Shown piece by piece: positions 1-64,000 of a DNA stretch of 64,000 bases. The stretch is from IMG/VR virus record IMGVR_UViG_3300045911_000760; one strand, given 5' to 3'. The position numbers and the translations under genes are program-made. Numbering within the stretch: the first letter of the stretch is position 1; each line of letters opens with the position of its first letter. This stretch comes from a virus. Its lineage: Duplodnaviria > Heunggongvirae > Uroviricota > Caudoviricetes. The notes beneath the pieces were generated by a model, which searched no databases, had not been told where the DNA came from, and saw only the letters and a list, made by a program, of their open reading frames with translations.

Positions 1-184
1 CCGGAAGACGCTCTGGGTGGAGGTCTGGTGGCGGGACCCGAAGCTTCCGGCGGCGCGCCGGGAGTATGCCCTTGGGGCCGCCCAGGCAGGGGTCGAGGAG
101 TGGCGGCACCTGCCCGCGGGGTACCGGGTGCGGATCGTGCCGTCGAGGCGCCCGGTGGTGCAGGGGCCGGTCAGAGGCTGACCA

Positions 185-802
185 TCAGGGGACTCGAGAT
201 TCGAGCACCGGCCACTCGTCGTCAGGGGCGTCAGGAATGCGATCGCAGTACAGCAACGTGTCACCGGCGCCCGTGCGAGCCTTGATTTCAGCGAGCCGAG
301 CAGGCGTCAAGCTGCGTGCCCCGAGGCACGAGCCCGGGACGACATCAAGGCAGTTGAAGATCACGTAGGTGCCACGCTGCACGCAGATGTTCGGCGTCTC
401 TCGCGGGAGGTGCTCCGGAACGTTGCTCAGTGGAGGTGGGGCCGGGAGGATGGTGCTGGGGTCGGGCGATGGATTCGGATCCGGATCGCCATTCTGATCA
501 CCCCTCAACCCCTCGTCCTTTGGAGCAGGGGATGGCTCCGGCATTGGCAGGAGTTTTGTATCCTCACCGCCGTTGCCAACCATGTTGAGGCGACCCTTGA
601 TGGAACGCATGTCCTCTTCCAGGTGCCCCACCCGGATGGCCAACTCTCGGATGTTTCCGTGAACCCAGAAGACCGCACCGACGATCGCGATTAGCGGAAC
701 ACCGCTCGGCTCGACGATGCGTTGCCACAGCGGAAGTTGTGGCACGACGCGGACAGGATCGTTTTCCTGCCTCACCACGCCAGGCGGGTCCTGGGTATTC
801 AT
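185..802 (-). CDS. hypothetical membrane protein (one predicted TM helix, Cys-containing C-terminal domain)
   Basis: ORF 185..850 minus; internal Met (MNTQDPPG) is a more plausible start. Hydrophobic segment VPLIAIVGAVFWV. It lies beyond a strong minus-strand terminator, so it is a separate transcription unit. Confidence 0.3.
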   Translation of the reverse strand: MNTQDPPGVVRQENDPVRVVPQLPLWQRIVEPSGVPLIAIVGAVFWVHGNIRELAIRVGHLEEDMRSIKGRLNMVGNGGEDTKLLPMPEPSPAPKDEGLRGDQNGDPDPNPSPDPSTILPAPPPLSNVPEHLPRETPNICVQRGTYVIFNCLDVVPGSCLGARSLTPARLAEIKARTGAGDTLLYCDRIPDAPDDEWPVLESRVP

Positions 803-949
803 CAAGTGCCAAGCTAACACCGGGTCACCTCTTCCTGTCCAGGGTGCCACAACGGCTCGTGGTTGAGGTTCCGTAAGCGAAGCGCTCCCGATTGACGATC
901 ATCAACTGACCGCGCGGAACTTCCCGGAAGCACAGGCTTCTTCCCAGAC

Positions 950-1010
950 GAGAACAAAACGAAAAAAGGCCCCCGACCCCCGCCGGTGAGGGCGGAGAGC
1001 CGGGGGCGTA
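950..1010 (-). terminator. rho-independent terminator for the minus-strand unit ending at 1035
   Basis: GC-rich hairpin ggcccccgacccccgccggtgagggcggagagccgggggc (about 968-1008). On the minus strand it is followed by a U-run (plus-strand aacaaaacgaaaaaa 952-967). Confidence 0.55.
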
Positions 1011-1034
1011 GGGAGGCCTAGGCGGGTAGGGCGC

Positions 1035-1832
1035 TCAGCGGAGCCGCGCGTAGCGCTCCGGACGCTCCGGGAACACGGTGACGACGCGCGGGCGCCGGTC
1101 CGCGGTGCCCGCGGGTGGCAGCGCCGTAGCAATCGCGCTCTTGGGAAGAGAGTCGTGGAGCACGATTGGCAGTTGCACGTAGCTCATCAGAGACGCCAGG
1201 TAGTCGTTCTGGGCGAACGCGACCTGAATCGCCGCCCGGTCATCGTCGCGCCCCTGGTCGAACCGCTTGCTCGCATCGCTGACAAGCTTTTCCATTGCCG
1301 TGCGATCCTCGCTCACCCGCGCTGCGTCCTTCCGCACGGCGTCGACGACGCCATCCAGGCGAGCAACAGCTCGCGCCAGCTCCCGGGCCATGTCAGGTTG
1401 GCGCCAGGCCACGATCATCGCCGTAGCCTGCTCCCCGGCCGCGGTCAGAGCTGGCGGCGAGACGTACAGCACCGCAGCCAAGGCGAGCATCAGGATCGTG
1501 GCCCGCCCAGCACTGCCCGCGCGGCTCAGAAGATCGACGATGCTCACCGCGGCTCGCGCGAAGGTGCTGTGCCGCCCGGAGTCTGGCCCGGTTCCTCGCT
1601 CCACGGGCACCGGAGCCGGACGGGGCGCTGGCGCCGCCTGTGGCTCACTCGGCGGCTCTGGGGGCGTCGCCGGGCGCGGAGCAGGGGCAGCGGGCCCCGC
1701 TTGCGGGAGCTCTGGCGGGCGCTCCACGTGGCGCGGCGGGTGCACCGGGCCGACCTCGCGCGCGGGCGGGGGGAGCGGAACGTTGCGCGCGCCCGGCACA
1801 CCGGGGCGGCGGGGCTGGTCAGGCGGGGGCAT
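1035..1832 (-). CDS. hypothetical protein; Pro/Arg-rich N-terminus, one TM segment, C-terminal soluble domain
   Basis: ORF in the six-frame track. TM-like ILMLALAAVLYVSPPALTAAG followed by a non-biased domain (KLVSDASKRFDQGRDDDRAAIQVAFAQNDY). The N-terminal third is low complexity, so the start is uncertain. Confidence 0.3.
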   Translation of the reverse strand: MPPPDQPRRPGVPGARNVPLPPPAREVGPVHPPRHVERPPELPQAGPAAPAPRPATPPEPPSEPQAAPAPRPAPVPVERGTGPDSGRHSTFARAAVSIVDLLSRAGSAGRATILMLALAAVLYVSPPALTAAGEQATAMIVAWRQPDMARELARAVARLDGVVDAVRKDAARVSEDRTAMEKLVSDASKRFDQGRDDDRAAIQVAFAQNDYLASLMSYVQLPIVLHDSLPKSAIATALPPAGTADRRPRVVTVFPERPERYARLR

Positions 1833-2361
1833 CGGCTTCTCCGTTTGGCTCCGCGCCGGGCGGCTCGGGCGCGTTCCCGCGGGCGGCCTTCAGCGCTGCG
1901 ATCTCCGCCTCGATTGCGGCGTGCCGCTTCTCGCACGCGGCCTTGTCGGCCTCGAGTGCGCTCAGCCGTCCGTCGTGCTCCTCGAAGAGGTCGTCATGCT
2001 GTTCGAAGCGGTCGTCGCCTTCCGCGAGACGATCGTCGATCCCGTTGAGACGCGTCCGGAAGGTCCGGAACTGCCTGAGCAGCAGCGTCCCGTTCTCCCG
2101 GTTCAGGCGGGTCTCCCTCGCCAGCGCTCCGAAGGCACCGTTCTCGCTGAAGAACTCGGACATCCCGTCGGCGAGCTCCCGTTGCATCGCTCGTGTTTCG
2201 TCTCGTTCTGCCCGGATTTCCCCGAGCAACTCGATGAGCAGCGGCGGCGCTTCGATCGTACGCGGGTCGAGTTCTCGCGGCTCCGAGGGCACCTTGTGAT
2301 CGCGGCTCGTGGGTTCTTCAGGCGGCGGGGGAAGCATGCTGGTCTCGTGCTCGTCGCTCAT
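1819..2361 (-). CDS. hypothetical coiled-coil protein
   Basis: 180-aa ORF starting 5 nt after the stop of the large fibre gene. Acidic, heptad-like C-terminus (AACEKRHAAIEAEIAALKAARG). Confidence 0.4.
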   Translation of the reverse strand: MSDEHETSMLPPPPEEPTSRDHKVPSEPRELDPRTIEAPPLLIELLGEIRAERDETRAMQRELADGMSEFFSENGAFGALARETRLNRENGTLLLRQFRTFRTRLNGIDDRLAEGDDRFEQHDDLFEEHDGRLSALEADKAACEKRHAAIEAEIAALKAARGNAPEPPGAEPNGEADAPA

Positions 2362-2365
2362 CGGG

Positions 2366-5300
2366 TTACCTGTCCATCACGGAAACGAAGAAGGACCGCT
2401 CGTCGGTCCTCGGTGGCGTGTTGTCGGTCGTGACGCGATTGGTCACGCGGTACTTCTGTCCAGCGACGCCGCCGCTCAGCCAGACGGTGGTCCGACTTCC
2501 GTCGGTCTGCGGCGCGAAGGCTCCGCTACCGATCTCGAGTTCGTCGCCGTCCGCAGTCCACGAGCTTTCGGCGATCTCCTCGTCGGCCTGCAGCCAGCTC
2601 GACCAGTTGAAGCCGTAGTCCAGAGTGGCGTCGGGGTCTTTGACGATCGTCTTCTGATGCATCGTGGAACTCGCGGAGAAGGTGCGGAGCTCGGGCTCGA
2701 TCGAGACGAAGCGGGTGGGCGGGGGAGGGGTGAACGCGCCGGCGGCCGCGGCGATCACGGCGGCTCCGAGTTCGCGAGCCACCAGAGTCGCGGCGCGGAG
2801 CGAGAGCGCGTCCGTGCCCAGCTGGAGACCCACGAGAGCGGCGAACTCGAAGCCCAGGCGGATGAGTTCCGCTTCCCCGAGCGAGAGCGCGACCAGCTCC
2901 GCCGGGGTGAGCACGAGCGTGGACGGACCGAATGGGCGCGCGGCCGCAGTGGTGGCAAGGAGCGGTGCCGAGGCGGGGCCGTGATGCAGGGCAGAGAGCG
3001 ACGTCGCCCCGAGGGGCAGCGTCGGACTTCGGAGCGCATGGGGCTCGAGCGCGGCCGGCGCGGCGACGACGACCGCGGGCCCACCGTGCACCGCAGCGCT
3101 CTGCCCCGTCGCGACCCGCAGGACGTCCGTGCCGAGGCCCAGGGCGAGCAGTGCGTCGACGGTCAGGGCGCCGCTGTCGATGAGCGCCAGGCCGAGCTCC
3201 AGGGCGACCTGAGCCGTCGTGCTGACCCCGGCCGAAGCTGGGCCCAAGAGGGGGGCGGCTGCGGCCTGCACGCTTGCCCCAACCGCTCCGCTACCGAGGA
3301 GCAGCCCGCTGGCGCTGAGCGCCGCAAGCTGCAGGGCCGCGGCGCCGTGCTCTCGTCCCGCAACGTCCGTAGACGCGACCGCCACCGCAGGAGTCCCCCA
3401 AAGCGGCGCGGAGAGCGACAGAGGCGACACGACCAGAGACGCGGTACCGAACTCGACGGCCTCGAGTTCGTCGACAGCGACCCAGCTGCTGGCAGGCGGC
3501 GGGTACCAGACCTCGGCGTCCTCCTCGAGATCGCCCGAGAAGTACATGGCCGTCGACGTGCCGCCGAGCAGCGACGCCATGGCCGAGCGGTCCATCGCGC
3601 GCTCTGGGTCACCTTGGCCGTGGCCCGGCGAAGCGTCGTAGACGTCGGCGTACAGGTCGACGAAGTCGACGAGTTCTTGCTGCGCGTCCGTGGCCGTGAA
3701 CTGCGGCCCGAGGTGGGGGGCATCGCCGAAGGTGGCGAGGAGCGTCTCCCACGCGACTTGCTGCAGGCTCTCGGCCTGCTCTCCGGTGACCGTGGACGGG
3801 TAGATCGCACCCCGCGGGTCTCGCCGGTAGAGCGTCCCGTAGATCACGAGGGCGGCGAAGTACTTGCCGAGGTCCGTCAGGTGGACGTTGTTCGTGCCGT
3901 GGTCGCTGAAGATGAGCGCGAGCGTGTCGTCGACCGTCGCGCCCGTGATTCCGGCGAGCGTGCCCGTCGTGGCCTGCTCGACCAGCTCGGCCAGGGCGCC
4001 CGACACCGGGAGGATCTGCAGACGATCGCTGCGGCCCTCAAGCGCGAGGGAGGCGTTGACGCGCGAGCACACTGCGGCATGCGCGAGGTCCTTGGCGCGC
4101 GCGTAGGCGATCCACGTCGAGAGCCCCGCCACCGTGTACGGGAGCCACGTCGTGTAGAAGTAGCCGACGCAATCCGGAGACCCCTCCCGTACGAGCTCGT
4201 AAATGTGTCGCGCGAGCGGGACGGTGTCGTGACTCGCGATGGCCTGCAGCAGGTCATGCCCTTCGCAGAAGGCGAGCGCGTCGTAGGGGCGAGCGGTCTC
4301 GCGTCCAGCGACGGCCTGCACGTTGCGGAAGTGCTCGACCAGATCGAGGTTCTCCCCCGCGCGATTGTGCCCATGCCGGTACCCCGGCCACGTCACGTAA
4401 TCGGGAGCTGGAGCGATAGGGGGGCCGCCAGCCGTTCGGTACTCCAGCGACGCTCCGATGACGTAGCGACGCCCGTAGTCCACCTCCAACCCTTCGCCGA
4501 TCGCGATGTCCCTTACGTCACCAGGGATCCGCTCGTCGGTAAGCGAGTGGCCGTCGATCTGGAAAGCGACGATGGTGCGCGACGGCCCCAGGTCGTCAGG
4601 CTCAGGTAGAGACCCGCTCGGGTCCACTGGGCCACCCTCGCCGACGGCGAGTTCGGAGGCGATCAGGAGCGGTCCCTGCCAGCTGGACCCCGTCTGGTCG
4701 AAGGTGGGCGACGTCGTGACGCCCCACCCGTGCACGACGGGGAATCGGTTTCCGAGGCGCACGCGGGAGCGCCCGGTTTCGGTGAGCGGCGACGCGGGGG
4801 CAAGGTCGAGCGTCTCTGGCCCGAACGCTGCCGCGGTGGCCGAAACCCGGTGCGCCGCGTCTCCGAGTGCGCTGAGCGTGGTGGTCAGCGCTCCGCGCAC
4901 GATCGAAGTCTGGACGTAGGCGGCAGCGCCGTTCGCCGAACTGTCGTCGTAGCCGGTGATGGCCCGCGCCTGGAACGCGAGGCGGGTCACCCCGTCGTAC
5001 GCAAAGGCGATCTTCCCGCGCGTGATGGTCGGGTCGGACTCGGAGCTTGCCGGCACGACGCCGCGCCAACGCTGGGCGAACTCTCCCCCGGAACCGCCGG
5101 AGGCAACCTGCACCCAGGTGACGCCCAGCCCGCTGGGCGTGACGTCGTCCGAGCCGAACGTGAAGATGTCGAGCTCGAGCAGTTCCCCTTCGTAGACCGT
5201 GAGCCAGCCCGTCTTCGGCTCCGGGTAGTCGTCGGTGCTGTACTCGTACCCTCCGAGGCTGCGGATCTCGAGCGAGCGCGCGGGTGGCGCTTCGGCCGCC

Positions 5301-6307
5301 GTGGTGAAGTTCCACTCGGCGGGGTCGTCGATCCCGCCCCACGGCTCGCCATCGTCCAGGGACTCGATTGCGCCGTCATCGACCAGGACGTGATAGGCGG
5401 TCTCGTGGTCGAGTGGCGCCGATAGCTCAAGCGTGACGGTCGACCCATCGAAGGTCGCGTCGGTCTCGACGTCCCACGCCTCGACCAAGCCCACGCCGGT
5501 CTCGTGGAGCTCGACGAAGCCCGCGCCCGCGGCGACGGACTGGTCGAACGTGAGCACCAGCTCCGCGTCGACCGAGACACCCGTGGCGTTGTCGGCCGGC
5601 GAGATCCCGGTGAGCACCGGGGGCTCGGGGTCTCCGCCGCCGCCCCCGGGCCCCCCGTCGCCTTCGACGAGCTCGCCGACGATGAACATCGGCCCGAGCC
5701 AGTTCGATCCGTCCTGCGTGAACCCGGGCGTCGTGGTGTCGCCGTACGCAGCTACGGCAACGTGGGGGTTGTCCTCCGGATCTGCCGGGTCAGGGACGCG
5801 CCCAACCTCGACAAGCGGGGAATCCCCTGTGAGGTCGAGACCGGGTGGCCCGAAGGCTCCGGCGAACGCTGTGGCGCGGTTCTCGGCGGCGCCGAACGTC
5901 GCCATCGTCGTGGTGAGCACACGGCGCAGGACGTCGGACTGCCCGTCTCGGTACGCGGCCGCGCCGTTGGGGAGGCTATCGTCGTAGCCGGACCACGCCT
6001 TGGCCACCCAGGCGACGCTTTCGAGTCCCGCGCCATACGCGATCGAAATCTGACCCGTGGCGTCGGACGTCGCCACGCCGCGGTAGCGCATCGCGTACTC
6101 CGCAAAGGAGCCGCCGTTCACCTCCAGTTCCCACTCGATGCCCAGCCCGGTCGGGGTGACCGTCGGCTCCGTCTCGCCGCCGAAGACGAGCAGGTCGAGC
6201 TCGATGAGCTCGCCAGCCACGACGGAGATCGACGCGGTCTGGACGGGGCTGGGCGTGTCCCAGCTCGCCGCCCTTCCGGCGGTGAGAAAGCGTACTGAAA
6301 GCGGCAT
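2366..6307 (-). CDS. large tail fibre / receptor-binding protein (1313 aa) with a tandemly duplicated N-terminal module
   Basis: Long ORF at the distal end of the tail/fibre cluster. It contains two copies of a roughly 250-aa module (WSGYDDSLPNGAAAYRDGQSDVLRRVLTTTMATFGAA / ITGYDDSSANGAAAYVQTSIVRGALTTTLSALGDAA) that includes an Ig-like SbsA-type segment (SPADNATGVSVDAELVLTFDQSV). The central region has an alkaline-phosphatase/sulfatase-like SDHG signature (LIFSDHGTNNVHLTDLG). A distinct about 100-aa C-terminal domain is present (DYGFNWSSW...RVTNRVTTDNTP). Confidence 0.6.
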   Translation of the reverse strand: MPLSVRFLTAGRAASWDTPSPVQTASISVVAGELIELDLLVFGGETEPTVTPTGLGIEWELEVNGGSFAEYAMRYRGVATSDATGQISIAYGAGLESVAWVAKAWSGYDDSLPNGAAAYRDGQSDVLRRVLTTTMATFGAAENRATAFAGAFGPPGLDLTGDSPLVEVGRVPDPADPEDNPHVAVAAYGDTTTPGFTQDGSNWLGPMFIVGELVEGDGGPGGGGGDPEPPVLTGISPADNATGVSVDAELVLTFDQSVAAGAGFVELHETGVGLVEAWDVETDATFDGSTVTLELSAPLDHETAYHVLVDDGAIESLDDGEPWGGIDDPAEWNFTTAAEAPPARSLEIRSLGGYEYSTDDYPEPKTGWLTVYEGELLELDIFTFGSDDVTPSGLGVTWVQVASGGSGGEFAQRWRGVVPASSESDPTITRGKIAFAYDGVTRLAFQARAITGYDDSSANGAAAYVQTSIVRGALTTTLSALGDAAHRVSATAAAFGPETLDLAPASPLTETGRSRVRLGNRFPVVHGWGVTTSPTFDQTGSSWQGPLLIASELAVGEGGPVDPSGSLPEPDDLGPSRTIVAFQIDGHSLTDERIPGDVRDIAIGEGLEVDYGRRYVIGASLEYRTAGGPPIAPAPDYVTWPGYRHGHNRAGENLDLVEHFRNVQAVAGRETARPYDALAFCEGHDLLQAIASHDTVPLARHIYELVREGSPDCVGYFYTTWLPYTVAGLSTWIAYARAKDLAHAAVCSRVNASLALEGRSDRLQILPVSGALAELVEQATTGTLAGITGATVDDTLALIFSDHGTNNVHLTDLGKYFAALVIYGTLYRRDPRGAIYPSTVTGEQAESLQQVAWETLLATFGDAPHLGPQFTATDAQQELVDFVDLYADVYDASPGHGQGDPERAMDRSAMASLLGGTSTAMYFSGDLEEDAEVWYPPPASSWVAVDELEAVEFGTASLVVSPLSLSAPLWGTPAVAVASTDVAGREHGAAALQLAALSASGLLLGSGAVGASVQAAAAPLLGPASAGVSTTAQVALELGLALIDSGALTVDALLALGLGTDVLRVATGQSAAVHGGPAVVVAAPAALEPHALRSPTLPLGATSLSALHHGPASAPLLATTAAARPFGPSTLVLTPAELVALSLGEAELIRLGFEFAALVGLQLGTDALSLRAATLVARELGAAVIAAAAGAFTPPPPTRFVSIEPELRTFSASSTMHQKTIVKDPDATLDYGFNWSSWLQADEEIAESSWTADGDELEIGSGAFAPQTDGSRTTVWLSGGVAGQKYRVTNRVTTDNTPPRTDERSFFVSVMDR

Positions 6308-6363
6308 GGGCTACCGGGCGGAAGCGGGGAGTGGTCGCGCGCGGAGGAACGGGCGAAGCGGGC

Positions 6364-7221
6364 TCACGCGCTGACAGCGCCGAGGCGGAACACACCGAGG
6401 GAGCTGTTCCAGCGGACCTCCTGGTCCGCCGTGGTCGTCAGCCCGCCACCGGGGAGCCCCTGCGCCTGTCGCTTGATCGCCACGAGTCGGCTCGTCCCAG
6501 CGCTGCCGGTGTCCAGGTAGAGCACCATCGCGACTCCGCCCGTGACCCCCGGGTCTCCCGGGAACGTGACGTCGTCGCCGTCGACCACGCCATCCACGAA
6601 GGTGAGGTTGTCGATTTCCTGCGGCGTGCCCGTGCGCTGCCCGGAGGGGACGTCGTCGAGGAAGTCGTGCCCCGCGGCGTACGTGTACGCGGCGGTGACG
6701 AAGAGCACCATCAGCGGCAAGGACGAGATGTCCGAGTTGGCCGGGCGCGAGAGCAGCGCTTCGGCGAACGCCGGATAGAGGTGGTTTTGCCCGCTCGTGA
6801 TGGCGATCGGGATCGCCGGGATCGTGACCGCCTGGTCCTCGGCGTCACCCGTGGGGGTTTCCGGGTCGGACTCGAGGAACTCGAGCGGGAGGTTCGGCGC
6901 GGAGTCGAAGTGCGCCACGAGCCGGCTCGTCCCAGCGCTGCCGGTGTCGATGTACAGGATCGCCTGCGTTGCCGTGTCGCCCGCGAGCCCCGCGCCCGAA
7001 TAGTCGGGCACCGTGAAGCCGAACGCTCCGCCCGTGTAGTCCTTGCTCGTGACCTCGACGGCGGTGCCGAGCACGCCCGTGACGTCGGACAGGAACTCGT
7101 GCGCGTCAGAGTAGCTGTAGGCGCTGGTCAGGAACGCGAACCGAACGGTGCCGCTGAGGGCGCTGTTTGCGGCGCGCGTGAGGGTCGCTTCGAGAAACTT
7201 CGGATACCACTTGTTCGACAT
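6364..7221 (-). CDS. hypothetical phage protein with internal tandem domain duplication
   Basis: 285-aa ORF with two related halves (SYSDAHEFLSDV...ILYIDTGSAGTSRLVAHFDSAPNLP versus YTYAAGHDFLDDV...VLYLDTGSAGTSRLVAIKRQAQGLP). It sits between the lysis genes and the large fibre. Confidence 0.45.
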   Translation of the reverse strand: MSNKWYPKFLEATLTRAANSALSGTVRFAFLTSAYSYSDAHEFLSDVTGVLGTAVEVTSKDYTGGAFGFTVPDYSGAGLAGDTATQAILYIDTGSAGTSRLVAHFDSAPNLPLEFLESDPETPTGDAEDQAVTIPAIPIAITSGQNHLYPAFAEALLSRPANSDISSLPLMVLFVTAAYTYAAGHDFLDDVPSGQRTGTPQEIDNLTFVDGVVDGDDVTFPGDPGVTGGVAMVLYLDTGSAGTSRLVAIKRQAQGLPGGGLTTTADQEVRWNSSLGVFRLGAVSA

Positions 7222-7347
7222 GGGAGGACCTCAGAGCCCGCGGCGACACGCACCGGGGCCGACGCGCACGCGGCGCGGGTTGATGGGGAGTTGTGGGTGG
7301 CCGGCGCGATGGGGCGTCGGCGCGTGGGGTTGGGAGGAGGCTTCGTC

Positions 7348-7674
7348 CTACCGCTGGGGCCGACCACGGCCTGGACCGCGATCGGGGGCAGGATTGGGCG
7401 GCTGGGCGAGCAGCTGCCTGCGGCGCCGTCGGTGCGTGCTGAGCACCTCGATGCGCCCGCGCACATCTTCGGGGAGAGCGGACGGGAGCTCGTCAGCGTC
7501 GCCCTCCATGTACCCGGCGACTTGGTCCACCGTCGGGGCGAGGCGAGCGATCACGGCCGCGAGGGCTGCGGCGCTCACGTCGCCGGCGGGGAGCTCCGTC
7601 TCCACGAGCGGGGCCAGGGTGTCGAGTGCGAGGGTGTAGCGTCGGACGACGGCGGTGCGTTCGTTTTCTGGCAT
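7348..7674 (-). CDS. hypothetical protein
   Basis: 108-aa ORF immediately downstream of the endolysin; non-biased composition over the first 80 aa. Confidence 0.35.
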   Translation of the reverse strand: MPENERTAVVRRYTLALDTLAPLVETELPAGDVSAAALAAVIARLAPTVDQVAGYMEGDADELPSALPEDVRGRIEVLSTHRRRRRQLLAQPPNPAPDRGPGRGRPQR

Positions 7675-7690
7675 GGGGGTCTCCGTTCAA

Positions 7691-8308
7691 CTACGTCGCG
7701 AGCAGTTCGCGCCCGGCGATCGCGGACGCGATGGCGCGAACGTGTGACATCGGCATGAGCGGTCCGGGATCCACCTTGCCGTTCGTCGCCACGGCGCTGT
7801 GGCCGACGATGCGCCGCACGGACGGATAGGCGGCGGCGATGGACCCGCAGAGCTGGCCGAGGGTGTCAATCTCCTCGTCCGTGTAGATGGCCCACCACTT
7901 CCACGGGGTGCCAGGCATGGTTGCCTGGGCCGCTTCAGATCGAAGCCATTTGCGCCCGTACGTGGTGAACAGCTCGCCGTCACGCTCCACCAGCGGGCCC
8001 GGGTTCACGACCGTCACGCCGAAGGCTCGGTCGTTCCAGCCGGCGGCATGGGCGCCCTTGAACTCCAGCGGCACGTACTGGTGAATTTGGGCAACGGAAT
8101 GCCGCTCCGAATCCATCCAGCCGTCGATGGCGAGGTGGTAGTCGAGTTTGCTCGAGAACACGGCCCGCCTGTTCATGGGCAGGTCATGGCAGACGTCGTA
8201 GTGCACCACGATCGCGTCCGGTCTCCGCAGCGGGAACAGGCGCGACGCTTCCCGCGTGGGGATGTAGTCGCAACGCTCGTCGATGAGCATGTGGTCGACG
8301 ACCTTCAT
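7691..8308 (-). CDS. endolysin, N-acetylmuramoyl-L-alanine amidase (Amidase_2/PGRP fold)
   Basis: Amidase_2-like motifs: IVVHYDVCH, WNDRAFGVTVVNPG, RIVGHSAV. Start taken at the internal ATG (MKVVDHML), which has an ATGA overlap with a 33-aa upstream mini-ORF. Confidence 0.7.
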   Translation of the reverse strand: MKVVDHMLIDERCDYIPTREASRLFPLRRPDAIVVHYDVCHDLPMNRRAVFSSKLDYHLAIDGWMDSERHSVAQIHQYVPLEFKGAHAAGWNDRAFGVTVVNPGPLVERDGELFTTYGRKWLRSEAAQATMPGTPWKWWAIYTDEEIDTLGQLCGSIAAAYPSVRRIVGHSAVATNGKVDPGPLMPMSHVRAIASAIAGRELLAT

Positions 8309-8528
8309 ACGGGAACCACCAGTCTTCGCTTTCGCTCCGCAAACTCGCGGCTCCACGCCTCGGCTTCGCGCTTGCGTCGCTTGTGGTTGGCCATCGGGGT
8401 GGACATCAATTGCCCGTCACGTGGGGCAAGCGATTGAGTTCGCATGTGTTTTTCGGACACGCCGCGTGACACGTGGGCGGACAATCACGTGCTGTCCCAC
8501 TCCGCGCTGCGGTCGTAGACCCAGGCCG

Positions 8529-8700
8529 TCACCCCTTGGTCGGCCCCCGACGCTTCATCCGCTCGAGCCTGAGCGGGCTCTTCAGGGACTCGGGCATCTC
8601 CGGCGGCAGGTCGTCCCGCTTGCCGTCGACGTAGTCGATCGCCGCCTGAATCAGCGGCCCGAAGAGCGTCACGATCTTGAGCACCTCGACGGCGGTCACG
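8529..8700 (-). CDS. small hypothetical protein (about 56 aa)
   Basis: Unlisted short ORF (VTAVEVLKIVTLFGPLIQAAIDYVDGKRDDLPPEMPESLKSPLRLERMKRRGPTKG). Its GTG start overlaps the stop of the upstream gene as GTGA. Coordinates +/-1. Confidence 0.2.
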
Positions 8701-9238
8701 AGTCACCTGCCCCTCCGAGGCCAAGCCACGCCTCGGCCATAGCGAGCGCTTGCAGCGCCTCAGCAGGGACGGTGATTGCTGGGTCCGCTGCGAGTTGCCG
8801 CACGATCCGCACCGCGTCGAGCAGGGCTGTCCGCACGTCCTCCACCTTCCCCACGACGAGGTGTCCATGCGCAGCCGAGAGCGCGGCGTGGGCGAGTTGG
8901 AGTCGCTGGCTCCGGACTTCGGCCGCACGGAGGTCCTTCGCCGAGTAGCCGACGTGCTCGAGTTCCGCCAATCGTTGGTCCTCGACGGTATCGATCGCCG
9001 CGAGGGCCAGGCGAGCCGCGTCGTACGCAACGCGTGCTGGGCTGCCGACGCTCGCCGCAGGCGCGGTCGCTGGCCCGGGCGGGGTACACCCGACGGGCAC
9101 CACGAGCAGCAGGGCAACGGCGGTCACCAGGAGACCCACCAGCGCCCGCACGTAGTAGGCGAACCGCGGCCAGAGCGTGACGCGCCACAGTGCGCGAGAG
9201 AGCCGGCGCTTGCGGCCGACGGGGGCGGCTTGCGTCAT
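8696..9238 (-). CDS. spanin-like / membrane-anchored periplasmic coiled-coil protein (i-spanin candidate)
   Basis: N-terminal TM anchor (ALVGLLVTAVALLLVVPVGC) followed by an alpha-helical domain. It lies in the lysis cassette upstream of the amidase endolysin. No separate lipoprotein o-spanin was identified. Confidence 0.4.
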   Translation of the reverse strand: MTQAAPVGRKRRLSRALWRVTLWPRFAYYVRALVGLLVTAVALLLVVPVGCTPPGPATAPAASVGSPARVAYDAARLALAAIDTVEDQRLAELEHVGYSAKDLRAAEVRSQRLQLAHAALSAAHGHLVVGKVEDVRTALLDAVRIVRQLAADPAITVPAEALQALAMAEAWLGLGGAGDS

Positions 9239-9639
9239 CGGAGCAACCCCTCGTTCTTCGCCCTGACCAGGGCAGCCTCGACGTGGAGACGGAGCAGGGC
9301 GTCGGCGTCCTGCGACACGCGCTGAAGCTCCGCGAGACCGGCGGAGCCGAGCTCGACCTTCGCCGCGCTCACCGCGAATTTCAGCGCCTCGGCGGCGTCG
9401 AGCGGGTCGAGGGTGCCGTCTTCGCTCTTTTCCTTGAGCTTCTCGACGAAGGTCTGATGGGTCGTGAGCACTGCGGTCGCAGCGGCTCGCTCCACGCGCT
9501 CCAGGATCGCGCGCTGGCGGTCGGTGCCGAACCGCTGTGAGAGGAAGTGCCCGGCGCGGGTGATGCCCACGAACAGAATGGTGCTCAGGAGCACGCCGAG
9601 CGCCTCCAGCACCTCGGGGGTGAGGATCTCTTTCAACAT
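9235..9639 (-). CDS. membrane protein, possible holin
   Basis: Internal Met start (MLKEILTPEVLEALGVLLSTILFVGITRAG) gives a 134-aa protein with one N-terminal TM helix. ATGA overlap with the spanin-like gene. It is adjacent to the lysis genes. Confidence 0.3.
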   Translation of the reverse strand: MLKEILTPEVLEALGVLLSTILFVGITRAGHFLSQRFGTDRQRAILERVERAAATAVLTTHQTFVEKLKEKSEDGTLDPLDAAEALKFAVSAAKVELGSAGLAELQRVSQDADALLRLHVEAALVRAKNEGLLR

Positions 9640-9694
9640 GGGGGTCTCCAAGTGGAGGTAGGGCTCCGCGCGAAGGGGCGCAGGGCGGGTGAGT

Positions 9695-10075
9695 TCAGCG
9701 GACGCGTGGATTGGCGCCGTTCGGGTTGCCGTTTCCGGGCGCTCCGTCGGGCGGTCCGCCGCCGGGCGGGATCGTCGCCGGGCCTCGCTCGATGGCGGCA
9801 CGCGCTGCGGCGCGGGCCCGTGCCGTCCCGCGGGTCTCGAGGAGGTCTGCGTGCTCGCGCTCGAGCAGGTAGGTCCCGTCCGCCTCCGGCTCGCGGTAGG
9901 TCCGAGTGCCGCCTTCGACGCGCACGAACTCGCCGCCGGACCCCGGCTGGAGCCAGGCGTCATCGACCGGTGTGCCGTCGGGGCGCTCGCCGTGGAGGTG
10001 CGGGAGCCCGAGCGCCACGTCCACGGCAGCGCGGACGTACTCGGCATCCTCGGAGGTGACACGCCCGCGGCTCAC
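9695..10075 (-). CDS. hypothetical protein (possible fibre-assembly/accessory protein)
   Basis: GTG start overlapping the stop of the LamG-repeat fibre gene (GTGA). About 126 aa with a Gly/Pro/Asn-rich C-terminus. Confidence 0.3.
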   Translation of the reverse strand: MSRGRVTSEDAEYVRAAVDVALGLPHLHGERPDGTPVDDAWLQPGSGGEFVRVEGGTRTYREPEADGTYLLEREHADLLETRGTARARAAARAAIERGPATIPPGGGPPDGAPGNGNPNGANPRVR

Positions 10076-12243
10076 GCTGCCTGCCTCAGGAAGAAGTCGC
10101 GCATGGCTGCGGCCTCGCCGCGATTCGTCGCGCGATTCACTGTCACGAGCCACGAGTGCTTCATGGAGTCGCCGCTCGTGTTCCTGCCGATCTGGAAAGT
10201 ATTGAACGTCGTTGGGTTACCGACCGAGTCGGACTGCACGTTGATCGTGGAGTCCACCTGCGTGAAATTGAACGTGCTCGAGGCGGCGCGGAACGTGGTT
10301 CCTAGGAAGCGTTGCGCAGAGCTGGCAGCGAGGAAACCAGACGATGTGCCCAGGGAGTTGGCGTCGTTGTACCTCCACACGGCCCAGTTATTCGCCGTCG
10401 AAACGAACAACGTGTGCTTGGCGTCGCCCCCCGAGTTCTGCAGGCGGAACGCCCAGATCGCGTCCGCGCGCGCCACGTACTCGACCCACTGAAACACCGA
10501 GAACGCCTTGTCCGTACCGCTCGCGAAGTCGGAGTACCCTGCGCCGTTGGACAGAATCGCGCCGTCCAGGAGCACTGCCGTTTGGGTTCCGATCGTGTCG
10601 GGTGTGGCTGTTCCGGTCGTCGTTCCGAGGTGGCGTCCATTGCCAGACGTGTCGTCCCAGCCGAGCACGCTGCCACCGGACACGGTGATCGACGCGGGTA
10701 TATGCAGTGCCCAGAGATCCGTGCCGAAAAGTTCCTGGGGAGTCGCCTCCAGTGAGTGGCGCGCCATGCGCGCGGCGACGGCTTCGCGCTCGGATTGGGA
10801 AAGAGCTGCCCCGAACCCTACCGCCTCGGAGATGAAGCCGAGCATGGTCGAGCTGTTCTGCGCGAGTTGAAGCGTGGCCTGAGGCGTCGATGACGACGGA
10901 CTGGCGATTGTGCCGGTCTGGGCAGGGGTCGCCATGTCGTTCACGTAGATCTCGACGTCCGCTCCGCTCTTTCGTACGGCGATCAGGTAGGTAGTGTGCG
11001 TTGTGATTGTCCCAGCCGCTGTGCTGATCGTCGTGTTCGCGGAGCCGTTCCCGAAAAAGCAGCTCACCTGGCCCGACGGATTGATCCACCAGTACGTACC
11101 TACATTGGCCGCCGCTGAGTTGTACGTGCGTGTGAGCACGAAACCGTTCGTCAGATCATAGACGCGCACTAGGTAGAAGTCCGTGACCGAGCTCGTTCCG
11201 TCGTGCCGCGGCGTGAAACTCGACGCCGCCAATGACGAGAGCAGATTCGCCGCCGCAAAGTAGCAGGCGTTCCCGGCACCAAACGTCGTCAGGTACGGGC
11301 GACTCGCGGCCGTCGCTTGCGTGAGCGTTCCGCCAAGCGACCCTGGGTTCTGTACTGTCTGCAGGCGCCTAACGTCAGAACTGGTACCCGATTCGAGCGT
11401 GGCGTCGGAGCGGTCGAAACTCGCACCCCACGCAAGCGACAGCGGAACCGCGAGCGCAGACATGTCCCAGCGCTCCGCAAGGTACCCCTCCGCTGCGGCG
11501 CGGTCGGGAAGGTTCGTGCCAGCTGGACCGCCGAATACATGAAGCTCCGGCAGCCAGCCAACGACAGGCGTGGCTCCATTGTTCGCGTTCCCAACGACCG
11601 CGACATGAGCTGAGTTGCCTGTGTTGGGCGAGGAGATCGTTCCCGAGGCGACCTCGGACCCGTTCAGGAACACGGTCACCGTGGTTCCGACTACGCGCAC
11701 CGATACCGTGTAGTCGGTATTGGTCGTGATCGCCGCCGCCACCGAGAGCGATAGTGCGGCACTCCCCGAGCCGTTGCCCCAGCGCACCACGAGAGCGCCT
11801 GTGCTTGCGGCGCGCACCTGCATGCCAACAGTGTTCGCGTTGCCGTCGTACGTTGAGAACAGGTCGTTGTTCGCGGCGAGGCTCGTCGTCCGGAACCGGA
11901 GCGTGAGCAGGTAATCGCCCGTGCCGTCGTGTATGAAGCGCTGGTCGCTGAGCGAGAGAGAGGACAGCGCGAGCCGCCGCGTCCCACGAAAGAACGCGGC
12001 GCCGGTTTCGCGGTCGCGCATCGGCTGAGCGCTCGCGGTCGTCTGCGTCCACGCGGTGCCGAGGGAGCCTGTGTTCGGGCTGCTCGCGACGTAGTCCTCC
12101 AAGAACCCGGGCTCGATCGTCGCACCCGCGCCGGTGCCAATGGTCGAATCCCAAACGATCGCCTGGTCGTAGACGGAGGGGTCGAAAGGTGCGGGCGACG
12201 CACCGACGATAAACGCGCTGGTCAGGACCGCTAGCTGCCTCAC
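10072..12243 (-). CDS. tail fibre / receptor-binding protein with three LamG-like (concanavalin A-like lectin) domains
   Basis: Three repeats of the Laminin_G_3-type pattern: DYTVSVRVVGTTVTVFLNGSEVASG; HTTYLIAVRKSGADVEIYVNDMATPAQTG; HTLFVSTANNWAVWRYNDANSLG. The probable GTG start (VRQLAVLTSAFIVGASPA) overlaps the upstream stop as GTGA. The N-terminus is hydrophobic and signal-peptide-like. Confidence 0.5.
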   Translation of the reverse strand: MRQLAVLTSAFIVGASPAPFDPSVYDQAIVWDSTIGTGAGATIEPGFLEDYVASSPNTGSLGTAWTQTTASAQPMRDRETGAAFFRGTRRLALSSLSLSDQRFIHDGTGDYLLTLRFRTTSLAANNDLFSTYDGNANTVGMQVRAASTGALVVRWGNGSGSAALSLSVAAAITTNTDYTVSVRVVGTTVTVFLNGSEVASGTISSPNTGNSAHVAVVGNANNGATPVVGWLPELHVFGGPAGTNLPDRAAAEGYLAERWDMSALAVPLSLAWGASFDRSDATLESGTSSDVRRLQTVQNPGSLGGTLTQATAASRPYLTTFGAGNACYFAAANLLSSLAASSFTPRHDGTSSVTDFYLVRVYDLTNGFVLTRTYNSAAANVGTYWWINPSGQVSCFFGNGSANTTISTAAGTITTHTTYLIAVRKSGADVEIYVNDMATPAQTGTIASPSSSTPQATLQLAQNSSTMLGFISEAVGFGAALSQSEREAVAARMARHSLEATPQELFGTDLWALHIPASITVSGGSVLGWDDTSGNGRHLGTTTGTATPDTIGTQTAVLLDGAILSNGAGYSDFASGTDKAFSVFQWVEYVARADAIWAFRLQNSGGDAKHTLFVSTANNWAVWRYNDANSLGTSSGFLAASSAQRFLGTTFRAASSTFNFTQVDSTINVQSDSVGNPTTFNTFQIGRNTSGDSMKHSWLVTVNRATNRGEAAAMRDFFLRQAA

Positions 12244-13556
12244 GGAGCCTCCGGCTGCGCAGGCGGAACGTACGACTCGACACGAGCCGTCACGCATAGC
12301 GCAATGTTGTGCTCGCTGATGTTCGACGGCTGCAAACGCAGCACCGGCACGTTGTCCACGTGAGTCGTCATGATTCCCACGTTCATTTCGACCAGCTCTG
12401 CCGCGAACAGATCGTTCTCGGAGTCGAAGTCGTTGACAACCGTCTCACTCACCCCGAGGCTCTCGAACGACTCGCGCGCCGTGGCCCCGGTACGGCAGAA
12501 ATAGCGCCGTTGCTCGTGGAACGTGGTGCCGTTCGACGCGGTTCCCGAGACAAGCACCGTGATCCGACATTTGCGCGACGGCGGCAGGACCACGTCGACG
12601 TTCGCCGACGCGGCCGGGGCGATCGTCGTGCTCGTGTCGTGCTGCGGGACCACGCCGTCTCGGTACTGCGCGCCGCCCGAGTTGGTGTACTCGCGGCTGG
12701 CGTCGTAAACCGTCAGGCTCCACTCGTCGACAGCCACGCTGTGCAGCTGCCAACGCATGCCCGGAGCGATCGGCCGATTCCCGTGCACCGTCACGCCCTC
12801 ATCCGGGACGATCGTCAGCGCCGCACCGCCCGCGTGGTAGCCGTTGAGGATCGGGCGCACGCTGCCCGTCGTCCAGCCGAAGCTGGAGTCGGTTCCGAGC
12901 TGCAGAGCGACCGCGCCCGCATTCGTAGTCACGATCAGCGCACGAAGTACCGTCGGCGTGAGCAAGCTCGACGTGCCGGTGATCGTCTGCGGCGCAAGTG
13001 CGTGCGTCGCGTACGGCGACACCTCCCCGCGCCCGACGCTCGCCGTGTAGCGAGACGACGTGCGGACCCAGGCTCCCGTGTCTGAGTCGACGCAGCGGAG
13101 GGTAATCGCCCCCTTCCCGCCCGTCTGCAGGGGCGAGGCGCCGACGAACGACGTATCCCCGTCGATCGTCTGTCCGCCACCGGTGTGCGCGACGGCGACG
13201 CCCGCGTTCCCATCGATGAGGATCTCGATCTCCGCCCCGAGGACCCGACTCGCATCGTCCTGGAGATAGATCACCTGCTGGAAGAAGGCGGCCTCCGCGA
13301 CGATCGTCAGCCGCGTCTGGGCAGGATCGCGGCCGCCGTAGACGCTGGCGTCGACCTGGTACTCGTTGGCGATCGGCTCCTCTTCTTCGTCGAGGCGAGG
13401 GGGGAGGTCGGTGACGAGGACGATGATCTCCGTTGCGCCACGAGGCAGGTTCGCCACCTGCGCCTTCTGGTTCTGGCCGCCAGAGACCACAGGAACGAAA
13501 GCGTTCTCGGGAACTGTCTCGAGCTCCGGGAGCTCAGAAATCTTCACTTGGCCCAT
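12240..13556 (-). CDS. tail fibre protein
   Basis: 438-aa ORF downstream of the DUF2313 tail protein. N-terminus MGQVKISELPELETVPENAFVPVVSGG resembles tail fibre N-termini. Ser/Thr/Gly-rich beta-type composition. Confidence 0.45.
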   Translation of the reverse strand: MGQVKISELPELETVPENAFVPVVSGGQNQKAQVANLPRGATEIIVLVTDLPPRLDEEEEPIANEYQVDASVYGGRDPAQTRLTIVAEAAFFQQVIYLQDDASRVLGAEIEILIDGNAGVAVAHTGGGQTIDGDTSFVGASPLQTGGKGAITLRCVDSDTGAWVRTSSRYTASVGRGEVSPYATHALAPQTITGTSSLLTPTVLRALIVTTNAGAVALQLGTDSSFGWTTGSVRPILNGYHAGGAALTIVPDEGVTVHGNRPIAPGMRWQLHSVAVDEWSLTVYDASREYTNSGGAQYRDGVVPQHDTSTTIAPAASANVDVVLPPSRKCRITVLVSGTASNGTTFHEQRRYFCRTGATARESFESLGVSETVVNDFDSENDLFAAELVEMNVGIMTTHVDNVPVLRLQPSNISEHNIALCVTARVESYVPPAQPEAP

Positions 13557-13559
13557 GGG

Positions 13560-14648
13560 CTATGCCTCCACCATGATCAGGTCGTCGTCCTCGGTGACCA
13601 GGTCGTCACCGTCTTCGGTGGCGAGGACCGCGACGTACTCCACGCGCGTCACCACCCACTGCTGCGAGGGCTTCAGCTTCTGGATGAACCACTCGAACTC
13701 AGCGCGGCGCGCCGCAGGGATTTGGGCGCGTTCCGGGAAGTTCTCTCCGCCGATGTAGAGGAAGTACCTCCACGCGTCCGGGTCGGCAGGGATCGGAGGG
13801 GGGGCTCTCCGCGTCAGGTCGAGGTTGACGATGTAGCCCGGGTCGTTGACGAGGAAGTCGTTGCAGTACGGCGCCTCGGGTCCGTCGTAGGCTTCCGGAC
13901 AATCCGGATCGGTGTCGTCCTCGCACTGGAAGAGGCCGGTGAGCGGCTGGTCCGCATAGTGCAGCGGGTTGCGGGGAACGCGCGGTAGTTCCGGGAGAAG
14001 CGAGGGCTCCCAGAGGTTGTCGTCGGTGTATTCGACATTCAGAGGGAGCGTCAGAAAAGCGCCGGGCGCTCCAGGGACTTCGACCTCCCACGGCTCCCCG
14101 AACCAGTTCTGAGAGAGCGGGGCGGACCACGTGGCGCCACCGTCGACCGAAGTCTCGATCGTCAGCAGCGGGCCGCCCGGGTCGGTCGGCGCGATGTACT
14201 CGACGACGCGGACACCAAGCCCGGTGAGCTGGAGGTAGATGCCCGATACCGTGATCGTGGGCGGGAGTGTTCCGCTCCCCGAGAGTTCGCTCTCAATGAT
14301 CGGGACGTTCCACCACCACTCGTGGACGTATACGTCGAACCCGGCCGCTTGGAGGACATCCTGGATGTACCGCGGCGACTGCCCGCCGGTGGCCTTCCAC
14401 GACGCATCCAGCGCACGCCTCCTGCGCGAATCGCTCGGCGAAGGCCAGACCCCGAACTGCTCGCACCAGAGTCCGAGCTGTCGGGTAGTCGGAGGGAACA
14501 GGTCGAGGAAGACCTGGTCGACGTAGCCCTTCGTTTCCTGGGGCTGCTCCGCGAGCCCTTCGAAGAAGCGGCGCAGCGTCTTGTCCACGACGATGCGCCA
14601 GGCCTTCCCAGTGGGGAGGAGGGCTTTGATGGTTTCGAAGAGGCTCAT
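13560..14648 (-). CDS. phage tail protein, YmfQ/DUF2313 family (Mu gp48-like)
   Basis: N-terminus MSLFETIKALLPTGKAWR is characteristic of DUF2313 tail proteins, which are encoded next to baseplate J in Mu/P2-like tails. Confidence 0.55.
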   Translation of the reverse strand: MSLFETIKALLPTGKAWRIVVDKTLRRFFEGLAEQPQETKGYVDQVFLDLFPPTTRQLGLWCEQFGVWPSPSDSRRRRALDASWKATGGQSPRYIQDVLQAAGFDVYVHEWWWNVPIIESELSGSGTLPPTITVSGIYLQLTGLGVRVVEYIAPTDPGGPLLTIETSVDGGATWSAPLSQNWFGEPWEVEVPGAPGAFLTLPLNVEYTDDNLWEPSLLPELPRVPRNPLHYADQPLTGLFQCEDDTDPDCPEAYDGPEAPYCNDFLVNDPGYIVNLDLTRRAPPPIPADPDAWRYFLYIGGENFPERAQIPAARRAEFEWFIQKLKPSQQWVVTRVEYVAVLATEDGDDLVTEDDDLIMVEA

Positions 14649-14716
14649 TGGAGCTTGGCCATGGGGCCGGCGTGGGCGTCAGTTGACGCCACCTTGCTGA
14701 GGTTCTCAGCTTGCTG

Positions 14717-15143
14717 GATGACCAATCACTTGCAGCAGCACCTGTTGCCCGGGGAGCGCGTCCAGCACGTTGGTCGCCTTCACTGGGCGATGTACCTACC
14801 GGGGGCCATCTTCGTGCCGATTCTGATCGGGATCCCGATCGTGCTGCTCCTGTGGATCCGCAGAGTCACGACCGAGATGGTCGTCACCGACCGGAGGGTG
14901 CTCGTGAAGACGGGGCTACTCGCTCGCGAGATCGACGAGCTGCGCCTCGAGAAGGTCGAGTCCGTGCAGGCCACGACGTTTCTCGGGCTCAGCTTCGGAA
15001 GCCTGAAGATCGTTGGTAGCGGCGGAACGTTCCGCGAAATGCACTGGGTCGAGGAGCCAATGGCGTTCCGGAATGCCGTCCAGAACCAGGCAGACCGTCT
15101 GCGAACTCTCAGCAGTGCCGGGCAGTTGCGGGATAGCGCTTGA
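14717..15143 (+). CDS. bPH_2 (bacterial PH, DUF304/YdbS-like) membrane protein
   Basis: Plus-strand ORF. After the internal Met there are two hydrophobic helices (LPGAIFVPILIGIPIVLLLWI) and then a bPH_2-like segment (VVTDRRVLVKTGLLAREIDELRLEKVESVQATTFLGLSFGSLKIVGSGG). The N-terminal part of the listed ORF overlaps the minus-strand tail gene and is unlikely to be coding. Confidence 0.5.
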
Positions 15144-15241
15144 CCACTAGGGCTAGTGCCAGCACGCTAGCGAAGATGCCCCCGCGTCGGTGCTAGCGAC
15201 CGGGGGCGTGGTCCGAATCCAGCTTGAAGGAGAATTCGAAC

Positions 15242-15922
15242 ATGAGAACAGTGGCCTGGAAGGCGCTCCTTGCCAAGGTGGCCTTGGTCGCCGTCGGATG
15301 CGGCGGGGGCTCAGGCTCAACCATCTTGGATGACTGTGCAGAGTGCGGCCAGGAGCACCAGGATGTGGCAGGCGAGTCGGAAGGGGAGACTCACGACCAC
15401 TTCGATCGATATGCACTCTTGGTCCCGGCGGACCAGTTGCAGGCGATAGAGGTGGACCCCGAGTTCGTCTCCGCTGGTGAATGGGAGGCGGTCGACGCCG
15501 CGACCCAGGCCTGGTTCTACGCCGTCCCCTTGCTCCAGATGCCTGTCGTGGTCGGGTTCTCGGAACCGGATCCGGAGCGGCCTGTTATGCGCATCCGGCG
15601 ACTCTCCGGTCCCAGACCGGACAGCAAGTGGGGAGTTCTGAACGGGGCAGCATACGCGGACAGCTCGATCGCTATATGGCCTGACGACATCCAAACCGGC
15701 GAGATCGCGAACACCGTGGCGCACGAGATCGGGCACATCTTCGGCGCAACGCATCACCCAGACGATGCACTCTCCGAGGTTCCCGCGTCGGCCGTGATGC
15801 GGACCCCGATACGGCTCGACCTGAGTTGCATCACTCGGCAGGACCTCGCGCTGCTCTGCTCTCGCCTGGAGGGCTGCGGGGAGACGAAGGCGGTCTGTCT
15901 GAAGATCCCGGGCGTGCGATAG
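15242..15922 (+). CDS. secreted lipoprotein zinc metalloprotease (metzincin-type HExxHxxGxxH)
   Basis: ATG preceded by GAAGGAG. Signal peptide with lipobox (LVAVGC). Extended zinc-binding motif HEIGHIFGATHH with a downstream Met-turn-like AVM. Plus strand, convergent with the tail genes. Confidence 0.6.
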   Translation: MRTVAWKALLAKVALVAVGCGGGSGSTILDDCAECGQEHQDVAGESEGETHDHFDRYALLVPADQLQAIEVDPEFVSAGEWEAVDAATQAWFYAVPLLQMPVVVGFSEPDPERPVMRIRRLSGPRPDSKWGVLNGAAYADSSIAIWPDDIQTGEIANTVAHEIGHIFGATHHPDDALSEVPASAVMRTPIRLDLSCITRQDLALLCSRLEGCGETKAVCLKIPGVR

Positions 15923-15924
15923 AC

Positions 15925-16683
15925 TCAAGGGACAATCGGGTCGATGCGCCGCAGTGAGACTCTCGTGCCCCACACTCCTCCGACCACATCGACGTCTCCT
16001 CCTGAGTTTTGGCTGGCCCTCACCTCGATATAGTCGGCGGCGGTGAGTGGAAACTCCATGCACCCAGAGAGCAGGGCGGTGGTCGTGGTGGCGACCCGGG
16101 TCGAATCTAGCGTCCCAACCGACGAACCGTTGAGGTACAGAGCGAGATTCCGGAAGCCGGCAGCCCCCGAGCCGAATGGAACGCGCCAGGACAGGAGGTA
16201 GTACCCTGTTGCCGGAGCGACGAGGCGTTGGGTATTCGAGGAGGTGCTGTGATAGTCGCCGACGTCCCAACTCTCCGAGTTGAAAGTGATCGCTGACTCG
16301 ACCTCGCTCGAGAGCGTCTGATTAGCCGACTTGTAAAGGGAGCAACCGCTGAACTGGTTCTCAATTGCTGCCGTGATAGCAGCATTGCGCGCTGTAACCT
16401 CGTTCGCGAGGAGAGTATCTACCTGGCCGCGCCGGTAGAAGATGGCCAGAAGCGCACCCAGGTACTGGGATACGTTGGCCGTGTCCGGGACTTCGCTCGG
16501 CGCGATGTCCGCGTCGACGAGCAGCGCCTGCAGGAAGCCCTGCAGGTCGTTGACCCAATCGCGCTCGAGCGGGAACCCGGTTCCGTCACCGACGGCGGTT
16601 GCGTTGCGCGCCTTGCCGTAGGGGTAGGCGGGGTCCGTGGTGTCGACGCGGATCCCGTAACGCTCTCTCAGGTCGAGTGCCAT
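15925..16683 (-). CDS. tail/baseplate-associated protein
   Basis: 252-aa ORF immediately downstream of baseplate J with a beta-rich C-terminal domain (GYYLLSWRVPFGSGAAGFRNLALYLNGSSVG). Function not recognised. Confidence 0.4.
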   Translation of the reverse strand: MALDLRERYGIRVDTTDPAYPYGKARNATAVGDGTGFPLERDWVNDLQGFLQALLVDADIAPSEVPDTANVSQYLGALLAIFYRRGQVDTLLANEVTARNAAITAAIENQFSGCSLYKSANQTLSSEVESAITFNSESWDVGDYHSTSSNTQRLVAPATGYYLLSWRVPFGSGAAGFRNLALYLNGSSVGTLDSTRVATTTTALLSGCMEFPLTAADYIEVRASQNSGGDVDVVGGVWGTRVSLRRIDPIVP

Positions 16684-16687
16684 AGGT

Positions 16688-17872
16688 TCAGCTCAGGGTT
16701 CCCAGCCGGGCCTTCTGGCCCGGCGGCAGGGTGTACTCGGTGATCGGGTTTCCGTTCAGCTGCAGCTCCACCGTCGCTGCGGTTGCCCCCTCCGCCTCCG
16801 CCACGCCCATCACGATCCCCGCGACCGCGCCCTGCGTGATGCGGTCCAAACGAGGCAGAGGCGCTAGCCCCACGATGTAGGGTTCACGCGCTCGAAGGTA
16901 GTCGTCGACGCCCTCGGCGATGGCCTGGAGGACCGCATCCTCGTCTGCAGCCTCGAGCCCACCGAGCAGCACATCGAACGGCTGCCGAGTGATCGGGTAG
17001 ACGTTCACCGCAGCGTTCGCGGGCCGGCGGCTCGCGAGCCCGTTCAGGTCCGCCTCGATCGCGGCTCGGACCTCTTCGAGCTGTGGCTCGGTCGGGATCC
17101 CGTCTTCGCTTCCGGAGCTCGCCACCGTCGCCTCGACGTAGACGTCGACCTCGCCCGGAGCTCCCGTGTAGGGGTACACGTTCAGGATGCCTGCGAGTTC
17201 CTCGCCCCAGGACTGGTAGTCGGCGTAGGCCCCGCCCTGGGGGCGGCGCTGGAAGCGTCGGAAGACCCGGGCGCGATAGGTGTCGGGGTCCTCTGCGTCG
17301 GCCCCGTCGACGGTCCTCGAGACCACCGTCGCGCGGCGCTCGATGTTCGCGAGCGGGTTGGCAAACTCCAGGATGTCTCCGGGGAGCAGATTGCCGATTG
17401 ATCCGGATCCGTCTCCTCCCTGACCGTCGCCCGATGCTCGCACCGTGACCTGCACGACCGGGGCGTCCAGCGCGACGGTTCCTACCACCTGGTAGATCAC
17501 CTGGCTGGCAGGGGAGACGAGCTGTGTCCCTGCCCGGAGGTCGTCGATCTGATTGCGGACAGTGACGTCGACGACGTGCTCGGCCTGCGTCGCCTCCACC
17601 GGGTCTCCGACGCCGACGAGTCGCCCCCACTCCACAAGCGGACGGATCCGCCGGCCGAGGATGACCGTCTCCTCCATCGAGGCATGCGCGACGAAGAGTT
17701 GGAGGAGGATCCAGCCAGCGTACTTGAAGAGCAGAACGGTGACCGCCGCGAGCACCTTCGCGAGCACGTGGACGAAAGCCTTCGGGAGTAGAGGGAGGTC
17801 CTCTGAGAGCTTCGCCTCGAGCTGTGCGACGATGTTCGTCGTGAGCTCTTGGACTGTGGGCTGCTGGATCAT
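16688..17872 (-). CDS. baseplate J-like protein (Mu gp47 / P2 gpJ family)
   Basis: 394-aa ORF between a gp46-like and a DUF2313-like gene, which is the conserved Mu-type order. Sequence features are consistent with the Baseplate_J family. Confidence 0.6.
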   Translation of the reverse strand: MIQQPTVQELTTNIVAQLEAKLSEDLPLLPKAFVHVLAKVLAAVTVLLFKYAGWILLQLFVAHASMEETVILGRRIRPLVEWGRLVGVGDPVEATQAEHVVDVTVRNQIDDLRAGTQLVSPASQVIYQVVGTVALDAPVVQVTVRASGDGQGGDGSGSIGNLLPGDILEFANPLANIERRATVVSRTVDGADAEDPDTYRARVFRRFQRRPQGGAYADYQSWGEELAGILNVYPYTGAPGEVDVYVEATVASSGSEDGIPTEPQLEEVRAAIEADLNGLASRRPANAAVNVYPITRQPFDVLLGGLEAADEDAVLQAIAEGVDDYLRAREPYIVGLAPLPRLDRITQGAVAGIVMGVAEAEGATAATVELQLNGNPITEYTLPPGQKARLGTLS

Positions 17873-17876
17873 GGGC

Positions 17877-18317
17877 CTAAGAGCCTTCCTGTCCGCGCGT
17901 GAACTCGAACGTCATGGGGACGCGCCTGCCGTCCTGAAGGACGATCTCGATCTCAATGCGCACCCAGTTCAGGCGGGGAATGGTCGCGACCACCGAGATT
18001 CCCGATGCGACCGACTCCGCCATCCACGCCAAGTCGCGCCCGGCGGCGTCCTCGATGCGGCGGAGGTTCGCCGGAATTGCTGGCAGCGATCGGAGAACGT
18101 ACTGCGTTTCGCTCCGGTACTTGCGCGCGGGCGAAGTCTCGAGCTTGTTCGCCCACCACTCTTTGGGGTCATCCCCCTGGATCCCGGAGTCGTCCTCGTT
18201 GCCTCCGAAGAGGCTCAGGTAGGCGGCCGTCTCAATGCCGTCGGTCATCTCGACGCGCCCCGCCTCAATGCGGATCTCGCCCCCGTCCGGGGTGTGGAAG
18301 AGAAGGACGTCCGCCAT
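17877..18317 (-). CDS. baseplate protein, Mu gp46 / gp25-like family
   Basis: 146 aa; N-terminus MADVLLFHTPDGGEIRIEAGRVEMTDG resembles the GP46 family. Position upstream of baseplate J. Confidence 0.5.
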   Translation of the reverse strand: MADVLLFHTPDGGEIRIEAGRVEMTDGIETAAYLSLFGGNEDDSGIQGDDPKEWWANKLETSPARKYRSETQYVLRSLPAIPANLRRIEDAAGRDLAWMAESVASGISVVATIPRLNWVRIEIEIVLQDGRRVPMTFEFTRGQEGS

Positions 18318-18324
18318 GGGGCGC

Positions 18325-19443
18325 TCAGGACGTTTTGAAAATGCTACCGAATGCGTCCCACGCCTGCGGAGACGCAGAGGCGAGCACGATGCCGTAGGTC
18401 GAGCCGTTGGGGCCGCCCGTCGTCCCAGGCAGGCCGCCAGCGATCTCAGGGGCGAAGTCGGCGCCCAAGGCGCCCGCGGGTCCGGAGTAGGACCACATCG
18501 TCAGGCCGCCGCCCGAGAGCGAGACCTCGATGTCGTTGATGAGCTCGAGGACGTTGTCGATCTTCACCGCGACGCCGTCGATCTGGGCGTCGTAGTTGAC
18601 GTTCACGCCGAGCATGGCCTCGAGCATGTCGGGCAGTCGCTCAGTCACCCATCCGTCGATGCTCAAGCCACCGAGCGCCGCGCTGATGGCGGGTTCGACG
18701 TCGGGGATGACGACGCCGCTCAGGATCTGAAGGGTGCTCGTGATGCGGTTCCGCGTCCCCTCGAGCGTGCTGAGCGTGATGTCCAGGGGCTTCAGCACCC
18801 GGTCGAGTCCCACGCTCCAGGAGCCGGCTCCGCGCACGCCGTGGAAGGCCAGTCTCTCTTGCTTCGTGGAGGTCCCGAGGTTCGTGTTCGCCGAGCCCCC
18901 TGTGTCGATGCCCTCGGAGAAGCTCTGCCAGCTCGCGAAGTTGTTGGTGGCAACGATGACCGCGCTCACCGGCTGGTTCGGCGGGACGCCACCGAAGCCG
19001 GACTGGGTCCCTGATGCGAGCTTCGCGCCGAACCCGGCAGCGCGCCCGGAGTAGGTCCAGCCGGCGATGCCAGGGGTGTCGAGCCCCGTCCGCAGCCCGC
19101 CCACGAGCGGCGAGAGCACCGCGAGCTGAGCCTCGGCAGCGCCGAGCTCCACGGTCATCGCTGGGAGCACTGACGGTGCGACGATGAGCCCGAGCTTCGA
19201 TGGGTCGAAGTTCATTACCAGCGACGCCGGGTTCAGGGCCACCTGCGCCGCGAGTCCGTACTTCGCTGGATCTGGCGGGTTCGTGGCGAGGATCCCGGCG
19301 AGCTGGATTTGCGTCGCCCCAGCCAGAGTGAGCTTGACGATCGCCTCCTGTAGCCTGGCGACCTCCACCGCCAACCCCGCCGGCGCCGCAGCGAGGCCCA
19401 CGTTCACCGACGACGCCGGGAACGTCCCAAGATGCTGGATCAT
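18325..19443 (-). CDS. hypothetical baseplate/tail protein
   Basis: 372-aa ORF embedded between the spike (V-like) and gp46-like genes; Gly/Ala/Ser-rich. Confidence 0.35.
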   Translation of the reverse strand: MIQHLGTFPASSVNVGLAAAPAGLAVEVARLQEAIVKLTLAGATQIQLAGILATNPPDPAKYGLAAQVALNPASLVMNFDPSKLGLIVAPSVLPAMTVELGAAEAQLAVLSPLVGGLRTGLDTPGIAGWTYSGRAAGFGAKLASGTQSGFGGVPPNQPVSAVIVATNNFASWQSFSEGIDTGGSANTNLGTSTKQERLAFHGVRGAGSWSVGLDRVLKPLDITLSTLEGTRNRITSTLQILSGVVIPDVEPAISAALGGLSIDGWVTERLPDMLEAMLGVNVNYDAQIDGVAVKIDNVLELINDIEVSLSGGGLTMWSYSGPAGALGADFAPEIAGGLPGTTGGPNGSTYGIVLASASPQAWDAFGSIFKTS

Positions 19444-19979
19444 AACTCCGTCTTGGTGACGTTCGAGCCGCCCACGATGACTCCGACGAAGTCGACCATC
19501 CCCGTGATGGGGTCGAGCATCCCGGTTCCGGTGACCGTGGCGCCCTCGTAGGCGACGCCGGTCCCAGCCGTTCTCCCGAGCTTGATCTCGGAGGCGTCGA
19601 CGATCACCGCGCCGGTGGTCTTGAGCTCGAGCGGTGCCCCCGTCTTGCTCTCGACCAGGAACGACCCATCCCGCTTCAGGTAGACCTCAAGGACGACGCC
19701 CCCCTGCGGGTTGCGGGCGTAGAGCAGGCGCTCGCCGGGAAGCGCCTTGCCGGCATTCTTGGGGTCCTGGTAGCCAACCGCGGTGGTGGACCCGCTTCCG
19801 GCAGCCCCCTCGACGCAGACAGAGACGTCGTCAGGGAGCGGCGGCGAGTCGTCGCCAGCGGGACCGAAATGCCCAGCGGTCGAGTTCCTCCCGGAGCCCC
19901 GGTCGACGGTGGTCACCGGAACGGAGACCCCGTTGATCACCTCCCGCGCGAAAGCGATGACGTCTGCGAGGAAAGCCAT
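19440..19979 (-). CDS. baseplate assembly protein V / central spike (Mu gp45-like)
   Basis: 179 aa with a beta-rich C-terminus (GTGVAYEGATVTGTGMLDPITGMVDFVGVIVGG). Position after the Mu P-like gene. Confidence 0.5.
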   Translation of the reverse strand: MAFLADVIAFAREVINGVSVPVTTVDRGSGRNSTAGHFGPAGDDSPPLPDDVSVCVEGAAGSGSTTAVGYQDPKNAGKALPGERLLYARNPQGGVVLEVYLKRDGSFLVESKTGAPLELKTTGAVIVDASEIKLGRTAGTGVAYEGATVTGTGMLDPITGMVDFVGVIVGGSNVTKTEL

Positions 19980-21101
19980 TCAGCCCTCCCAGGGCATCCG
20001 CTCGGGGATCTCCGCGGGGGTCGCGGAGAACGCGCCCGGCAGACAGAGCCCGAGGCTCGCGCTGAACGATGCTTCGTTCACCCGCAGCGCGACGTTGCGC
20101 ACCAGGAGCTCGCTGTAGTTGTAGACCATGGCCTCCGGTGCCCGGAGCATCAGCGTCGTGTTCGGGTGCCAGAGGTAGTTCTCTGGGTCCGTCCACGTTG
20201 GCAGGTTGTCCACCACGTAGCTGACGATCTCACCGTGCATGCGCCCGAGGCGCGCACGGACCGCGTAGGGGACGTCGCCGCTCTCGGTGTCGTCCAAAAT
20301 GAAGCTGAGTGGGCGGAGGTTCGTGCCGAGGTAGCGCTTGTTCTCCTCCGTCCATTTTGCCGTGCCCTTGCCGGACCGCTTCGAGCCGAACCCGGTGAGC
20401 TCGCTGTAGTAGGACTCCGGCGAGAACGCCGGCGTGACGCGCGTCAGGGGCTGCCCTTCGAGCACCGCCACGGGGTTTCCCGGGGCTACCGATTGTTGGA
20501 AGACCAGGTTCCCTTGCGGGTCATCCGTGATGACGAGACCGCGCTGCTGGGCGAGGTCGACCAGGAATTCCTGGATCTTCTTGTCCGGGTCGCACTGGGC
20601 GCGGTCGAACTTGTCGCCCACCGGGGTTACCCGGGGGGCGCCCCTCCTCCGTCGCTGCTGCTTTAGCTTCGAGCTGCGGACCGCAGCGTCGATGGGCGCG
20701 TCTGCACGGACGCCGATGCCGAAGGGCTCGGCCAGCTTCTGCGCGATCTGCACCAGCGTCATCCCGTTGAACTCGAGCGGGAGGAGCGTTGGCGGGGGAG
20801 TGACCTGGAAGAGCTCGTTCGGCTTCGAATACGCGGTGACCTGGATAGACGCGCTCTCCGCCGTAACCTCCGGGACGATGTCCACGAGGCGCCCCGTGAA
20901 CATCAGGTTGTCGTCGATGAAGACCTGGCACTCCTTGAACGAGAACGGCCGGAAGAGCTCCCGGAACTCCTCTCGGTCCGGCTCGAAGGGCGCCGTGAAG
21001 CCGGCGGCCGAGTAGGAGTCCAGGCCCAGGCTCAGTTCGAACTCGGTCCAGTTGGTGAACTCGACCCCCTCGATGAGGATCGAGACGTCGGGTGCCGTCA
21101 C
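19980..21101 (-). CDS. tail protein, Mu gpP / P2 gpD-like (baseplate hub)
   Basis: 373-aa ORF directly after the DNA-circulation protein, as in Mu (N then P). Confidence 0.5.
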   Translation of the reverse strand: MTAPDVSILIEGVEFTNWTEFELSLGLDSYSAAGFTAPFEPDREEFRELFRPFSFKECQVFIDDNLMFTGRLVDIVPEVTAESASIQVTAYSKPNELFQVTPPPTLLPLEFNGMTLVQIAQKLAEPFGIGVRADAPIDAAVRSSKLKQQRRRRGAPRVTPVGDKFDRAQCDPDKKIQEFLVDLAQQRGLVITDDPQGNLVFQQSVAPGNPVAVLEGQPLTRVTPAFSPESYYSELTGFGSKRSGKGTAKWTEENKRYLGTNLRPLSFILDDTESGDVPYAVRARLGRMHGEIVSYVVDNLPTWTDPENYLWHPNTTLMLRAPEAMVYNYSELLVRNVALRVNEASFSASLGLCLPGAFSATPAEIPERMPWEG

Positions 21102-21108
21102 GAGGCGC

Positions 21109-22431
21109 CTAGGCTGCCGTCGGGTAGTAGACGATCCTGCGACCCCGAGGGATCAAGAGGATCTCCGAGCCCGTCAGGTTGTTGCTGCTGATGAAGAAGT
21201 CCTCGCGGTCATCGACCGTGCCGTAGAGCTCCGCGCACAGGTCGATGACCGTGCGGGGCCGGTCGAGCACGATGGCGCGCTCCGGGACGAGGTTGAACGA
21301 CACCTGGACGAGGAAGCCCGCAGCGAGCGCCACGGCTTCCTGCAGCGCCTGGTAGGACTCGCCGGTGTCGACGATGTCGAGCTCCGCGAAGCGCTCCTGG
21401 CGCCAGGCCACGACCGCATCGAGCTGAGAGAGGATCTCCTCGGCAGCCGCCAATGCCTCGGGCTTCGTCGTGAACTCGTGGTTCAGGACGGCCCGGACGC
21501 TCCCAGCGACTGCCGCCTGGGCGCCAAGGTCAGCGAGACGGAAGTCGTTCTGCGCCTGGAGCCGCAGGTTCGCCGAGATCGCTCTGTCCGCGGAACTCGC
21601 ACGCGACGTCCCGAAGATGTCCTCGGCCATGGCGCGGTACCCCGCCAGGCGATCGAAGATCCCCGTCAGCGCCCGGGATGGCGCAGAAATCAAATTCACG
21701 ATCTGCCGAGCCAGGGACAGCGGCTGACCGACCAGCACGTCGAGACCGAAGTTCACCGTACTCTGCAGATCGCGAAACTCTCTGGTGATCGAGGACACGC
21801 CGCCCGAGACCCTGCTCAGGGCGCGGCTCACCGTCTGGAGGAGCCCCCGGACGGAGCTCTTCATGCCAGAGCGGCGGAGCCCGCTGCGGAGGTTCGCCCC
21901 GTTCGCGAACTGCTGCGCAGCCGCGATGTCGTAGGCCTCGGCCGCGGTGAGGATCTCGCTTCGCGGATTCCCTTCCGTCGAGGGGTAGACCGCGCCGGTG
22001 GTCGTCCAGAAGGTGACCTCGACGATGCTCTGGTTTGCGCCTTCGACGAGGTCATCGCGCTGCGTGATGGTGCCGAACGGAACGACGTTGAACGTCCCGT
22101 AGCGCGGGTGCTCGAGCTTCCCCTGGCCAGGCTCCAGCAGGCCAGCGAAGAAGGCGTCGGCGAGCTTGTCGCAGGAGCTCCCCGTGAAGTAGCAGAGCAG
22201 CGGGTACTTCCTCGACCCGTGGCCGTTGTCCTGGACGTAGTCGTCTCGGACCTTGATGAACGGGAAAGCGGTCGTTCGCTTGTCGACTTCGCGCCCGACG
22301 CCCTCGAACTTGAACGGGATCCGCGTGCCGCCCGGAGACGTGTATGCCCCCTCGCGGAGTCGGCTTTCCCAGCCCCCAGGACGATTGGCCCCGACGAGCG
22401 CTCCTGCGGCTGTAGTCGGCTGGAACGACAT
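21109..22431 (-). CDS. DNA circulation protein (Mu gpN-like)
   Basis: 440-aa ORF immediately downstream of the tape measure, in the conserved Mu-type tail order. N-terminal domain resembles DNA_circ_N. Confidence 0.55.
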   Translation of the reverse strand: MSFQPTTAAGALVGANRPGGWESRLREGAYTSPGGTRIPFKFEGVGREVDKRTTAFPFIKVRDDYVQDNGHGSRKYPLLCYFTGSSCDKLADAFFAGLLEPGQGKLEHPRYGTFNVVPFGTITQRDDLVEGANQSIVEVTFWTTTGAVYPSTEGNPRSEILTAAEAYDIAAAQQFANGANLRSGLRRSGMKSSVRGLLQTVSRALSRVSGGVSSITREFRDLQSTVNFGLDVLVGQPLSLARQIVNLISAPSRALTGIFDRLAGYRAMAEDIFGTSRASSADRAISANLRLQAQNDFRLADLGAQAAVAGSVRAVLNHEFTTKPEALAAAEEILSQLDAVVAWRQERFAELDIVDTGESYQALQEAVALAAGFLVQVSFNLVPERAIVLDRPRTVIDLCAELYGTVDDREDFFISSNNLTGSEILLIPRGRRIVYYPTAA

Positions 22432-24542
22432 CAGAAGCCTCCCGATGGGGCCGGACGCTGAAGCCTGATGCCAGAGCCCTTGGGCGCGTCGAGTTTGGCG
22501 CGTCCGGTGCGGTCATCGATCGTGAGCTCAGCCTTCGAGGTGTTGGTCGTCTCGGAGATCGTGCGAGCTGTCCGCTCCTGCGGGCTTACCATCTGCCCAC
22601 CCGCACTGGGCGCGGAGGCATCGTCGCCTCCACCCAACGCTGCGCGGCCCACCTCCCGCACCGCGTTGACGGCCCAGCTGATCTTGTCGACCACCTTGCC
22701 GAAGATGGACATGAACGCATCGGAGACCGCCGTCCAAAGCCCCGAGAAGAAGTCGAGGATGGGGGTCCAGATGCTGACCATCAGCTCGTAGTAGAACTTC
22801 ACCCGGCCAACGATGTACTCCCACATCCCAACGAAGGCGGCTCCGATGCCATCCCAGATCGCCAGGAAGAAGCCTTTGATCGGCTCCCAGTGCTCCATCA
22901 CCCAGCCGGCAGCCTGCTTCACCACTCCGAAGAGCAGCTTGAACATCTGGATCTGCGGCCAGAACAGGATCGAGAGGATGCCGACGACGAACTCGAACAT
23001 CCCCACCAGGAAGCTCTTTACTGGCTCCCAAATGGCCATGACGAAGCCGCTCACCGCCTCAGCGACCCGAGAGGCCATGTTCTTGATGCCCTCCCAAAGG
23101 TCGGAGAAGAACGCCGTGATCTCGGGCCAGAACGCGATGATGAGGCCGATCGCGGCCACGATCGCAATCCCGATGAGGACGTAGGGGTTGGCCGCAGCAA
23201 CGGCGTTGAAGATGGCTGCCGCAGTTGTCGCGATCTTGATCGCAGCCGCCACGGAACCGAAGACGGCCGCAACGATCGCGATCTTTTCGCCCCAGTAGAT
23301 GATGTCCGGGAGGATGTCTCGGACGTCCTGGATGAACTCCTTTACCCCGGAAACGATGAGGTCCTGGTTCGCGGTGACCCAGGCCGTGACGCCCTGAACC
23401 ACACCGCGAAGGGGGCCACTCTCCAGATCGAACAGCGCGATCTTCACGCCATCCACTGCTGACCCGAGCAGCGTCAGGTCGCCGTGCAGGTTGTTCATGC
23501 GGAGTTCAGCCATCTTTTCGGCTGATCCTTCCGCGCTCCGGAGCGCCTCGGTGAGTTGCTGACCCTTTTCGGAGGTGAAGAGGTCCTGGAGGTTGAGCGC
23601 CGCCTTCTGCCCGCGCAGGCCAACGAGGTCAGCGAAGAACGCGACCTTGTCCATGTTCCCGCCGAGCTTTCCAGCGGCCTTCTGCATGTTCGCGAAGACC
23701 TCCAGCGGCGGAAGCATGTTGCCCTTCGCGTCTTTGAACGCGACGCCGAGCTTCTTCATCGTCTTGGCGACGTCGTCCGACGGCTTGCTCAGTTTGGTGA
23801 GCATCGTCGCCGTGGCCGTTCCCGCCTCCGACGCGTCCAGGCCCACGTCCTGGAGCATGGCCACCATGCCGACGGCGTCCTCAAGCCCAATCCCGAACTG
23901 CTTCGCGACAGGGGAGAGGTTCTTCATCGACTCGCCGAGCGAGCCGATAGAGCTGTTCGTTCTCGAGCTCGCCAGCGTCAGTACGTCAGCGATCCGACCG
24001 GCCTCTGAGGCCTGAAGCCCCATGCCCTTCATCACGTTCGAGACATGATTGGCGACCTCCGCCATCTCCATCCCGGAGGCGGCGGCAGCGCTCAGCACGC
24101 CGCCCACGCCCGAGAGGATCTCCTGATTGGAGAAGCCGGCGCGGGCCATGATCTCCATGGCGTTCGCGGCCTCGGTCGCCGTGAACTTGGTCGTCGCGCC
24201 TAGCTTCTTGGCCTCGGCCTCCAGATCAGCGATCTGGTCGCGAGTCTGAAGTCCGACGGCGCCGACGGCGGTGATGGCCTGTTCGAAGTCGGCCCCTGCA
24301 GAGCCGATCTTGTAGAGGACGCCACCGAGCGCTGCGCCCACAACGAGCCCGACCTTGCCCGCTTCTGTCGCGAACGACTTGAGCCCCTTGTAGGCCTTGT
24401 TGATGACCTTGTCGGCATCCTTGAAGGTCGATTCGAGCTTCTTCCCCCAGCTCCCGACCCGGCTCTGCATCTTGGCGACGGGCGCACTGATCCTATCGAC
24501 GGCGCGGAAGATCGCCTCGATTGAGAACCGGCTGCTGGCCAA
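22431..24542 (-). CDS. tail tape measure protein (TP901-family core)
   Basis: 703 aa. Ala/Gly-rich helical N-terminal two-thirds with TMP-like repeats (GMVAMLQDVGLDASEAGTATATMLTKL). The hydrophobic C-terminal third carries W-rich repeats (FWPEITAFFSDLWEGIKNM...). TTG start 10 nt after the stop of the frameshift extension. Confidence 0.8.
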   Translation of the reverse strand: MASSRFSIEAIFRAVDRISAPVAKMQSRVGSWGKKLESTFKDADKVINKAYKGLKSFATEAGKVGLVVGAALGGVLYKIGSAGADFEQAITAVGAVGLQTRDQIADLEAEAKKLGATTKFTATEAANAMEIMARAGFSNQEILSGVGGVLSAAAASGMEMAEVANHVSNVMKGMGLQASEAGRIADVLTLASSRTNSSIGSLGESMKNLSPVAKQFGIGLEDAVGMVAMLQDVGLDASEAGTATATMLTKLSKPSDDVAKTMKKLGVAFKDAKGNMLPPLEVFANMQKAAGKLGGNMDKVAFFADLVGLRGQKAALNLQDLFTSEKGQQLTEALRSAEGSAEKMAELRMNNLHGDLTLLGSAVDGVKIALFDLESGPLRGVVQGVTAWVTANQDLIVSGVKEFIQDVRDILPDIIYWGEKIAIVAAVFGSVAAAIKIATTAAAIFNAVAAANPYVLIGIAIVAAIGLIIAFWPEITAFFSDLWEGIKNMASRVAEAVSGFVMAIWEPVKSFLVGMFEFVVGILSILFWPQIQMFKLLFGVVKQAAGWVMEHWEPIKGFFLAIWDGIGAAFVGMWEYIVGRVKFYYELMVSIWTPILDFFSGLWTAVSDAFMSIFGKVVDKISWAVNAVREVGRAALGGGDDASAPSAGGQMVSPQERTARTISETTNTSKAELTIDDRTGRAKLDAPKGSGIRLQRPAPSGGF

Positions 24543-24548
24543 GCGTGC

Positions 24549-24842
24549 CTACCCGCGCCGGGAGCGGCGCGAGAAACGCGGGATGCGCGGAGCCGAAGTG
24601 GCCGGCTTTTCAGCCGTCGCCTTCTTCAGCTCCTCGCGCAGCCCGTTGTAGAAGAATACGATTTCGTGGTCTTTGAGAGTCCGCGGATCCGGTAGCCCCG
24701 AGTAGTCGCGGCAAATCTGCTGCAGCATCTCACCGAAGACTCTTGGAGCGGTGTGTCTGCACGCCCCTGAGTTTCTGTCTGGCTCGAGCCGCGCGTCGTC
24801 GCCTTTCCGAACGATTCGGTCGACTACTGGGGCGAGAAAAAA
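24549..24842 (-). CDS. -1 programmed frameshift extension of the tail assembly chaperone (G-T type fusion product)
   Basis: The slippery heptamer T_TTT_TTC (plus-strand 24836-24842) sits in the zero frame 4 codons before the chaperone stop. The -1 frame is then open for 95 codons (LAPVVDRIVRKGDD...HEIVFFYNGLREELKKATAEKP...) and ends at TAG 24549-24551, just before the tape measure start. The other two frames are closed. Confidence 0.55.
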   Translation of the reverse strand, partial: FFLAPVVDRIVRKGDDARLEPDRNSGACRHTAPRVFGEMLQQICRDYSGLPDPRTLKDHEIVFFYNGLREELKKATAEKPATSAPRIPRFSRRSRRG

Positions 24843-25258
24843 AGCGACGCGAGTACCGAGAGGGCTTTCACGTCAGCAATTTCCTCGAGTGCGGTGAACT
24901 TCTTCGACGCCACACCTGACATGTCGGCGAGCGCTTCGAAGAGGTTCGCAATCTTTTGCTTCGGGTCGTGCGTTTCGAGCGCGAGGAACGTCGCCCCCCC
25001 GGCCTTCTTGAAGGTGAAGCTCTGACCGTCGAAGCAGCGGTACGTGACGAGGACTCCGTCCTCGTGGACCTCGAGTCGCCCTTCCCGGATGAGGCGAACG
25101 ATCTCTGCGCGCATCGCGCTGAAGTCCTTCTTCTCCTTCGGCGTCATCGAGTCGACGTCTGTGTCGACGCGCCGCCCACGACACAGCCGCTCGAACTCCT
25201 GAGCGGCGGTCTCTTCATCCACCTTGTACTGTTTGCTGGTCATTGTGCTGGTCTCCAA
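24824..25258 (-). CDS. tail assembly chaperone (G/E-like)
   Basis: 144-aa acidic protein located between the tail tube/cargo genes and the tape measure. It ends with a slippery run followed by an open -1 frame. Confidence 0.55.
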   Translation of the reverse strand: METSTMTSKQYKVDEETAAQEFERLCRGRRVDTDVDSMTPKEKKDFSAMRAEIVRLIREGRLEVHEDGVLVTYRCFDGQSFTFKKAGGATFLALETHDPKQKIANLFEALADMSGVASKKFTALEEIADVKALSVLASLFFSPQ

Positions 25259-25790
25259 ACGAAGCGGGGTCGCCCCCGCGGAAAAGCATCAGCATCCGCT
25301 TCCGGTGCTCTGGCCTCTTCACCAGGAGGCGACGCACGGGGGTCGCTCCCGCGGTCCACTCACGAATGCGTGAGACCCCGATCCCGGCGTGGGTCTTGTT
25401 CGTGCGGGTCCACCTGAAGGGGAACGAGATGAGGACGTGGCCGGATGGGCCTGCGACGCGCGCGGCCTCGAGGAACGCCGCCTCCTGTCGCCCCTCGAAG
25501 TGCTCCCAGCACTGCAGGGCGAGAACGAGGTCGTACGACGCTGAGGCTACGGGCCACGGGGTGGCGCCGGCGTCGTGGAGGTACGTGGGCGAGAAGTCCG
25601 CGGAGATGTCGAGGGTGTCGGAGCCGGGGACGAAGGGGTGCGGTCCGGGGCCGACCTCGAGGACCCGCGACGGGCTCAGCGTTGCCACCAGCCGCGCCAC
25701 GTGACGCAGGTAGACCCAGCGGCCGCGGAGGTACGGATGCACGTGCTCCGCGGCGCGGAAGTCCTCCTCCGAGATGGGTTCAAGCGGCAT
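25215..25790 (-). CDS. class I SAM-dependent methyltransferase
   Basis: Motif I VLEVGPGPHPF and post-I acidic residue. LVLALQCWEH resembles the motif II/III region. Start taken at the internal Met (MPLEPISEE). Overlaps the GT2 stop. Confidence 0.55.
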   Translation of the reverse strand: MPLEPISEEDFRAAEHVHPYLRGRWVYLRHVARLVATLSPSRVLEVGPGPHPFVPGSDTLDISADFSPTYLHDAGATPWPVASASYDLVLALQCWEHFEGRQEAAFLEAARVAGPSGHVLISFPFRWTRTNKTHAGIGVSRIREWTAGATPVRRLLVKRPEHRKRMLMLFRGGDPASFGDQHNDQQTVQGG

Positions 25791-26667
25791 GGGCGGAAAC
25801 CGCGGCGCGCACTCGCGCCACCTGCTCACGCCACCAGGGGGCCCCTGCGTGGGCCTCCTCCTGCATGCAGGCGAACATGGCGGTGTTCCGCGCCCGGAGC
25901 TCTTCGTCGAAGTGCAGCGGGTCCCGCTCGTGGGGCTGGTGGAGGAAGAGGACGCTGGTCAGCAGGTGCACCTCGACGAGCTGCTCGAGCACGTCGAGGA
26001 ACCGAAGCCGCCGGCAGAGGTCGATCTTGTTCGCTCCCCATCCGAGGTAGCGCTCATCGAACCCGCCCAGCGCCTCCCAGAGCCAGCGCGGCATCGAGGG
26101 AAACCCCTCGGGGAGCGTGAAGAGGTGCGTGGTCGCTGGAGCTCCGGGGCGGTAGCAGTGGTGTAGCCCGCTCGCCGTCTTCCGGTGCCGCGGGAGCGCC
26201 CACGGATCGCCCGCGTAGGAGGCCCATTCGGTGGGCGTCACGTCGGGCTCCGCGAAGCAGGGGGACACACAGACGGGCCGCTGACTCGCGCTGGCGACGG
26301 CCTTCAGGTGCTCCACGGCGCCGGGGTCGGCGAGCATGTCCGCGTCGAGCACCCAGAGGTGCTGTCCGACGGCTTCTCGGCACCCGGCGTTCCGGGCGTG
26401 GTTCCTGTGCGGGAGGTGCCCAGCGTGCGCCGTGCGCGGCGAGGGGACCACGGCAAGCCGCTTGCCCACCTGGGGCAGGTCGAGCGCGTCGATGCACGCC
26501 CAGGGGAAGTCGGCGGACGCTGCGTCGACCGCCACCACCACTTCGAAGTCCTGGTCGGTCTGGTGCTCGAGCGCCGCGACAGACCGGCGCAGGAGCGGCA
26601 ACCCCTCCTGGTGCACCGGGAAGACGAAGCTGACGAAAGGGTCAGCATTCATAGAGCTGCCAGCCAT
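25780..26667 (-). CDS. glycosyltransferase family 2 (GT-A fold)
   Basis: VSFVFPVHQEG...DFEVVVAVDAAS near the N-terminus, DXD motif WVLDADM. No TM segments, so it is soluble. Confidence 0.65.
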   Translation of the reverse strand: MAGSSMNADPFVSFVFPVHQEGLPLLRRSVAALEHQTDQDFEVVVAVDAASADFPWACIDALDLPQVGKRLAVVPSPRTAHAGHLPHRNHARNAGCREAVGQHLWVLDADMLADPGAVEHLKAVASASQRPVCVSPCFAEPDVTPTEWASYAGDPWALPRHRKTASGLHHCYRPGAPATTHLFTLPEGFPSMPRWLWEALGGFDERYLGWGANKIDLCRRLRFLDVLEQLVEVHLLTSVLFLHQPHERDPLHFDEELRARNTAMFACMQEEAHAGAPWWREQVARVRAAVSAHAA

Positions 26668-27352
26668 GGGTCGCGGCGTGCTGTCGGATCAACCGATTCC
26701 GGCGCTCGTGCCCTTCAGCTTGCGAGGACCGGAAGATCCCCGCTGGGTCGAGGGAGGCCAGAGACTTCAGCCAGTGGGCTTCGTGCGGAATCAGCCAGAT
26801 CGGCACCTGGTTCAGCTGGGCCCAGACCGACAGCTGCATGTCAGCGAGGTTCCGCTCCGGGAAGCTCGTCGGAACCGCGAGCTTCGAAGCGTCCCAGGCC
26901 ATCACCCCGGTTCCGCCGTGGTTCACCCAGCGCCCGTTGCCAACGCGCTTGTGGATGATCCCGACGCTCCCCGGCACCACGTCGAAGACGTTCCGCGCCT
27001 GCGGGCGGTACGTCCGACCGTGCGCTGTGACGATGGCGCGACCGTCCCAACGCAGAACGGCGTCCACCATCGTGGCGACGTAGCCTTCGGCATAGACGAA
27101 GTCGTCGTCGCACGTCAGGTAGACGCCGGCGTGGGCTTGGGCCCAGTGGAACTTGCGCTCCGCTCCATGGTTTTCGGGTGAGAGGACGTACTTGTCGGCC
27201 AGGTCCTGCACGCAACAGGGGACCGCCTCGTACCCATTGAGGTACACGTGGAGGCGGTCCACCTGCGGGCGCAGAGATTCGAGCGCCTGGACGAGCAGGT
27301 GCTCGCGCTCCGGGACCGACGCGAGCGAGGCGAGGGTGAGCGGGCGTGTCAC
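26642..27352 (-). CDS. putative glycosyltransferase (GT-A-like, DDD motif)
   Basis: 236 aa with YLTCDDDFVY acidic motif and N-terminal LVQALESLRPQVDRLHVYLNG. The GTG start overlaps the tail tube stop as GTGA, so it is translationally coupled to the tube gene. Confidence 0.45.
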   Translation of the reverse strand: MTRPLTLASLASVPEREHLLVQALESLRPQVDRLHVYLNGYEAVPCCVQDLADKYVLSPENHGAERKFHWAQAHAGVYLTCDDDFVYAEGYVATMVDAVLRWDGRAIVTAHGRTYRPQARNVFDVVPGSVGIIHKRVGNGRWVNHGGTGVMAWDASKLAVPTSFPERNLADMQLSVWAQLNQVPIWLIPHEAHWLKSLASLDPAGIFRSSQAEGHERRNRLIRQHAATHGWQLYEC

Positions 27353-27732
27353 TGCTGCTGCAGCTTGCCGCCGCCGCTCATCTCGATCGTCGCGGTGGTG
27401 TTCTGGGAGTTGTAGACGACCTCACCCGTGATCGTGCCTACGGCCTCGTAGGTCACGCCGCTCGCGTAGGTCACCGAGATGTCGACGGGGTCATTCGAAT
27501 CGGCGATCCCTTGCAGGAACTCCTGGTCGCCGCGCACGTCTTTGACCTCGACCACCAGGCCGCCAAGCATCCACGGCACGCGAGTCTTCACGTAGCGAAC
27601 GGAGCCGTCCCCGTTCGGTTGGGCTTCCTTCTCCCATCCGCCGAGCTTCCGCGTGGTGTCCGCGTCGGACGCCACGACGAACCGTCGTCCCCGGATGGAG
27701 ATCTCTTGAATCGAACCGCCTGTTGCGCTCAT
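27349..27732 (-). CDS. tail tube protein (contractile tail, Mu gpM / P2 FII-like)
   Basis: About 127 aa from the internal Met (MSATGGSIQEISIRG). It directly follows the sheath gene. Size and beta-rich composition are typical of tube proteins. Confidence 0.55.
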   Translation of the reverse strand: MSATGGSIQEISIRGRRFVVASDADTTRKLGGWEKEAQPNGDGSVRYVKTRVPWMLGGLVVEVKDVRGDQEFLQGIADSNDPVDISVTYASGVTYEAVGTITGEVVYNSQNTTATIEMSGGGKLQQQ

Positions 27733-27833
27733 TGCGTGAGTCCTTTGGTGCGGGCGCACGTCAGCCCGCCCGGATGCGCAGCGAGGCGCCCAGGCAGGCT
27801 TGGTGCGGGTAGTTGCTGGTTAGGCGAGAGCGA

Positions 27834-29342
27834 TCAGGCGGCTGGCGCCGATCCGAAGTCGAAGCCCCACTCGAGAGTGATCGCCTTCTGGTTCACGTTC
27901 CCGGACAGCTGAACAGGGATGCGAAGGTTCAGCCGCTTCGGTCCGCCGATCCACGCCTGGGTGTTGGCCTTGGCCTGCTCGCGATTGGTGAGGATCGCAG
28001 CGTTGGCGAGGTTCTCGATGATCTGAGAGGCGCGCGACTTCGCATTCTTCGGCTTCTTCGCCGTGGGCTCGGTCACCGGCTCGTCATCGCCGACCAGGGG
28101 AGCGCCGTCCCATTCCGGTCGTTTGAACTCCAGCGCGATGTTGAACAGGATGTTCTGCAGCTTCACGATGTCGACCACGTGCCGGTAGGGAGGGGGCTCC
28201 TCGCCCTCCGGCCGGTAGCAGGTCACCACGTCGCTGATCCGAAGGACGTCGTCGTCCCCCTTCTCGACGGTGGAACTTCCGGACTTCACCGCGAAGTCGC
28301 GCTGGGCGTAGTCCCACTGCTCCGCGTCGGTGCCGGGGATGATGCGGTCCAGCAGCTGGCTGCCGTAGTCGTGCGCGGGGATGTTGTTTGCCAGGCGTGC
28401 GATGCGCGCCACGGCCCGAGCCGCAACGACGGCGGGAAGGTTGGGCGAGCCGGGCGCCGGCATCTGGACATTGACGGCGTCGCCTCGGCGCGCGGAGGTC
28501 TCCGTGGTGGCTGCCGCCACGTTGGCCTTCGTGTTCCCGGTGAACACGACCAGGGGCTTCTGCACGAGCGGATCCCAGCGACCCGACCCGGGCGTCGTTT
28601 CCGTGCCCGGCGTCCCGCCGAACTCCTGGTAGGCGTCGAGCGCGTCCGTGTCCTCGATGTTGAGGCCGTTGATGCCCATCGTGACCCACTGGCTACCGAT
28701 CTGCTCGAGCGCCTCGGTGACGTCGGGGTTGATCAGGCCGCCGGATGGCTGGGTGATGCCGAACGTCATGCCGCTCAACTCTCCGAGGAGCTCGACCACG
28801 ACATCGTTCCCGCTTTCGCCGGACCACTTCACCTGAAGCGTGACGCTGGTCGGGCCCGCCGTCGCAGTGACCGGCATGCGCAGTGTGCCGTTGATCGCGT
28901 TGGCGATCTTCGTGCAAATGTTCGCGATGGACTCACCCTGGAGGATGACGAACGGCGCCGAGAGCCGTCCGGCGGCGCGCACTCTGTAGCGCTTGCTCTC
29001 CGTCTGGCTGCCCGTGGGCGTGATCGCTCCGGTTGCGGCGACCCCTTCGTACCCGGGCTGGAGCGGGAACACCGTGACCCGCACGGTGCCCACACCATCG
29101 CCGCTCAGGGGCAGGAGTTCGTCGACGATCAGGTCCGCCAGGGAGCCCCATCCGAGGCGCCTCCCGACTTCTGCGGACCCACCGGTCACGACGAACTTCT
29201 CGGAGCTGTACACGGCCGAGTCGGACCCGGGCGCGAACACCGCGATGTGCTGCGGCAGGTTCAGGGCAGACCCTTGCCGCATGTCCTTGTACTGGGTCTT
29301 GATGCCGGTCACTCGGGCGACGGCTGTTGCATCGACGGGCAT
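27834..29342 (-). CDS. tail sheath protein (contractile tail)
   Basis: About 500 aa from the internal Met (MPVDATAVARVTGIKTQYKD). Sheath-like N-terminus and size. It is followed by the tube gene, in Myoviridae-type order. Confidence 0.65.
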   Translation of the reverse strand: MPVDATAVARVTGIKTQYKDMRQGSALNLPQHIAVFAPGSDSAVYSSEKFVVTGGSAEVGRRLGWGSLADLIVDELLPLSGDGVGTVRVTVFPLQPGYEGVAATGAITPTGSQTESKRYRVRAAGRLSAPFVILQGESIANICTKIANAINGTLRMPVTATAGPTSVTLQVKWSGESGNDVVVELLGELSGMTFGITQPSGGLINPDVTEALEQIGSQWVTMGINGLNIEDTDALDAYQEFGGTPGTETTPGSGRWDPLVQKPLVVFTGNTKANVAAATTETSARRGDAVNVQMPAPGSPNLPAVVAARAVARIARLANNIPAHDYGSQLLDRIIPGTDAEQWDYAQRDFAVKSGSSTVEKGDDDVLRISDVVTCYRPEGEEPPPYRHVVDIVKLQNILFNIALEFKRPEWDGAPLVGDDEPVTEPTAKKPKNAKSRASQIIENLANAAILTNREQAKANTQAWIGGPKRLNLRIPVQLSGNVNQKAITLEWGFDFGSAPAA

Positions 29343-29430
29343 GTGAGCTTCTCCTGGAAAGTGGGCGCACGAACGCATCCCCGGCCTGCGCAGCGCGGCG
29401 CCCAGGGAGCGAGAGAGGTTGGTTTGGCTG

Positions 29431-30126
29431 CTACGGAGCCGGCGTCGCCGGGAACTCGGCGAGCAAGAACTCGCCGTTCAGGCGATTGATGCGCACAGAA
29501 ACGCCTTCGAGCGTCTCCGGGACCGTCTCGAGCGACTCCTCGTTGAAGTCGACGTGAAAGGCGATCCTTCCAGCGTGCACGTTCTGCAGATTCCGGTTGT
29601 CGATCTGCGGCTGGAACATCGTGATCGTCTCTGCGTGACGACCCCAGACGAACTGGTTCTCGCGCCGAGGCGTGCCGAGGTACATGTACGTCCCGGCCAT
29701 CAGGATCCCGCGCACGAGCTCCGCGGTTTCATCCGCGATGCGAGCTGCAACGAGGTCGCCGGGCTCGTGGCCGTCCTCCGTCTCGCTGCTGACGCCGCAC
29801 GCGTAGCAATCGATCTGGTAGACGCCGGTGACTTTGTCGCGGGAGATCGGGTTGCTCGCCGCCTTCGTCGTGCTCCGGTTGTCGAACCAGACGTTCACGA
29901 TGGGGCGCAGGTCCCCTTCGTCCTGGGCCCCAGGAAGCCTGAACTCGTCCCAGGGATTCGTCCGCTCACGGAAGACCCGGATGTCGTAGGGGGAGGGGTC
30001 GTCGCTCTCCTCGACCGCGAGGACCCGCTGGTTCTTGGACTCGACCAGCAGGATCTTGGCGAGCAGGTCACCGATGATCCACCGGCGACTACGCACATCG
30101 ATCCTCTGCGTGATGCGCGCCGTCAC
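29431..30126 (-). CDS. hypothetical virion protein (neck / tail-completion candidate)
   Basis: 231-aa ORF between the head-completion genes and the sheath; function not recognised. Confidence 0.35.
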   Translation of the reverse strand: MTARITQRIDVRSRRWIIGDLLAKILLVESKNQRVLAVEESDDPSPYDIRVFRERTNPWDEFRLPGAQDEGDLRPIVNVWFDNRSTTKAASNPISRDKVTGVYQIDCYACGVSSETEDGHEPGDLVAARIADETAELVRGILMAGTYMYLGTPRRENQFVWGRHAETITMFQPQIDNRNLQNVHAGRIAFHVDFNEESLETVPETLEGVSVRINRLNGEFLLAEFPATPAP

Positions 30127-30506
30127 CGGTAGTAGGCCTCGAGGTGACAGGTCACGATGCCGAGATCCCGATCCGGGAAGGCCTCGATGACCTTGAAGGT
30201 GTGGGGAACCCCGTCGATGTCGTTGAACACGACCACCCAGGGCTTACGCCCCGAGTCAGCTTCGCCGCGCGGGTAGGGGAGCTGGGCGGCGGCGAGCGTC
30301 TTGGTCGAGAAGGCCACAGACGCCCGGCGACCGGCTACGGCGACCCCGGTCTCAGGGTCGATGGTCTGGTGGATGTCGTTCGAGTACCCCCGAAGAGCCA
30401 CTGGGGCGCGTTCGGGGGCCTCGAGCGAGACCTCCCACGCAAAGCCGGCGTCGACGTCCTCGAGAAAACTCTGGGCGTCGGACGCCGCCAATTCGCGGAG
30501 GTTCAC
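30123..30506 (-). CDS. hypothetical head-tail connector candidate
   Basis: 127-aa ORF with ATGA overlap to the downstream gene, in the head-tail joining region. Confidence 0.35.
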   Translation of the reverse strand: MNLRELAASDAQSFLEDVDAGFAWEVSLEAPERAPVALRGYSNDIHQTIDPETGVAVAGRRASVAFSTKTLAAAQLPYPRGEADSGRKPWVVVFNDIDGVPHTFKVIEAFPDRDLGIVTCHLEAYYR

Positions 30507-30513
30507 GGGGCGG

Positions 30514-30981
30514 TCAGTCCTTCACCAAGAAGCCCTTCTCGAAGAGCTCCCGCATGGTGTTCTCGCCGTCACCGAACTCTCTCGGGCTGACCACGGTCCC
30601 GGCCGGGCGAACGCCCTTGAACGTGACCAGGTCCTTCCCAGGAGCAACCTTGAAGACGCCCGCCTTCGAGGTTGGGGGAGCCGGTGGCGCATCCGGCGGC
30701 TGGCTCGAACCCTCGGGCGGGCCATCCGGAGAGGCCTCTCCCGGCGTTCCAGGAGCTGGGTCGTCCGTTGGCACTGAGGGGACCTGGGGAGCACGCGGCT
30801 CCGACGGGACCGCTTCAGGTTCCACGCGACGAGCCCCACCGTGCATCCCGACGGCTTTGACGCGCAGCTGCGCGAGCAGGTCGGACAGCTTCGCGTTGTT
30901 GAGCCCGTCGGTCGATACGTCCTCCCCAAGCTGAGCGCTCAGGGAGGCGATCTCGTCTCGCAACTCGCGGTTGGTGGCCAT
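30514..30981 (-). CDS. hypothetical protein downstream of the major capsid gene
   Basis: Internal Met start (MATNRELRDEIASLSAQLG) overlaps the capsid gene stop. Pro-rich linker and a conserved-looking C-terminus (FKVAPGKDLVTFKGVRPAGT). Confidence 0.35.
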   Translation of the reverse strand: MATNRELRDEIASLSAQLGEDVSTDGLNNAKLSDLLAQLRVKAVGMHGGARRVEPEAVPSEPRAPQVPSVPTDDPAPGTPGEASPDGPPEGSSQPPDAPPAPPTSKAGVFKVAPGKDLVTFKGVRPAGTVVSPREFGDGENTMRELFEKGFLVKD

Positions 30982-32057
30982 CAGGAGTTGACGGTCAGAC
31001 GCCCGAAGGTGTCGATGCCGGTGGGGATGGTGAGGGGACGGGCAGCTGCGCCCACCACGAGCCGCTTGCCGTCCGGCGAGATGTAGGCGTTCGTGGTGAG
31101 GTCCAGGCTCGTCTTGGGGTCGGAGATCCTTCCGGGGAGGAAGCGCGCAGCGAGGTTCTCCGGCCTGCGGAACAGAGGGACTCCGCCGAAGGTGAGGTCG
31201 AGCCGGCCATTGCTGGACAGCATCAACACCTCGTTGTGGGCCACGTAGGGCGTGTCCTGCTTCGTCACCGGGTGGGTGTAGGACTCGCTGTAGCTCCACA
31301 TTTCGAACTGGTAGTGGCCCACGAAGACCCAGCCCTGGAACGTGGCACCCTGACCGCGCGGTTCCGGAGCGACCCGGCCGAGGCCCATCGAGCGGTTGTC
31401 GAGCCTGGACTTGACTTCCTCGTCGGAGAGCCAGAGGTCCAAGGCCTCCTCGCCGAAGATCAGCTTGGCGGGGGAACTCTTCCCGTCGCGACGGATCACT
31501 TCTGCGAGGCCCGCAACGTCACGCATTGGCTGGGCGCCTGTGGTTCCCCAGGGGGTGCCCACGGTGACGAAGTGGCTGGACTTGGGCTGGAAGTTCAGCG
31601 CGTAGTTCGTGCCGTCATTGCCGGCCAGTTCGAGTTCCCCACTACGGAGAACTTGGCTCGCCATGACCTCGGTGGTGCGCCGGATCATGGCGTCGAGCTT
31701 GCGAAAGACGGAGAACGCGTCGTCCATCGCCTTGTCGACGAACTCGAAGTCCTGGAAGGGATCCTGCCCGGCCAGGCGATCGAACTGGTTCCAAGCCAGG
31801 ACCAGTCCTTCCTCGTCGAGGATGGGCGGCGTGAACTCCTTGCTCGTGAACTTGTTGCTCTCGTTCTGGTTGGGACCCAGCGAGAGGTCCTTGACCACGA
31901 CGGCGATGTCTCGACCGTCACGCTGGACGTCGAGCTTCACCTTCTCGCTGTTGTGGTAGTTCCTGGGCGGGCTCTGGAAGTGCCCCGCCAGGAACATCGG
32001 CGCCGGTGCCTCTTCCTGGTACCGGGCGATCATGCGCAAAGTAGTTGCGTCGGGCAT
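30981..32057 (-). CDS. major capsid protein, lambda gpE family
   Basis: 358 aa positioned after the protease/scaffold and decoration genes. Sequence resembles Phage_cap_E proteins. Confidence 0.75.
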   Translation of the reverse strand: MPDATTLRMIARYQEEAPAPMFLAGHFQSPPRNYHNSEKVKLDVQRDGRDIAVVVKDLSLGPNQNESNKFTSKEFTPPILDEEGLVLAWNQFDRLAGQDPFQDFEFVDKAMDDAFSVFRKLDAMIRRTTEVMASQVLRSGELELAGNDGTNYALNFQPKSSHFVTVGTPWGTTGAQPMRDVAGLAEVIRRDGKSSPAKLIFGEEALDLWLSDEEVKSRLDNRSMGLGRVAPEPRGQGATFQGWVFVGHYQFEMWSYSESYTHPVTKQDTPYVAHNEVLMLSSNGRLDLTFGGVPLFRRPENLAARFLPGRISDPKTSLDLTTNAYISPDGKRLVVGAAARPLTIPTGIDTFGRLTVNS

Positions 32058-32223
32058 TGCTTTTCTCCTGGTTGAGGACGCACCTCCGCATCCCCGTAGG
32101 CGCAGCGGGGCGCCCAGGGACGTTCGGTGACCCTCGAATGGTCTTGGTTCGGTGAGCCGCAGCGCCCGTCCCTTTCGGGGCGCGCTGCGGCTACATCACT
32201 GGCTCAGGTGGATCGTTTGTCGA

Positions 32224-32646
32224 TCAGGAGTCCAGGTCGTCAGGTTGCGGGTTGTCGACCTGTGCGAGTTGACGGACGCTCTTGGTCCGGATGCTGACCG
32301 CTCGGAGGAGGTCCAGAACGACAGCGTCGACGTTCTCGTTGTCGCCATCGGCGTGGATCACGAGCCGGCTCTCGTTCACGATTCCCGCGGTGAGAACCTG
32401 AGCTGGAACATTGCCCGCCCCAGTCGCCTCGAGCTCGTAGGTCAGGATCGCCTTGGGTACACCATTCCCATTCGAGCTTCCGCCCTTGACGTAGGGAATG
32501 AAGAGACCGGTCCCGGTGTGGCGAGCCAGAATCGTTCCCTCGAGAAGCTTGTCTGCTCCAGCGAAGGCGATCTCGTTCTGCTCGCGGGACTCGGTCTCGA
32601 TGACGACGGACCCGCGGTCGTTGTTGTAGATGTCGATGTTAGACAC
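32224..32646 (-). CDS. head decoration protein (lambda gpD-like)
   Basis: 140-aa protein between the protease/scaffold and major capsid genes, which is the lambda order C-Nu3-D-E. Composition is gpD-like. Confidence 0.5.
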   Translation of the reverse strand: MSNIDIYNNDRGSVVIETESREQNEIAFAGADKLLEGTILARHTGTGLFIPYVKGGSSNGNGVPKAILTYELEATGAGNVPAQVLTAGIVNESRLVIHADGDNENVDAVVLDLLRAVSIRTKSVRQLAQVDNPQPDDLDS

Positions 32647-34063
32647 CGGGCACCTCGTTCTTCTTCTTGTCGTGGTGGTCGAGCGCTTGCTCGATCACGC
32701 TCGTGCCTTTGCCACCTGGCTCCGGGCTTGCGCCAGCGCCCTTCTCAGAATGGCTCTGGGCCCCGCCGGTGACCTCGGCTGCCTGCTGGGTCTCTTGCCC
32801 CCGCGCCGAATGGTCGGCAGCGTTGCGCCCGGCGGAGAAGTAGTCCGCCAAGACCTTCTGATTGTTGAGCGTGACGCCCGAGTCGATGGCCTTGAAGGCC
32901 ACGTCGAGAGCATTGTGGGACTTCCCCATCGTCAGATGGGCGGTGACCCGCTCGCGCTCCTGATCCACACCCACCTGCACCACCGCCTGATAGAGTTCGG
33001 GGTGCTCCTTCTCGAGAGTCTTGATGTCCATGGGACGCCTTTCCTGTTGAGCACCGCCATCAGCGGCGGGTGCTGAGTCTTCTGGGTGGCCCTCGGCCGT
33101 TGGCACGTCCGAACTCGCGCCGGACGGAGCCGGGGCGGGATCGGGAGGGGATTCACTCGAACTCGCCTGCGTCTCCGCGGTGAGCTCGGGAGTGGTTGGT
33201 GGGGCCTGCTCCTCGGCAGCTGGGGCAGGCTGGGGCTCGGTCTCCGTGTTGGGCGCCGGAGCGATCGAGCCGGAGATGCCGCCGCCGCGGGCCACGGGCT
33301 TGGCGTTGAGTACCGCGTCGATCATTCCGCGCCGCTTGGCCTCCTTCGCCAGTACGACGGCGCCGCGTCCGAAGTCCTGGTTCACCGTGTCGACGGTGAT
33401 GGTTTTCCCGGTTGCGAACGACCGCCCTCGAGCGATGGCGTCCACGAAAAGCTCGTGGATCGCGTCGAGGTGCTTCCGGATGACCGCTTGCCCCTCCTCC
33501 GTCGTTGGGTCGGGGCGCTTGTCCGGGGCCTCGGTGCTCGTGATGTCGATGATCCCCTCTTCGACCCAGTAGGACGCCACGACGCCGACGCTGCCGACGG
33601 TGACCGCTGGGTTGACCGCCTCGATCTTGCCGGCCATCGCAGGGATGGCATAGGCCGCCGAGCACGCATACGCGCACCGAGAGACCATCGGCTTTGGGAA
33701 AGCCTCGATGGCAGCGAGCGTGTCGAATAGGCCGTGCACCTGCCCGCCAGGGCTGTCGACGTAGAAGACGACTCGCTTGATACTGTCGTCGGTCCGCGCC
33801 ATGGCCAGCGCGGCCTGGATGTCCGCGTACGTCGTGTTTCCGCCGCCAAAAAGCCAGGCGAGGAAGTCGAACTTCGGCGTGAGAACACCCTCGATACGGA
33901 TCTCTGCCACGTCGCCGGCGATACGCAGGTTTCGCGGACCCTCCGCGCTCCGTGCCTCGATGACGAAGGCATTGAATCGCGCTCGCTCGTCAGCCGTCGG
34001 CTGATACCCGTTCGTCCGCGCTCGCTCGATTTGCTCGGCGAGCCGCTTTTCCATGAGCCACAT
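32639..34063 (-). CDS. head maturation protease (S49/ClpP-like, lambda gpC family) fused to a scaffold-like C-terminal domain
   Basis: S49 signature region VVFYVDSPGGQVHG and catalytic-region context. Long Ala/Pro/Glu-rich C-terminal half typical of scaffold (Nu3-like). Immediately downstream of the portal. Confidence 0.75.
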   Translation of the reverse strand: MWLMEKRLAEQIERARTNGYQPTADERARFNAFVIEARSAEGPRNLRIAGDVAEIRIEGVLTPKFDFLAWLFGGGNTTYADIQAALAMARTDDSIKRVVFYVDSPGGQVHGLFDTLAAIEAFPKPMVSRCAYACSAAYAIPAMAGKIEAVNPAVTVGSVGVVASYWVEEGIIDITSTEAPDKRPDPTTEEGQAVIRKHLDAIHELFVDAIARGRSFATGKTITVDTVNQDFGRGAVVLAKEAKRRGMIDAVLNAKPVARGGGISGSIAPAPNTETEPQPAPAAEEQAPPTTPELTAETQASSSESPPDPAPAPSGASSDVPTAEGHPEDSAPAADGGAQQERRPMDIKTLEKEHPELYQAVVQVGVDQERERVTAHLTMGKSHNALDVAFKAIDSGVTLNNQKVLADYFSAGRNAADHSARGQETQQAAEVTGGAQSHSEKGAGASPEPGGKGTSVIEQALDHHDKKKNEVPGV

Positions 34064-35788
34064 TCAGGCTGCCCTTTCTGTTTGGAGGGTGTCCTCGAGC
34101 CGGTCGACGTACTCCGACAGGTACGAGACGACCGTCCGAAGGTCGGACGCGCTTGCGCCCCCCTTCTGGGGAACCGTCCCCTGGACTTCCTCGCCCGGGA
34201 TTTGCCCGGCTGCGTGCATCTCCGCGAGAAGCTTCCGCTCTCGCATCTGGCGCTTCACAACTCGGGACCACTTCTGGCCCGTGACCTGCCGCGCCGCGGT
34301 GTCAAAGGTGATGAGCCCGCAGTTCAGCTGCATAATCACAGCGCGCATCTGCTTCACGCCGTCGGTTGTCGGCTTGATCTGACCGAACCACTCGGCACCG
34401 ATCCAGGCCCCGAACGTGTCGTACTGCTGGGGGTCTCTCCAGGCTTCGAGGAAGCCTCGAGCTTCGATCCGACGGGTGAGCGCCTGCGAAATGAGCCAGT
34501 CAACGTAGATCGGCTGGCAGAAGCTGTTGCCGAACTTCGTGCGCGCGACGTCGAGGTAGATCTTGAACTCGTTGATGGCGGCCTGGCTCGCGCTGTAGTT
34601 GTTCCTGAAAGACAGCGTCAGCACCTCAGGTGGCACCTCGAGCGCCCAGGCGATGGCGTACACGATGGCTGCCTCGAAGTCGCTGAACTTCTCGTCCGTT
34701 CCCGCCGAGTTGAACCCGTGGATCTTCTCGCCGTGGTTCAGTTCCTCAACGACCCATCCGGGCACCCTTTCGTGCACGAGCCGCCGCGTCTGCTTCCCGT
34801 CGGAGGTGGCCGGGTCCGGCACGACGCGCTTCTTCGCGCCAGAGCTGAAGGCCAGGGAGCCTAGGACGTCCTCGGCCTTCTCGATCCACATGGCCAGCAT
34901 CGAGTTGATGGTGGCCTTGCGCTGCGCCGATTCGCGGTAGCGATCGATCTCACGAAGGGACTGGAGAACCAGGCCGAGCAAAGGCTGCCCGCGAACGTCG
35001 CAGTGCCGCTTGTCTGACCCATAGACGAGCCAAGCGAGGCGTCTCCCGGTCTTGCCGTAGGCGGGGAGCCGCTTGGTTTTCCCGTCCTCCTGCAAGACGT
35101 GGAACGCGACGTGGCGTCCATTCTTGTCGAGCTCGACCCCGTGGACGATCCGGTTCTCTCCCTGCTTGGGCTGCTGGCCCATAGGGGTCTGGACCTCGGA
35201 TCCTGGGACGAGGTGAACCCGCGGGAGGCCAGTCTTGGGGTCCTGAATCAGCGTGACCAGGACGTCGCCACACACCAAGGCCTCGATCAGAGCAGCCTTC
35301 TGGATCTCCCCGAACGTGCCAAGCTCGGCTTGGTCGCAGAGCTGCGGGTTCTTGTCCCAAATCTCGAACCTCCGCTCGACGTTCTCCGTCCAGGGCTCGA
35401 GCTCTTCCGCCTTGAAGCCGAGGATGTCCTCCTCCGGCACCGACTCGAGGCTTAGCCCGGTGGCGATGATGTTCGTGACAAAGCGTCTGACGATTCCGCG
35501 AGCGTACAGGTTCGTTTCGAAGAGCTGCGCAGACCGGGCTCGGAGCGTCCAGTAGTCGACGATCAGGAGCTGTGTGGGACCGAAGCCCCCCGCGAAGCTC
35601 TCACCGTCGTGCCAACGGTACTCGAACTGCGCGTTCGGCAGGTCGGAGACCTGGATGACCGGGACGTGCTTGCCATCGATCACGTGCGCGTTGTGGCTTG
35701 CGAGTGGCGTCGCGGCCACGCCGTGCGCAAGGATTCCGCCCTTCCCATAGAGAGCGTCGAAGGCATCCTTCTTCCCGAAGCCGAACAT
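34064..35788 (-). CDS. portal protein (lambda gpB family)
   Basis: 574 aa following the gpW-like gene and the large terminase. Lambda-type portal features. Confidence 0.8.
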   Translation of the reverse strand: MFGFGKKDAFDALYGKGGILAHGVAATPLASHNAHVIDGKHVPVIQVSDLPNAQFEYRWHDGESFAGGFGPTQLLIVDYWTLRARSAQLFETNLYARGIVRRFVTNIIATGLSLESVPEEDILGFKAEELEPWTENVERRFEIWDKNPQLCDQAELGTFGEIQKAALIEALVCGDVLVTLIQDPKTGLPRVHLVPGSEVQTPMGQQPKQGENRIVHGVELDKNGRHVAFHVLQEDGKTKRLPAYGKTGRRLAWLVYGSDKRHCDVRGQPLLGLVLQSLREIDRYRESAQRKATINSMLAMWIEKAEDVLGSLAFSSGAKKRVVPDPATSDGKQTRRLVHERVPGWVVEELNHGEKIHGFNSAGTDEKFSDFEAAIVYAIAWALEVPPEVLTLSFRNNYSASQAAINEFKIYLDVARTKFGNSFCQPIYVDWLISQALTRRIEARGFLEAWRDPQQYDTFGAWIGAEWFGQIKPTTDGVKQMRAVIMQLNCGLITFDTAARQVTGQKWSRVVKRQMRERKLLAEMHAAGQIPGEEVQGTVPQKGGASASDLRTVVSYLSEYVDRLEDTLQTERAA

Positions 35789-35791
35789 GGG

Positions 35792-36055
35792 TTACCAGCC
35801 CGGCGTCATCTGCTTGCTGCCTCCGCAGCCCAGGCGGGACCGCAGCGCCGCGCGCCGGTTTTCTAGGTTGGAAAGGAGGTTTTTCAACTGCCCAAGCGAC
35901 TGCTTGGTGACGGATTGCCGGGATTGTCCCGTGTCCAAACTGTACGAAAGCGTCGCGCCCGTGGAGAGCTGCAGGATCGCGTCCTCAACCTGCTCGATCA
36001 TAGCTTCGGTCCTCGCCAGGCGCCGCTTCAGCCAGGTCGAGTCGTCGCAAGTCAT
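35792..36055 (-). CDS. head-tail joining protein gpW-like
   Basis: 87-aa ORF between the GpA-type terminase and the portal, exactly where lambda W lies. Confidence 0.45.
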   Translation of the reverse strand: MTCDDSTWLKRRLARTEAMIEQVEDAILQLSTGATLSYSLDTGQSRQSVTKQSLGQLKNLLSNLENRRAALRSRLGCGGSKQMTPGW

Positions 36056-36073
36056 GATCGAGTGGTGGTGAGG

Positions 36074-38035
36074 TCACCGGTTGAGGTGTTGCTGCCGGAT
36101 GTCCCAGTAGATTTGCCAGTCGACGTGAGCGCTCTTCAGTCGCTCCGTGAAGAACGCGAAAGCGAGGATCTCGAGACCAGCAAGCCCGTAGACGAGGCAG
36201 TCCCAGAGCTCGTTCCGCGCGCCGGAGGGCCGTCTCCACTCGTAGAGACCGTTGCCGAGCGGGACTTTGGTCTCGACGGTGAGTTCGTCGATCTGCTCCT
36301 GCGTGATGTCGACCGGGGCATTGAAGTGCCCCTCGCGCTGCATCCCCTGGCCGGACCACTCGTGTCGAAGTGCGGAGCTCCAGCGGTCCTTGTAGACGTC
36401 GACCTGGATGCCGAAGATCGCGATGCCGAGCGGCGAGTTCAGCTTCCGGAAGTGCTTCACCGCCGTCGCGTTTTGCGAGATCCCGGCTAGCCCCTTCACC
36501 GGGTAAACACCGGACATGTAGGTCCGGCAAAACCGGTACACCGTGTCGGCGCGGTAACCCGAGTCGATGAGGGTGATGTCGATCTGGTACTGCGTCCCGT
36601 CGTCAGCGACGTAGTTCACATCACGATCGAGCAGTTCCCCGAGGCGTCCCCAGGTTCCCGAGTCTTCGAGGTCCTCTGTGTTCCCCTCGAAGCGCCAGTA
36701 GTCGAGCAGAACGCACCGCGCCCCGCGGCACCACCCGAACACGGCCACCGCCAGGTTGTTCGCGTGCACGTCGACAGCGCACGTCACGGCCAGGATCGGA
36801 GACCCACAGGCATCGTCGGCCCATTTGTTCGGCACCTCACCGAAGCGGTACTCGGGGCGACGGTGCTTCGAAACGGCTGTATTCGTGACCTTCTCGCCGT
36901 GGTGCTTGAAGGGCTCCCCGAGCACGTTGTTGTAGAAGACCTGCAACTTCCCAGGGTCCTTCATCTGGCCACGCTGCGTATCCCAGGCCAAGAGCCAGTC
37001 CTTCACCGCTTCGGCCCAGCTGTACATGCCGGGGGGCGAGTAGAGGCCGCTCAGGTGATAGCTGCGGATCTCCCGCGACCTAGGTTGCGCCGTCGGGACC
37101 CACTTCGCCCCGTTGATGTCCAGGTCGAAGAGACGCGTCTTGTCGCCGTTGAAGTGCGGGTTCTGGCAGTTCTGGCAGAGGTACCGAACCGACTCCTCGA
37201 CGAGGAACCCGTTCTCCGTCTCCCAATGCATCCCCGAGACGACGCCGGTCTCGTTGTTCTCGTGACGGAACCGGAGCTCCTGTGGAAACCCGCATTTCAA
37301 GCACCGAACGTGGTACTTGCGCTGATCCCCCTGCTTGTAGAGCGCGTGGATCTTCGAGGCGCCCTCGATGAGGGGCGTCGACCCGTTGAAGATCTTCCGG
37401 CTTACCGCGTACGCCTTGGTCCGGCTCTTTGCGAGTTCGTAGGGGTCGCCGTCGTTGCTGACGGTCAGCGGCCACCCATCGATCTCGTCATTGAAGAGGT
37501 ACTGAACAGAGAACGTGCGGAGCTTGGCAGCGTTCCTGGCGCCGAAGGGGATTAGCGAGCCGCCTCCGACCCACTCGATCTTCTCCTTCGTCTGACCGGT
37601 CTTGCGGTTGTTGCCTTCGTCCGAACTCTTGATGAGATGCGACAGCCCGGAGAGCTGAAGCATCGGGATGATGTACCCGCTGACACGGAGGTTCGCGAGG
37701 CCGTCGTCGGCCGTCACGAGCATCATCGGAGCCGACTTCAGGTGGTCGATGCCGTACCCGATGCCGTTCTCGATGATCCCAGCCGTGTACCCGACCTGGG
37801 CCCCCTTCATCAGGGAGACCTCGCGGACCGGTGACTCCGGCGAGAGGCAGTCGATAATCTCTCGCAGGTACGGCGTGACCGCGAAACGGTAGGGGCCAGG
37901 AAGCGCGGTATGCTGGGGAGGGAGGTATCGGCTCCGTTCAGCCCATTCTGAGGGCTTCAGGACCTCCATCTGGGTGGTCCAGGAAGCGAGCCCATCCGCC
38001 AGCCACTCGAGCTGAGCGGCTTCGAAGTTTTGCAT
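36074..38035 (-). CDS. terminase large subunit, GpA family
   Basis: 653 aa with Terminase_GpA-like architecture. It includes a Cys cluster (CLKCGFPQ...CQNCQNPHF) and Walker-type segments, and overlaps the small-subunit stop. Confidence 0.85.
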   Translation of the reverse strand: MQNFEAAQLEWLADGLASWTTQMEVLKPSEWAERSRYLPPQHTALPGPYRFAVTPYLREIIDCLSPESPVREVSLMKGAQVGYTAGIIENGIGYGIDHLKSAPMMLVTADDGLANLRVSGYIIPMLQLSGLSHLIKSSDEGNNRKTGQTKEKIEWVGGGSLIPFGARNAAKLRTFSVQYLFNDEIDGWPLTVSNDGDPYELAKSRTKAYAVSRKIFNGSTPLIEGASKIHALYKQGDQRKYHVRCLKCGFPQELRFRHENNETGVVSGMHWETENGFLVEESVRYLCQNCQNPHFNGDKTRLFDLDINGAKWVPTAQPRSREIRSYHLSGLYSPPGMYSWAEAVKDWLLAWDTQRGQMKDPGKLQVFYNNVLGEPFKHHGEKVTNTAVSKHRRPEYRFGEVPNKWADDACGSPILAVTCAVDVHANNLAVAVFGWCRGARCVLLDYWRFEGNTEDLEDSGTWGRLGELLDRDVNYVADDGTQYQIDITLIDSGYRADTVYRFCRTYMSGVYPVKGLAGISQNATAVKHFRKLNSPLGIAIFGIQVDVYKDRWSSALRHEWSGQGMQREGHFNAPVDITQEQIDELTVETKVPLGNGLYEWRRPSGARNELWDCLVYGLAGLEILAFAFFTERLKSAHVDWQIYWDIRQQHLNR

Positions 38036-38835
38036 CAGGTGCGCTTGCGCGAACCGGCCGAGGGCTTCTTCTTCGGACCGGGAGTCCGCGCGGACTTCAC
38101 AGGCGCCTTCTTCGCTGCAGCGGCCCGCTTCTTTTTCGGCGTTTCTTCGGGCGGCTCTCCATCACCGCCAGCACCGCTGCGTGCCCGTTGCGCCGCCTCC
38201 GCCGCCTTCTTCCGGAGCGAGGCTTCGATGCGACGCTGGGTTGGGACGAGGTGCGAACTCACGTCCGTCCGGATGATCCTCTCCACCTCCTCCGCAGATC
38301 CCCCTGCAGTGAAGAGTTCGAAGGCCTGGCGCGCAGTGGTCTTCGGGTGATCACGAAGGAGCCGTTGCGAGAGCTCCTCAAGCACCCCGAAGACGAACGT
38401 CTGGACGAAGCTCCGGTCGATGAGCTTGCCCGAGAGCTCCTCGTTCTTGAGGCGCTGCCCGATGACCTGCTCGTAGACCTTGTAGGCGTCGAGGTGGGCA
38501 GCGAAGCGCTCGAACGTGCCAAAGCGCTCGAAGAGCTCCCGGAACGTCAGGTCCGCGTAGATCTCGAAGTCGTCATCTTCGGACTCGACACCCGGGCCCC
38601 GCTGAGGGTCGACCGAACGGGTGAAGGCGTCGATCGCCGTGGCAGTGACGCCGTGGCGCTCCAAGTACTCCCGGACGACCGGGTGGCCCGCGTCGATGCG
38701 CCGACCCACCACGGCGGGCTGCAGCGTCGTCCTGGCGGCGTCGGAGACGGCCTGGCGGGTGATGTCTGCGAGCCGCGCCAGCTCCGCGAATGTCGTCAGA
38801 CGACGCACAGCAGCGCACCATTCCCGACTTGACAA
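38035..38835 (-). CDS. terminase small subunit candidate (HTH DNA-binding)
   Basis: N-terminal helix-turn-helix (FAELARLADITRQAVSDAAR) and a Lys-rich C-terminal tail. Immediately upstream of the large terminase. Confidence 0.45.
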   Translation of the reverse strand: MSSREWCAAVRRLTTFAELARLADITRQAVSDAARTTLQPAVVGRRIDAGHPVVREYLERHGVTATAIDAFTRSVDPQRGPGVESEDDDFEIYADLTFRELFERFGTFERFAAHLDAYKVYEQVIGQRLKNEELSGKLIDRSFVQTFVFGVLEELSQRLLRDHPKTTARQAFELFTAGGSAEEVERIIRTDVSSHLVPTQRRIEASLRKKAAEAAQRARSGAGGDGEPPEETPKKKRAAAAKKAPVKSARTPGPKKKPSAGSRKRT

Positions 38836-38954
38836 CTTGTCACTGTCGGAAGGTCAGAATGTCAGCGAGGGGCGGGGGCCCCATCAAGAACGGCGGAACG
38901 GGGGTACAGCCACACAGTACCTTTTCGCGCGATGACGGAAAAAGGTCGCACCTT

Positions 38955-39676
38955 TCAGAACCCAAGCACCTTGTGCCTTCGAAGCTGTTCGAGCAGCGAT
39001 TTGCTGTAGATGGCTGGAAAAGCGCGCAGCGTGCGCTTGTACGAGCGCTCCAGGGTGGGGTTGGCCTTCACCTTCACGCTGCGCCGCGAAAGATCCCAAA
39101 GCTTCCGGACCCTGGGACGCTTCTTCGTCCCCATGACCCGGTACAAGCCCTTCCTTCCGCCGTTCAGCTCGAGAAACGCAACCTTGCCCCCCGACCCAAA
39201 AGCCTGGGCGATTGCGCGAGCGTTCCTGGCGGTACGGGACCTAGACCCCCCCCTCTTCGTGCGGGGGAGAGCCGTGACCTTATTGGGGGCGCGAACGAGC
39301 TTGGTACGGGGCGAGCTCCCCATGGCCTGGCCGGCCGCCACCTCGGTGGGGATGGCCTTGGCGCCGCTCTTGCCGCGCACCGTGCCGCCGTCCTCCTGGG
39401 TCACCATGTAGTCGGCGATAGAGCCCGTGCGGGACTGCATGCGGTGCAGGGCGAGGCCTCGCTCCTGCTCCACTCGGATAGACCCTGCGGTGTACTTGTT
39501 CCGGAGGATCATCGTCCGCCGGATCTCCCCCTGCCAGTTCTCACGCAGGGCGAACGCCGAACGGTTCAGCGCGTTGCGCGCTGCGAAGGGGACTGCTCGG
39601 TGGGCGAACTTCTGGAGGTCGCGCTGGAAGCGCTCGACGTTCCGAACCTGGAGGTGGAAGTCGTCGCTCACGTGAC
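38955..39676 (-). CDS. hypothetical phage protein (basic, about 240 aa)
   Basis: The GTG start is preceded by GAGGG. The N-terminal extension in the listed ORF is low complexity and probably non-coding. Confidence 0.35.
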
Positions 39677-39852
39677 CCTCGGAGAGCGCCCGGGGCGCTG
39701 AGCGAAGAGGCGAGAGACCTCCTCGGGACGAACGCGAGAACGCCCCTCGAGCGCGCGGCGCGGCTGGACCTCGAAGGTTCCCTTGGGACTGGCCTTCTCG
39801 GGAGCGCGGCTCGCGGGGAGCTCGGAGGGGTGCTTGGGCGCGGACATGCGTC

Positions 39853-40056
39853 TCAGGCGTGGAGAGCGCGGAACCATCGGGCCGTGCCGATGCGGCGCGT
39901 GGCACGGACCACCCTGGGGTGAGCCATGCCGTGGCGGTCGAAGACGGGGACGAGTGCCGCGCGGGCCTCGGGCTCTTCGTCGAGTGCGGGAGCCGACTCG
40001 GCGCGGAGCTTCGGGGGCCGGGCGCTCTGGAGCGTGTACTGGCCGGTGACGAGCAT
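39853..40056 (-). CDS. small hypothetical protein (67 aa)
   Basis: ATG preceded by GGGTGA; it follows the 54-aa membrane ORF by 5 nt. Confidence 0.25.
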   Translation of the reverse strand: MLVTGQYTLQSARPPKLRAESAPALDEEPEARAALVPVFDRHGMAHPRVVRATRRIGTARWFRALHA

Positions 40057-40061
40057 CGGAA

Positions 40062-40226
40062 TCACCCGAGGAGGAGGCGGGCGAGCGCAAAGCCAAGAGC
40101 GCCGCCGGCGAGACCGGAGGCGAAGCAGGAGAGCCGCAGGAGCAGCGCCTTGCGGAAGGAGCGCTTGAAGGCGGGTGTCTCCTGAGCGTCGAGCTGCAGG
40201 GTGAAGACGTGGGGTTCGGTCGTCAT
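40062..40226 (-). CDS. small tail-anchored membrane protein (54 aa)
   Basis: Unlisted ORF MTTEPHVFTLQLDAQETPAFKRSFRKALLLRLSCFASGLAGGALGFALARLLLG. ATGA overlap with the upstream gene; C-terminal TM helix. Confidence 0.3.
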   Translation of the reverse strand: MTTEPHVFTLQLDAQETPAFKRSFRKALLLRLSCFASGLAGGALGFALARLLLG

Positions 40227-40411
40227 GACGCGGGGAGGCAGGGAACCAGCACCAAACAGGCTTCCACGAAGGAGCCGGAGTGCAGCTCACCTTCCGGAGA
40301 GAACCAGCGGCAGTGAACGTGCCCGTCCTTGTAGTGGTCCACGGTCATGCTCGGCCCGCCGCTCTTCAGCCGAACGACGTCACCTGTCCGGAATGCATGC
40401 TCTTGGGTCAT
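40223..40411 (-). CDS. small protein, DUF2158/YodC-like
   Basis: 62 aa with GDVVRLKSGGPSMTV...HCRWF pattern typical of the YodC-like family. Confidence 0.45.
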   Translation of the reverse strand: MTQEHAFRTGDVVRLKSGGPSMTVDHYKDGHVHCRWFSPEGELHSGSFVEACLVLVPCLPAS

Positions 40412-40626
40412 CGGGCCTTTCCAGTTCGCTTCACGCGGATGGTCCCCATGTGCCCCTCGATGGCGAAGTGGCCCGCCTTGCGGGCGGCCTTCTTGGCGTC
40501 GGGGTCACGGAGGAGCTTGGTCACGGCGACTTCGAAAGCGCCCTCGGGGAGCTCGTTGAGCCCGACCTTCAACGTGGGGAGCCCCATGTCTCCCTGGGGG
40601 AGCGGGGGCTTAGTGGCGGAGCGCAT
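40408..40626 (-). CDS. small hypothetical protein (72 aa)
   Basis: First gene after the large non-coding region; overlaps the downstream gene (ATGA). Confidence 0.35.
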   Translation of the reverse strand: MRSATKPPLPQGDMGLPTLKVGLNELPEGAFEVAVTKLLRDPDAKKAARKAGHFAIEGHMGTIRVKRTGKAR

Positions 40627-41170
40627 GCGAGTTCGGCGGCCTCACGCTCGAGTGCGTAGGCCTCAAAGTGAGGTGTTTGAAACGCTCGACGATGCTCGAC
40701 CGTGCTCGACGAAAAGCGCGGAGGGCCAGGTGGTAATCCGCATTACCACTGCTCTGGTAACGGCTAGGGGGGCGTTACCGAATCGTTGACCCCGTACCGC
40801 CGGAACATCGCGGTTCCGCCCGGGCTGCGCTGCGGCGGTAGCACCCCCGGGGGGGTCTACCGGGTCGCAGGTGCGCATCTCGGAAGCGTGGTACGGGGCG
40901 CCGACCCGCCCCCCGCCCAGTCCTCGCGGGCCCGGGGTGGCGAAACGCATCACGGAAACCGTGACTTGCTCTTTCGCCCAAAAGCGGTGGGGGGCAACCG
41001 ACCCCCCAGCGTGCGCGCTTCGCCAAAGTATGCTGCGCAGGTCGCAAGCGGTCGGTGGCGCCCCCGAAACTCGGCCCGCGAGTTTCGGCACAGGCGCCTC
41101 GGTCGCCCGGGCTGCTCGTCTTCGCCCCGCCTCCGAAACTCCTCGTAGGGAGTTTCCGACCAGTTCTGGC
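40627..41170. promoter_or_regulatory. 543-bp non-coding regulatory region with phased direct repeats and multiple palindromes
   Basis: No credible ORF in any frame. Three GCTCGAC repeats at exact 10-bp phasing (40684-40710). Palindromes GGTAAT-N4-ATTACC (40732-40747), GGTAACG-N10-CGTTACC (40756-40779), GGAAC-N6-GTTCC (about 40803-40818) and TCACGG-AAA-CCGTGA (40950-40964). Two related inverted repeats share CGAAACTC half-sites (41062-41088, 41131-41160). Confidence 0.5.
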
Positions 41171-41633
41171 CTAGTCTTCGTGGCAGTCCGCTGCGACGGC
41201 ACGGCGCAAGCTGTCGAGGCTCTTTGCGAAGTGCTCCTGGCCACGCATGGCGTCGGCCTGCGACTCCTCCAGGAAGCGGACCTTCCGCTCTAGCTTCCGG
41301 AGCATCTTCGCCGTGGTTCGCTTGTGGGACACGTGGGAGTCTCTGAGGCCTTCGAGCTTCCTCGCGTTCTCCATCACGTGCTCTCGGAGCTCCTCGAGCT
41401 GGTCGATGGTCAGGCGACTCTGCTTCATGAGCAGGAGTGCCGCGGGGTTGACCCACCACTTCCGGACCTTCCGCCTGCTCCCCTGGAAGCTCACGAGCAC
41501 GCCGTCGTAGTCCTCATGGAGCGCGAGGAGCCGGCGCTTCATCTTCCAGACCGAGGTGCCGGCCTTCTCGGCCGCTTCCCGGATCGTGAGGAGGTCGTCC
41601 TCGCAGGGTTGGGGCAGGGCGGTTCTCACGCCT
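41171..41633 (-). CDS. HTH DNA-binding protein with C-terminal coiled coil
   Basis: GTG start preceded by GGAG. HTH-like LTIREAAEKAGTSVWKMKRRL. The N-terminal part of the listed ORF is low complexity. Confidence 0.4.
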
Positions 41634-42228
41634 TCTCCTTGGCGCTTGGTGCGTCGCTGTCCTCCCCGTTGGCCCATGCGGCGTATTGGGCACGCAGAGC
41701 GATGCGCCACTCCTCGTGGGCGCGCTGGTTCGCCTTCTGGGCGCGTCTCAGGGCGCCTTCGATCACCGCCTTCGCCGCGGTGTCGCTCGCGTTCGAGCAC
41801 GCCTTGATGACCTTCGCGGCGTCGGGAGCGAGGAACAGGGCGAGGCCCGCGAGGGGACCGAACCACCCCTCCACACCAGCGGGCCAGTCGCTGCGGGTCG
41901 TGTAGCGGACCAGGAGGCGGTCCTGGGTGGTTGGGGAGATGCGTCGCCAGACCTTCTGCAGGCGTCGGGCCTTCTCGATCTCCCCGACGAAGTGCCGGCG
42001 CTCGCCGTCGGGTGTCTCGCCCCAGCCGAGCTGCTCGTCGGAGTACAAGTCGACGTTCGGGACGCCGGAGGGGCCGATCGAGCCTTGCTGGGCAATGTTG
42101 ATCACGGCGGCCATGGTGCCGCGCTCGCCAAGCGCCGACGCCGCGCGGTTCACCCACCACTCGACGTCTCTGTCGAGTTCGGCGGCTACCTGATGCTTCG
42201 TTTCTGTTGTTTGTCCGGGATCTGCCAT
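41626..42228 (-). CDS. hypothetical protein
   Basis: About 200 aa from the internal Met (MADPGQTTE); non-biased composition. Confidence 0.4.
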   Translation of the reverse strand: MADPGQTTETKHQVAAELDRDVEWWVNRAASALGERGTMAAVINIAQQGSIGPSGVPNVDLYSDEQLGWGETPDGERRHFVGEIEKARRLQKVWRRISPTTQDRLLVRYTTRSDWPAGVEGWFGPLAGLALFLAPDAAKVIKACSNASDTAAKAVIEGALRRAQKANQRAHEEWRIALRAQYAAWANGEDSDAPSAKEKA

Positions 42229-42329
42229 GTTACGCTCCTGCTCGGCTGCGAGCGGCATGGCTCGGGAAACCCTCACCGTTGGGATGCGGTGGGGGTTTTC
42301 GCTTTCGGGAGGACGTGCATCCCAGGGCC

Positions 42330-42791
42330 CTACCGTTTCGGTAGCTGCGGTGGTGGGGGAGACGCAGGAGTTTTGGGCTCCAGTTGCCGTAGACCCTTTG
42401 CCCCACTCAGCAGTGCTCCACGAAGAGACTGTCGCATCAGGAACTCAGTGCGATCCTGGGGCGTGAGACCTTCCAGATGCCTGGTCTGCAGTCGAGAACT
42501 CGCCTTGCTGGACCGCTTCGCCGCCCCGGTGATTCTGGAGTCGCGTAGGCGAACGATGTCGATCGTGTTCCTTGGATCCGAGAAGCGCACCCCGCTCCCA
42601 GGGAGGGGGAAGTACTCCCGGTTGCGTTTGCGCATCGCTCGCCGGAAGAGTTCGCGTCCCCGGGCGTTCATCTGCACACCGCTGAGTTGCTCGATCTCGA
42701 CCCAGGACACAGTGGTCCCGTCTCCTGTCTGATCGATAAAGCTCAGGAGCGCCTCGGTGTCTGCCTTACGTTCTTGGTTCGGTTCGAACAT
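42330..42791 (-). CDS. hypothetical protein
   Basis: 154 aa from the internal Met (MFEPNQERK). The upstream part of the listed ORF runs into the repeat region and is unlikely to be coding. Confidence 0.4.
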   Translation of the reverse strand: MFEPNQERKADTEALLSFIDQTGDGTTVSWVEIEQLSGVQMNARGRELFRRAMRKRNREYFPLPGSGVRFSDPRNTIDIVRLRDSRITGAAKRSSKASSRLQTRHLEGLTPQDRTEFLMRQSLRGALLSGAKGLRQLEPKTPASPPPPQLPKR

Positions 42792-42799
42792 CTGAGCCT

Positions 42800-43230
42800 C
42801 GCTTTGCTGTCGAAAGAGGAAACCTTGCCTTGTGTTGCCAAGCCCCGCCGTGACAAGCCGGGCAATGCCGTGCCGCGCTTGGGTGCCCCTCCGGGTTTTC
42901 ACACCTCGAAGGGGCGAGCTTCCTTGCCTTGTCTTGCCGTGCTCTGCCAAGCCACGCCGATACCTGCCTAGTCACGCCGAGTCGGAGTCGATGGGGCGGG
43001 AGTCGAACCCGCCTACACCGGTCCATCGAAAGAACCTTGCCTTGTGTTGCCGCGCCGAGCCGCGCCGTGCCGGGCCGCGCCTCGCCCAGCCTAGCTCTGC
43101 CTCATTCAGTGCCCCACCGAGCTTTCACACTCGTCGGGGCGTTCCTTGCCTTGTGTTGCCGCGCCATGCCGCGCCGCGCCGCGTCCTGCCTAGCCCTGAC
43201 CTGACATGTCGGGCCTATGAAATCCTAGCT
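42800..43230. repeat. non-coding repeat region: 4 copies of the 17-mer CCTTGCCTTGT(G/C)TTGCC arranged as two roughly 200-bp units
   Basis: 17-mer copies at 42823-42839, 42921-42937, 43035-43051 and 43144-43160, with spacing 98/114/109 bp. Each pair is embedded in related context (TTCACAC(C/T)CG..GGGGCG and GC-rich GCCGCGCC tracts). Local GC is lower than the genome. No ORF. Confidence 0.6.
42988..43029 (-). other. tRNA-like minihelix (acceptor stem + canonical T-arm, no D/anticodon arms)
   Basis: The minus strand reads TCGATGG-accggtgta-GGCGGG-TTCGACT-CCCGCC-CCATCGA. This is a 7-bp acceptor-like stem enclosing a T-stem and a canonical TTCGA T-loop. It lies between repeat copies 2 and 3. Confidence 0.45.
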
Positions 43231-43805
43231 CTCCAGCCATTCCAGTTTTGCAACAGTGAACCGGCCGTAGAAGCCGCAACTCTCGGGGCGAAACCTTCCG
43301 ATCCCGACGAGCTTCCCAGCGTATTCCAAGACTTCTTGGAACACCTTCACATCGATGAGCGGGTCGAGGATGTAGAAGTCCACGGTGCCGCCCCATGCGT
43401 CGATGCGGGGGAAGAGCTTCGTCACCCGCTTCCCGCTTCCACGAACCCCGTCGGACGGGACGAACAGTTCGTCTGCGGGCACGTCTTCAGCTCGGACATC
43501 GAGCACAAGGGGATCTATCACCATGACGCCCGCCTCGAAGCTCTTGGTGTAGGTCTTCTGCCCCTTTCCAGGAACTCGCAGCCCCAGCCGCTTCGCGGCT
43601 TGCTTGACGGCGTTCGCGAACACCATCGGCGGGATGAAGACCAGGCCGTCTTTGGTGACATGCATGCGATGTCGCCACGTTCTGCGTTCGTACGCGTCGT
43701 GGAGTTCACGCTCCTTGGGGGGAACCTCCTCCTTCGAGTAGTGCCTACTTTGCGAGTATGCCCCGTCACTGACGAGTGATGCGCGCGCGATGATCTGCTT
43801 CATGG
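43225..43805 (-). CDS. hypothetical protein (193 aa)
   Basis: ATG preceded by AAGGAAG on the minus strand; non-biased composition. Confidence 0.45.
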
Positions 43806-43966
43806 GGACTTCCTTTGCTCTTGCCTCGTTGTTACCTTGGTCACTCGAGAACGAACCCACGGCCCCCGAGCAATGGTGCTTCGGGGGCCACTTTCGTTTC
43901 AGACCGCTGTTGGCTCCTCGGGTTCCGTGAGGCCCACGTCGGCGGGGATCGGATCGCTCACCCGCT

Positions 43967-44290
43967 TCACGCCTTGCCCCCAGGCGCGTTGACGCCGCCG
44001 CCCTTGCCCATGTTGGCGAGACTCAACTCGGCGAGCTTCCGCCCCAACTCGTCCGCAGTGGACCCGCTCTGCTTCACGACCTGGGAGAGCCCCACGAGCC
44101 CCTCGATGGCCTTCTGCCGCGCCTCGGGGAGCTCGAGCGCGAACCGCTTGGCGACGTACAGGGTGAGCTCGGCACCAAACTCGCCCATCTCGTCCACCAG
44201 GGGCCGGACCTGCTCGTAGGGGAAGCCGTAGTGGACGGCGAGGCGGCTCGCGATGGCCCAGGCTCGGATGCGGGAGAGGAGCTTCTTCAT
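43967..44290 (-). CDS. hypothetical protein
   Basis: 107-aa ORF with ATGA-type overlap to the upstream gene. Confidence 0.35.
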   Translation of the reverse strand: MKKLLSRIRAWAIASRLAVHYGFPYEQVRPLVDEMGEFGAELTLYVAKRFALELPEARQKAIEGLVGLSQVVKQSGSTADELGRKLAELSLANMGKGGGVNAPGGKA

Positions 44291-44505
44291 CCGGACCTCC
44301 GCTCGGGCTTGAATGTCAGCGGCCCGGTGGGCAACGACGGCAGCGTGCCATTCCGGATGCAGCGCTCGGTGAAGTCGCGGATCTGCATCGACTGTTCGAG
44401 GTCCACCGCGGCTCGTTGAACCTTCAGCTCGGCTTCCCGGAGTTCGGCGCGCGCCTTCTCTAGGGTGAGCTGCTTGAACTCGCGTTCGACGGACGAGTCG
44501 TTCAC
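44287..44505 (-). CDS. small hypothetical coiled-coil protein
   Basis: 72-aa ORF overlapping its neighbours. Confidence 0.35.
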   Translation of the reverse strand: MNDSSVEREFKQLTLEKARAELREAELKVQRAAVDLEQSMQIRDFTERCIRNGTLPSLPTGPLTFKPERRSG

Positions 44506-45014
44506 CTCGGCATCCTCCTCACCCGGTCGATGTACTCCTCTTCGGACTCGCCCCGCTCACGCAGCGGAAGCAGTTGCGTCGCCACCTTGAGCAAGAGTTG
44601 CTCACCCGTGAACTCAATGGTCGGTCTCGGGATGAGGCCGGCGCGGACAAGGGCTTCCCGTGTGACGCCGGCGCGTTCGGCCCAGGCCCGAAGGGCACGG
44701 TCCTGTAGTTCGGTGCAGGCGCGACTCACCTCGTACCCGAAGTCCGACGCTGAGCCCGCGGGCACCCCAAGGCGGGTGACAAGCGAACCCGGTTCGGTGG
44801 CCTCGCCGAGAAGCTCTGGTGGCTTCTGCGCTTGCTCCCACATGCGCCTCGCCTCCACCGTGAGTCGCTCGATGTCCTCCGTGGTAAGTTCGAATTTTTC
44901 GCCAGGGCGCCAAACCGTGAGTAGGTATGAGGTGCCCAGGAGTACCGCAACGCCGATCTCTCCACGGTCCAGAGTGAGGTCGATGGTTGCTTCGATTTTG
45001 TGTGTGGTGCTCAT
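44502..45014 (-). CDS. hypothetical protein
   Basis: Internal Met start (MSTTHKIEATIDL); about 170 aa. Confidence 0.4.
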   Translation of the reverse strand: MSTTHKIEATIDLTLDRGEIGVAVLLGTSYLLTVWRPGEKFELTTEDIERLTVEARRMWEQAQKPPELLGEATEPGSLVTRLGVPAGSASDFGYEVSRACTELQDRALRAWAERAGVTREALVRAGLIPRPTIEFTGEQLLLKVATQLLPLRERGESEEEYIDRVRRMPR

Positions 45015-45457
45015 GAACGTCTCGTTGTCTTGGAGAGGGCTTCCAGGCACGCCTCGGCGACCATCGACTCAAACGTGGTCCGGTCGCCGATTCTGCGGAG
45101 GTGCATTCGGGAGCGGTGGCGCAAGCGGGATAGCCGGCGCTTCTTCACGCGGCGGGAGCGGTGCTCGCACTGGAGCAGAAGCGCCATCGCCGCGATCTGC
45201 GCCATCGCGCTCCGGGTCGTCTTGAGGCCCGCTTTCAACATCTGGAGGGCCGCTTGGAGCGACTGGGCCTCGTCATCCGTTGGCTGGAACTGCACCTCAC
45301 CCACGACCAGAGGTTCGTCCCTCAAGTCGCCCGCAACCGGGGGCTCTGCGGGCGCGCCAGCCGCCCGCAGCTCGACCGTCCCGATGCCCTTGGCCACCTC
45401 ACGCCCGCCGATCCGGATGCTCAGGTCGCGCGCTGCGTGTACCTCAGCCACAGTCGA
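45011..45457 (-). CDS. hypothetical protein (148 aa)
   Basis: GTG start 7 nt after a GAGGAGG SD on the minus strand; overlaps the sigma-like gene stop. Confidence 0.35.
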   Translation of the reverse strand, partial: STVAEVHAARDLSIRIGGREVAKGIGTVELRAAGAPAEPPVAGDLRDEPLVVGEVQFQPTDDEAQSLQAALQMLKAGLKTTRSAMAQIAAMALLLQCEHRSRRVKKRRLSRLRHRSRMHLRRIGDRTTFESMVAEACLEALSKTTRRS

Positions 45458-45863
45458 CCTCCTCGTCTGCAACCCCCAAGTCGAACTCCGCCGGGAGCGC
45501 CGGCCCGTCTCCCGCCATCTCCTCGAACACACCACCCAGGGGCTCGCCGTGGAGCGTGTTCAGCCGCTGCAGCGCTCGCCCCTCGAGCTGGCGGATCCTC
45601 TCCCGGGTCACTCCGAACAGTTCGCCCACCTCCAAGAGGGAGCGAGGGCCACGGTCCGCAACGTCGAGCGAACAGGTCTCCTTCAGTTCGTGGAGCTCCT
45701 TATCGGGGAAGGCGTACGCGATGCCGCCGGTGGCGGTCACCTCAATGAACAGGTGATGTCTGCAGCTCATGAACGGGCACGGTCGCACCCCGCCCACACA
45801 CTCGCCCCGCGTCTTCGGACGTCGATGCTGCTCGATCGGTCCCTCGAGCAGGACCAGCCGGCG
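45444..45863 (-). CDS. sigma-70 region-4-like HTH regulator (candidate late-gene activator)
   Basis: Internal Met start (MRRLVLLEG). Cys/His cluster CPFMSCRHH. The C-terminus, LEVGELFGVTRERIRQLEGRALQRL, matches sigma-70 region 4.2. Confidence 0.4.
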   Translation of the reverse strand, partial: RRLVLLEGPIEQHRRPKTRGECVGGVRPCPFMSCRHHLFIEVTATGGIAYAFPDKELHELKETCSLDVADRGPRSLLEVGELFGVTRERIRQLEGRALQRLNTLHGEPLGGVFEEMAGDGPALPAEFDLGVADEEVDCG

Positions 45864-45898
45864 CATGTCCCGGGCGGATTCGGTGCGCGCCCCCTTCT

Positions 45899-46456
45899 TC
45901 ACCGCTTCGCCCTCCGCTTCGCCTGAGCCTTGGCCGACTTCACCCGCGCCGCGGCGGCCACGAGCGCCGGGTGAGCTGGAACGGCGCCAGCCGCCACGCC
46001 AATGCAGACCGCGTCGCTGCGGTTCAGACCGATGCGCCCCTTCGGCCAACCCAGCACTCGGGTCATCGCTGCGGTCCGGCACTCCTCCTTCGAAGCCGTG
46101 GAGCGCCCGGTCATCGCCCTCCGCCAGGTCTGCCCCGTCACCCCGACAAAGGGGATCCTGCGGATCTTCGCGAAGAGCCGCGCCTGACCGACCGAGTCCA
46201 GGATGAGGCCCGACCCGTTGCCCCGCTTCACCTCCGGGTCCTTCGTGTGGAGCGACCAGTCCACCTCCTCGTAGGCGCACACATCCACGTGAATTCCCGA
46301 GTGGTGGATCTCGGCCAGCTCCGCCGCCAGGTCGTCCAACGAGTGCAGGACTGGCAAACGAAGAATGCTCCAGCGCTGACCTTCCTTTGCCTGGAGCGCA
46401 AGGGCTGGGCTGGAGAAACCGGGGTCGAGCGAGAGAACCACGAACATGCCGCTCAC
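45899..46456 (-). CDS. RuvC-like Holliday junction resolvase
   Basis: N-terminal VVLSLDPGFSSPALAL (catalytic Asp context) and C-terminal SDAVCIGVAAG, giving a RuvC-like pattern. Confidence 0.6.
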   Translation of the reverse strand: MSGMFVVLSLDPGFSSPALALQAKEGQRWSILRLPVLHSLDDLAAELAEIHHSGIHVDVCAYEEVDWSLHTKDPEVKRGNGSGLILDSVGQARLFAKIRRIPFVGVTGQTWRRAMTGRSTASKEECRTAAMTRVLGWPKGRIGLNRSDAVCIGVAAGAVPAHPALVAAAARVKSAKAQAKRRAKR

Positions 46457-47319
46457 TTCACCTGCAGCATCGGGATCGGCCCCGACCCGGTGTAGTGCGG
46501 AAGCTGGCCGTTCCAGCGCTCGGCGATGCGGAGCTGGATCAGGTTGGGGTTCGCCTCGAGCGCCTTCGATTCGCGGGCGATTGCCTCGGCTCGCGCCTTC
46601 GACTCGACCTCCGTCTTGAAGGCGATCGACTCGGCCGACAGCCGGCGCTCGGCGGCTTCCGCCTCCGCTTGGGTCACCCGCTTCTTCTTCTCGTTCTCCG
46701 CCTTCAAAGCCTCTTGCTCGGCCTTCACCTTCTGCTCGATGGCGTGGTTGAACTCTGGGGAGAACTCGAAGTCGGTCACCGCCACGTTGGCTAGGCGAAC
46801 GGCGCCCTGGATGTCCTTGTCACGCAAGGTCTTGTCGACGAATTCGGCAATTGCTCGCTCGATTCCACCCTTCACTTCGGCGCGGTGCGTGATGAGCCGC
46901 TCCGCGTTGTAGAGACTCGTGACGGACTTCACACTTTCCTGGATTGCTGGCTTCAGGAGCGCAGCCTCGGCCGCTTCCGAGAAGCCAAACCGCTGCGCCA
47001 TCCGCGGCGCGAACCCAGGCTGGATGCTGTACTGAACCGTCACCGCGGTTTCGACGACCTGCAGGTCCTTCGACGCCGCTTTCGCGTCCTGGCTGATCGC
47101 GCGCATCTTCACGTCGACCTTGTCGACGCTCGCCCATGGGCGGAGGAAGTGCATGCCCTCGGGGAGGGTGTACGGCTGCACGGCACCGAAGTGCTTCACG
47201 ACTCCGACGTGTCCGGAGTCGATGGTTGAGCAGCTTGTTACGAGGCAAACGAGGCTCACCAGCGCGAGTAGCGCGGCGAGGATGATGCCGGAGGGAACGT
47301 CGTCGTCGTGTCGTGACAT
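46453..47319 (-). CDS. SPFH / band-7 (prohibitin/HflC-like) membrane protein
   Basis: N-terminal TM segment. SPFH core (VVKHFGAVQPYTLPEGMHFLRPW...). Ala/Glu-rich coiled-coil C-terminus (KAEQEALKAENEKKKRVTQAEAEAAERR). Confidence 0.7.
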   Translation of the reverse strand: MSRHDDDVPSGIILAALLALVSLVCLVTSCSTIDSGHVGVVKHFGAVQPYTLPEGMHFLRPWASVDKVDVKMRAISQDAKAASKDLQVVETAVTVQYSIQPGFAPRMAQRFGFSEAAEAALLKPAIQESVKSVTSLYNAERLITHRAEVKGGIERAIAEFVDKTLRDKDIQGAVRLANVAVTDFEFSPEFNHAIEQKVKAEQEALKAENEKKKRVTQAEAEAAERRLSAESIAFKTEVESKARAEAIARESKALEANPNLIQLRIAERWNGQLPHYTGSGPIPMLQVK

Positions 47320-47365
47320 TGGTGTGCTGGTCCTTTCAAGTGCACAGAGATGCCATATGGCAGCA

Positions 47366-48112
47366 CTATCCGCGAGGGAAATCGTCTTTGGGGCCGTCTC
47401 GGTCGGGGTCGCCCGGATCGAACGCTTCGATGACTGCTGCCCCCTGAATCATCCGCCGGGCCACTGCGTCGCCGTAGACGCGCCGCAGTCTCCCCACGCC
47501 CCAGTTGCTTGTGATGATTGTGGGGTTCGGCAGGTCGTAGCGGGCGGCGAGCAGCCCGGCGATCAGCTTGTGGTCCCCCTCCCAGCCGACTTCGTCGAGG
47601 AACAGGAGCTTCGCGTAGACCGCGTCGCGGTACATGTCGCACTCGCCCTTGCCGAGCGGGTGGGCCCGCACCTCGCGCTCGAGCTGCTGGGCGCGGACCC
47701 ACCGCATGCCCTGGGCCCGAACCCACGGGTCGCCGCCACCGTACCAGGCGTCACGTAGCAAGCGCCGGAACAGGATGCCTGCGGCAGTGGACTTGCCTTT
47801 GCCGGTGGACCCGAGGAGCAGGAGGTTTCCACCTCCCCAGTTCCACTTCAGCGCGGCATCGAGGAGTTCCCGCGAGGTGACCCAGGAGGCGAGTTCCGAG
47901 GCCTTGGGTGCCACCAGGAAGCGCGGGAGTCGGTCCCGGATGACGGATGACTCCGACCAGCGGGCATGGCGTTCTGAGCGCCGCAGCGCCTCGGGATCGG
48001 GCCCGGGCGGCGGGTTGGCCATGGCGTCCCGGAGCCACGCTGGGAGGGCGTCCTCGAGCGGCGCAGGTGCGTCCTCCGGGGACATGTGCTGGGGCTTCGT
48101 CCCGTCCGTCAT
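47366..48112 (-). CDS. DnaC/IstB-like AAA+ helicase loader
   Basis: Walker A GSTGKGKS and Walker B LLFLDEVG. Internal Met start (MTDGTKPQH) has an ATGA overlap with the upstream replication gene. Confidence 0.7.
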   Translation of the reverse strand: MTDGTKPQHMSPEDAPAPLEDALPAWLRDAMANPPPGPDPEALRRSERHARWSESSVIRDRLPRFLVAPKASELASWVTSRELLDAALKWNWGGGNLLLLGSTGKGKSTAAGILFRRLLRDAWYGGGDPWVRAQGMRWVRAQQLEREVRAHPLGKGECDMYRDAVYAKLLFLDEVGWEGDHKLIAGLLAARYDLPNPTIITSNWGVGRLRRVYGDAVARRMIQGAAVIEAFDPGDPDRDGPKDDFPRG

Positions 48113-49002
48113 CGCTTCGCTCCGTGCCGGGCCAGGAAGTCGTCGGTGCTCACGGTCTGGTCGGTCGCTGGGAGCGGTGAGGCGCGCGCGTGCCGAGGCG
48201 GCGGAGCCTTCCCGAGCATCTCGTCGCGCTTCTTCGGGTCGTTCCACCAAGCCGTGAGGGTCGTGATGAGCGACCGCCTCCAGGCGCCGAGTGGCCTCTC
48301 GGCCTGGCTCGCAAATCGAGCCCGAGCCCAGGGCGTTGCGCGTTCGATGGCGTGCCTAGGAATCCCCGGGCTCTGCTCCAGTTGGGCGCACTCCGGGTCT
48401 GTCAGCACTAGGTCGGGGGGGCATGGGACCTTGCCCGTCGGCGGCTCGTCTGGGACTGGAGCCGTTGACGAGGTCCCCCCTGCACCCCCCTCAGAACAAA
48501 CATCTCCAGATCCAACACCAACACCATCACCAGAGTGACGCGGTGATGGTTGCGAGATGCCCAGTGATGCGTCACCTGGCGTCACCGGAGCTTGTGACGC
48601 GTCACGAGTCGGGTCGTGCGACTGGTCGGTAGTTTCCTCTTTCGCCCGAGAGTCCCTCCACTTGCGGGTACGTTTGGCTCCGGGCGACTCTGGATCGCCT
48701 TTACGCTCGCGGAAGCGCGGATGGTTCAGGATCGTCCAGCCGCCCTCGGTTGGCGCGATGCGTCGCCCTTCGTAGTCTCCGTTTCGCGAGTCGGGGTCCG
48801 GAGAGGAGAGCACTTGGAGTGCGCGGAGGCACTCCTCCCTGGAGCAGTTCGCGCGTCGTGCGAGCCCTGAGACGGAGGCGGAGACGATTCCCCGCTTGCC
48901 GCCCATCGCCAGCATCGTGATCCACACGATTCGTGTCGCGTGGTCCTCCAGCCAGATGCTGGAGTCGAGGATCTCCTCGTACAGCTTGACGTACCCGCTC
49001 AC
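48109..49002 (-). CDS. replication initiator / replisome organiser (N-terminal phage replisome-organiser HTH domain)
   Basis: N-terminus MSGYVKLYEEILDSSIWLEDHATRIVWITMLAMGGKRGIVSASVSGLARRANCSREECLRAL matches the Phage_rep_org_N pattern. Directly followed by the DnaC-like gene. Confidence 0.6.
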   Translation of the reverse strand: MSGYVKLYEEILDSSIWLEDHATRIVWITMLAMGGKRGIVSASVSGLARRANCSREECLRALQVLSSPDPDSRNGDYEGRRIAPTEGGWTILNHPRFRERKGDPESPGAKRTRKWRDSRAKEETTDQSHDPTRDASQAPVTPGDASLGISQPSPRHSGDGVGVGSGDVCSEGGAGGTSSTAPVPDEPPTGKVPCPPDLVLTDPECAQLEQSPGIPRHAIERATPWARARFASQAERPLGAWRRSLITTLTAWWNDPKKRDEMLGKAPPPRHARASPLPATDQTVSTDDFLARHGAKR

Positions 49003-49676
49003 GAGTTAGCCTCCTCGGTGCTGCCATTTGGCAGCGCCATAGACGCACGTGGGCCTTCGTAGAAGCGCGCCCGCCTCATCACGGGCCGGAGCTCCCCGCC
49101 TCCGAACGCCACCTGCAGCTTCTCCCAGTCGTCGTCCTTGCCGCCCCGGGCCATGACCTTCCTGCCCACGACGAGTTCGAACTCCCCGGTGGGGACCCTC
49201 TCTGGGTAGAGTGAGTGCCGGGTGCTCCGTCGCTGCCTGGCCTGTTCCTCGGGCGTAGGGCGCCCCTGGAGCGCTCCGGAGGTCTCATGCTCCGAAGCTG
49301 CGTCCGGCGCCGGCGGGCTGTCCCCTGGGCGCCTGGGAGGCCTGGGTATGTAGCGGGGCTTGCGCTGCTCCGGGGGGAGTTTGGGCCGACCGAGCTTCAT
49401 GCAGGCCTCGCAGGCCAGGGTGCACTCGATGCCACGGGCCGTGGTGCGTCGCACGAACTGCCGCATGTACTTCAGGGCGAGGTCACGGGTTCCCGTGCCG
49501 CACTTCGTGCAGGCGCAGTGCCAAACGACTCCCATGCCGGGCTCGATGCGGAGCGGGTAGCGTGGGGCAAGGAACCCGAACGTCTCTCCGGAGGCGTCTC
49601 GGACGTGGACCTTGGGGTTGTTGCCGGCAAGCTTGATGAGCTGGGCTCGGATGTCGAGTTCTGGGGCCGGTGTCAT
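48999..49676 (-). CDS. hypothetical protein with a Cys cluster (possible zinc-binding)
   Basis: 225 aa; CACTKCGTG...CTLACEAC. Confidence 0.4.
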   Translation of the reverse strand: MTPAPELDIRAQLIKLAGNNPKVHVRDASGETFGFLAPRYPLRIEPGMGVVWHCACTKCGTGTRDLALKYMRQFVRRTTARGIECTLACEACMKLGRPKLPPEQRKPRYIPRPPRRPGDSPPAPDAASEHETSGALQGRPTPEEQARQRRSTRHSLYPERVPTGEFELVVGRKVMARGGKDDDWEKLQVAFGGGELRPVMRRARFYEGPRASMALPNGSTEEANS

Positions 49677-51457
49677 AGCAGCGATTTCTGCACGAGTTCG
49701 GGGCGCTGAGGGGGTGGGGGAGCGGGCTTCGGGCGCGCGGGGGAGGCGCGCTCGCGCCCCTTCTTGAGGTAGGCGGCGGCGAGTTCGCGGATCTGGTCAC
49801 CGGACACGTCGAGCTTCTCGATGAGGTCCTGCGTCGGGTTCCGGAGGCCCTCAAGCTGCGAGCGCTTGACCTGCAAGAGGTCGGCGACAATCGGGTCGCT
49901 CCCTTCCGGCGACAGGAGGTAGTACGCGACGACGGAGTTCTTCTGGCCGTCGCGGTGGAGGCGCCCCACGCACTGGTCCATCACCCCAGTCGACCAGTCC
50001 AGCTCACCGAAGACGATCGTTCGGCATCGCTCCTGCAGCCCGTCGAGCCCGGCCCCGGCGCGGAGGGAGATGATCATCAGCGACGTCTCGCCCGAGAGGA
50101 AGCGCTCCTTGGCTGCGTTCTTCTGGGGCTCGGACTCGCTGCCCGTGTACATCGAAGGTGCGTACTCAGCGAGGCGCTCTTGCCATACCGAGTACACGTC
50201 CCTGTGCCACCCGAACAGGACGACGGGCTCGCCGCTCTCCAGGAGGATCCGTACGAAGTCCGCAACATATGGCGCCTTGGCCACGCCGGTAGCGTGCCGA
50301 ACGAGTGCGCTCAGCTCCTGAGCCGCCTGCATCTTCTCGCCACGGAACGACTGCCCCGACTCCAGGATCACGCGGGCCAAGTCGGTCGCCGCACTTTCGA
50401 TGTCCTTCAGGTGATGCTCGTCGACGTCGACCTCATGCGGGACCCGCACCACCTCGGGGAGCTCGCGACCAACTTCCTCGCGCGTTCGACGGAGCATGAC
50501 CGCGGTCTCGCGGAGGTAGGTGCCGAACGCCTTCGGGTTCTGGAGCTTCGCTCGTCCGTGCGCGTCGACCTCTCCGCACCACTCGGTGCGGAACTCCTCG
50601 AGCGTCCCGAGTGCGTTCGGCGCAACTGGGCGCAGGACGTTCCAGATCTCCCCGCCAAGGTTGTAGATCGGGGTGGCGGTCAAAGAGAGGCGGTACTCGC
50701 ACGCGTCCGCGATCGTCCGAGCGGCAGCGCCTTTCTTGGTGCCGTCGCCCGAGCGCAATTCTTGCCCTTCATCGAAGGTGACACTGCGCACAACGCCAGC
50801 AAGCGTTTCGCTCCAACCTCCGAGCTTGTGGTAATTGGTGATGATCACGTCCGGAGATGTTCCGGGCATGGCGAGCTGCCCGCGCCTGGCCCGCGGCGAG
50901 AGCGTCAGGTCGTAGGGCGTCCCCTTCTTGAGGATGTGCGTGCTCAGCTGGGGGGCGAACTTGCGGAGTTCGGCTTGCCACTGGCGCGTCAAGTGGGTGA
51001 GCGTCACCACAAGCGCCGGGCGCGCCCGCGGGTCGGAGATCATGCAGATCGCGGAAGCGGTCTTGCCTAGGCCAAGGTCATCGCAGAGGAGCAGCCCTCG
51101 ATTCGTGAGCACGAGCTCGGCTGCCACCTTCTGATAGTCCCGGGGCGGAATGGCGAGTTCGAAGGCACGGGGGGCAGCCTGCCCTGCCAGCAGCTTCGCC
51201 ACGAGGGTTTCCCGCTCGCGGTGCACGCTCGCGCTCTCGTGGAGGCGCGCCGCGTCCTCCTTTGTCATCTCGAGTGGGTACCGCTCCAAGAACCAAGCGA
51301 GGTCCCGGCTTGTGTCGATCGTGTCGGCGAGCGTCAGGTTGTCCCCCGTCTTGCGGGTCAGCTGCGGGAACAGCCGCTTGGCCCGGATGATGACGTGGGG
51401 CTCCGCCTCGAGCTTCCACTTGCCCTTCGAGAGCTTCAGCGTTCCGTACGTCTTCAT
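49673..51457 (-). CDS. SNF2-family helicase
   Basis: Motif I LLLCDDLGLGKTASAICMI, motif II TFDEGQELRS, motif VI QCVGRLHRDGQ. Confidence 0.8.
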   Translation of the reverse strand: MKTYGTLKLSKGKWKLEAEPHVIIRAKRLFPQLTRKTGDNLTLADTIDTSRDLAWFLERYPLEMTKEDAARLHESASVHRERETLVAKLLAGQAAPRAFELAIPPRDYQKVAAELVLTNRGLLLCDDLGLGKTASAICMISDPRARPALVVTLTHLTRQWQAELRKFAPQLSTHILKKGTPYDLTLSPRARRGQLAMPGTSPDVIITNYHKLGGWSETLAGVVRSVTFDEGQELRSGDGTKKGAAARTIADACEYRLSLTATPIYNLGGEIWNVLRPVAPNALGTLEEFRTEWCGEVDAHGRAKLQNPKAFGTYLRETAVMLRRTREEVGRELPEVVRVPHEVDVDEHHLKDIESAATDLARVILESGQSFRGEKMQAAQELSALVRHATGVAKAPYVADFVRILLESGEPVVLFGWHRDVYSVWQERLAEYAPSMYTGSESEPQKNAAKERFLSGETSLMIISLRAGAGLDGLQERCRTIVFGELDWSTGVMDQCVGRLHRDGQKNSVVAYYLLSPEGSDPIVADLLQVKRSQLEGLRNPTQDLIEKLDVSGDQIRELAAAYLKKGRERASPARPKPAPPPPQRPELVQKSLL

Positions 51458-51816
51458 AGTCCTCCCAAACAGATCGCAGCGACGCGCTTCTCGCGGAGGG
51501 CGCTCGGCAGCAGCAGGTGTTTCCGTCGCGTGCTCACCAGCACGAGCTCAGAGACGCGCTCGTGCTGGGCGTATCGGTCCAGCTGGCGGATGAGCTGCGC
51601 CAGGGACCCATCGACCTTCAGCTCCACCCCGACCGACCCCACCATGAAGTCGATGCGGTCCCGCGGAGAGAGCCGGACCTCCCGCTCGAAGGCCACGCCG
51701 GCCGCGTTGAGCAGCTGGGCTACGGCGTTGCCGAGCTCCTCCTCGTCCGTCGTGAGGACGGCGCGCCCGGAGAGGGCACGGCGGATCGTTTCGACGCTCA
51801 TCCGATCGGCCACCAC
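51454..51816 (-). CDS. VRR-NUC-like PD-(D/E)xK nuclease
   Basis: 120 aa with D...E.K arrangement (RIDFMVGSVGVELK). It is adjacent to the SNF2 helicase, a pairing common in phages. Confidence 0.45.
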   Translation of the reverse strand: MVADRMSVETIRRALSGRAVLTTDEEELGNAVAQLLNAAGVAFEREVRLSPRDRIDFMVGSVGVELKVDGSLAQLIRQLDRYAQHERVSELVLVSTRRKHLLLPSALREKRVAAICLGGL

Positions 51817-52424
51817 TCACTCCGTGGGTGGGCGAGGTCGAAGAGGAACCAAGCGAAGTCTCGGCTGCCCGAGCCTTCGCCGCCGAACTTGGGTCGGGTG
51901 CGGAAGGGGTGCTGGCAGCTCCGGTGCTTCGAGTGGATGTGCTTGCAGCGGTCGTCGCCCGTGGCGAAGGCCAGCGGCAGTAGCGTGGCAACGAACCCGT
52001 CCGGCTGGCAGAGTTCGATGGCCTTCTCCACGAACTCGCGCCCGATGGTCTCTCGCGGCTTCGAGTAGGGAGGGTTGAACAGCGCGAGCTTTCGGGCGCG
52101 ACTCTCCCGGCGGAAGCATTCGTGCAGCCGCTGCATCAGGAAGAAGTCGCCGTGGTGGAGACTCCACACTCGGTGCTTCGCCTCGAGCTCAGCGAACCGC
52201 CCGTCGTGGAGCTCCACCGCCCAGACGCCGGCAACGTCGAGGTGGGGTAGGGCAGCGTCGAGGATGGCCCCGTGCCCTGCAGCCGGCTCGAGGAGCGCCC
52301 ACCGCTCCCCCTGGGGGAGGAGCGGGAGCACGGCTTCCACGGCCCAGCGCGGGGTCGACCAGAAGTCGAGGTCGTCCCCCACCTGGGAGACGTCGATGCC
52401 TGGGAGCGCGAGGGTGCTAGGCAC
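51798..52424 (-). CDS. DNA methyltransferase (N6-adenine/N4-cytosine class, NPPY)
   Basis: Motif I ALLEPAAGHGAIL and motif IV LFNPPYS. Confidence 0.55.
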   Translation of the reverse strand: MPSTLALPGIDVSQVGDDLDFWSTPRWAVEAVLPLLPQGERWALLEPAAGHGAILDAALPHLDVAGVWAVELHDGRFAELEAKHRVWSLHHGDFFLMQRLHECFRRESRARKLALFNPPYSKPRETIGREFVEKAIELCQPDGFVATLLPLAFATGDDRCKHIHSKHRSCQHPFRTRPKFGGEGSGSRDFAWFLFDLAHPRSEWWPIG

Positions 52425-52704
52425 GTTCCCCCCTCAGAACCTCCTCGAGCCGGTCGAGGGACAGGTTCAGCGCGTCCCGCATGGTCGCGTAGCCCTCGCG
52501 CAGGGAGTACTGGACGACGAGCACCAAGACGTCCGCCATCTCCTTCGTGACCTTCGACCGGGGCACTCGCCCGCGCTCGTAGTCGGCGATGGCGGCGATG
52601 AGCTCCCCGCATTCACCCGTCGTCTGAAGCAACTGCTTCATGTCCTCGCGCTCGCGGACTGCCCGTTGGCAGACAGCGAGGAGGCGGCCGGTGATTTCGA
52701 TCAC
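52417..52704 (-). CDS. MazG-like nucleotide pyrophosphohydrolase domain protein
   Basis: 95 aa with E..E...E..D arrangement (ECGELIAAIADYERG...EMADVLVLV). Confidence 0.4.
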   Translation of the reverse strand: MIEITGRLLAVCQRAVREREDMKQLLQTTGECGELIAAIADYERGRVPRSKVTKEMADVLVLVVQYSLREGYATMRDALNLSLDRLEEVLRGERA

Positions 52705-53369
52705 GCGAGCACCCGATTGCCTTTCGCGAGCACAAGGGCATCAGCTGCCGCTCTGGCCTCCTCACGCGTTGGTGCCTCGCCCACGGCTCCGTCACCACTG
52801 TCCCCGTACCTGTACCAGCCCGGGGTATCGAAGGTCGCATGTGGCGCGCCGCCGATGTTCTTGGCGTTCCAAGCGTAGAACCCGGCCTTGTCCGCCCGAC
52901 ACTCCCGGTCGTCGCCATCGCTAAGCGAGTAGCGCGACCAGGCCGGAATAACCTGAGGGGCCATCTTCGCCAACGCGAGCCGGCGCTCCTCCGGAAGCGA
53001 TGCCCAGAACTGCTCCGGGGTGAGCTCGGTGTCGGTGCAGGCGGCGGTGGGCTCCTCCACGTGCTGCGCCGCAATCGCCGCCCTCACGTCCGCCGGCAGG
53101 TTCTCCAGGAACTCCTTCGGAGCAGAGCGGATCGCCTCCCATTGCCTCGGGTCTGCGGGGTACATGGCCGCCAGCCAGCCTTGGATCTGCACGGCGGCAA
53201 ACGCGCCGATCACCTTGTCGGACTCGTCGGAGCTGGTGGTGACGACCACGACCAGTCCCTTGGGGTTCATCTCGAGTTCGATGCGAATGCCCCGTTTGTC
53301 GAACCCGCGCTCCACCGCGGCGAGAAGTTCCTGGTACCTGCGCTTGCTGAATCGCTCGGTCTTCTTCAT
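52701..53369 (-). CDS. hypothetical protein
   Basis: 222-aa ORF with non-biased composition. Confidence 0.4.
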   Translation of the reverse strand: MKKTERFSKRRYQELLAAVERGFDKRGIRIELEMNPKGLVVVVTTSSDESDKVIGAFAAVQIQGWLAAMYPADPRQWEAIRSAPKEFLENLPADVRAAIAAQHVEEPTAACTDTELTPEQFWASLPEERRLALAKMAPQVIPAWSRYSLSDGDDRECRADKAGFYAWNAKNIGGAPHATFDTPGWYRYGDSGDGAVGEAPTREEARAAADALVLAKGNRVLA

Positions 53370-53635
53370 CGCCCCGTGACCTTCCCCTCAGCCACGCAGC
53401 TCGCAGCGAACAGCAGCTGCAGCGCAGCGTGGTGCAGCTTGAGCTCCCCGCTCGCCTCGTCGCGGCCCTCGTACATCGGGCCAGCGGCGCACATCGCCGT
53501 GTCCGCCTCGTGGAAGTGGAAGTCGGCGTCGAGGTGCCGCACTTCGACGACACCCTGAGAGACGATCCGCTCGAGCGCGTCGAGTTGGGCACCGAGCCCG
53601 ATGGCGTGGAGGTTGGGGTACTTGTCGTCCTTCAT
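53366..53635 (-). CDS. small hypothetical protein (89 aa)
   Basis: Internal ATG start has an ATGA overlap with the Dam-like gene stop. The upstream part of the listed ORF is Arg-rich. Confidence 0.3.
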   Translation of the reverse strand: MKDDKYPNLHAIGLGAQLDALERIVSQGVVEVRHLDADFHFHEADTAMCAAGPMYEGRDEASGELKLHHAALQLLFAASCVAEGKVTGR

Positions 53636-54819
53636 GAAGCCTCTCCGAACAGAGAAACCTGCCGGTTCTGCTCGAGCGGCAGGCAGTGGGGGCTGAACCA
53701 GATCCGCTCCTTTGAGCGGTTGTCGTTGCCCTCGGCGGCGTACCCGCGGGGCGCCTTCCAGGCGTACTCGCGCCACGTTGGTGGCATCTCGTGCTCACCC
53801 TCGTAGCCGCAGAGCGCGATCCGTAGGTCCGGGTCATCCCCGTGATCGAGCGCCCACTCGCGGACCCTGGAGGAGATCGCCGCCTCGTCCTCGGTGTAGA
53901 GGTACCGGCAGCGGAGGTCCAAGTCGTATGGCGGGTCGAGGAACACCGCGCATGGGCGGCGCCCCCCTACATTCTTGCCCTTGCCCAATACGCTGGGACC
54001 GAGCACCCGCGTCCAATCCCCGCAGGCAACACGAACCCGACGGAGACGCTCCTGCAGCCGGAGAAACCACTCCTCGCAAGGCGCGGCCGCAACCCCGTTC
54101 AGTCCGCGGTCGTTGCCCAGAGCAGTTAGGTGGACCCCCTGGCCCGCCTGTGAAAGAGCAGGGCGACGTCCAGGCGAGTAGGCGGCGCGCAAGGCCTCGT
54201 CCGAGTGGACTCCTCGGCCCGGGTTGTCCCCGGACATCACGGGGCGCTTCTGGTGGGTTCCGGAGTGGACTCCTCGCCCTGAGTGCATCCCGTTCCGCGT
54301 GGTGACGGCGAGGTCCGGGAGCTGGCGCTTCGGCTCGTAGCCCGCCTGGGAGTGCACACCCTTCCCGATTCCGTCCAGCTTGGGATGTTTCCTGTTCCGT
54401 GGCTCAGCGCACCAGCCGCCGCCGATCCACTGGCAGATGCCCCACACCCACCAGCCCGCAACCTTGGCGTCGTAGTAGTCCGGGTCGATGTGCATGCGCT
54501 CCCTGAACTCGTGCTGATTCACGAGCCAGAGGTGACGCGCGTGCATGTCCGCTTCGTTCACCGGGTAGTCGCACCACTCGGCCACCGCCCACGGGTCGTG
54601 CGTGATCGCACGCCAGAAGTTGGCGACGTAGCGGTCGATGTCGTTGACGGTCTCGATCTTCCCGGGGCCGCCCGGGCGAGCCAGGAGCACGGCGCCACTA
54701 CCAAAGAACGGTTCAACATAGTTGTTGATCGACGGTCCGAAGGCTTTCCAGACAACGTCTGCAACCCGCCTCTTCCCGCCGAACCAAGGAAAGGGCGCTC
54801 GTAGCGACTGCTCCGTCAC
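53632..54819 (-). CDS. DNA adenine methyltransferase, D12 (Dam-like) class, with an internal tandem-repeat insertion
   Basis: N-terminal FPWFGGKRR...EPFFGSGAV and catalytic FLDPPY. A central insertion carries 4x G(K/R/Q)GVHS repeats encoded by direct DNA repeats. Confidence 0.7.
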   Translation of the reverse strand: MTEQSLRAPFPWFGGKRRVADVVWKAFGPSINNYVEPFFGSGAVLLARPGGPGKIETVNDIDRYVANFWRAITHDPWAVAEWCDYPVNEADMHARHLWLVNQHEFRERMHIDPDYYDAKVAGWWVWGICQWIGGGWCAEPRNRKHPKLDGIGKGVHSQAGYEPKRQLPDLAVTTRNGMHSGRGVHSGTHQKRPVMSGDNPGRGVHSDEALRAAYSPGRRPALSQAGQGVHLTALGNDRGLNGVAAAPCEEWFLRLQERLRRVRVACGDWTRVLGPSVLGKGKNVGGRRPCAVFLDPPYDLDLRCRYLYTEDEAAISSRVREWALDHGDDPDLRIALCGYEGEHEMPPTWREYAWKAPRGYAAEGNDNRSKERIWFSPHCLPLEQNRQVSLFGEAS

Positions 54820-54884
54820 AGGACCCCTCCAGGTCGCTCGCTCCAGCGCTTGCCGTTGAAGTAGTTCGGGCTACATTCCTGCCA

Positions 54885-55400
54885 ATGCGCCGCGCGGATG
54901 GGACGTTTGCTCCTGGATTCCCAGCAGAGAATCACCTCCCGGTCGGCACGGTGCGCATCCGAACTAGGCACAAGCGGGGCGGCGTGAAACGCGCCTGGGT
55001 CAAGGTTGCCGAGCCCAACAAGTGGAAGCTGCGGGCTCAGGTAGTGTGGGAAGCCCAGCATGGACCGATGCCGCGTGGGACGGTCGTCCACCACAAGGAC
55101 GAGAACACGCTGAACGACGCCATTGATAACCTCGAACTGCTCACGAAGGCCGCCCACCTCGATGAACATCGGGGGATGTATCTCGGGACGACGGTGCCGA
55201 AGCTGATCGAGGCACGGCGGTCGCGTCGTTGGTCGACCAAGAGCGAAACGAAGCGTACCGGGGCTCCGCCGAAGTACGACGACGCTGCGCTTGAGGCGGC
55301 CAGAGTGGAAATCGCGAGAGGCATGAGCCCGAACGAGGCGGCCAAACGGTTCGGCGTGTCGCGCACGACCTGCTACCGATTGAAGAGCGGAGTGCGCTGA
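54885..55400 (+). CDS. HNH endonuclease with C-terminal HTH (free-standing, homing-endonuclease-like)
   Basis: HNH_3-type motif GTVVHHKDENTLNDAIDNLELLTKAAH. C-terminal HTH (AKRFGVSRTTCYRLK). Plus strand within a minus-strand gene block; lower local GC. Confidence 0.65.
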   Translation: MRRADGTFAPGFPAENHLPVGTVRIRTRHKRGGVKRAWVKVAEPNKWKLRAQVVWEAQHGPMPRGTVVHHKDENTLNDAIDNLELLTKAAHLDEHRGMYLGTTVPKLIEARRSRRWSTKSETKRTGAPPKYDDAALEAARVEIARGMSPNEAAKRFGVSRTTCYRLKSGVR

Positions 55401-55428
55401 CACGCACCACACCACGTCCCGGAGCACG

Positions 55429-55623
55429 TTAGCCATGGGAGTTCTCCAGAGATCCGACGTAGCAGAGGGCTTTGACGAACGCTCCGTTCGGCTCGCGCCG
55501 CTCCTCACCGCGCCCAAGCGGGCCGTTCTGCCATGAAATGCACAGGCCGTTCCCGCTGACGACTCCGCCTGCCGGATTGCCGTCGTTGTCGGTCCAGTTT
55601 TCGTGTTTGATGATCTGTGGCAC
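55429..55623 (-). CDS. small hypothetical protein (64 aa)
   Basis: ORF between the HNH gene and the C5 methyltransferase gene. Confidence 0.25.
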   Translation of the reverse strand: MPQIIKHENWTDNDGNPAGGVVSGNGLCISWQNGPLGRGEERREPNGAFVKALCYVGSLENSHG

Positions 55624-55669
55624 GTCTTTTCCTTGGTTGTCCGCCTGAGGCGGTTTGACTGATTAGGGG

Positions 55670-56596
55670 TCATGCAACCTCCGCGAGCCGCTCGATGAGC
55701 TTCCGAGCCGGCGGCGGGCACACCGCGTTCCCGAGCCCGACGATCTGCTCGCGTCGCTTCGAGGTAGCTGGCCAGGCGTAGGACTCCGGGAACCCCATGG
55801 CCCTGGCGGTCTCCCGCACCGTCAGCGGCCGGTACCGGTCGCCATCGACAACGACCCACTGGTCCTTCGTGGTGATCGTCCGGATCGGCTCGTGGAGGGG
55901 CACGCCGGGGTGCCCGGTGACGTGCTGGGAGAGGCACCGGGTGCCGTGGTTCCGGACGGCGCGCACCATGCGCTCTTGGGCGTCGGCACTCGCCACCGAC
56001 CGGGGGCGCCAATCGCCGTCTTCCCAGTCGATGCAGGGGCCGAAGGGGCGCTCCACGGCCCGCTCCGTTGCGAGGTCGTGGAACTCGTAGAAGGCGCGGG
56101 CCATGCGCTTGCGTGTCGCGGCGATGAACAGCCGGGTGCGGCGCTGCGGGGCGCCATGGCGGCTCGCCGTCACCAGGAGCTCGGCCAGGTGGTACCCAAG
56201 GGCATAAAGCGCCGCACGCCACTGCGGGTAGAGCCGCCAGCGCGTGAAGCGTGGAACGTTTTCGACCAGGATCCCGCGGGGCTCGGTCGCGTCCGCGCAG
56301 TCGACGACTGCCCAGGCCGTGGCGCGCATGGCGTCGTGGATGGGTCGCCGGTTGGGCTGGGAAGCTGAGGAGTGCCCTTGGCAGGCCGGAGACGCCAGGA
56401 GCAGGTCGTAGGGCGGGAGCGCTGTCCAGTCGGCCTGACGCAAGTCCTGGCAGACGTGCTCGGTGCGCGGGTGGTTCAGCGCATGCGCCTCTACGGCGAG
56501 CGGCCAGTGGTTTGCGGCCCATGCCACTTCGACGCCGGCTTGCTCGGCCGCGCAGGTGAAACCACCCCAACCGCTGAAGAGGTCGACCGCTCTCAC
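55670..56596 (-). CDS. DNA cytosine-5 methyltransferase
   Basis: Motif I DLFSGWGGF, motif IV ASPACQGHS (PCQ), ENVPRF, motif VIII QRRTRLFIAA, motif X GNAVCPP. Confidence 0.85.
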   Translation of the reverse strand: MRAVDLFSGWGGFTCAAEQAGVEVAWAANHWPLAVEAHALNHPRTEHVCQDLRQADWTALPPYDLLLASPACQGHSSASQPNRRPIHDAMRATAWAVVDCADATEPRGILVENVPRFTRWRLYPQWRAALYALGYHLAELLVTASRHGAPQRRTRLFIAATRKRMARAFYEFHDLATERAVERPFGPCIDWEDGDWRPRSVASADAQERMVRAVRNHGTRCLSQHVTGHPGVPLHEPIRTITTKDQWVVVDGDRYRPLTVRETARAMGFPESYAWPATSKRREQIVGLGNAVCPPPARKLIERLAEVA

Positions 56597-56853
56597 CGCT
56601 TCCTCCGCCGCGCCAGCTTGGCGGCCTTGCGGCGCTCGTGGCGGTTCATGGGAGGGAGGATGGCTGGTGCTTGGAGCTTCAGCTTCTGGAACTCATTGAG
56701 CGCCGGGCTGTAGCCAGCCGAGACCTGTCCGAAGCGCAGGCTGATCGCCTCCAACTGGGCGCGAACCTCCTCAACGCTCTTGCCGATCGCGTTCGCAAGT
56801 CGCTCGCAGAATTCCTCGATGCGGCGGTCGGAAGCGAAGGTGACCTCATCCAT
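56593..56853 (-). CDS. small hypothetical protein
   Basis: Internal Met start (MDEVTFASDRRIEEF); basic C-terminal tail. Confidence 0.3.
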   Translation of the reverse strand: MDEVTFASDRRIEEFCERLANAIGKSVEEVRAQLEAISLRFGQVSAGYSPALNEFQKLKLQAPAILPPMNRHERRKAAKLARRRKR

Positions 56854-57178
56854 GGTCGCCTCCGTCTCGCTCGAGCTCCTCGCGGAGCCAAGCTCGTGCC
56901 AGCGCGTAGCCGCGCGCGTTCCGAGGGGCACGCATGGCCAGAGACCACGCTTGGTCCTCCAGGAGTTGGAGCTGGATCCACTCGCCGTCATTGCCGCGGT
57001 ACCGCTCCAGCAGTCGAAGCGATGAACAGATAGCTCTGACGACGCACTCGTCCGGCCTTTTCCACCAGAACAGCCCTTGCGTCGGGAGGCCCTCGCCCGT
57101 CTCCAGAGCGTGAACGCAGCGGTCTATCCACCTCGTCAGCGCGTCAGGCACGGCGGCGCCGGTGGGCACTTCAGGCAT
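56846..57178 (-). CDS. hypothetical protein
   Basis: 110-aa ORF overlapping its neighbours by a few nt. Confidence 0.3.
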   Translation of the reverse strand: MPEVPTGAAVPDALTRWIDRCVHALETGEGLPTQGLFWWKRPDECVVRAICSSLRLLERYRGNDGEWIQLQLLEDQAWSLAMRAPRNARGYALARAWLREELERDGGDHG

Positions 57179-57560
57179 GGGCTACACCTCCCCGGAGCTC
57201 GGCTAGACGCGCCATGAGCGAGTCAAAGAGCGCGTTCTGCTGTCGACGCGTGAGCGCCACCGAGTCCCCACCGCGAGACGGCGTGACCCACACGACTCGG
57301 CCTGGGTCCCCGGAGAACACGAGCCCGCCGGCACCCGCCGTGTAGCCGACTCCGCGCTCCCGAGCGTCGCGCAACGCATCCAGCACGGAGGCGACCTGGC
57401 GAGGCCCGAGAGCCACCTCCTGCCTGCCGCAGAAGAACTTCGTCCAGCGCCCGTCGCTCTCCACACGAACGGCGCGCCTCTCCTTGAGGTAGGGGGCGAT
57501 CGAAATGACACGTCCAGCCATGAATTGGGGGCCTCGGGTGGGGGAGGTGAATGCTGCCAT
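57171..57560 (-). CDS. hypothetical protein
   Basis: 129-aa ORF. Confidence 0.35.
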   Translation of the reverse strand: MAAFTSPTRGPQFMAGRVISIAPYLKERRAVRVESDGRWTKFFCGRQEVALGPRQVASVLDALRDARERGVGYTAGAGGLVFSGDPGRVVWVTPSRGGDSVALTRRQQNALFDSLMARLAELRGGVAHA

Positions 57561-57569
57561 ATGGCAGCA

Positions 57570-58835
57570 CTACACAACAAGGCAATTCGAACGTGTGAGG
57601 CGCACGAGCACGGTCTCCACCATCGTCCCAGCATGGGCAAAGCTCCCCTTGGGATTCTTGGTGATCGTTCCGTCGTGCTGCTCGACGAGCGCGCGGAACT
57701 CGCGACCCATCTTGTCGTCTCGGTAGAGCACTCCCGCGCTCGCGATCGCAGCGAGCCGCCCGCCTGGGCGGAGGAAGCGCAGGGCGTGGGTGATGTGGAG
57801 GATGTCCTGGCGCTTCGAGAACGGCGGGTTCATGGCCACGCCATCGAACGGTGGCAGGAGATCGTGGGGAGCCTGGAGGAAGTCCCACTGCTGCCAGAGC
57901 TTGAACCCAGCGTCGAACAGGGCGTCGCGGTTCTCCCGGAACGCCTCCACGCAGGTCACGTCCACGTCCGGGCACACGCGGAGCAGCGCCCGCACGAGCG
58001 CTCCTTTCCCGGCGGACGGCTCCAGGAAGCGCTCGCCCGGCTTCGGGTCGAGCCACCTGGCAAGCTCGTCGGCGAGCTCCGAGCCCGTCTCGAAGAACTC
58101 CGCGGCACGCGCGTCGAGGATCTCCCCCGTCTCGAGCGCGAGCCTCACGAGCTCTTGGGCGTCCGCGTCGTCGGGGAAGGCGAACCCGCCCGGGCGCTTC
58201 TTCGTCTTGCGCTGCCAGGAGCCCCCGAGGGCCTGCATGATGGCCTTCAGGAGAGCCCAGTCCTCGATGAACTCCTCCGGGACGTAGACGGCGAAGTTGC
58301 TCTCGACGCGCAGGTTCCGCAGGAGTTCGCGCTCGCGGTCGGAGAGGCGGCGCTTGCCGATGTCCTCGGGAGACTCGACCTTTGCCTTCGTCACGCGGGC
58401 GCTCGCAGCCTTCGGCCGCCCCTGGCGGAGCTCTTCCTTGCGAGCAGCCTCTTCGGCGCGTTGCGCGGCCAGCTTCTCGTCGAGCTCGTCCAACGTGCAC
58501 CCCAGGAGCTTCGCGTGCATGGTCCGAAGTTTCAGGAGGTCCCGATCTGCGCCGAGGTTCATCTCCTCCAGCGCGTCGAACAGCCAGTCGCCCAGATCCC
58601 CATCGCGCACAGGGAGTACCAGGCAGCGCTCCGCATCCGTGCCGGGGTAGGCGGCGCAGAAGAGTTCCTCTGCCGCCCCTGCGTCCGCAGCCGGTACCGG
58701 TAGCGGGCCCGGGGTGTCGAGCTTCCCGGGCGCGGCGTAGTAGACCTGCCGGACACCAGGGACTTCGGCGCGCGGAGCGTAGACCTGCGGGTCTGCAGCG
58801 GGGCCACCACCGAAGAGGTCGAGCTGGTCACCCAC
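57570..58835 (-). CDS. N6-adenine DNA methyltransferase with an about 200-aa N-terminal extension
   Basis: C-terminal motif I FLEPSAGKGALV and motif IV VAMNPPF. N-terminal domain of unknown function. Confidence 0.7.
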   Translation of the reverse strand: MGDQLDLFGGGPAADPQVYAPRAEVPGVRQVYYAAPGKLDTPGPLPVPAADAGAAEELFCAAYPGTDAERCLVLPVRDGDLGDWLFDALEEMNLGADRDLLKLRTMHAKLLGCTLDELDEKLAAQRAEEAARKEELRQGRPKAASARVTKAKVESPEDIGKRRLSDRERELLRNLRVESNFAVYVPEEFIEDWALLKAIMQALGGSWQRKTKKRPGGFAFPDDADAQELVRLALETGEILDARAAEFFETGSELADELARWLDPKPGERFLEPSAGKGALVRALLRVCPDVDVTCVEAFRENRDALFDAGFKLWQQWDFLQAPHDLLPPFDGVAMNPPFSKRQDILHITHALRFLRPGGRLAAIASAGVLYRDDKMGREFRALVEQHDGTITKNPKGSFAHAGTMVETVLVRLTRSNCLVV

Positions 58836-59211
58836 GGGGCTCCTCCTTCACGTCGATGCCAGCGGCGCGAACCCGCTCCTCCAGCCAAGCGCGGGCGGAG
58901 GGGAGGTCGGGGAACAGTGGCGACCTCTCATCGCGCAGGCAGTCGTGCGCTTGGAACCCGGCGTAGTCGCCAGCGATCCACCCGAGCTGAAGGGCCCCAA
59001 CGCGCAGGTCGTCACACCGGCCCCAGTTCCTTTTTTGCCACTCCGCCACCGGTCGCGGGCGCATGAGGGCGTTCCAGGCGGCGATGGCCTCCGCGAGCGT
59101 CAGGCGCTCCACAAGGATACCGCAGAGACACCCGACCGCCTGGTGCCCTGCCGTGTGGAGCCCGTATCGGATCGGCCCCGCCCCACACTGGCACTTGACA
59201 AGCTCAGACAC
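58828..59211 (-). CDS. hypothetical Cys-rich protein
   Basis: 127 aa; CQCG...CLCG cluster. Confidence 0.35.
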   Translation of the reverse strand: MSELVKCQCGAGPIRYGLHTAGHQAVGCLCGILVERLTLAEAIAAWNALMRPRPVAEWQKRNWGRCDDLRVGALQLGWIAGDYAGFQAHDCLRDERSPLFPDLPSARAWLEERVRAAGIDVKEEPRG

Positions 59212-59851
59212 GCGGCACGTCCCTCCACACCCGAATGAGGTTTTGCGGCGAGAGCACCGCCGGATCGCGGTACTCCACGTCCGGGGGGCTCGGCATGGTG
59301 AGGTGCACGCAGCAGGGCATGGCCACGATCGCGACCCGGTCGGCCACGATTCCGCGCAGCGACTCCTCGAGCCGAGCGTGGGAGTGGACCGCGACCACGA
59401 CGACCTGCCGCGCGTTGAAGCGCGCCTTGTCCGCCCTGCGCTGGTAGAGCTCCAGGCGATCCACCATCGCGTAGATGGGGCGCTGACGAAGCCGCGGGTC
59501 GATGCTGTAGCACTGCCACTGGGTGCGGAGTGCGAAGGTTGCCGCGGTGCGCGGAGTCCCTCCGTCGCCGGGGAAGATGGCTACCGTTCCGCGATCGTTC
59601 AGGTCCCAGCCGTGCGGGACCAGGTGGTTCAGCACAGCGTGGTACGCGCCGAAGCTCTCGGTGAGTTCCTTCACGTTGGGAAACACCTGCAGCGCAAGGA
59701 GCATCGGCCCGCACTTCAGGCGCAGGAGCTCGTTGACGTAGCGCCGTTGCGGGGCGCCGCGCCCGCGGCTGAGGGGGTACTCAGCCGCAGCAGACGTTTC
59801 GAGGTTCGCGTTCAAGCACCTCTCCCCATCGCCGCGAGGACGCGTCTCCAC
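59204..59851 (-). CDS. putative Rossmann-fold methyltransferase
   Basis: GTVAIFPGDGGTPRTA glycine-rich segment and overall MTase-like layout; weak. Confidence 0.3.
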   Translation of the reverse strand: METRPRGDGERCLNANLETSAAAEYPLSRGRGAPQRRYVNELLRLKCGPMLLALQVFPNVKELTESFGAYHAVLNHLVPHGWDLNDRGTVAIFPGDGGTPRTAATFALRTQWQCYSIDPRLRQRPIYAMVDRLELYQRRADKARFNARQVVVVAVHSHARLEESLRGIVADRVAIVAMPCCVHLTMPSPPDVEYRDPAVLSPQNLIRVWRDVPRV

Positions 59852-60474
59852 GTCTGGACCCGCTCACCGGCGCCCTTCCACGAGCACATCTTGCCGCCAG
59901 TGGCGTAGCCGGAGATTGCCGCGCGCACGCCCGCGTCGGTTGTGAGGTCAGGGCGCTTACACCTCTTCGCCTGGTAGCGGAGGTGGGCGAGGGCCTTGGC
60001 GGCAGCCCAGGCCATGTCCTCGGTCCGCGTCGTTCCGTGGAGCTGCCACGGGGAGAACGCTCGGCCCGAATCGCACCATCCCTTGTGGCCTTCGGAGCAG
60101 CGGGGTAGGTCCAAGTGAACGAAGGCCGCCCACTGCGACTCGTGCGAGCCTTGGGTGTACAGCAGGGCGCGCTCGTGGAGGTGCGGAGTTGCCGCGTCGA
60201 TGGCTTCGGCAAGCTCCTCCATGCGCGCTGCGCGCACCGCATCGTCTTCGTCGAGGTCCGACACCTCACGCGGTGCCTGCTGGAGCAGGCGCAGAGTGAC
60301 ACTCGAGCCCGAGGCTCGGGCGATGCCGATTACCCCGAGGGCAGCGACGGCTTGGGCAAACACAAGAACTGCAACAGCTGCCCAGCAGCGAGGTGAGAGC
60401 ATCCCGTTCCTTTCGTAGTAGTCGTCGAGTTCCGAGCCCGACGGCTCGGAGGTGAGTCGGTCGAGGTCAGCCAC
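59812..60474 (-). CDS. membrane-anchored protein with a possible lytic transglycosylase-like domain
   Basis: TM helix AAVAVLVFAQAVAALGVIGIA. Periplasmic domain with ES motif (TQGSHESQWAAF) and AISGYATGG; weak. Confidence 0.3.
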   Translation of the reverse strand: MADLDRLTSEPSGSELDDYYERNGMLSPRCWAAVAVLVFAQAVAALGVIGIARASGSSVTLRLLQQAPREVSDLDEDDAVRAARMEELAEAIDAATPHLHERALLYTQGSHESQWAAFVHLDLPRCSEGHKGWCDSGRAFSPWQLHGTTRTEDMAWAAAKALAHLRYQAKRCKRPDLTTDAGVRAAISGYATGGKMCSWKGAGERVQTWRRVLAAMGRGA

Positions 60475-60741
60475 GGGCGCCCCCGTTGTGCTGACGCAGC
60501 CCCAGCCCCTTGCAGACGGCGAGGAAGAGCTCGTTTGCGCGGGTCTCTGTTCGCCGCTCCGGGTCCTCGGAGTGCCAGCGGCGCGCGAGATCGCTCCAGA
60601 GCTTCCGGTCCCGCCAGCGATCGAGCTCGTTGTCCTCGGCGCGGCTCATGAGCACGTAGAGCGCCTTGAGCGAGACGAGCGAACCGCCGCACTTGGACGC
60701 GAGCTCGGCGCGCGGGCTCGACGCGGGAAAGGCCTCGTGGG

Positions 60742-61290
60742 TCACGCGCGGTCTCCTCGCGAGCGGGCGGAGCGGCGGACGTGTGCCGGAAGTCGCCCGT
60801 CGGGGCCGCACGTGTAGTGCACGTCGCAACGCGGCTCGCCGGCAACGAGGACCGGTTTCGCCTTCCGTCCGCAATACGAGCAGGTGGACACGTCCATGTC
60901 GGGCGGGGGCGGCGGGAGCTTCGCGCGGCGAGGCCCAGCCGCTACGGACGTGCCGGTGGTCTCGAGACGGAGCTCGGTCGTGCAAGTCGGCCGTTCCAGG
61001 GCCACCGACCTGCCGGCGAATGGATTCAGCACCTCGCTCTTGCCGCGCTGTAGGCGCTTGCGAAGCCAACTCTCTGCGCGGTCGGAGAGGCAGACCACCG
61101 CGATGTCCTCGCCTCGGAGCTCGACCTGGAAGTGGTTCCGCGCGCCACTGCCGGTGCCCACGAAGTCCTCCTCGACAGCATCCGCGAGGCGCCTTGCCGC
61201 CTCGAAGCGGTCAAGCCCGGCGCTCGCAAGGCGCTTCGCGTAGGCGCGAAACGTCTCGTGGTTCCGCCGAAGCGTCGAACGGTCAGCCAC
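60742..61290 (-). CDS. hypothetical protein with a C-terminal zinc-ribbon-like motif
   Basis: 182 aa; CSYCGRK...CDVHYTC. Confidence 0.35.
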   Translation of the reverse strand: MADRSTLRRNHETFRAYAKRLASAGLDRFEAARRLADAVEEDFVGTGSGARNHFQVELRGEDIAVVCLSDRAESWLRKRLQRGKSEVLNPFAGRSVALERPTCTTELRLETTGTSVAAGPRRAKLPPPPPDMDVSTCSYCGRKAKPVLVAGEPRCDVHYTCGPDGRLPAHVRRSARSRGDRA

Positions 61291-61552
61291 GCGGCACCCC
61301 CATCGCGTCGAGGCCGGCGGCTAGGCGGGTGAGTTCGCGTTCGATTGCGCGGAGACAAGGGGCACGACGGGCCCTCGAGACGGTGAAGAACTTCTCGCCG
61401 TCGAAGTACCCGTATCCGTACCAGCGACCATCTTCAGGCTCGAGCTCGACCTCGACGACGCCATGACGCCAGTGCCAATGCCCCTCACGGAACCTGACAT
61501 CCGGACCGAGTAGCCTTCCCGCCTTCCCAAACAACAACGGCGCGTCAGCCAC
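61283..61552 (-). CDS. hypothetical protein (90 aa)
   Basis: GTG start 5 nt downstream of GGAGG on the minus strand, overlapping the upstream stop. Confidence 0.4.
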   Translation of the reverse strand: MADAPLLFGKAGRLLGPDVRFREGHWHWRHGVVEVELEPEDGRWYGYGYFDGEKFFTVSRARRAPCLRAIERELTRLAAGLDAMGVPRG

Positions 61553-61805
61553 GGTCGCCTCCAGCTCTGACGATCTCCTCGTCCTCGCACGGCTCGAAGT
61601 CGCTGATGAGCTTCTGAGCCCGCTGGGCCGTCTGAGCGATCTGGCCAAGCTCGTGGCGAACCTGCGCAAGTGAGCGAGTCAGGACAGCGTCCTCGTTGCT
61701 GCGTAGCTCCTCGGCAATGTCGTGGATGGTGTTGAGCTTCTCGTAGAGCAAGCTCATGAGCTCGTACCGGTGGAGCTGGGTTCCGGTTGTGCCAATGGTC
61801 TTCAT
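61545..61805 (-). CDS. hypothetical protein (86 aa)
   Basis: Non-biased composition, ATG start. Confidence 0.4.
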   Translation of the reverse strand: MKTIGTTGTQLHRYELMSLLYEKLNTIHDIAEELRSNEDAVLTRSLAQVRHELGQIAQTAQRAQKLISDFEPCEDEEIVRAGGDRG

Positions 61806-61989
61806 CGATCACCTCCGCCTGCAGCGACCGCGAGGCTAGCTCTCCGCTCTTCCGCCGTGCGAATCCACTTCGTCCGGACGAGTCCGCGGCCCTCGAGCTC
61901 AAGCAGGTCGACGTTCGAGACGCCCGCCGGGTAGGGCCCCGGGTTCTCGACGATCATGCGCAGAGCGCGACGTTGTTCGTCCGTCCAGC

Positions 61990-62409
61990 TCACTGGAGCC
62001 CTCGCTCGTTGGCGTGAGCCTCGCGCCAGGCGCGACGCTGTTCCTCGGTCATCACCTCGAAGCGCCGGAAGGTGGCCCAACGGCGTCCCTGCTGGGCCGC
62101 AATTCCGAGGTACATCAGACAGCCGAGACCGCATACGACGACCATGGCCAGTCGCTCATCGAGAACTGCGACGTAGGCCGATTGGGCGAAGTGGTTCGCC
62201 GCAAACAGCGCCAGGATGGCGGCCAAGCCCATGGAGTTGGCCGCGGCCCGGGTGACAGCTTCCTCGGTGCGGAAGTGGGCGTAGCAGAGCCGCTCCTTCG
62301 AAAGCCGCGGAAGGAATCGACGCCAGACGCGCTTCACATCGCCCCCGCTTTGGTGGCCCACGATTCGTCTCTGACGCTGCGGTAGTGGTACTGCCCCGCC
62401 GCGTCGCAC
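61990..62409 (-). CDS. small membrane protein (two TM helices)
   Basis: MGLAAILALFAANHFAQSAYVAV and AMVVVCGLGCLMYLGIAA; start uncertain. Confidence 0.3.
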   Translation of the reverse strand: MRRGGAVPLPQRQRRIVGHQSGGDVKRVWRRFLPRLSKERLCYAHFRTEEAVTRAAANSMGLAAILALFAANHFAQSAYVAVLDERLAMVVVCGLGCLMYLGIAAQQGRRWATFRRFEVMTEEQRRAWREAHANERGLQ

Positions 62410-62993
62410 GTGACCCGCGCCTTGACGTGCAACGTCGTTGCGCAGGGGAAGCAGTCCCTCTCCTCGAAGCTATTGTCGCGGCAGGCGAACGCGCCGGCAG
62501 AGGTGTCGACAACGCGCCAGGGGTTCGTGTCCGCGCACCCCGTCACCGCCAGAAGCGCGGTGCACACCCCCAGCGCCCGCAGCAGGAGCCACAGTCCCCC
62601 CATCGCGAGGGGGATGCCGAGGTGGACGAGGTAGGCGCCGATCTCGCCACGGGCGGGCAGCTGGCCCCACTCCATTGGAGGTTCGCTCGCCGACACCGCA
62701 GGCGGCCCCGGGTCGAGGGGTCCCGCCTCGAGGTCGTAGCCCAGCGCTCGCAGGTCCTCGTCAGCGAGGCGCTGCGCACCCCCGTCCCACGCGCTCGCCT
62801 CCCAGCTGATGTCCAGCTCCGAACCGGGCCCGGTCCAGTAGCCGTAGTCGCCGTCTTCCGTGAGGTAGACGCAGGCAACGACGTCGCCGTGCTCGTCGAC
62901 CCTGATGAGGTGTCCGTGGGGCGAGCGCCTCCATGCGAGTGCACGCTTGCGCTCAGCCACCGCGCGCCTCCGGATCTGTCCAGGTATCGGCAT
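62334..62993 (-). CDS. hypothetical protein whose C-terminal 88 aa form a candidate Cys-rich lipoprotein
   Basis: Internal MGGLWLLLRALGVCTALLAVTGC has signal peptide plus lipobox (LAVTG|C) features. It is followed by 6 Cys in 60 aa (CRDNSFEERDCFPCATTLHVKARVTCDAAGQYHY). Confidence 0.35.
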   Translation of the reverse strand: MPIPGQIRRRAVAERKRALAWRRSPHGHLIRVDEHGDVVACVYLTEDGDYGYWTGPGSELDISWEASAWDGGAQRLADEDLRALGYDLEAGPLDPGPPAVSASEPPMEWGQLPARGEIGAYLVHLGIPLAMGGLWLLLRALGVCTALLAVTGCADTNPWRVVDTSAGAFACRDNSFEERDCFPCATTLHVKARVTCDAAGQYHYRSVRDESWATKAGAM

Positions 62994-63213
62994 CGGCGAT
63001 GTCGGGCCGCGACGTCACCTTGCCGAGCAAGGCGTGAAGCATCGTGTTCTGCCGGGCGAGGCGCTGGGCCTCGGCGCGGAGCCGAAGGTATCGGCCCTCC
63101 CATTCGAGCTTCGCCTTCGCGCGCGCCTCTCGCTCCCCGAGGGCAGCTCCGATGACGAGCCCGACGAGGAACGCCGCGAAGCCGATTGACGCGAATTTGA
63201 CCCACTCAGGCAC
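62953..63213 (-). CDS. small membrane protein with coiled coil (about 86 aa)
   Basis: GTG start overlapping the antirepressor stop. TM FASIGFAAFLVGLVIGAALG, then a helical heptad region. Confidence 0.35.
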   Translation of the reverse strand: MPEWVKFASIGFAAFLVGLVIGAALGEREARAKAKLEWEGRYLRLRAEAQRLARQNTMLHALLGKVTSRPDIADADTWTDPEARGG

Positions 63214-64000
63214 GGGGTCCCTCCGGGGTGCGGGGAGGCAGCTGGGCGAGTGGCACCAGGATTGGCAGCTGAAGAGACTTCTTCCCGAAGGCGAGCTCCA
63301 TCTGGGACTTCCAGTGCTCGTAGCTCGATGCGACCCGCGCGAAGTCGGTTCCCGTCTGGACGACTCGCTTAACGGCGTCCGCGGCAACCTCGGAGAGCAT
63401 CGAGTGGTCCACCCGGGACCCCGAGGGCTTTGGGTTCCGCCTACGCCGAGCAACCTGCTGCCCTTCGACGTGGATCGCCCACTCGTAGACCATGCTCGCG
63501 AGCCTGCGCGCCCAGGGCGGGTTGCCGACCGAGCGGTCCCGGCGGAGCCGCACGAGCGCGGCGATCAGGTCCCGGAAGATGGGGGCTGACTTGCTTGGGA
63601 GGTTGGGGAAGCACTCGGCAAGGAGGCGCTCCGTTTGCTTCTCCTGTTCGACCCGGACGGCGTCGTAGAAGCCGTGCCGACGGATCGCGGGGAGGACCTC
63701 GGAGGTGACCCACTTCCGGAATGCTTTCGCCTCGGGCTTACGACTCCCAAGGATGAGAGCGAAAAGCCCCGACTCCGTGACGAAGGTCGTCTTGTAGAGG
63801 CGGGTTTGAATGCCTGTATGGCTATTTTTGGCTGGAACAGAGACGGCGTGGAGCTCGTCGCCGTCCAGACGCTCGCAGGCGTTGGAGACATCGGCGATCC
63901 CCAGCACGGCGCACACGTCCGCCGCGCAGAACAGCGGCGCGTCATGGGTACCGGCGGTGCGGACCCGCCGCCCCTGGAAATCGAAGGCTTGAAGCTTCAT
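63206..64000 (-). CDS. antirepressor, BRO-N domain plus KilAC-like C-terminal domain
   Basis: N-terminus MKLQAFDFQGRRVRTAGTHDAPLFCAADVCAVLGI matches BRO-N. C-terminal domain typical of phage antirepressors. The start codon is at the window edge. Confidence 0.65.
   Translation of the reverse strand: MKLQAFDFQGRRVRTAGTHDAPLFCAADVCAVLGIADVSNACERLDGDELHAVSVPAKNSHTGIQTRLYKTTFVTESGLFALILGSRKPEAKAFRKWVTSEVLPAIRRHGFYDAVRVEQEKQTERLLAECFPNLPSKSAPIFRDLIAALVRLRRDRSVGNPPWARRLASMVYEWAIHVEGQQVARRRRNPKPSGSRVDHSMLSEVAADAVKRVVQTGTDFARVASSYEHWKSQMELAFGKKSLQLPILVPLAQLPPRTPEGPRA

What the first reader, a model, noticed from the sequence alone, without database searches (positions are those of the whole stretch)
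42800..43230. Structured non-coding island: 4x 17-mer repeats at roughly 100-bp periodicity flanking a tRNA-like T-arm/acceptor minihelix
About 430 bp without ORFs inside an otherwise tightly packed minus-strand operon. CCTTGCCTTGT(G/C)TTGCC occurs four times (42823, 42921, 43035, 43144) within two related roughly 200-bp units. Between copies 2 and 3 the minus strand folds into a 7-bp acceptor-like stem enclosing a canonical T-arm (GGCGGG-TTCGACT-CCCGCC), with no D or anticodon arms. It could be a replication origin (iterons at about 10-turn spacing), a cluster of small RNAs, or an attP-like core or remnant of a tRNA integration target. It could also be a tRNA-like element recognised by RNase P, CCA-adding enzyme or an aminoacyl-tRNA synthetase. 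The GC content is clearly lower than the genome average.
Basis: seen in the sequence. Interest (0 to 1): 0.75.

Follow-up and report, generated by a model that had tools for sequence, protein, structure and literature searches.

The report
VIPR guide-RNA array in a prophage
The 430-base "non-coding island" is a row of four guide RNAs built from five-base GGC-NN repeats. It belongs to a phage VIPR system, a CRISPR-like RNA-guided DNA-silencing system first described in 2026, and a tRNA-like hairpin between two guides probably helps cut them apart.

Summary

In about 165 related loci I found 258 such arrays on the gene strand and 10 on the other.

The T-arm/acceptor minihelix is also real. Equivalent minihelices with different stem sequences sit 5-7 nt after vrRNA handles in two other loci, and nowhere else in 2.2 Mb. 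The preprints do not mention this. I infer that it recruits host tRNA-processing enzymes to separate guides.

The origin/iteron and attP readings are rejected, and GC content is not lower than the window average. No natural DNA target was found. Verdict: a new member of a known kind, with a possibly new processing variant.

The parts
43225..43803 (-). vipr gene: a 192-aa RAMP-fold protein, one protomer predicted to bind each repeat
43144..43208 (-). vrRNA-a: 10 variable C-NN-GG units (the first two degenerate) plus the handle CAACACAAGGCAAGG (43144-43158)
43111..43140 (-). hairpin H1a (GCCCC..CGAG-UGUGAAAG-CUCG..GGGGC) between vrRNA-a and vrRNA-b
   Evidence: MFE -20.2 kcal/mol, z -4.3. Hairpins in the same position, with different stems, occur in L089, L090 and L304.
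43035..43104 (-). vrRNA-b: 11 variable units plus the handle (43035-43049)
   Evidence: TRF detects period 10/15 here.
42988..43029 (-). tRNA-like minihelix: 7-bp acceptor-like stem, 9-nt linker containing GGU, 6-bp T stem and UUCGACU loop. It starts 5 nt after the vrRNA-b handle.
   Evidence: This is the minimum-energy fold. Equivalent elements lie 5-7 nt after handles in L090/L091 and L255, and there are no other matches in 2.24 Mb. 12 of 12 pairs are kept and 10 of 12 carry compensatory changes.
42922..42981 (-). vrRNA-c: 9 variable units plus the handle variant CAAGACAAGGCAAGG (42922-42936)
42885..42915 (-). hairpin H1b (GCCCCUUCGAGG-UGUGAAAA-CCCGGAGGGGC) between vrRNA-c and vrRNA-d
   Evidence: MFE -23.4 kcal/mol, z -4.7. 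It is 86% identical to H1a over 22 nt (D3).
42823..42882 (-). vrRNA-d: 8-9 variable units plus the handle (42823-42837). The vap ribosome-binding site (GAGG) follows about 20 nt downstream of the handle.
42330..42791 (-). vap (vipr-accessory) gene: a 153-aa protein with an N-terminal winged-helix-like domain

Best explanation
The island is the guide-RNA array of a prophage-encoded VIPR (Viral Interference Programmable Repeat) system.

Proposed mechanism:
- The minus strand is transcribed together with vipr (43225-43803) and vap (42330-42791).
- The transcript carries four vrRNAs. Each has 8-11 variable C-NN-GG pentamers followed by the constant handle CAA(C/G)ACAAGGCAAGG.
- By homology with the SUSP1 system, one Vipr protomer binds each repeat. 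It sequesters the GGC and exposes the NN dinucleotides.
- The NN dinucleotides together read a double-stranded DNA target of the form (x-NN)n, skipping every third base.
- Binding represses transcription of the target, most likely in a competing phage or prophage. The winged-helix-like Vap assists.
- The spacers are two conserved hairpins and one tRNA-like minihelix. They most likely define or protect the RNA ends. I infer that the minihelix is cut by host RNase P, with 3' tRNA-processing enzymes acting on the other side, which releases neighbouring guides from the polycistronic transcript.

Shown here: the repeat anatomy, strand bias, conservation of the handle, RAMP fold, homology to SUSP1 Vipr, linkage to vap, and recurrence of the minihelix.

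Taken from the preprints (SUSP1 and P. fulva systems only): RNA expression, filament formation, the 1-nt skip rule and repression.

Inferred: that this locus is active, what it targets, and the processing role of the spacers.
For: 1. Repeat anatomy. GGC spacings are 5 or 10 nt throughout the four arrays, and the arrays decompose into C-NN-GG units plus a handle.
2. Unit composition in 237 unique arrays from related loci. Position 1 is C 87% and T 7%, and was not imposed by the detector. Positions 2-3 are near-uniform. The median is 12 units, with a 10th-90th percentile range of 8-19. This matches the published definition of 9-16 YNNGG repeats with conserved GGY and hypervariable NN.
3. Strand bias. 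143 against 7 arrays, then 258 against 10 with the metagenome loci added, lie on the vipr strand. Most directly flank vipr or vap.
4. Handle. 144 of 229 unique arrays end in CAAGG, preceded by CAAG(G/A) and CA(A)NN. The exact 17-mer recurs in contigs of 48-51% GC.
5. Protein. The fold is RAMP/Cas7 and the protein is homologous to the SUSP1 protein that lies between GGT-NN arrays, one upstream and three downstream, as the paper describes.
6. vap is conserved next to vipr and is winged-helix-like.
7. The context is a myovirus-like prophage with terminase, portal, capsid, sheath, tape measure, baseplate and helicase genes. An identical protein lies on a 705,807-bp contig.
8. No self-target in the window reaches 80% NN match (best 15 of 20), as the paper reports for its systems.
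9. There is no sigma-70-like promoter or intrinsic terminator on the minus strand inside the island, which fits co-transcription followed by processing.
Against: - There are no expression data for this locus.
- No significant DNA target was found. IMG/VR exact scans gave 0, 1, 8 and 2 hits for guides b, c, d and a, which is at chance level.
- Several repeats are degenerate (GT, GA or AG instead of GG), so some guides could be decaying.
- Two SUSP1 guanine-contacting residues, R138 and D177, align with F131 and R170 here, so the recognition details differ.
- The 3' tail differs from the SUSP1 pseudoknotted tail.
- The VIPR type (I-VII) could not be assigned, because the paper's figures and tables are not held.
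- The match between vap and SUSP1 vap1 is weak (63%).
Confidence: 0.9

Rival explanations
1. It is a DNA-level element: a replication origin or partition site whose 17-mers are iterons bound by an initiator or centromere-binding protein.
For: There are four near-identical 17-mers at regular spacing. The island lies between the replication genes (helicase, DnaC-like loader, RuvC) and the packaging genes.
Against: - Arrays are almost exclusively on the sense strand in about 165 loci (258 against 10).
- The repeats have a 5-nt period, and the two variable positions are near-random. That does not suit a sequence-specific double-stranded-DNA binder.
- The island is not AT-rich (65.5% GC).
- The linked protein has an RNA-binding RAMP fold.
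- Homologous arrays in SUSP1 are expressed as about 100-nt RNAs that co-purify with Vipr.
Confidence: 0.02
2. The T-arm/acceptor hairpin is a remnant of a tRNA integration target (an attP core or scar), and the repeats are unrelated debris.
For: Phages often integrate into tRNA 3' ends. The T-loop UUCGACU and the G53-C61-type closing pair are canonical.
Against: - Both acceptor strands are present, with only a 9-nt linker. An att core keeps only the 3' part of the tRNA.
- Equivalent elements with entirely different stems occur 5-7 nt after vrRNA handles in L090/L091 and twice in L255, which also has a third variant. These are the only 4 unique matches in 2.24 Mb.
- None of the ORFs scanned around the island (41171-48250) matched an integrase family.
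- The host tRNA set was not available, so identity to a host tRNA could not be tested.
Confidence: 0.02
3. The arrays act mainly in cis, as protein-binding leaders in the manner of TRAP. Vipr would coat its own mRNA to control vap translation or mRNA stability, rather than guiding DNA recognition in trans.
For: The last array ends about 20 nt before the vap ribosome-binding site. In L003 and other loci arrays end 15-20 nt before an RBS and ATG. The triplet-plus-2-nt geometry resembles TRAP sites (my own knowledge).
Against: - Hypervariable NN positions and multiple different arrays per locus are not needed for autoregulation.
- Some relatives give each array its own promoter (L081: a 12/12 sigma-70 consensus between arrays).
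- The SUSP1 and P. fulva systems work in trans on DNA.
- This could be a secondary effect. It does not exclude the main explanation.
Confidence: 0.05

Closest known systems
VIPR systems (Vipr + vap + vrRNA), bioRxiv 10.64898/2026.04.26.720920 and 10.64898/2026.04.26.720927. Type II of phage SUSP1 and a P. fulva prophage is the experimentally characterised example.
   Same: - A RAMP-fold protein of about 190 aa, homologous to SUSP1 Vipr.
- A two-gene operon with a small DNA-binding-like accessory gene.
- Flanking arrays of 9-16 Y-NN-GG pentamers with a constant 3' end.
- A phage or prophage location, no CRISPR array, and no self-target.
   Different: - GGC rather than GGT repeats.
- The 3' end is a repeat-like handle, CAACA-CAAGG-CAAGG (NN = AA three times), not the SUSP1 hairpin/pseudoknot tail.
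- All four guides lie between vipr and vap.
- The spacers are hairpins and a tRNA-like minihelix.
- BLAST-level similarity to SUSP1 Vipr is absent; only the profile comparison detects it.
- The type was not assigned.
Hammerhead-ribozyme-interspersed vrRNA arrays (VIPR types I and V, fig. S19 of the first preprint)
   Same: A structured RNA module sits between adjacent guides and is presumed to separate them.
   Different: Here the module is a tRNA-like acceptor/T-arm minihelix that would depend on host tRNA-processing enzymes, not a self-cleaving ribozyme. Rfam finds no ribozyme in 42000-44000.
Class 1 CRISPR effector backbones (Cas7/Csm3/Cmr4 filaments on crRNA)
   Different: The period is 5 nt with 3 sequestered bases, not 6 nt with 1 flipped base. 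The guide is non-contiguous. There are no repeat-spacer array, no cas1/cas2, and no other cas genes. PADLOC, NCBIfam and Pfam models do not match.
TRAP (trp RNA-binding attenuation protein) binding sites: 9-11 (G/U)AG triplets separated by 2-3 nt (my own knowledge)
   Same: A conserved triplet plus a 2-nt spacer is repeated about 11 times in RNA, with one protein subunit per repeat.
   Different: The triplet is GGC. The protein has a RAMP fold and forms a filament rather than an 11-mer ring. The spacers carry information instead of being irrelevant.
tRNA-like processing modules such as MALAT1/mascRNA, gammaherpesvirus 68 tRNA-miRNA units and engineered tRNA-gRNA arrays (my own knowledge)
   Same: A tRNA-like structure placed next to a functional RNA, so that RNase P and RNase Z generate the RNA's ends.
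   Different: Here only the acceptor stem, a short GGU-containing linker and the T arm are present, with no D or anticodon arms. Cleavage has not been shown.

Membership tests
VIPR system | Homology to an experimentally characterised Vipr (SUSP1) | tested here: met
   hhalign of the 41-sequence family profile against the 195-aa SUSP1 protein (KT454805.2 28474-29061) gives probability 96.9%, E 1.5e-10, over 119 columns. I identified that SUSP1 protein as Vipr because GGT-NN arrays lie on both sides of the two-gene locus, one upstream of this gene and three downstream of the adjacent 146-aa gene, as described in the paper.
VIPR system | vrRNA: 9-16 tandem YNNGG repeats with conserved GGY and hypervariable NN, on the gene strand | tested here: met
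   The window has four arrays of 11-14 units, counting the handle. Family logo: C/T 94%, N, N, G, G, with a median of 12 units. 258 against 10 arrays lie on the gene strand.
VIPR system | Invariant 3' tail after the repeat tract | tested here: met
   The handle CAA(C/G)ACAAGGCAAGG is present at all four arrays and its consensus is shared across the clade. It differs from the SUSP1 tail, and no common structure or pseudoknot was found downstream.
VIPR system | Minimal locus: vipr plus one accessory gene (vap) predicted to interact with DNA, with no CRISPR array or cas genes | tested here: met
VIPR system | Viral or proviral location | tested here: met
   Terminase, portal, protease, capsid, sheath, tape measure, baseplate, helicase and helicase-loader genes surround the locus.
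VIPR system | vrRNAs are expressed as discrete RNAs of about 100 nt and co-purify with Vipr | not testable with these tools
   This needs small-RNA sequencing or RNP pull-down. Only indirect support is available: sense-strand orientation, and no internal promoter or terminator.
VIPR system | The NN dinucleotides match a DNA target under the 1-nt skip rule (at least 80% NN match), and there is no self-target | tested here: inconclusive
   No self-target in the window (best 15 of 20). Exact-match scans of IMG/VR returned only chance-level numbers of hits. The host pangenome was not available, and mismatch-tolerant scans of the large collections are not possible with these tools.
tRNA gene | A cloverleaf with D arm, anticodon arm, T arm and acceptor stem | tested here: not met
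   ARAGORN finds no tRNA in the window and there is no Rfam tRNA hit at E <= 10. Only the acceptor-like stem, the T arm and a 9-nt linker are present.
Iteron-type replication origin | Directly repeated Rep-binding sites next to an AT-rich unwinding element and a rep gene, acting as duplex DNA (no strand preference across relatives) | tested here: not met
   Repeats are present, but the island is 65.5% GC. The arrays are strand-specific in relatives. The adjacent proteins are a RAMP-fold protein and a small winged-helix protein.
CRISPR array | Identical repeats of 24-48 nt alternating with unique spacers of similar length, with adjacent cas genes | tested here: not met
   The unit is 5 nt. The constant 15-17-mer occurs once per guide. 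There are no cas gene hits.

The most novel reading that the evidence does not exclude
In a subset of VIPR loci (this window, L090/L091 and L255), guides are separated by minimal tRNA mimics: an acceptor stem, a GGU-containing linker that could mimic the D-loop, and a T arm. These mimics would hand vrRNA maturation to host RNase P and 3' tRNA-processing enzymes. That would be a third array-processing architecture, besides the staggered and hammerhead-interspersed arrays described so far. In addition, this clade caps its guides with a repeat-like AA-AA-AA handle, probably read by Vipr protomers themselves, instead of a folded tail.
Probability: 0.4. Interest if true: 0.6.

Novelty: new member of a known kind. 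Interest (0 to 1): 0.55.

Why it matters
VIPR is a newly described way of recognising DNA. An RNA guide is read two bases at a time along a filament of a protein that appears to be older than CRISPR.

This locus shows the system in an uncultivated, 67%-GC myovirus-like prophage that is only distantly related to the two characterised examples.

It defines a clade-wide 15-nt 3' handle, conserved from 36% to 67% GC, that could be used to annotate vrRNAs automatically.

It also suggests that some phages use host tRNA-processing machinery to mature their guides. If that is confirmed, the minihelix would be a compact natural part for multiplexing programmable vrRNAs. It would also give a clue to how guide arrays were processed before dedicated Cas6-type nucleases existed.

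Tried and rejected
- blastn of the island (distant mode) and tblastn of Vipr against 50,697 phage records found no match. The closest cultured terminase is below 50% identity.
- Rfam at E <= 10 found nothing relevant. ARAGORN found no tRNA.
- Pfam, PADLOC and NCBIfam have no family for Vipr or vap.
- An early TRAP-like ring-protein idea was replaced once the RAMP fold and the preprints were found.
- The pattern ACAAGG-N(8-38)-GGTTCGACTCC in IMG/VR returned only ordinary tRNAs, none behind an array. That scan was wasted.
- The genome-contig scan with the single protein returned one 1.4-kb contig already in hand, so the host was not identified.
- MAFFT could not align the minihelices with their variable linkers, so I aligned them with the linkers removed.
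- Target searches by the 1-nt skip rule were made in the window, in 2.35 Mb of fetched loci and in IMG/VR. No hit exceeded chance. The 67%-GC hit L294 (16 of 16 bases scanned, 17 of 18 with one more unit) and the portal-gene hit L292 are recorded only as leads.
- The idea that the H1 hairpins are minihelices with a 3' ACCA end holds in L089 and L090 but not in L304 or the window, so it is left open.

Full report
**1. What is in the sequence**

The island is the 433-bp gap 42792-43224 between two minus-strand genes. The upstream gene is 43225-43803 and the downstream gene is 42330-42791.

The copies are at 42823, 42922, 43035 and 43144. Shuffles allowing up to 3 mismatches gave a mean of 0.09 matches, and none of 100 reached 4.

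The claim of lower GC content is wrong: the island is 65.5% GC and the window 66.7%.

The decisive feature was missed. On the minus strand, GGC recurs at spacings of 5 or 10 nt throughout. Each 17-mer is the 3' end of an array of 8-11 variable pentamers C-NN-GG. The array ends in three pseudo-repeats, CAACA-CAAGG-CAAGG.

Three local structures lie between the arrays:
- Hairpin H1a (43111-43140), folding z-score -4.3.
- The T-arm/acceptor minihelix (42988-43029).
- Hairpin H1b (42885-42915), folding z-score -4.7.

The island as a whole folds no better than shuffled sequence (z -0.25). ARAGORN and Rfam find nothing. There is no sigma-70-like promoter or intrinsic terminator on the minus strand inside the island.

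**2. Comparative evidence**

The exact 17-mer also occurs in IMG/VR contigs of 48-51% GC (L002, L003). There too it closes NNGGC arrays, next to a homologue of the 43225-43803 protein that is 48% identical.

I fetched 80 viral and 80 metagenomic loci through that protein. Results from these loci:
- 258 arrays lie on the gene strand and 10 on the other. Most directly flank the gene or its neighbour.
- In 237 unique arrays the unconstrained first position is C 87% and T 7%. The two middle positions are close to uniform. The median length is 12 units.
- 144 of 229 unique arrays end in CAAGG, preceded by CAAG(G/A) and CA(A)NN and followed by a U/A-rich stretch.
- Even a 36%-GC phage (L066) carries long GGC arrays with this handle.

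**3. The proteins**

*The 192-aa protein (43225-43803).* It has no Pfam, NCBIfam or PADLOC family and matches only phrog_4652, annotated 'unknown function'. It has more than 1250 homologues.
- An AlphaFold model built with 41 sequences is confident: pLDDT 93.8.

*The downstream 153-aa protein (42330-42791).* It evolves fast.
- jackhmmer links it to 136 ORFs in the related loci, most of them adjacent to vipr.

**4. Identification**

A literature search found two 2026 bioRxiv preprints that describe VIPR systems. According to them:
- VIPR is a phage-borne two-gene locus, with vipr (a RAMP homologue) and vap.
- It is flanked by vrRNAs of 9-16 YNNGG repeats with an invariant 3' tail.
- One Vipr protomer binds each repeat, sequestering GGY and presenting NN.
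- The NN dinucleotides pair with double-stranded DNA while skipping every third base.
- The complex represses transcription of competing phages and prophages.

I located the SUSP1 locus in KT454805.2. A 195-aa gene and a 146-aa gene lie between GGT-NN arrays, one upstream and three downstream, as the paper describes.

The window's protein family matches the SUSP1 195-aa protein by profile comparison: 96.9%, E 1.5e-10, including the G-loop. The vap family matches SUSP1 vap1 only weakly: 63%, E 7e-5.

The window is a myovirus-like prophage or phage, with terminase, portal, capsid, sheath, tape measure, baseplate and helicase genes. It has no close cultured relative, and an identical Vipr lies on a 705-kb contig.

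Every VIPR-defining feature that can be tested from sequence is met. Expression and targeting cannot be tested here.

**5. The tRNA-like minihelix**

I searched with a strict descriptor:
- a 7-bp stem;
- a 4-20-nt linker;
- a 5-6-bp stem closed by G-C;
- a 7-nt loop of the form NTYRANN;
- a contiguous 3' strand.

It finds only four unique matches in 2.24 Mb (both strands). All four lie 5-7 nt after a vrRNA handle:
- the window;
- L090/L091, whose Vipr is 76% identical;
- L255, twice, whose Vipr is 56% identical. L255 has a third variant with a 9-nt loop, so each of its three guides is followed by one.

With the linkers removed, all 12 helix positions pair in all four sequences, and 10 of 12 carry compensatory changes. 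That pairing was a condition of the search, so the independent evidence is the position. Positions just after a handle make up about 0.15% of the sequence searched.

All four fold to the same minimum-energy shape. The linkers share a GGU, which resembles the D-loop G18-G19 that docks on the T-loop in real tRNAs (my own knowledge).

Neither preprint mentions tRNA or RNase P. They do describe hammerhead-interspersed arrays.

I infer, without a direct test, that the minihelix is a substrate for host RNase P and 3' tRNA-processing enzymes, and that it separates neighbouring guides.

The H1 hairpins have counterparts in the same position in L089, L090 and L304. In L089 and L090 they are followed by ACCA, but this is not general. 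Their role is open. They may protect RNA ends or serve as processing sites.

Some relatives instead give each guide its own promoter. L081 has a perfect TTGACA-17-TATAAT between arrays.

**6. Targets**

Under the 1-nt skip rule no site in the window reaches 80% NN match; the best is 15 of 20. The preprint likewise reports no self-targeting.

Exact-pattern scans of IMG/VR gave 0 hits for guide b (20 bases), 1 for guide c (18 bases), 8 for guide d (16 bases) and 2 for guide a (18 bases). These numbers are close to chance. The natural target is unknown.

**7. Verdict**

The origin and att interpretations are rejected, and the small-RNA and tRNA-like readings are on the right track.

The locus is a new member of the recently described VIPR kind. 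Its handle differs from the SUSP1 tail, and it may use a new, host-dependent mode of guide processing.

Noticed in passing
L081 5738-7042 (promoter at 5805-5833): In this 49%-GC relative a perfect sigma-70 consensus promoter (TTGACA-17-TATAAT, 12/12) sits between two vrRNA arrays. At least this guide appears to have its own promoter, rather than being processed from an operon transcript.
   Followed up: partly
L066 5680-5960 and 7030-7590: A 36%-GC phage contig carries eight GGC-pentamer arrays of up to 25 units, each ending in CAAAACATAGCAAGGCAAGG followed by UAUUUUAUGAUCA. The GC-rich arrays stand out sharply from the AT-rich genome.
   Followed up: partly
L086 2800-3270 and 3840-4090; L052 1900-2330: Relatives at 34-35% GC have pentamer arrays built on AGT/AGC-type triplets instead of GGC, ending in ...ATCGCAAGG/CACAAGG followed by a C-rich 'CCCCC' stretch. 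This may correspond to the alternative repeat consensus mentioned in the preprint.
   Followed up: no
L307 3370-3900 and L308 981-1511: Here a Vipr 65% identical to the window's is followed, after the arrays, by an HNH_3 endonuclease gene where the other loci examined carry the winged-helix vap. Closely related Viprs may therefore pair with different accessory genes.
   Followed up: no
L013 9117-9312; L082 5813-5978; L085 7663-7833: Uninterrupted runs of 32-36 pentamers, well above the 9-16 units reported. These may be fused or staggered guides.
   Followed up: no
L089 1040-1075, L090 1010-1055, L304 990-1020: The H1-type hairpins after the first guide share a loop motif, GAGAUGACUU(U)CAAA. 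In L089 and L090 they are followed by ACCA, like a tRNA 3' end. The window's H1 hairpins have a different loop (UGUGAAA) and are followed by ACUG and ACCC.
   Followed up: partly
L294 (IMGVR_UViG_2974780946_000001), plus-strand coordinates 6512-6534: A 67%-GC viral contig matches guide d at 16 of 16 specified bases (17 of 18 with one more unit), inside a 729-aa ORF with the skipped bases at the codon wobble position. One such hit is expected by chance, so this is kept only as a lead for the natural target.
   Followed up: partly
window 43804-43966: The 160-bp gap upstream of vipr has no recognisable pentamer array, unlike L089, L090, L304 and L305, which have a guide there. It does contain a strong hairpin, GGCCCCCGA...UCGGGGGCC.
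   Followed up: no
window 45444-47319: The early region upstream of the VIPR locus encodes a sigma-70 region-4 protein, a RuvC-like resolvase and an SPFH/Band-7 protein. A phage sigma factor could drive the operon, given that no sigma-70-type promoter is seen near the island.
   Followed up: no
L091 / L211 (CAZCMS010000057.1): The only genome-collection hit is a 1.4-kb contig binned in a 'Candidatus Saccharibacteria' MAG. It carries vipr, three guides and the minihelix. A stray phage contig in the bin seems more likely than a true Saccharibacteria locus.
   Followed up: no
window 54219-54268 (+) and 49136-49170 (-): Two weak 6-unit in-phase GG runs lie inside coding regions. They are at the level seen in shuffles (mean 1.6 per window), so they are probably chance.
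   Followed up: yes
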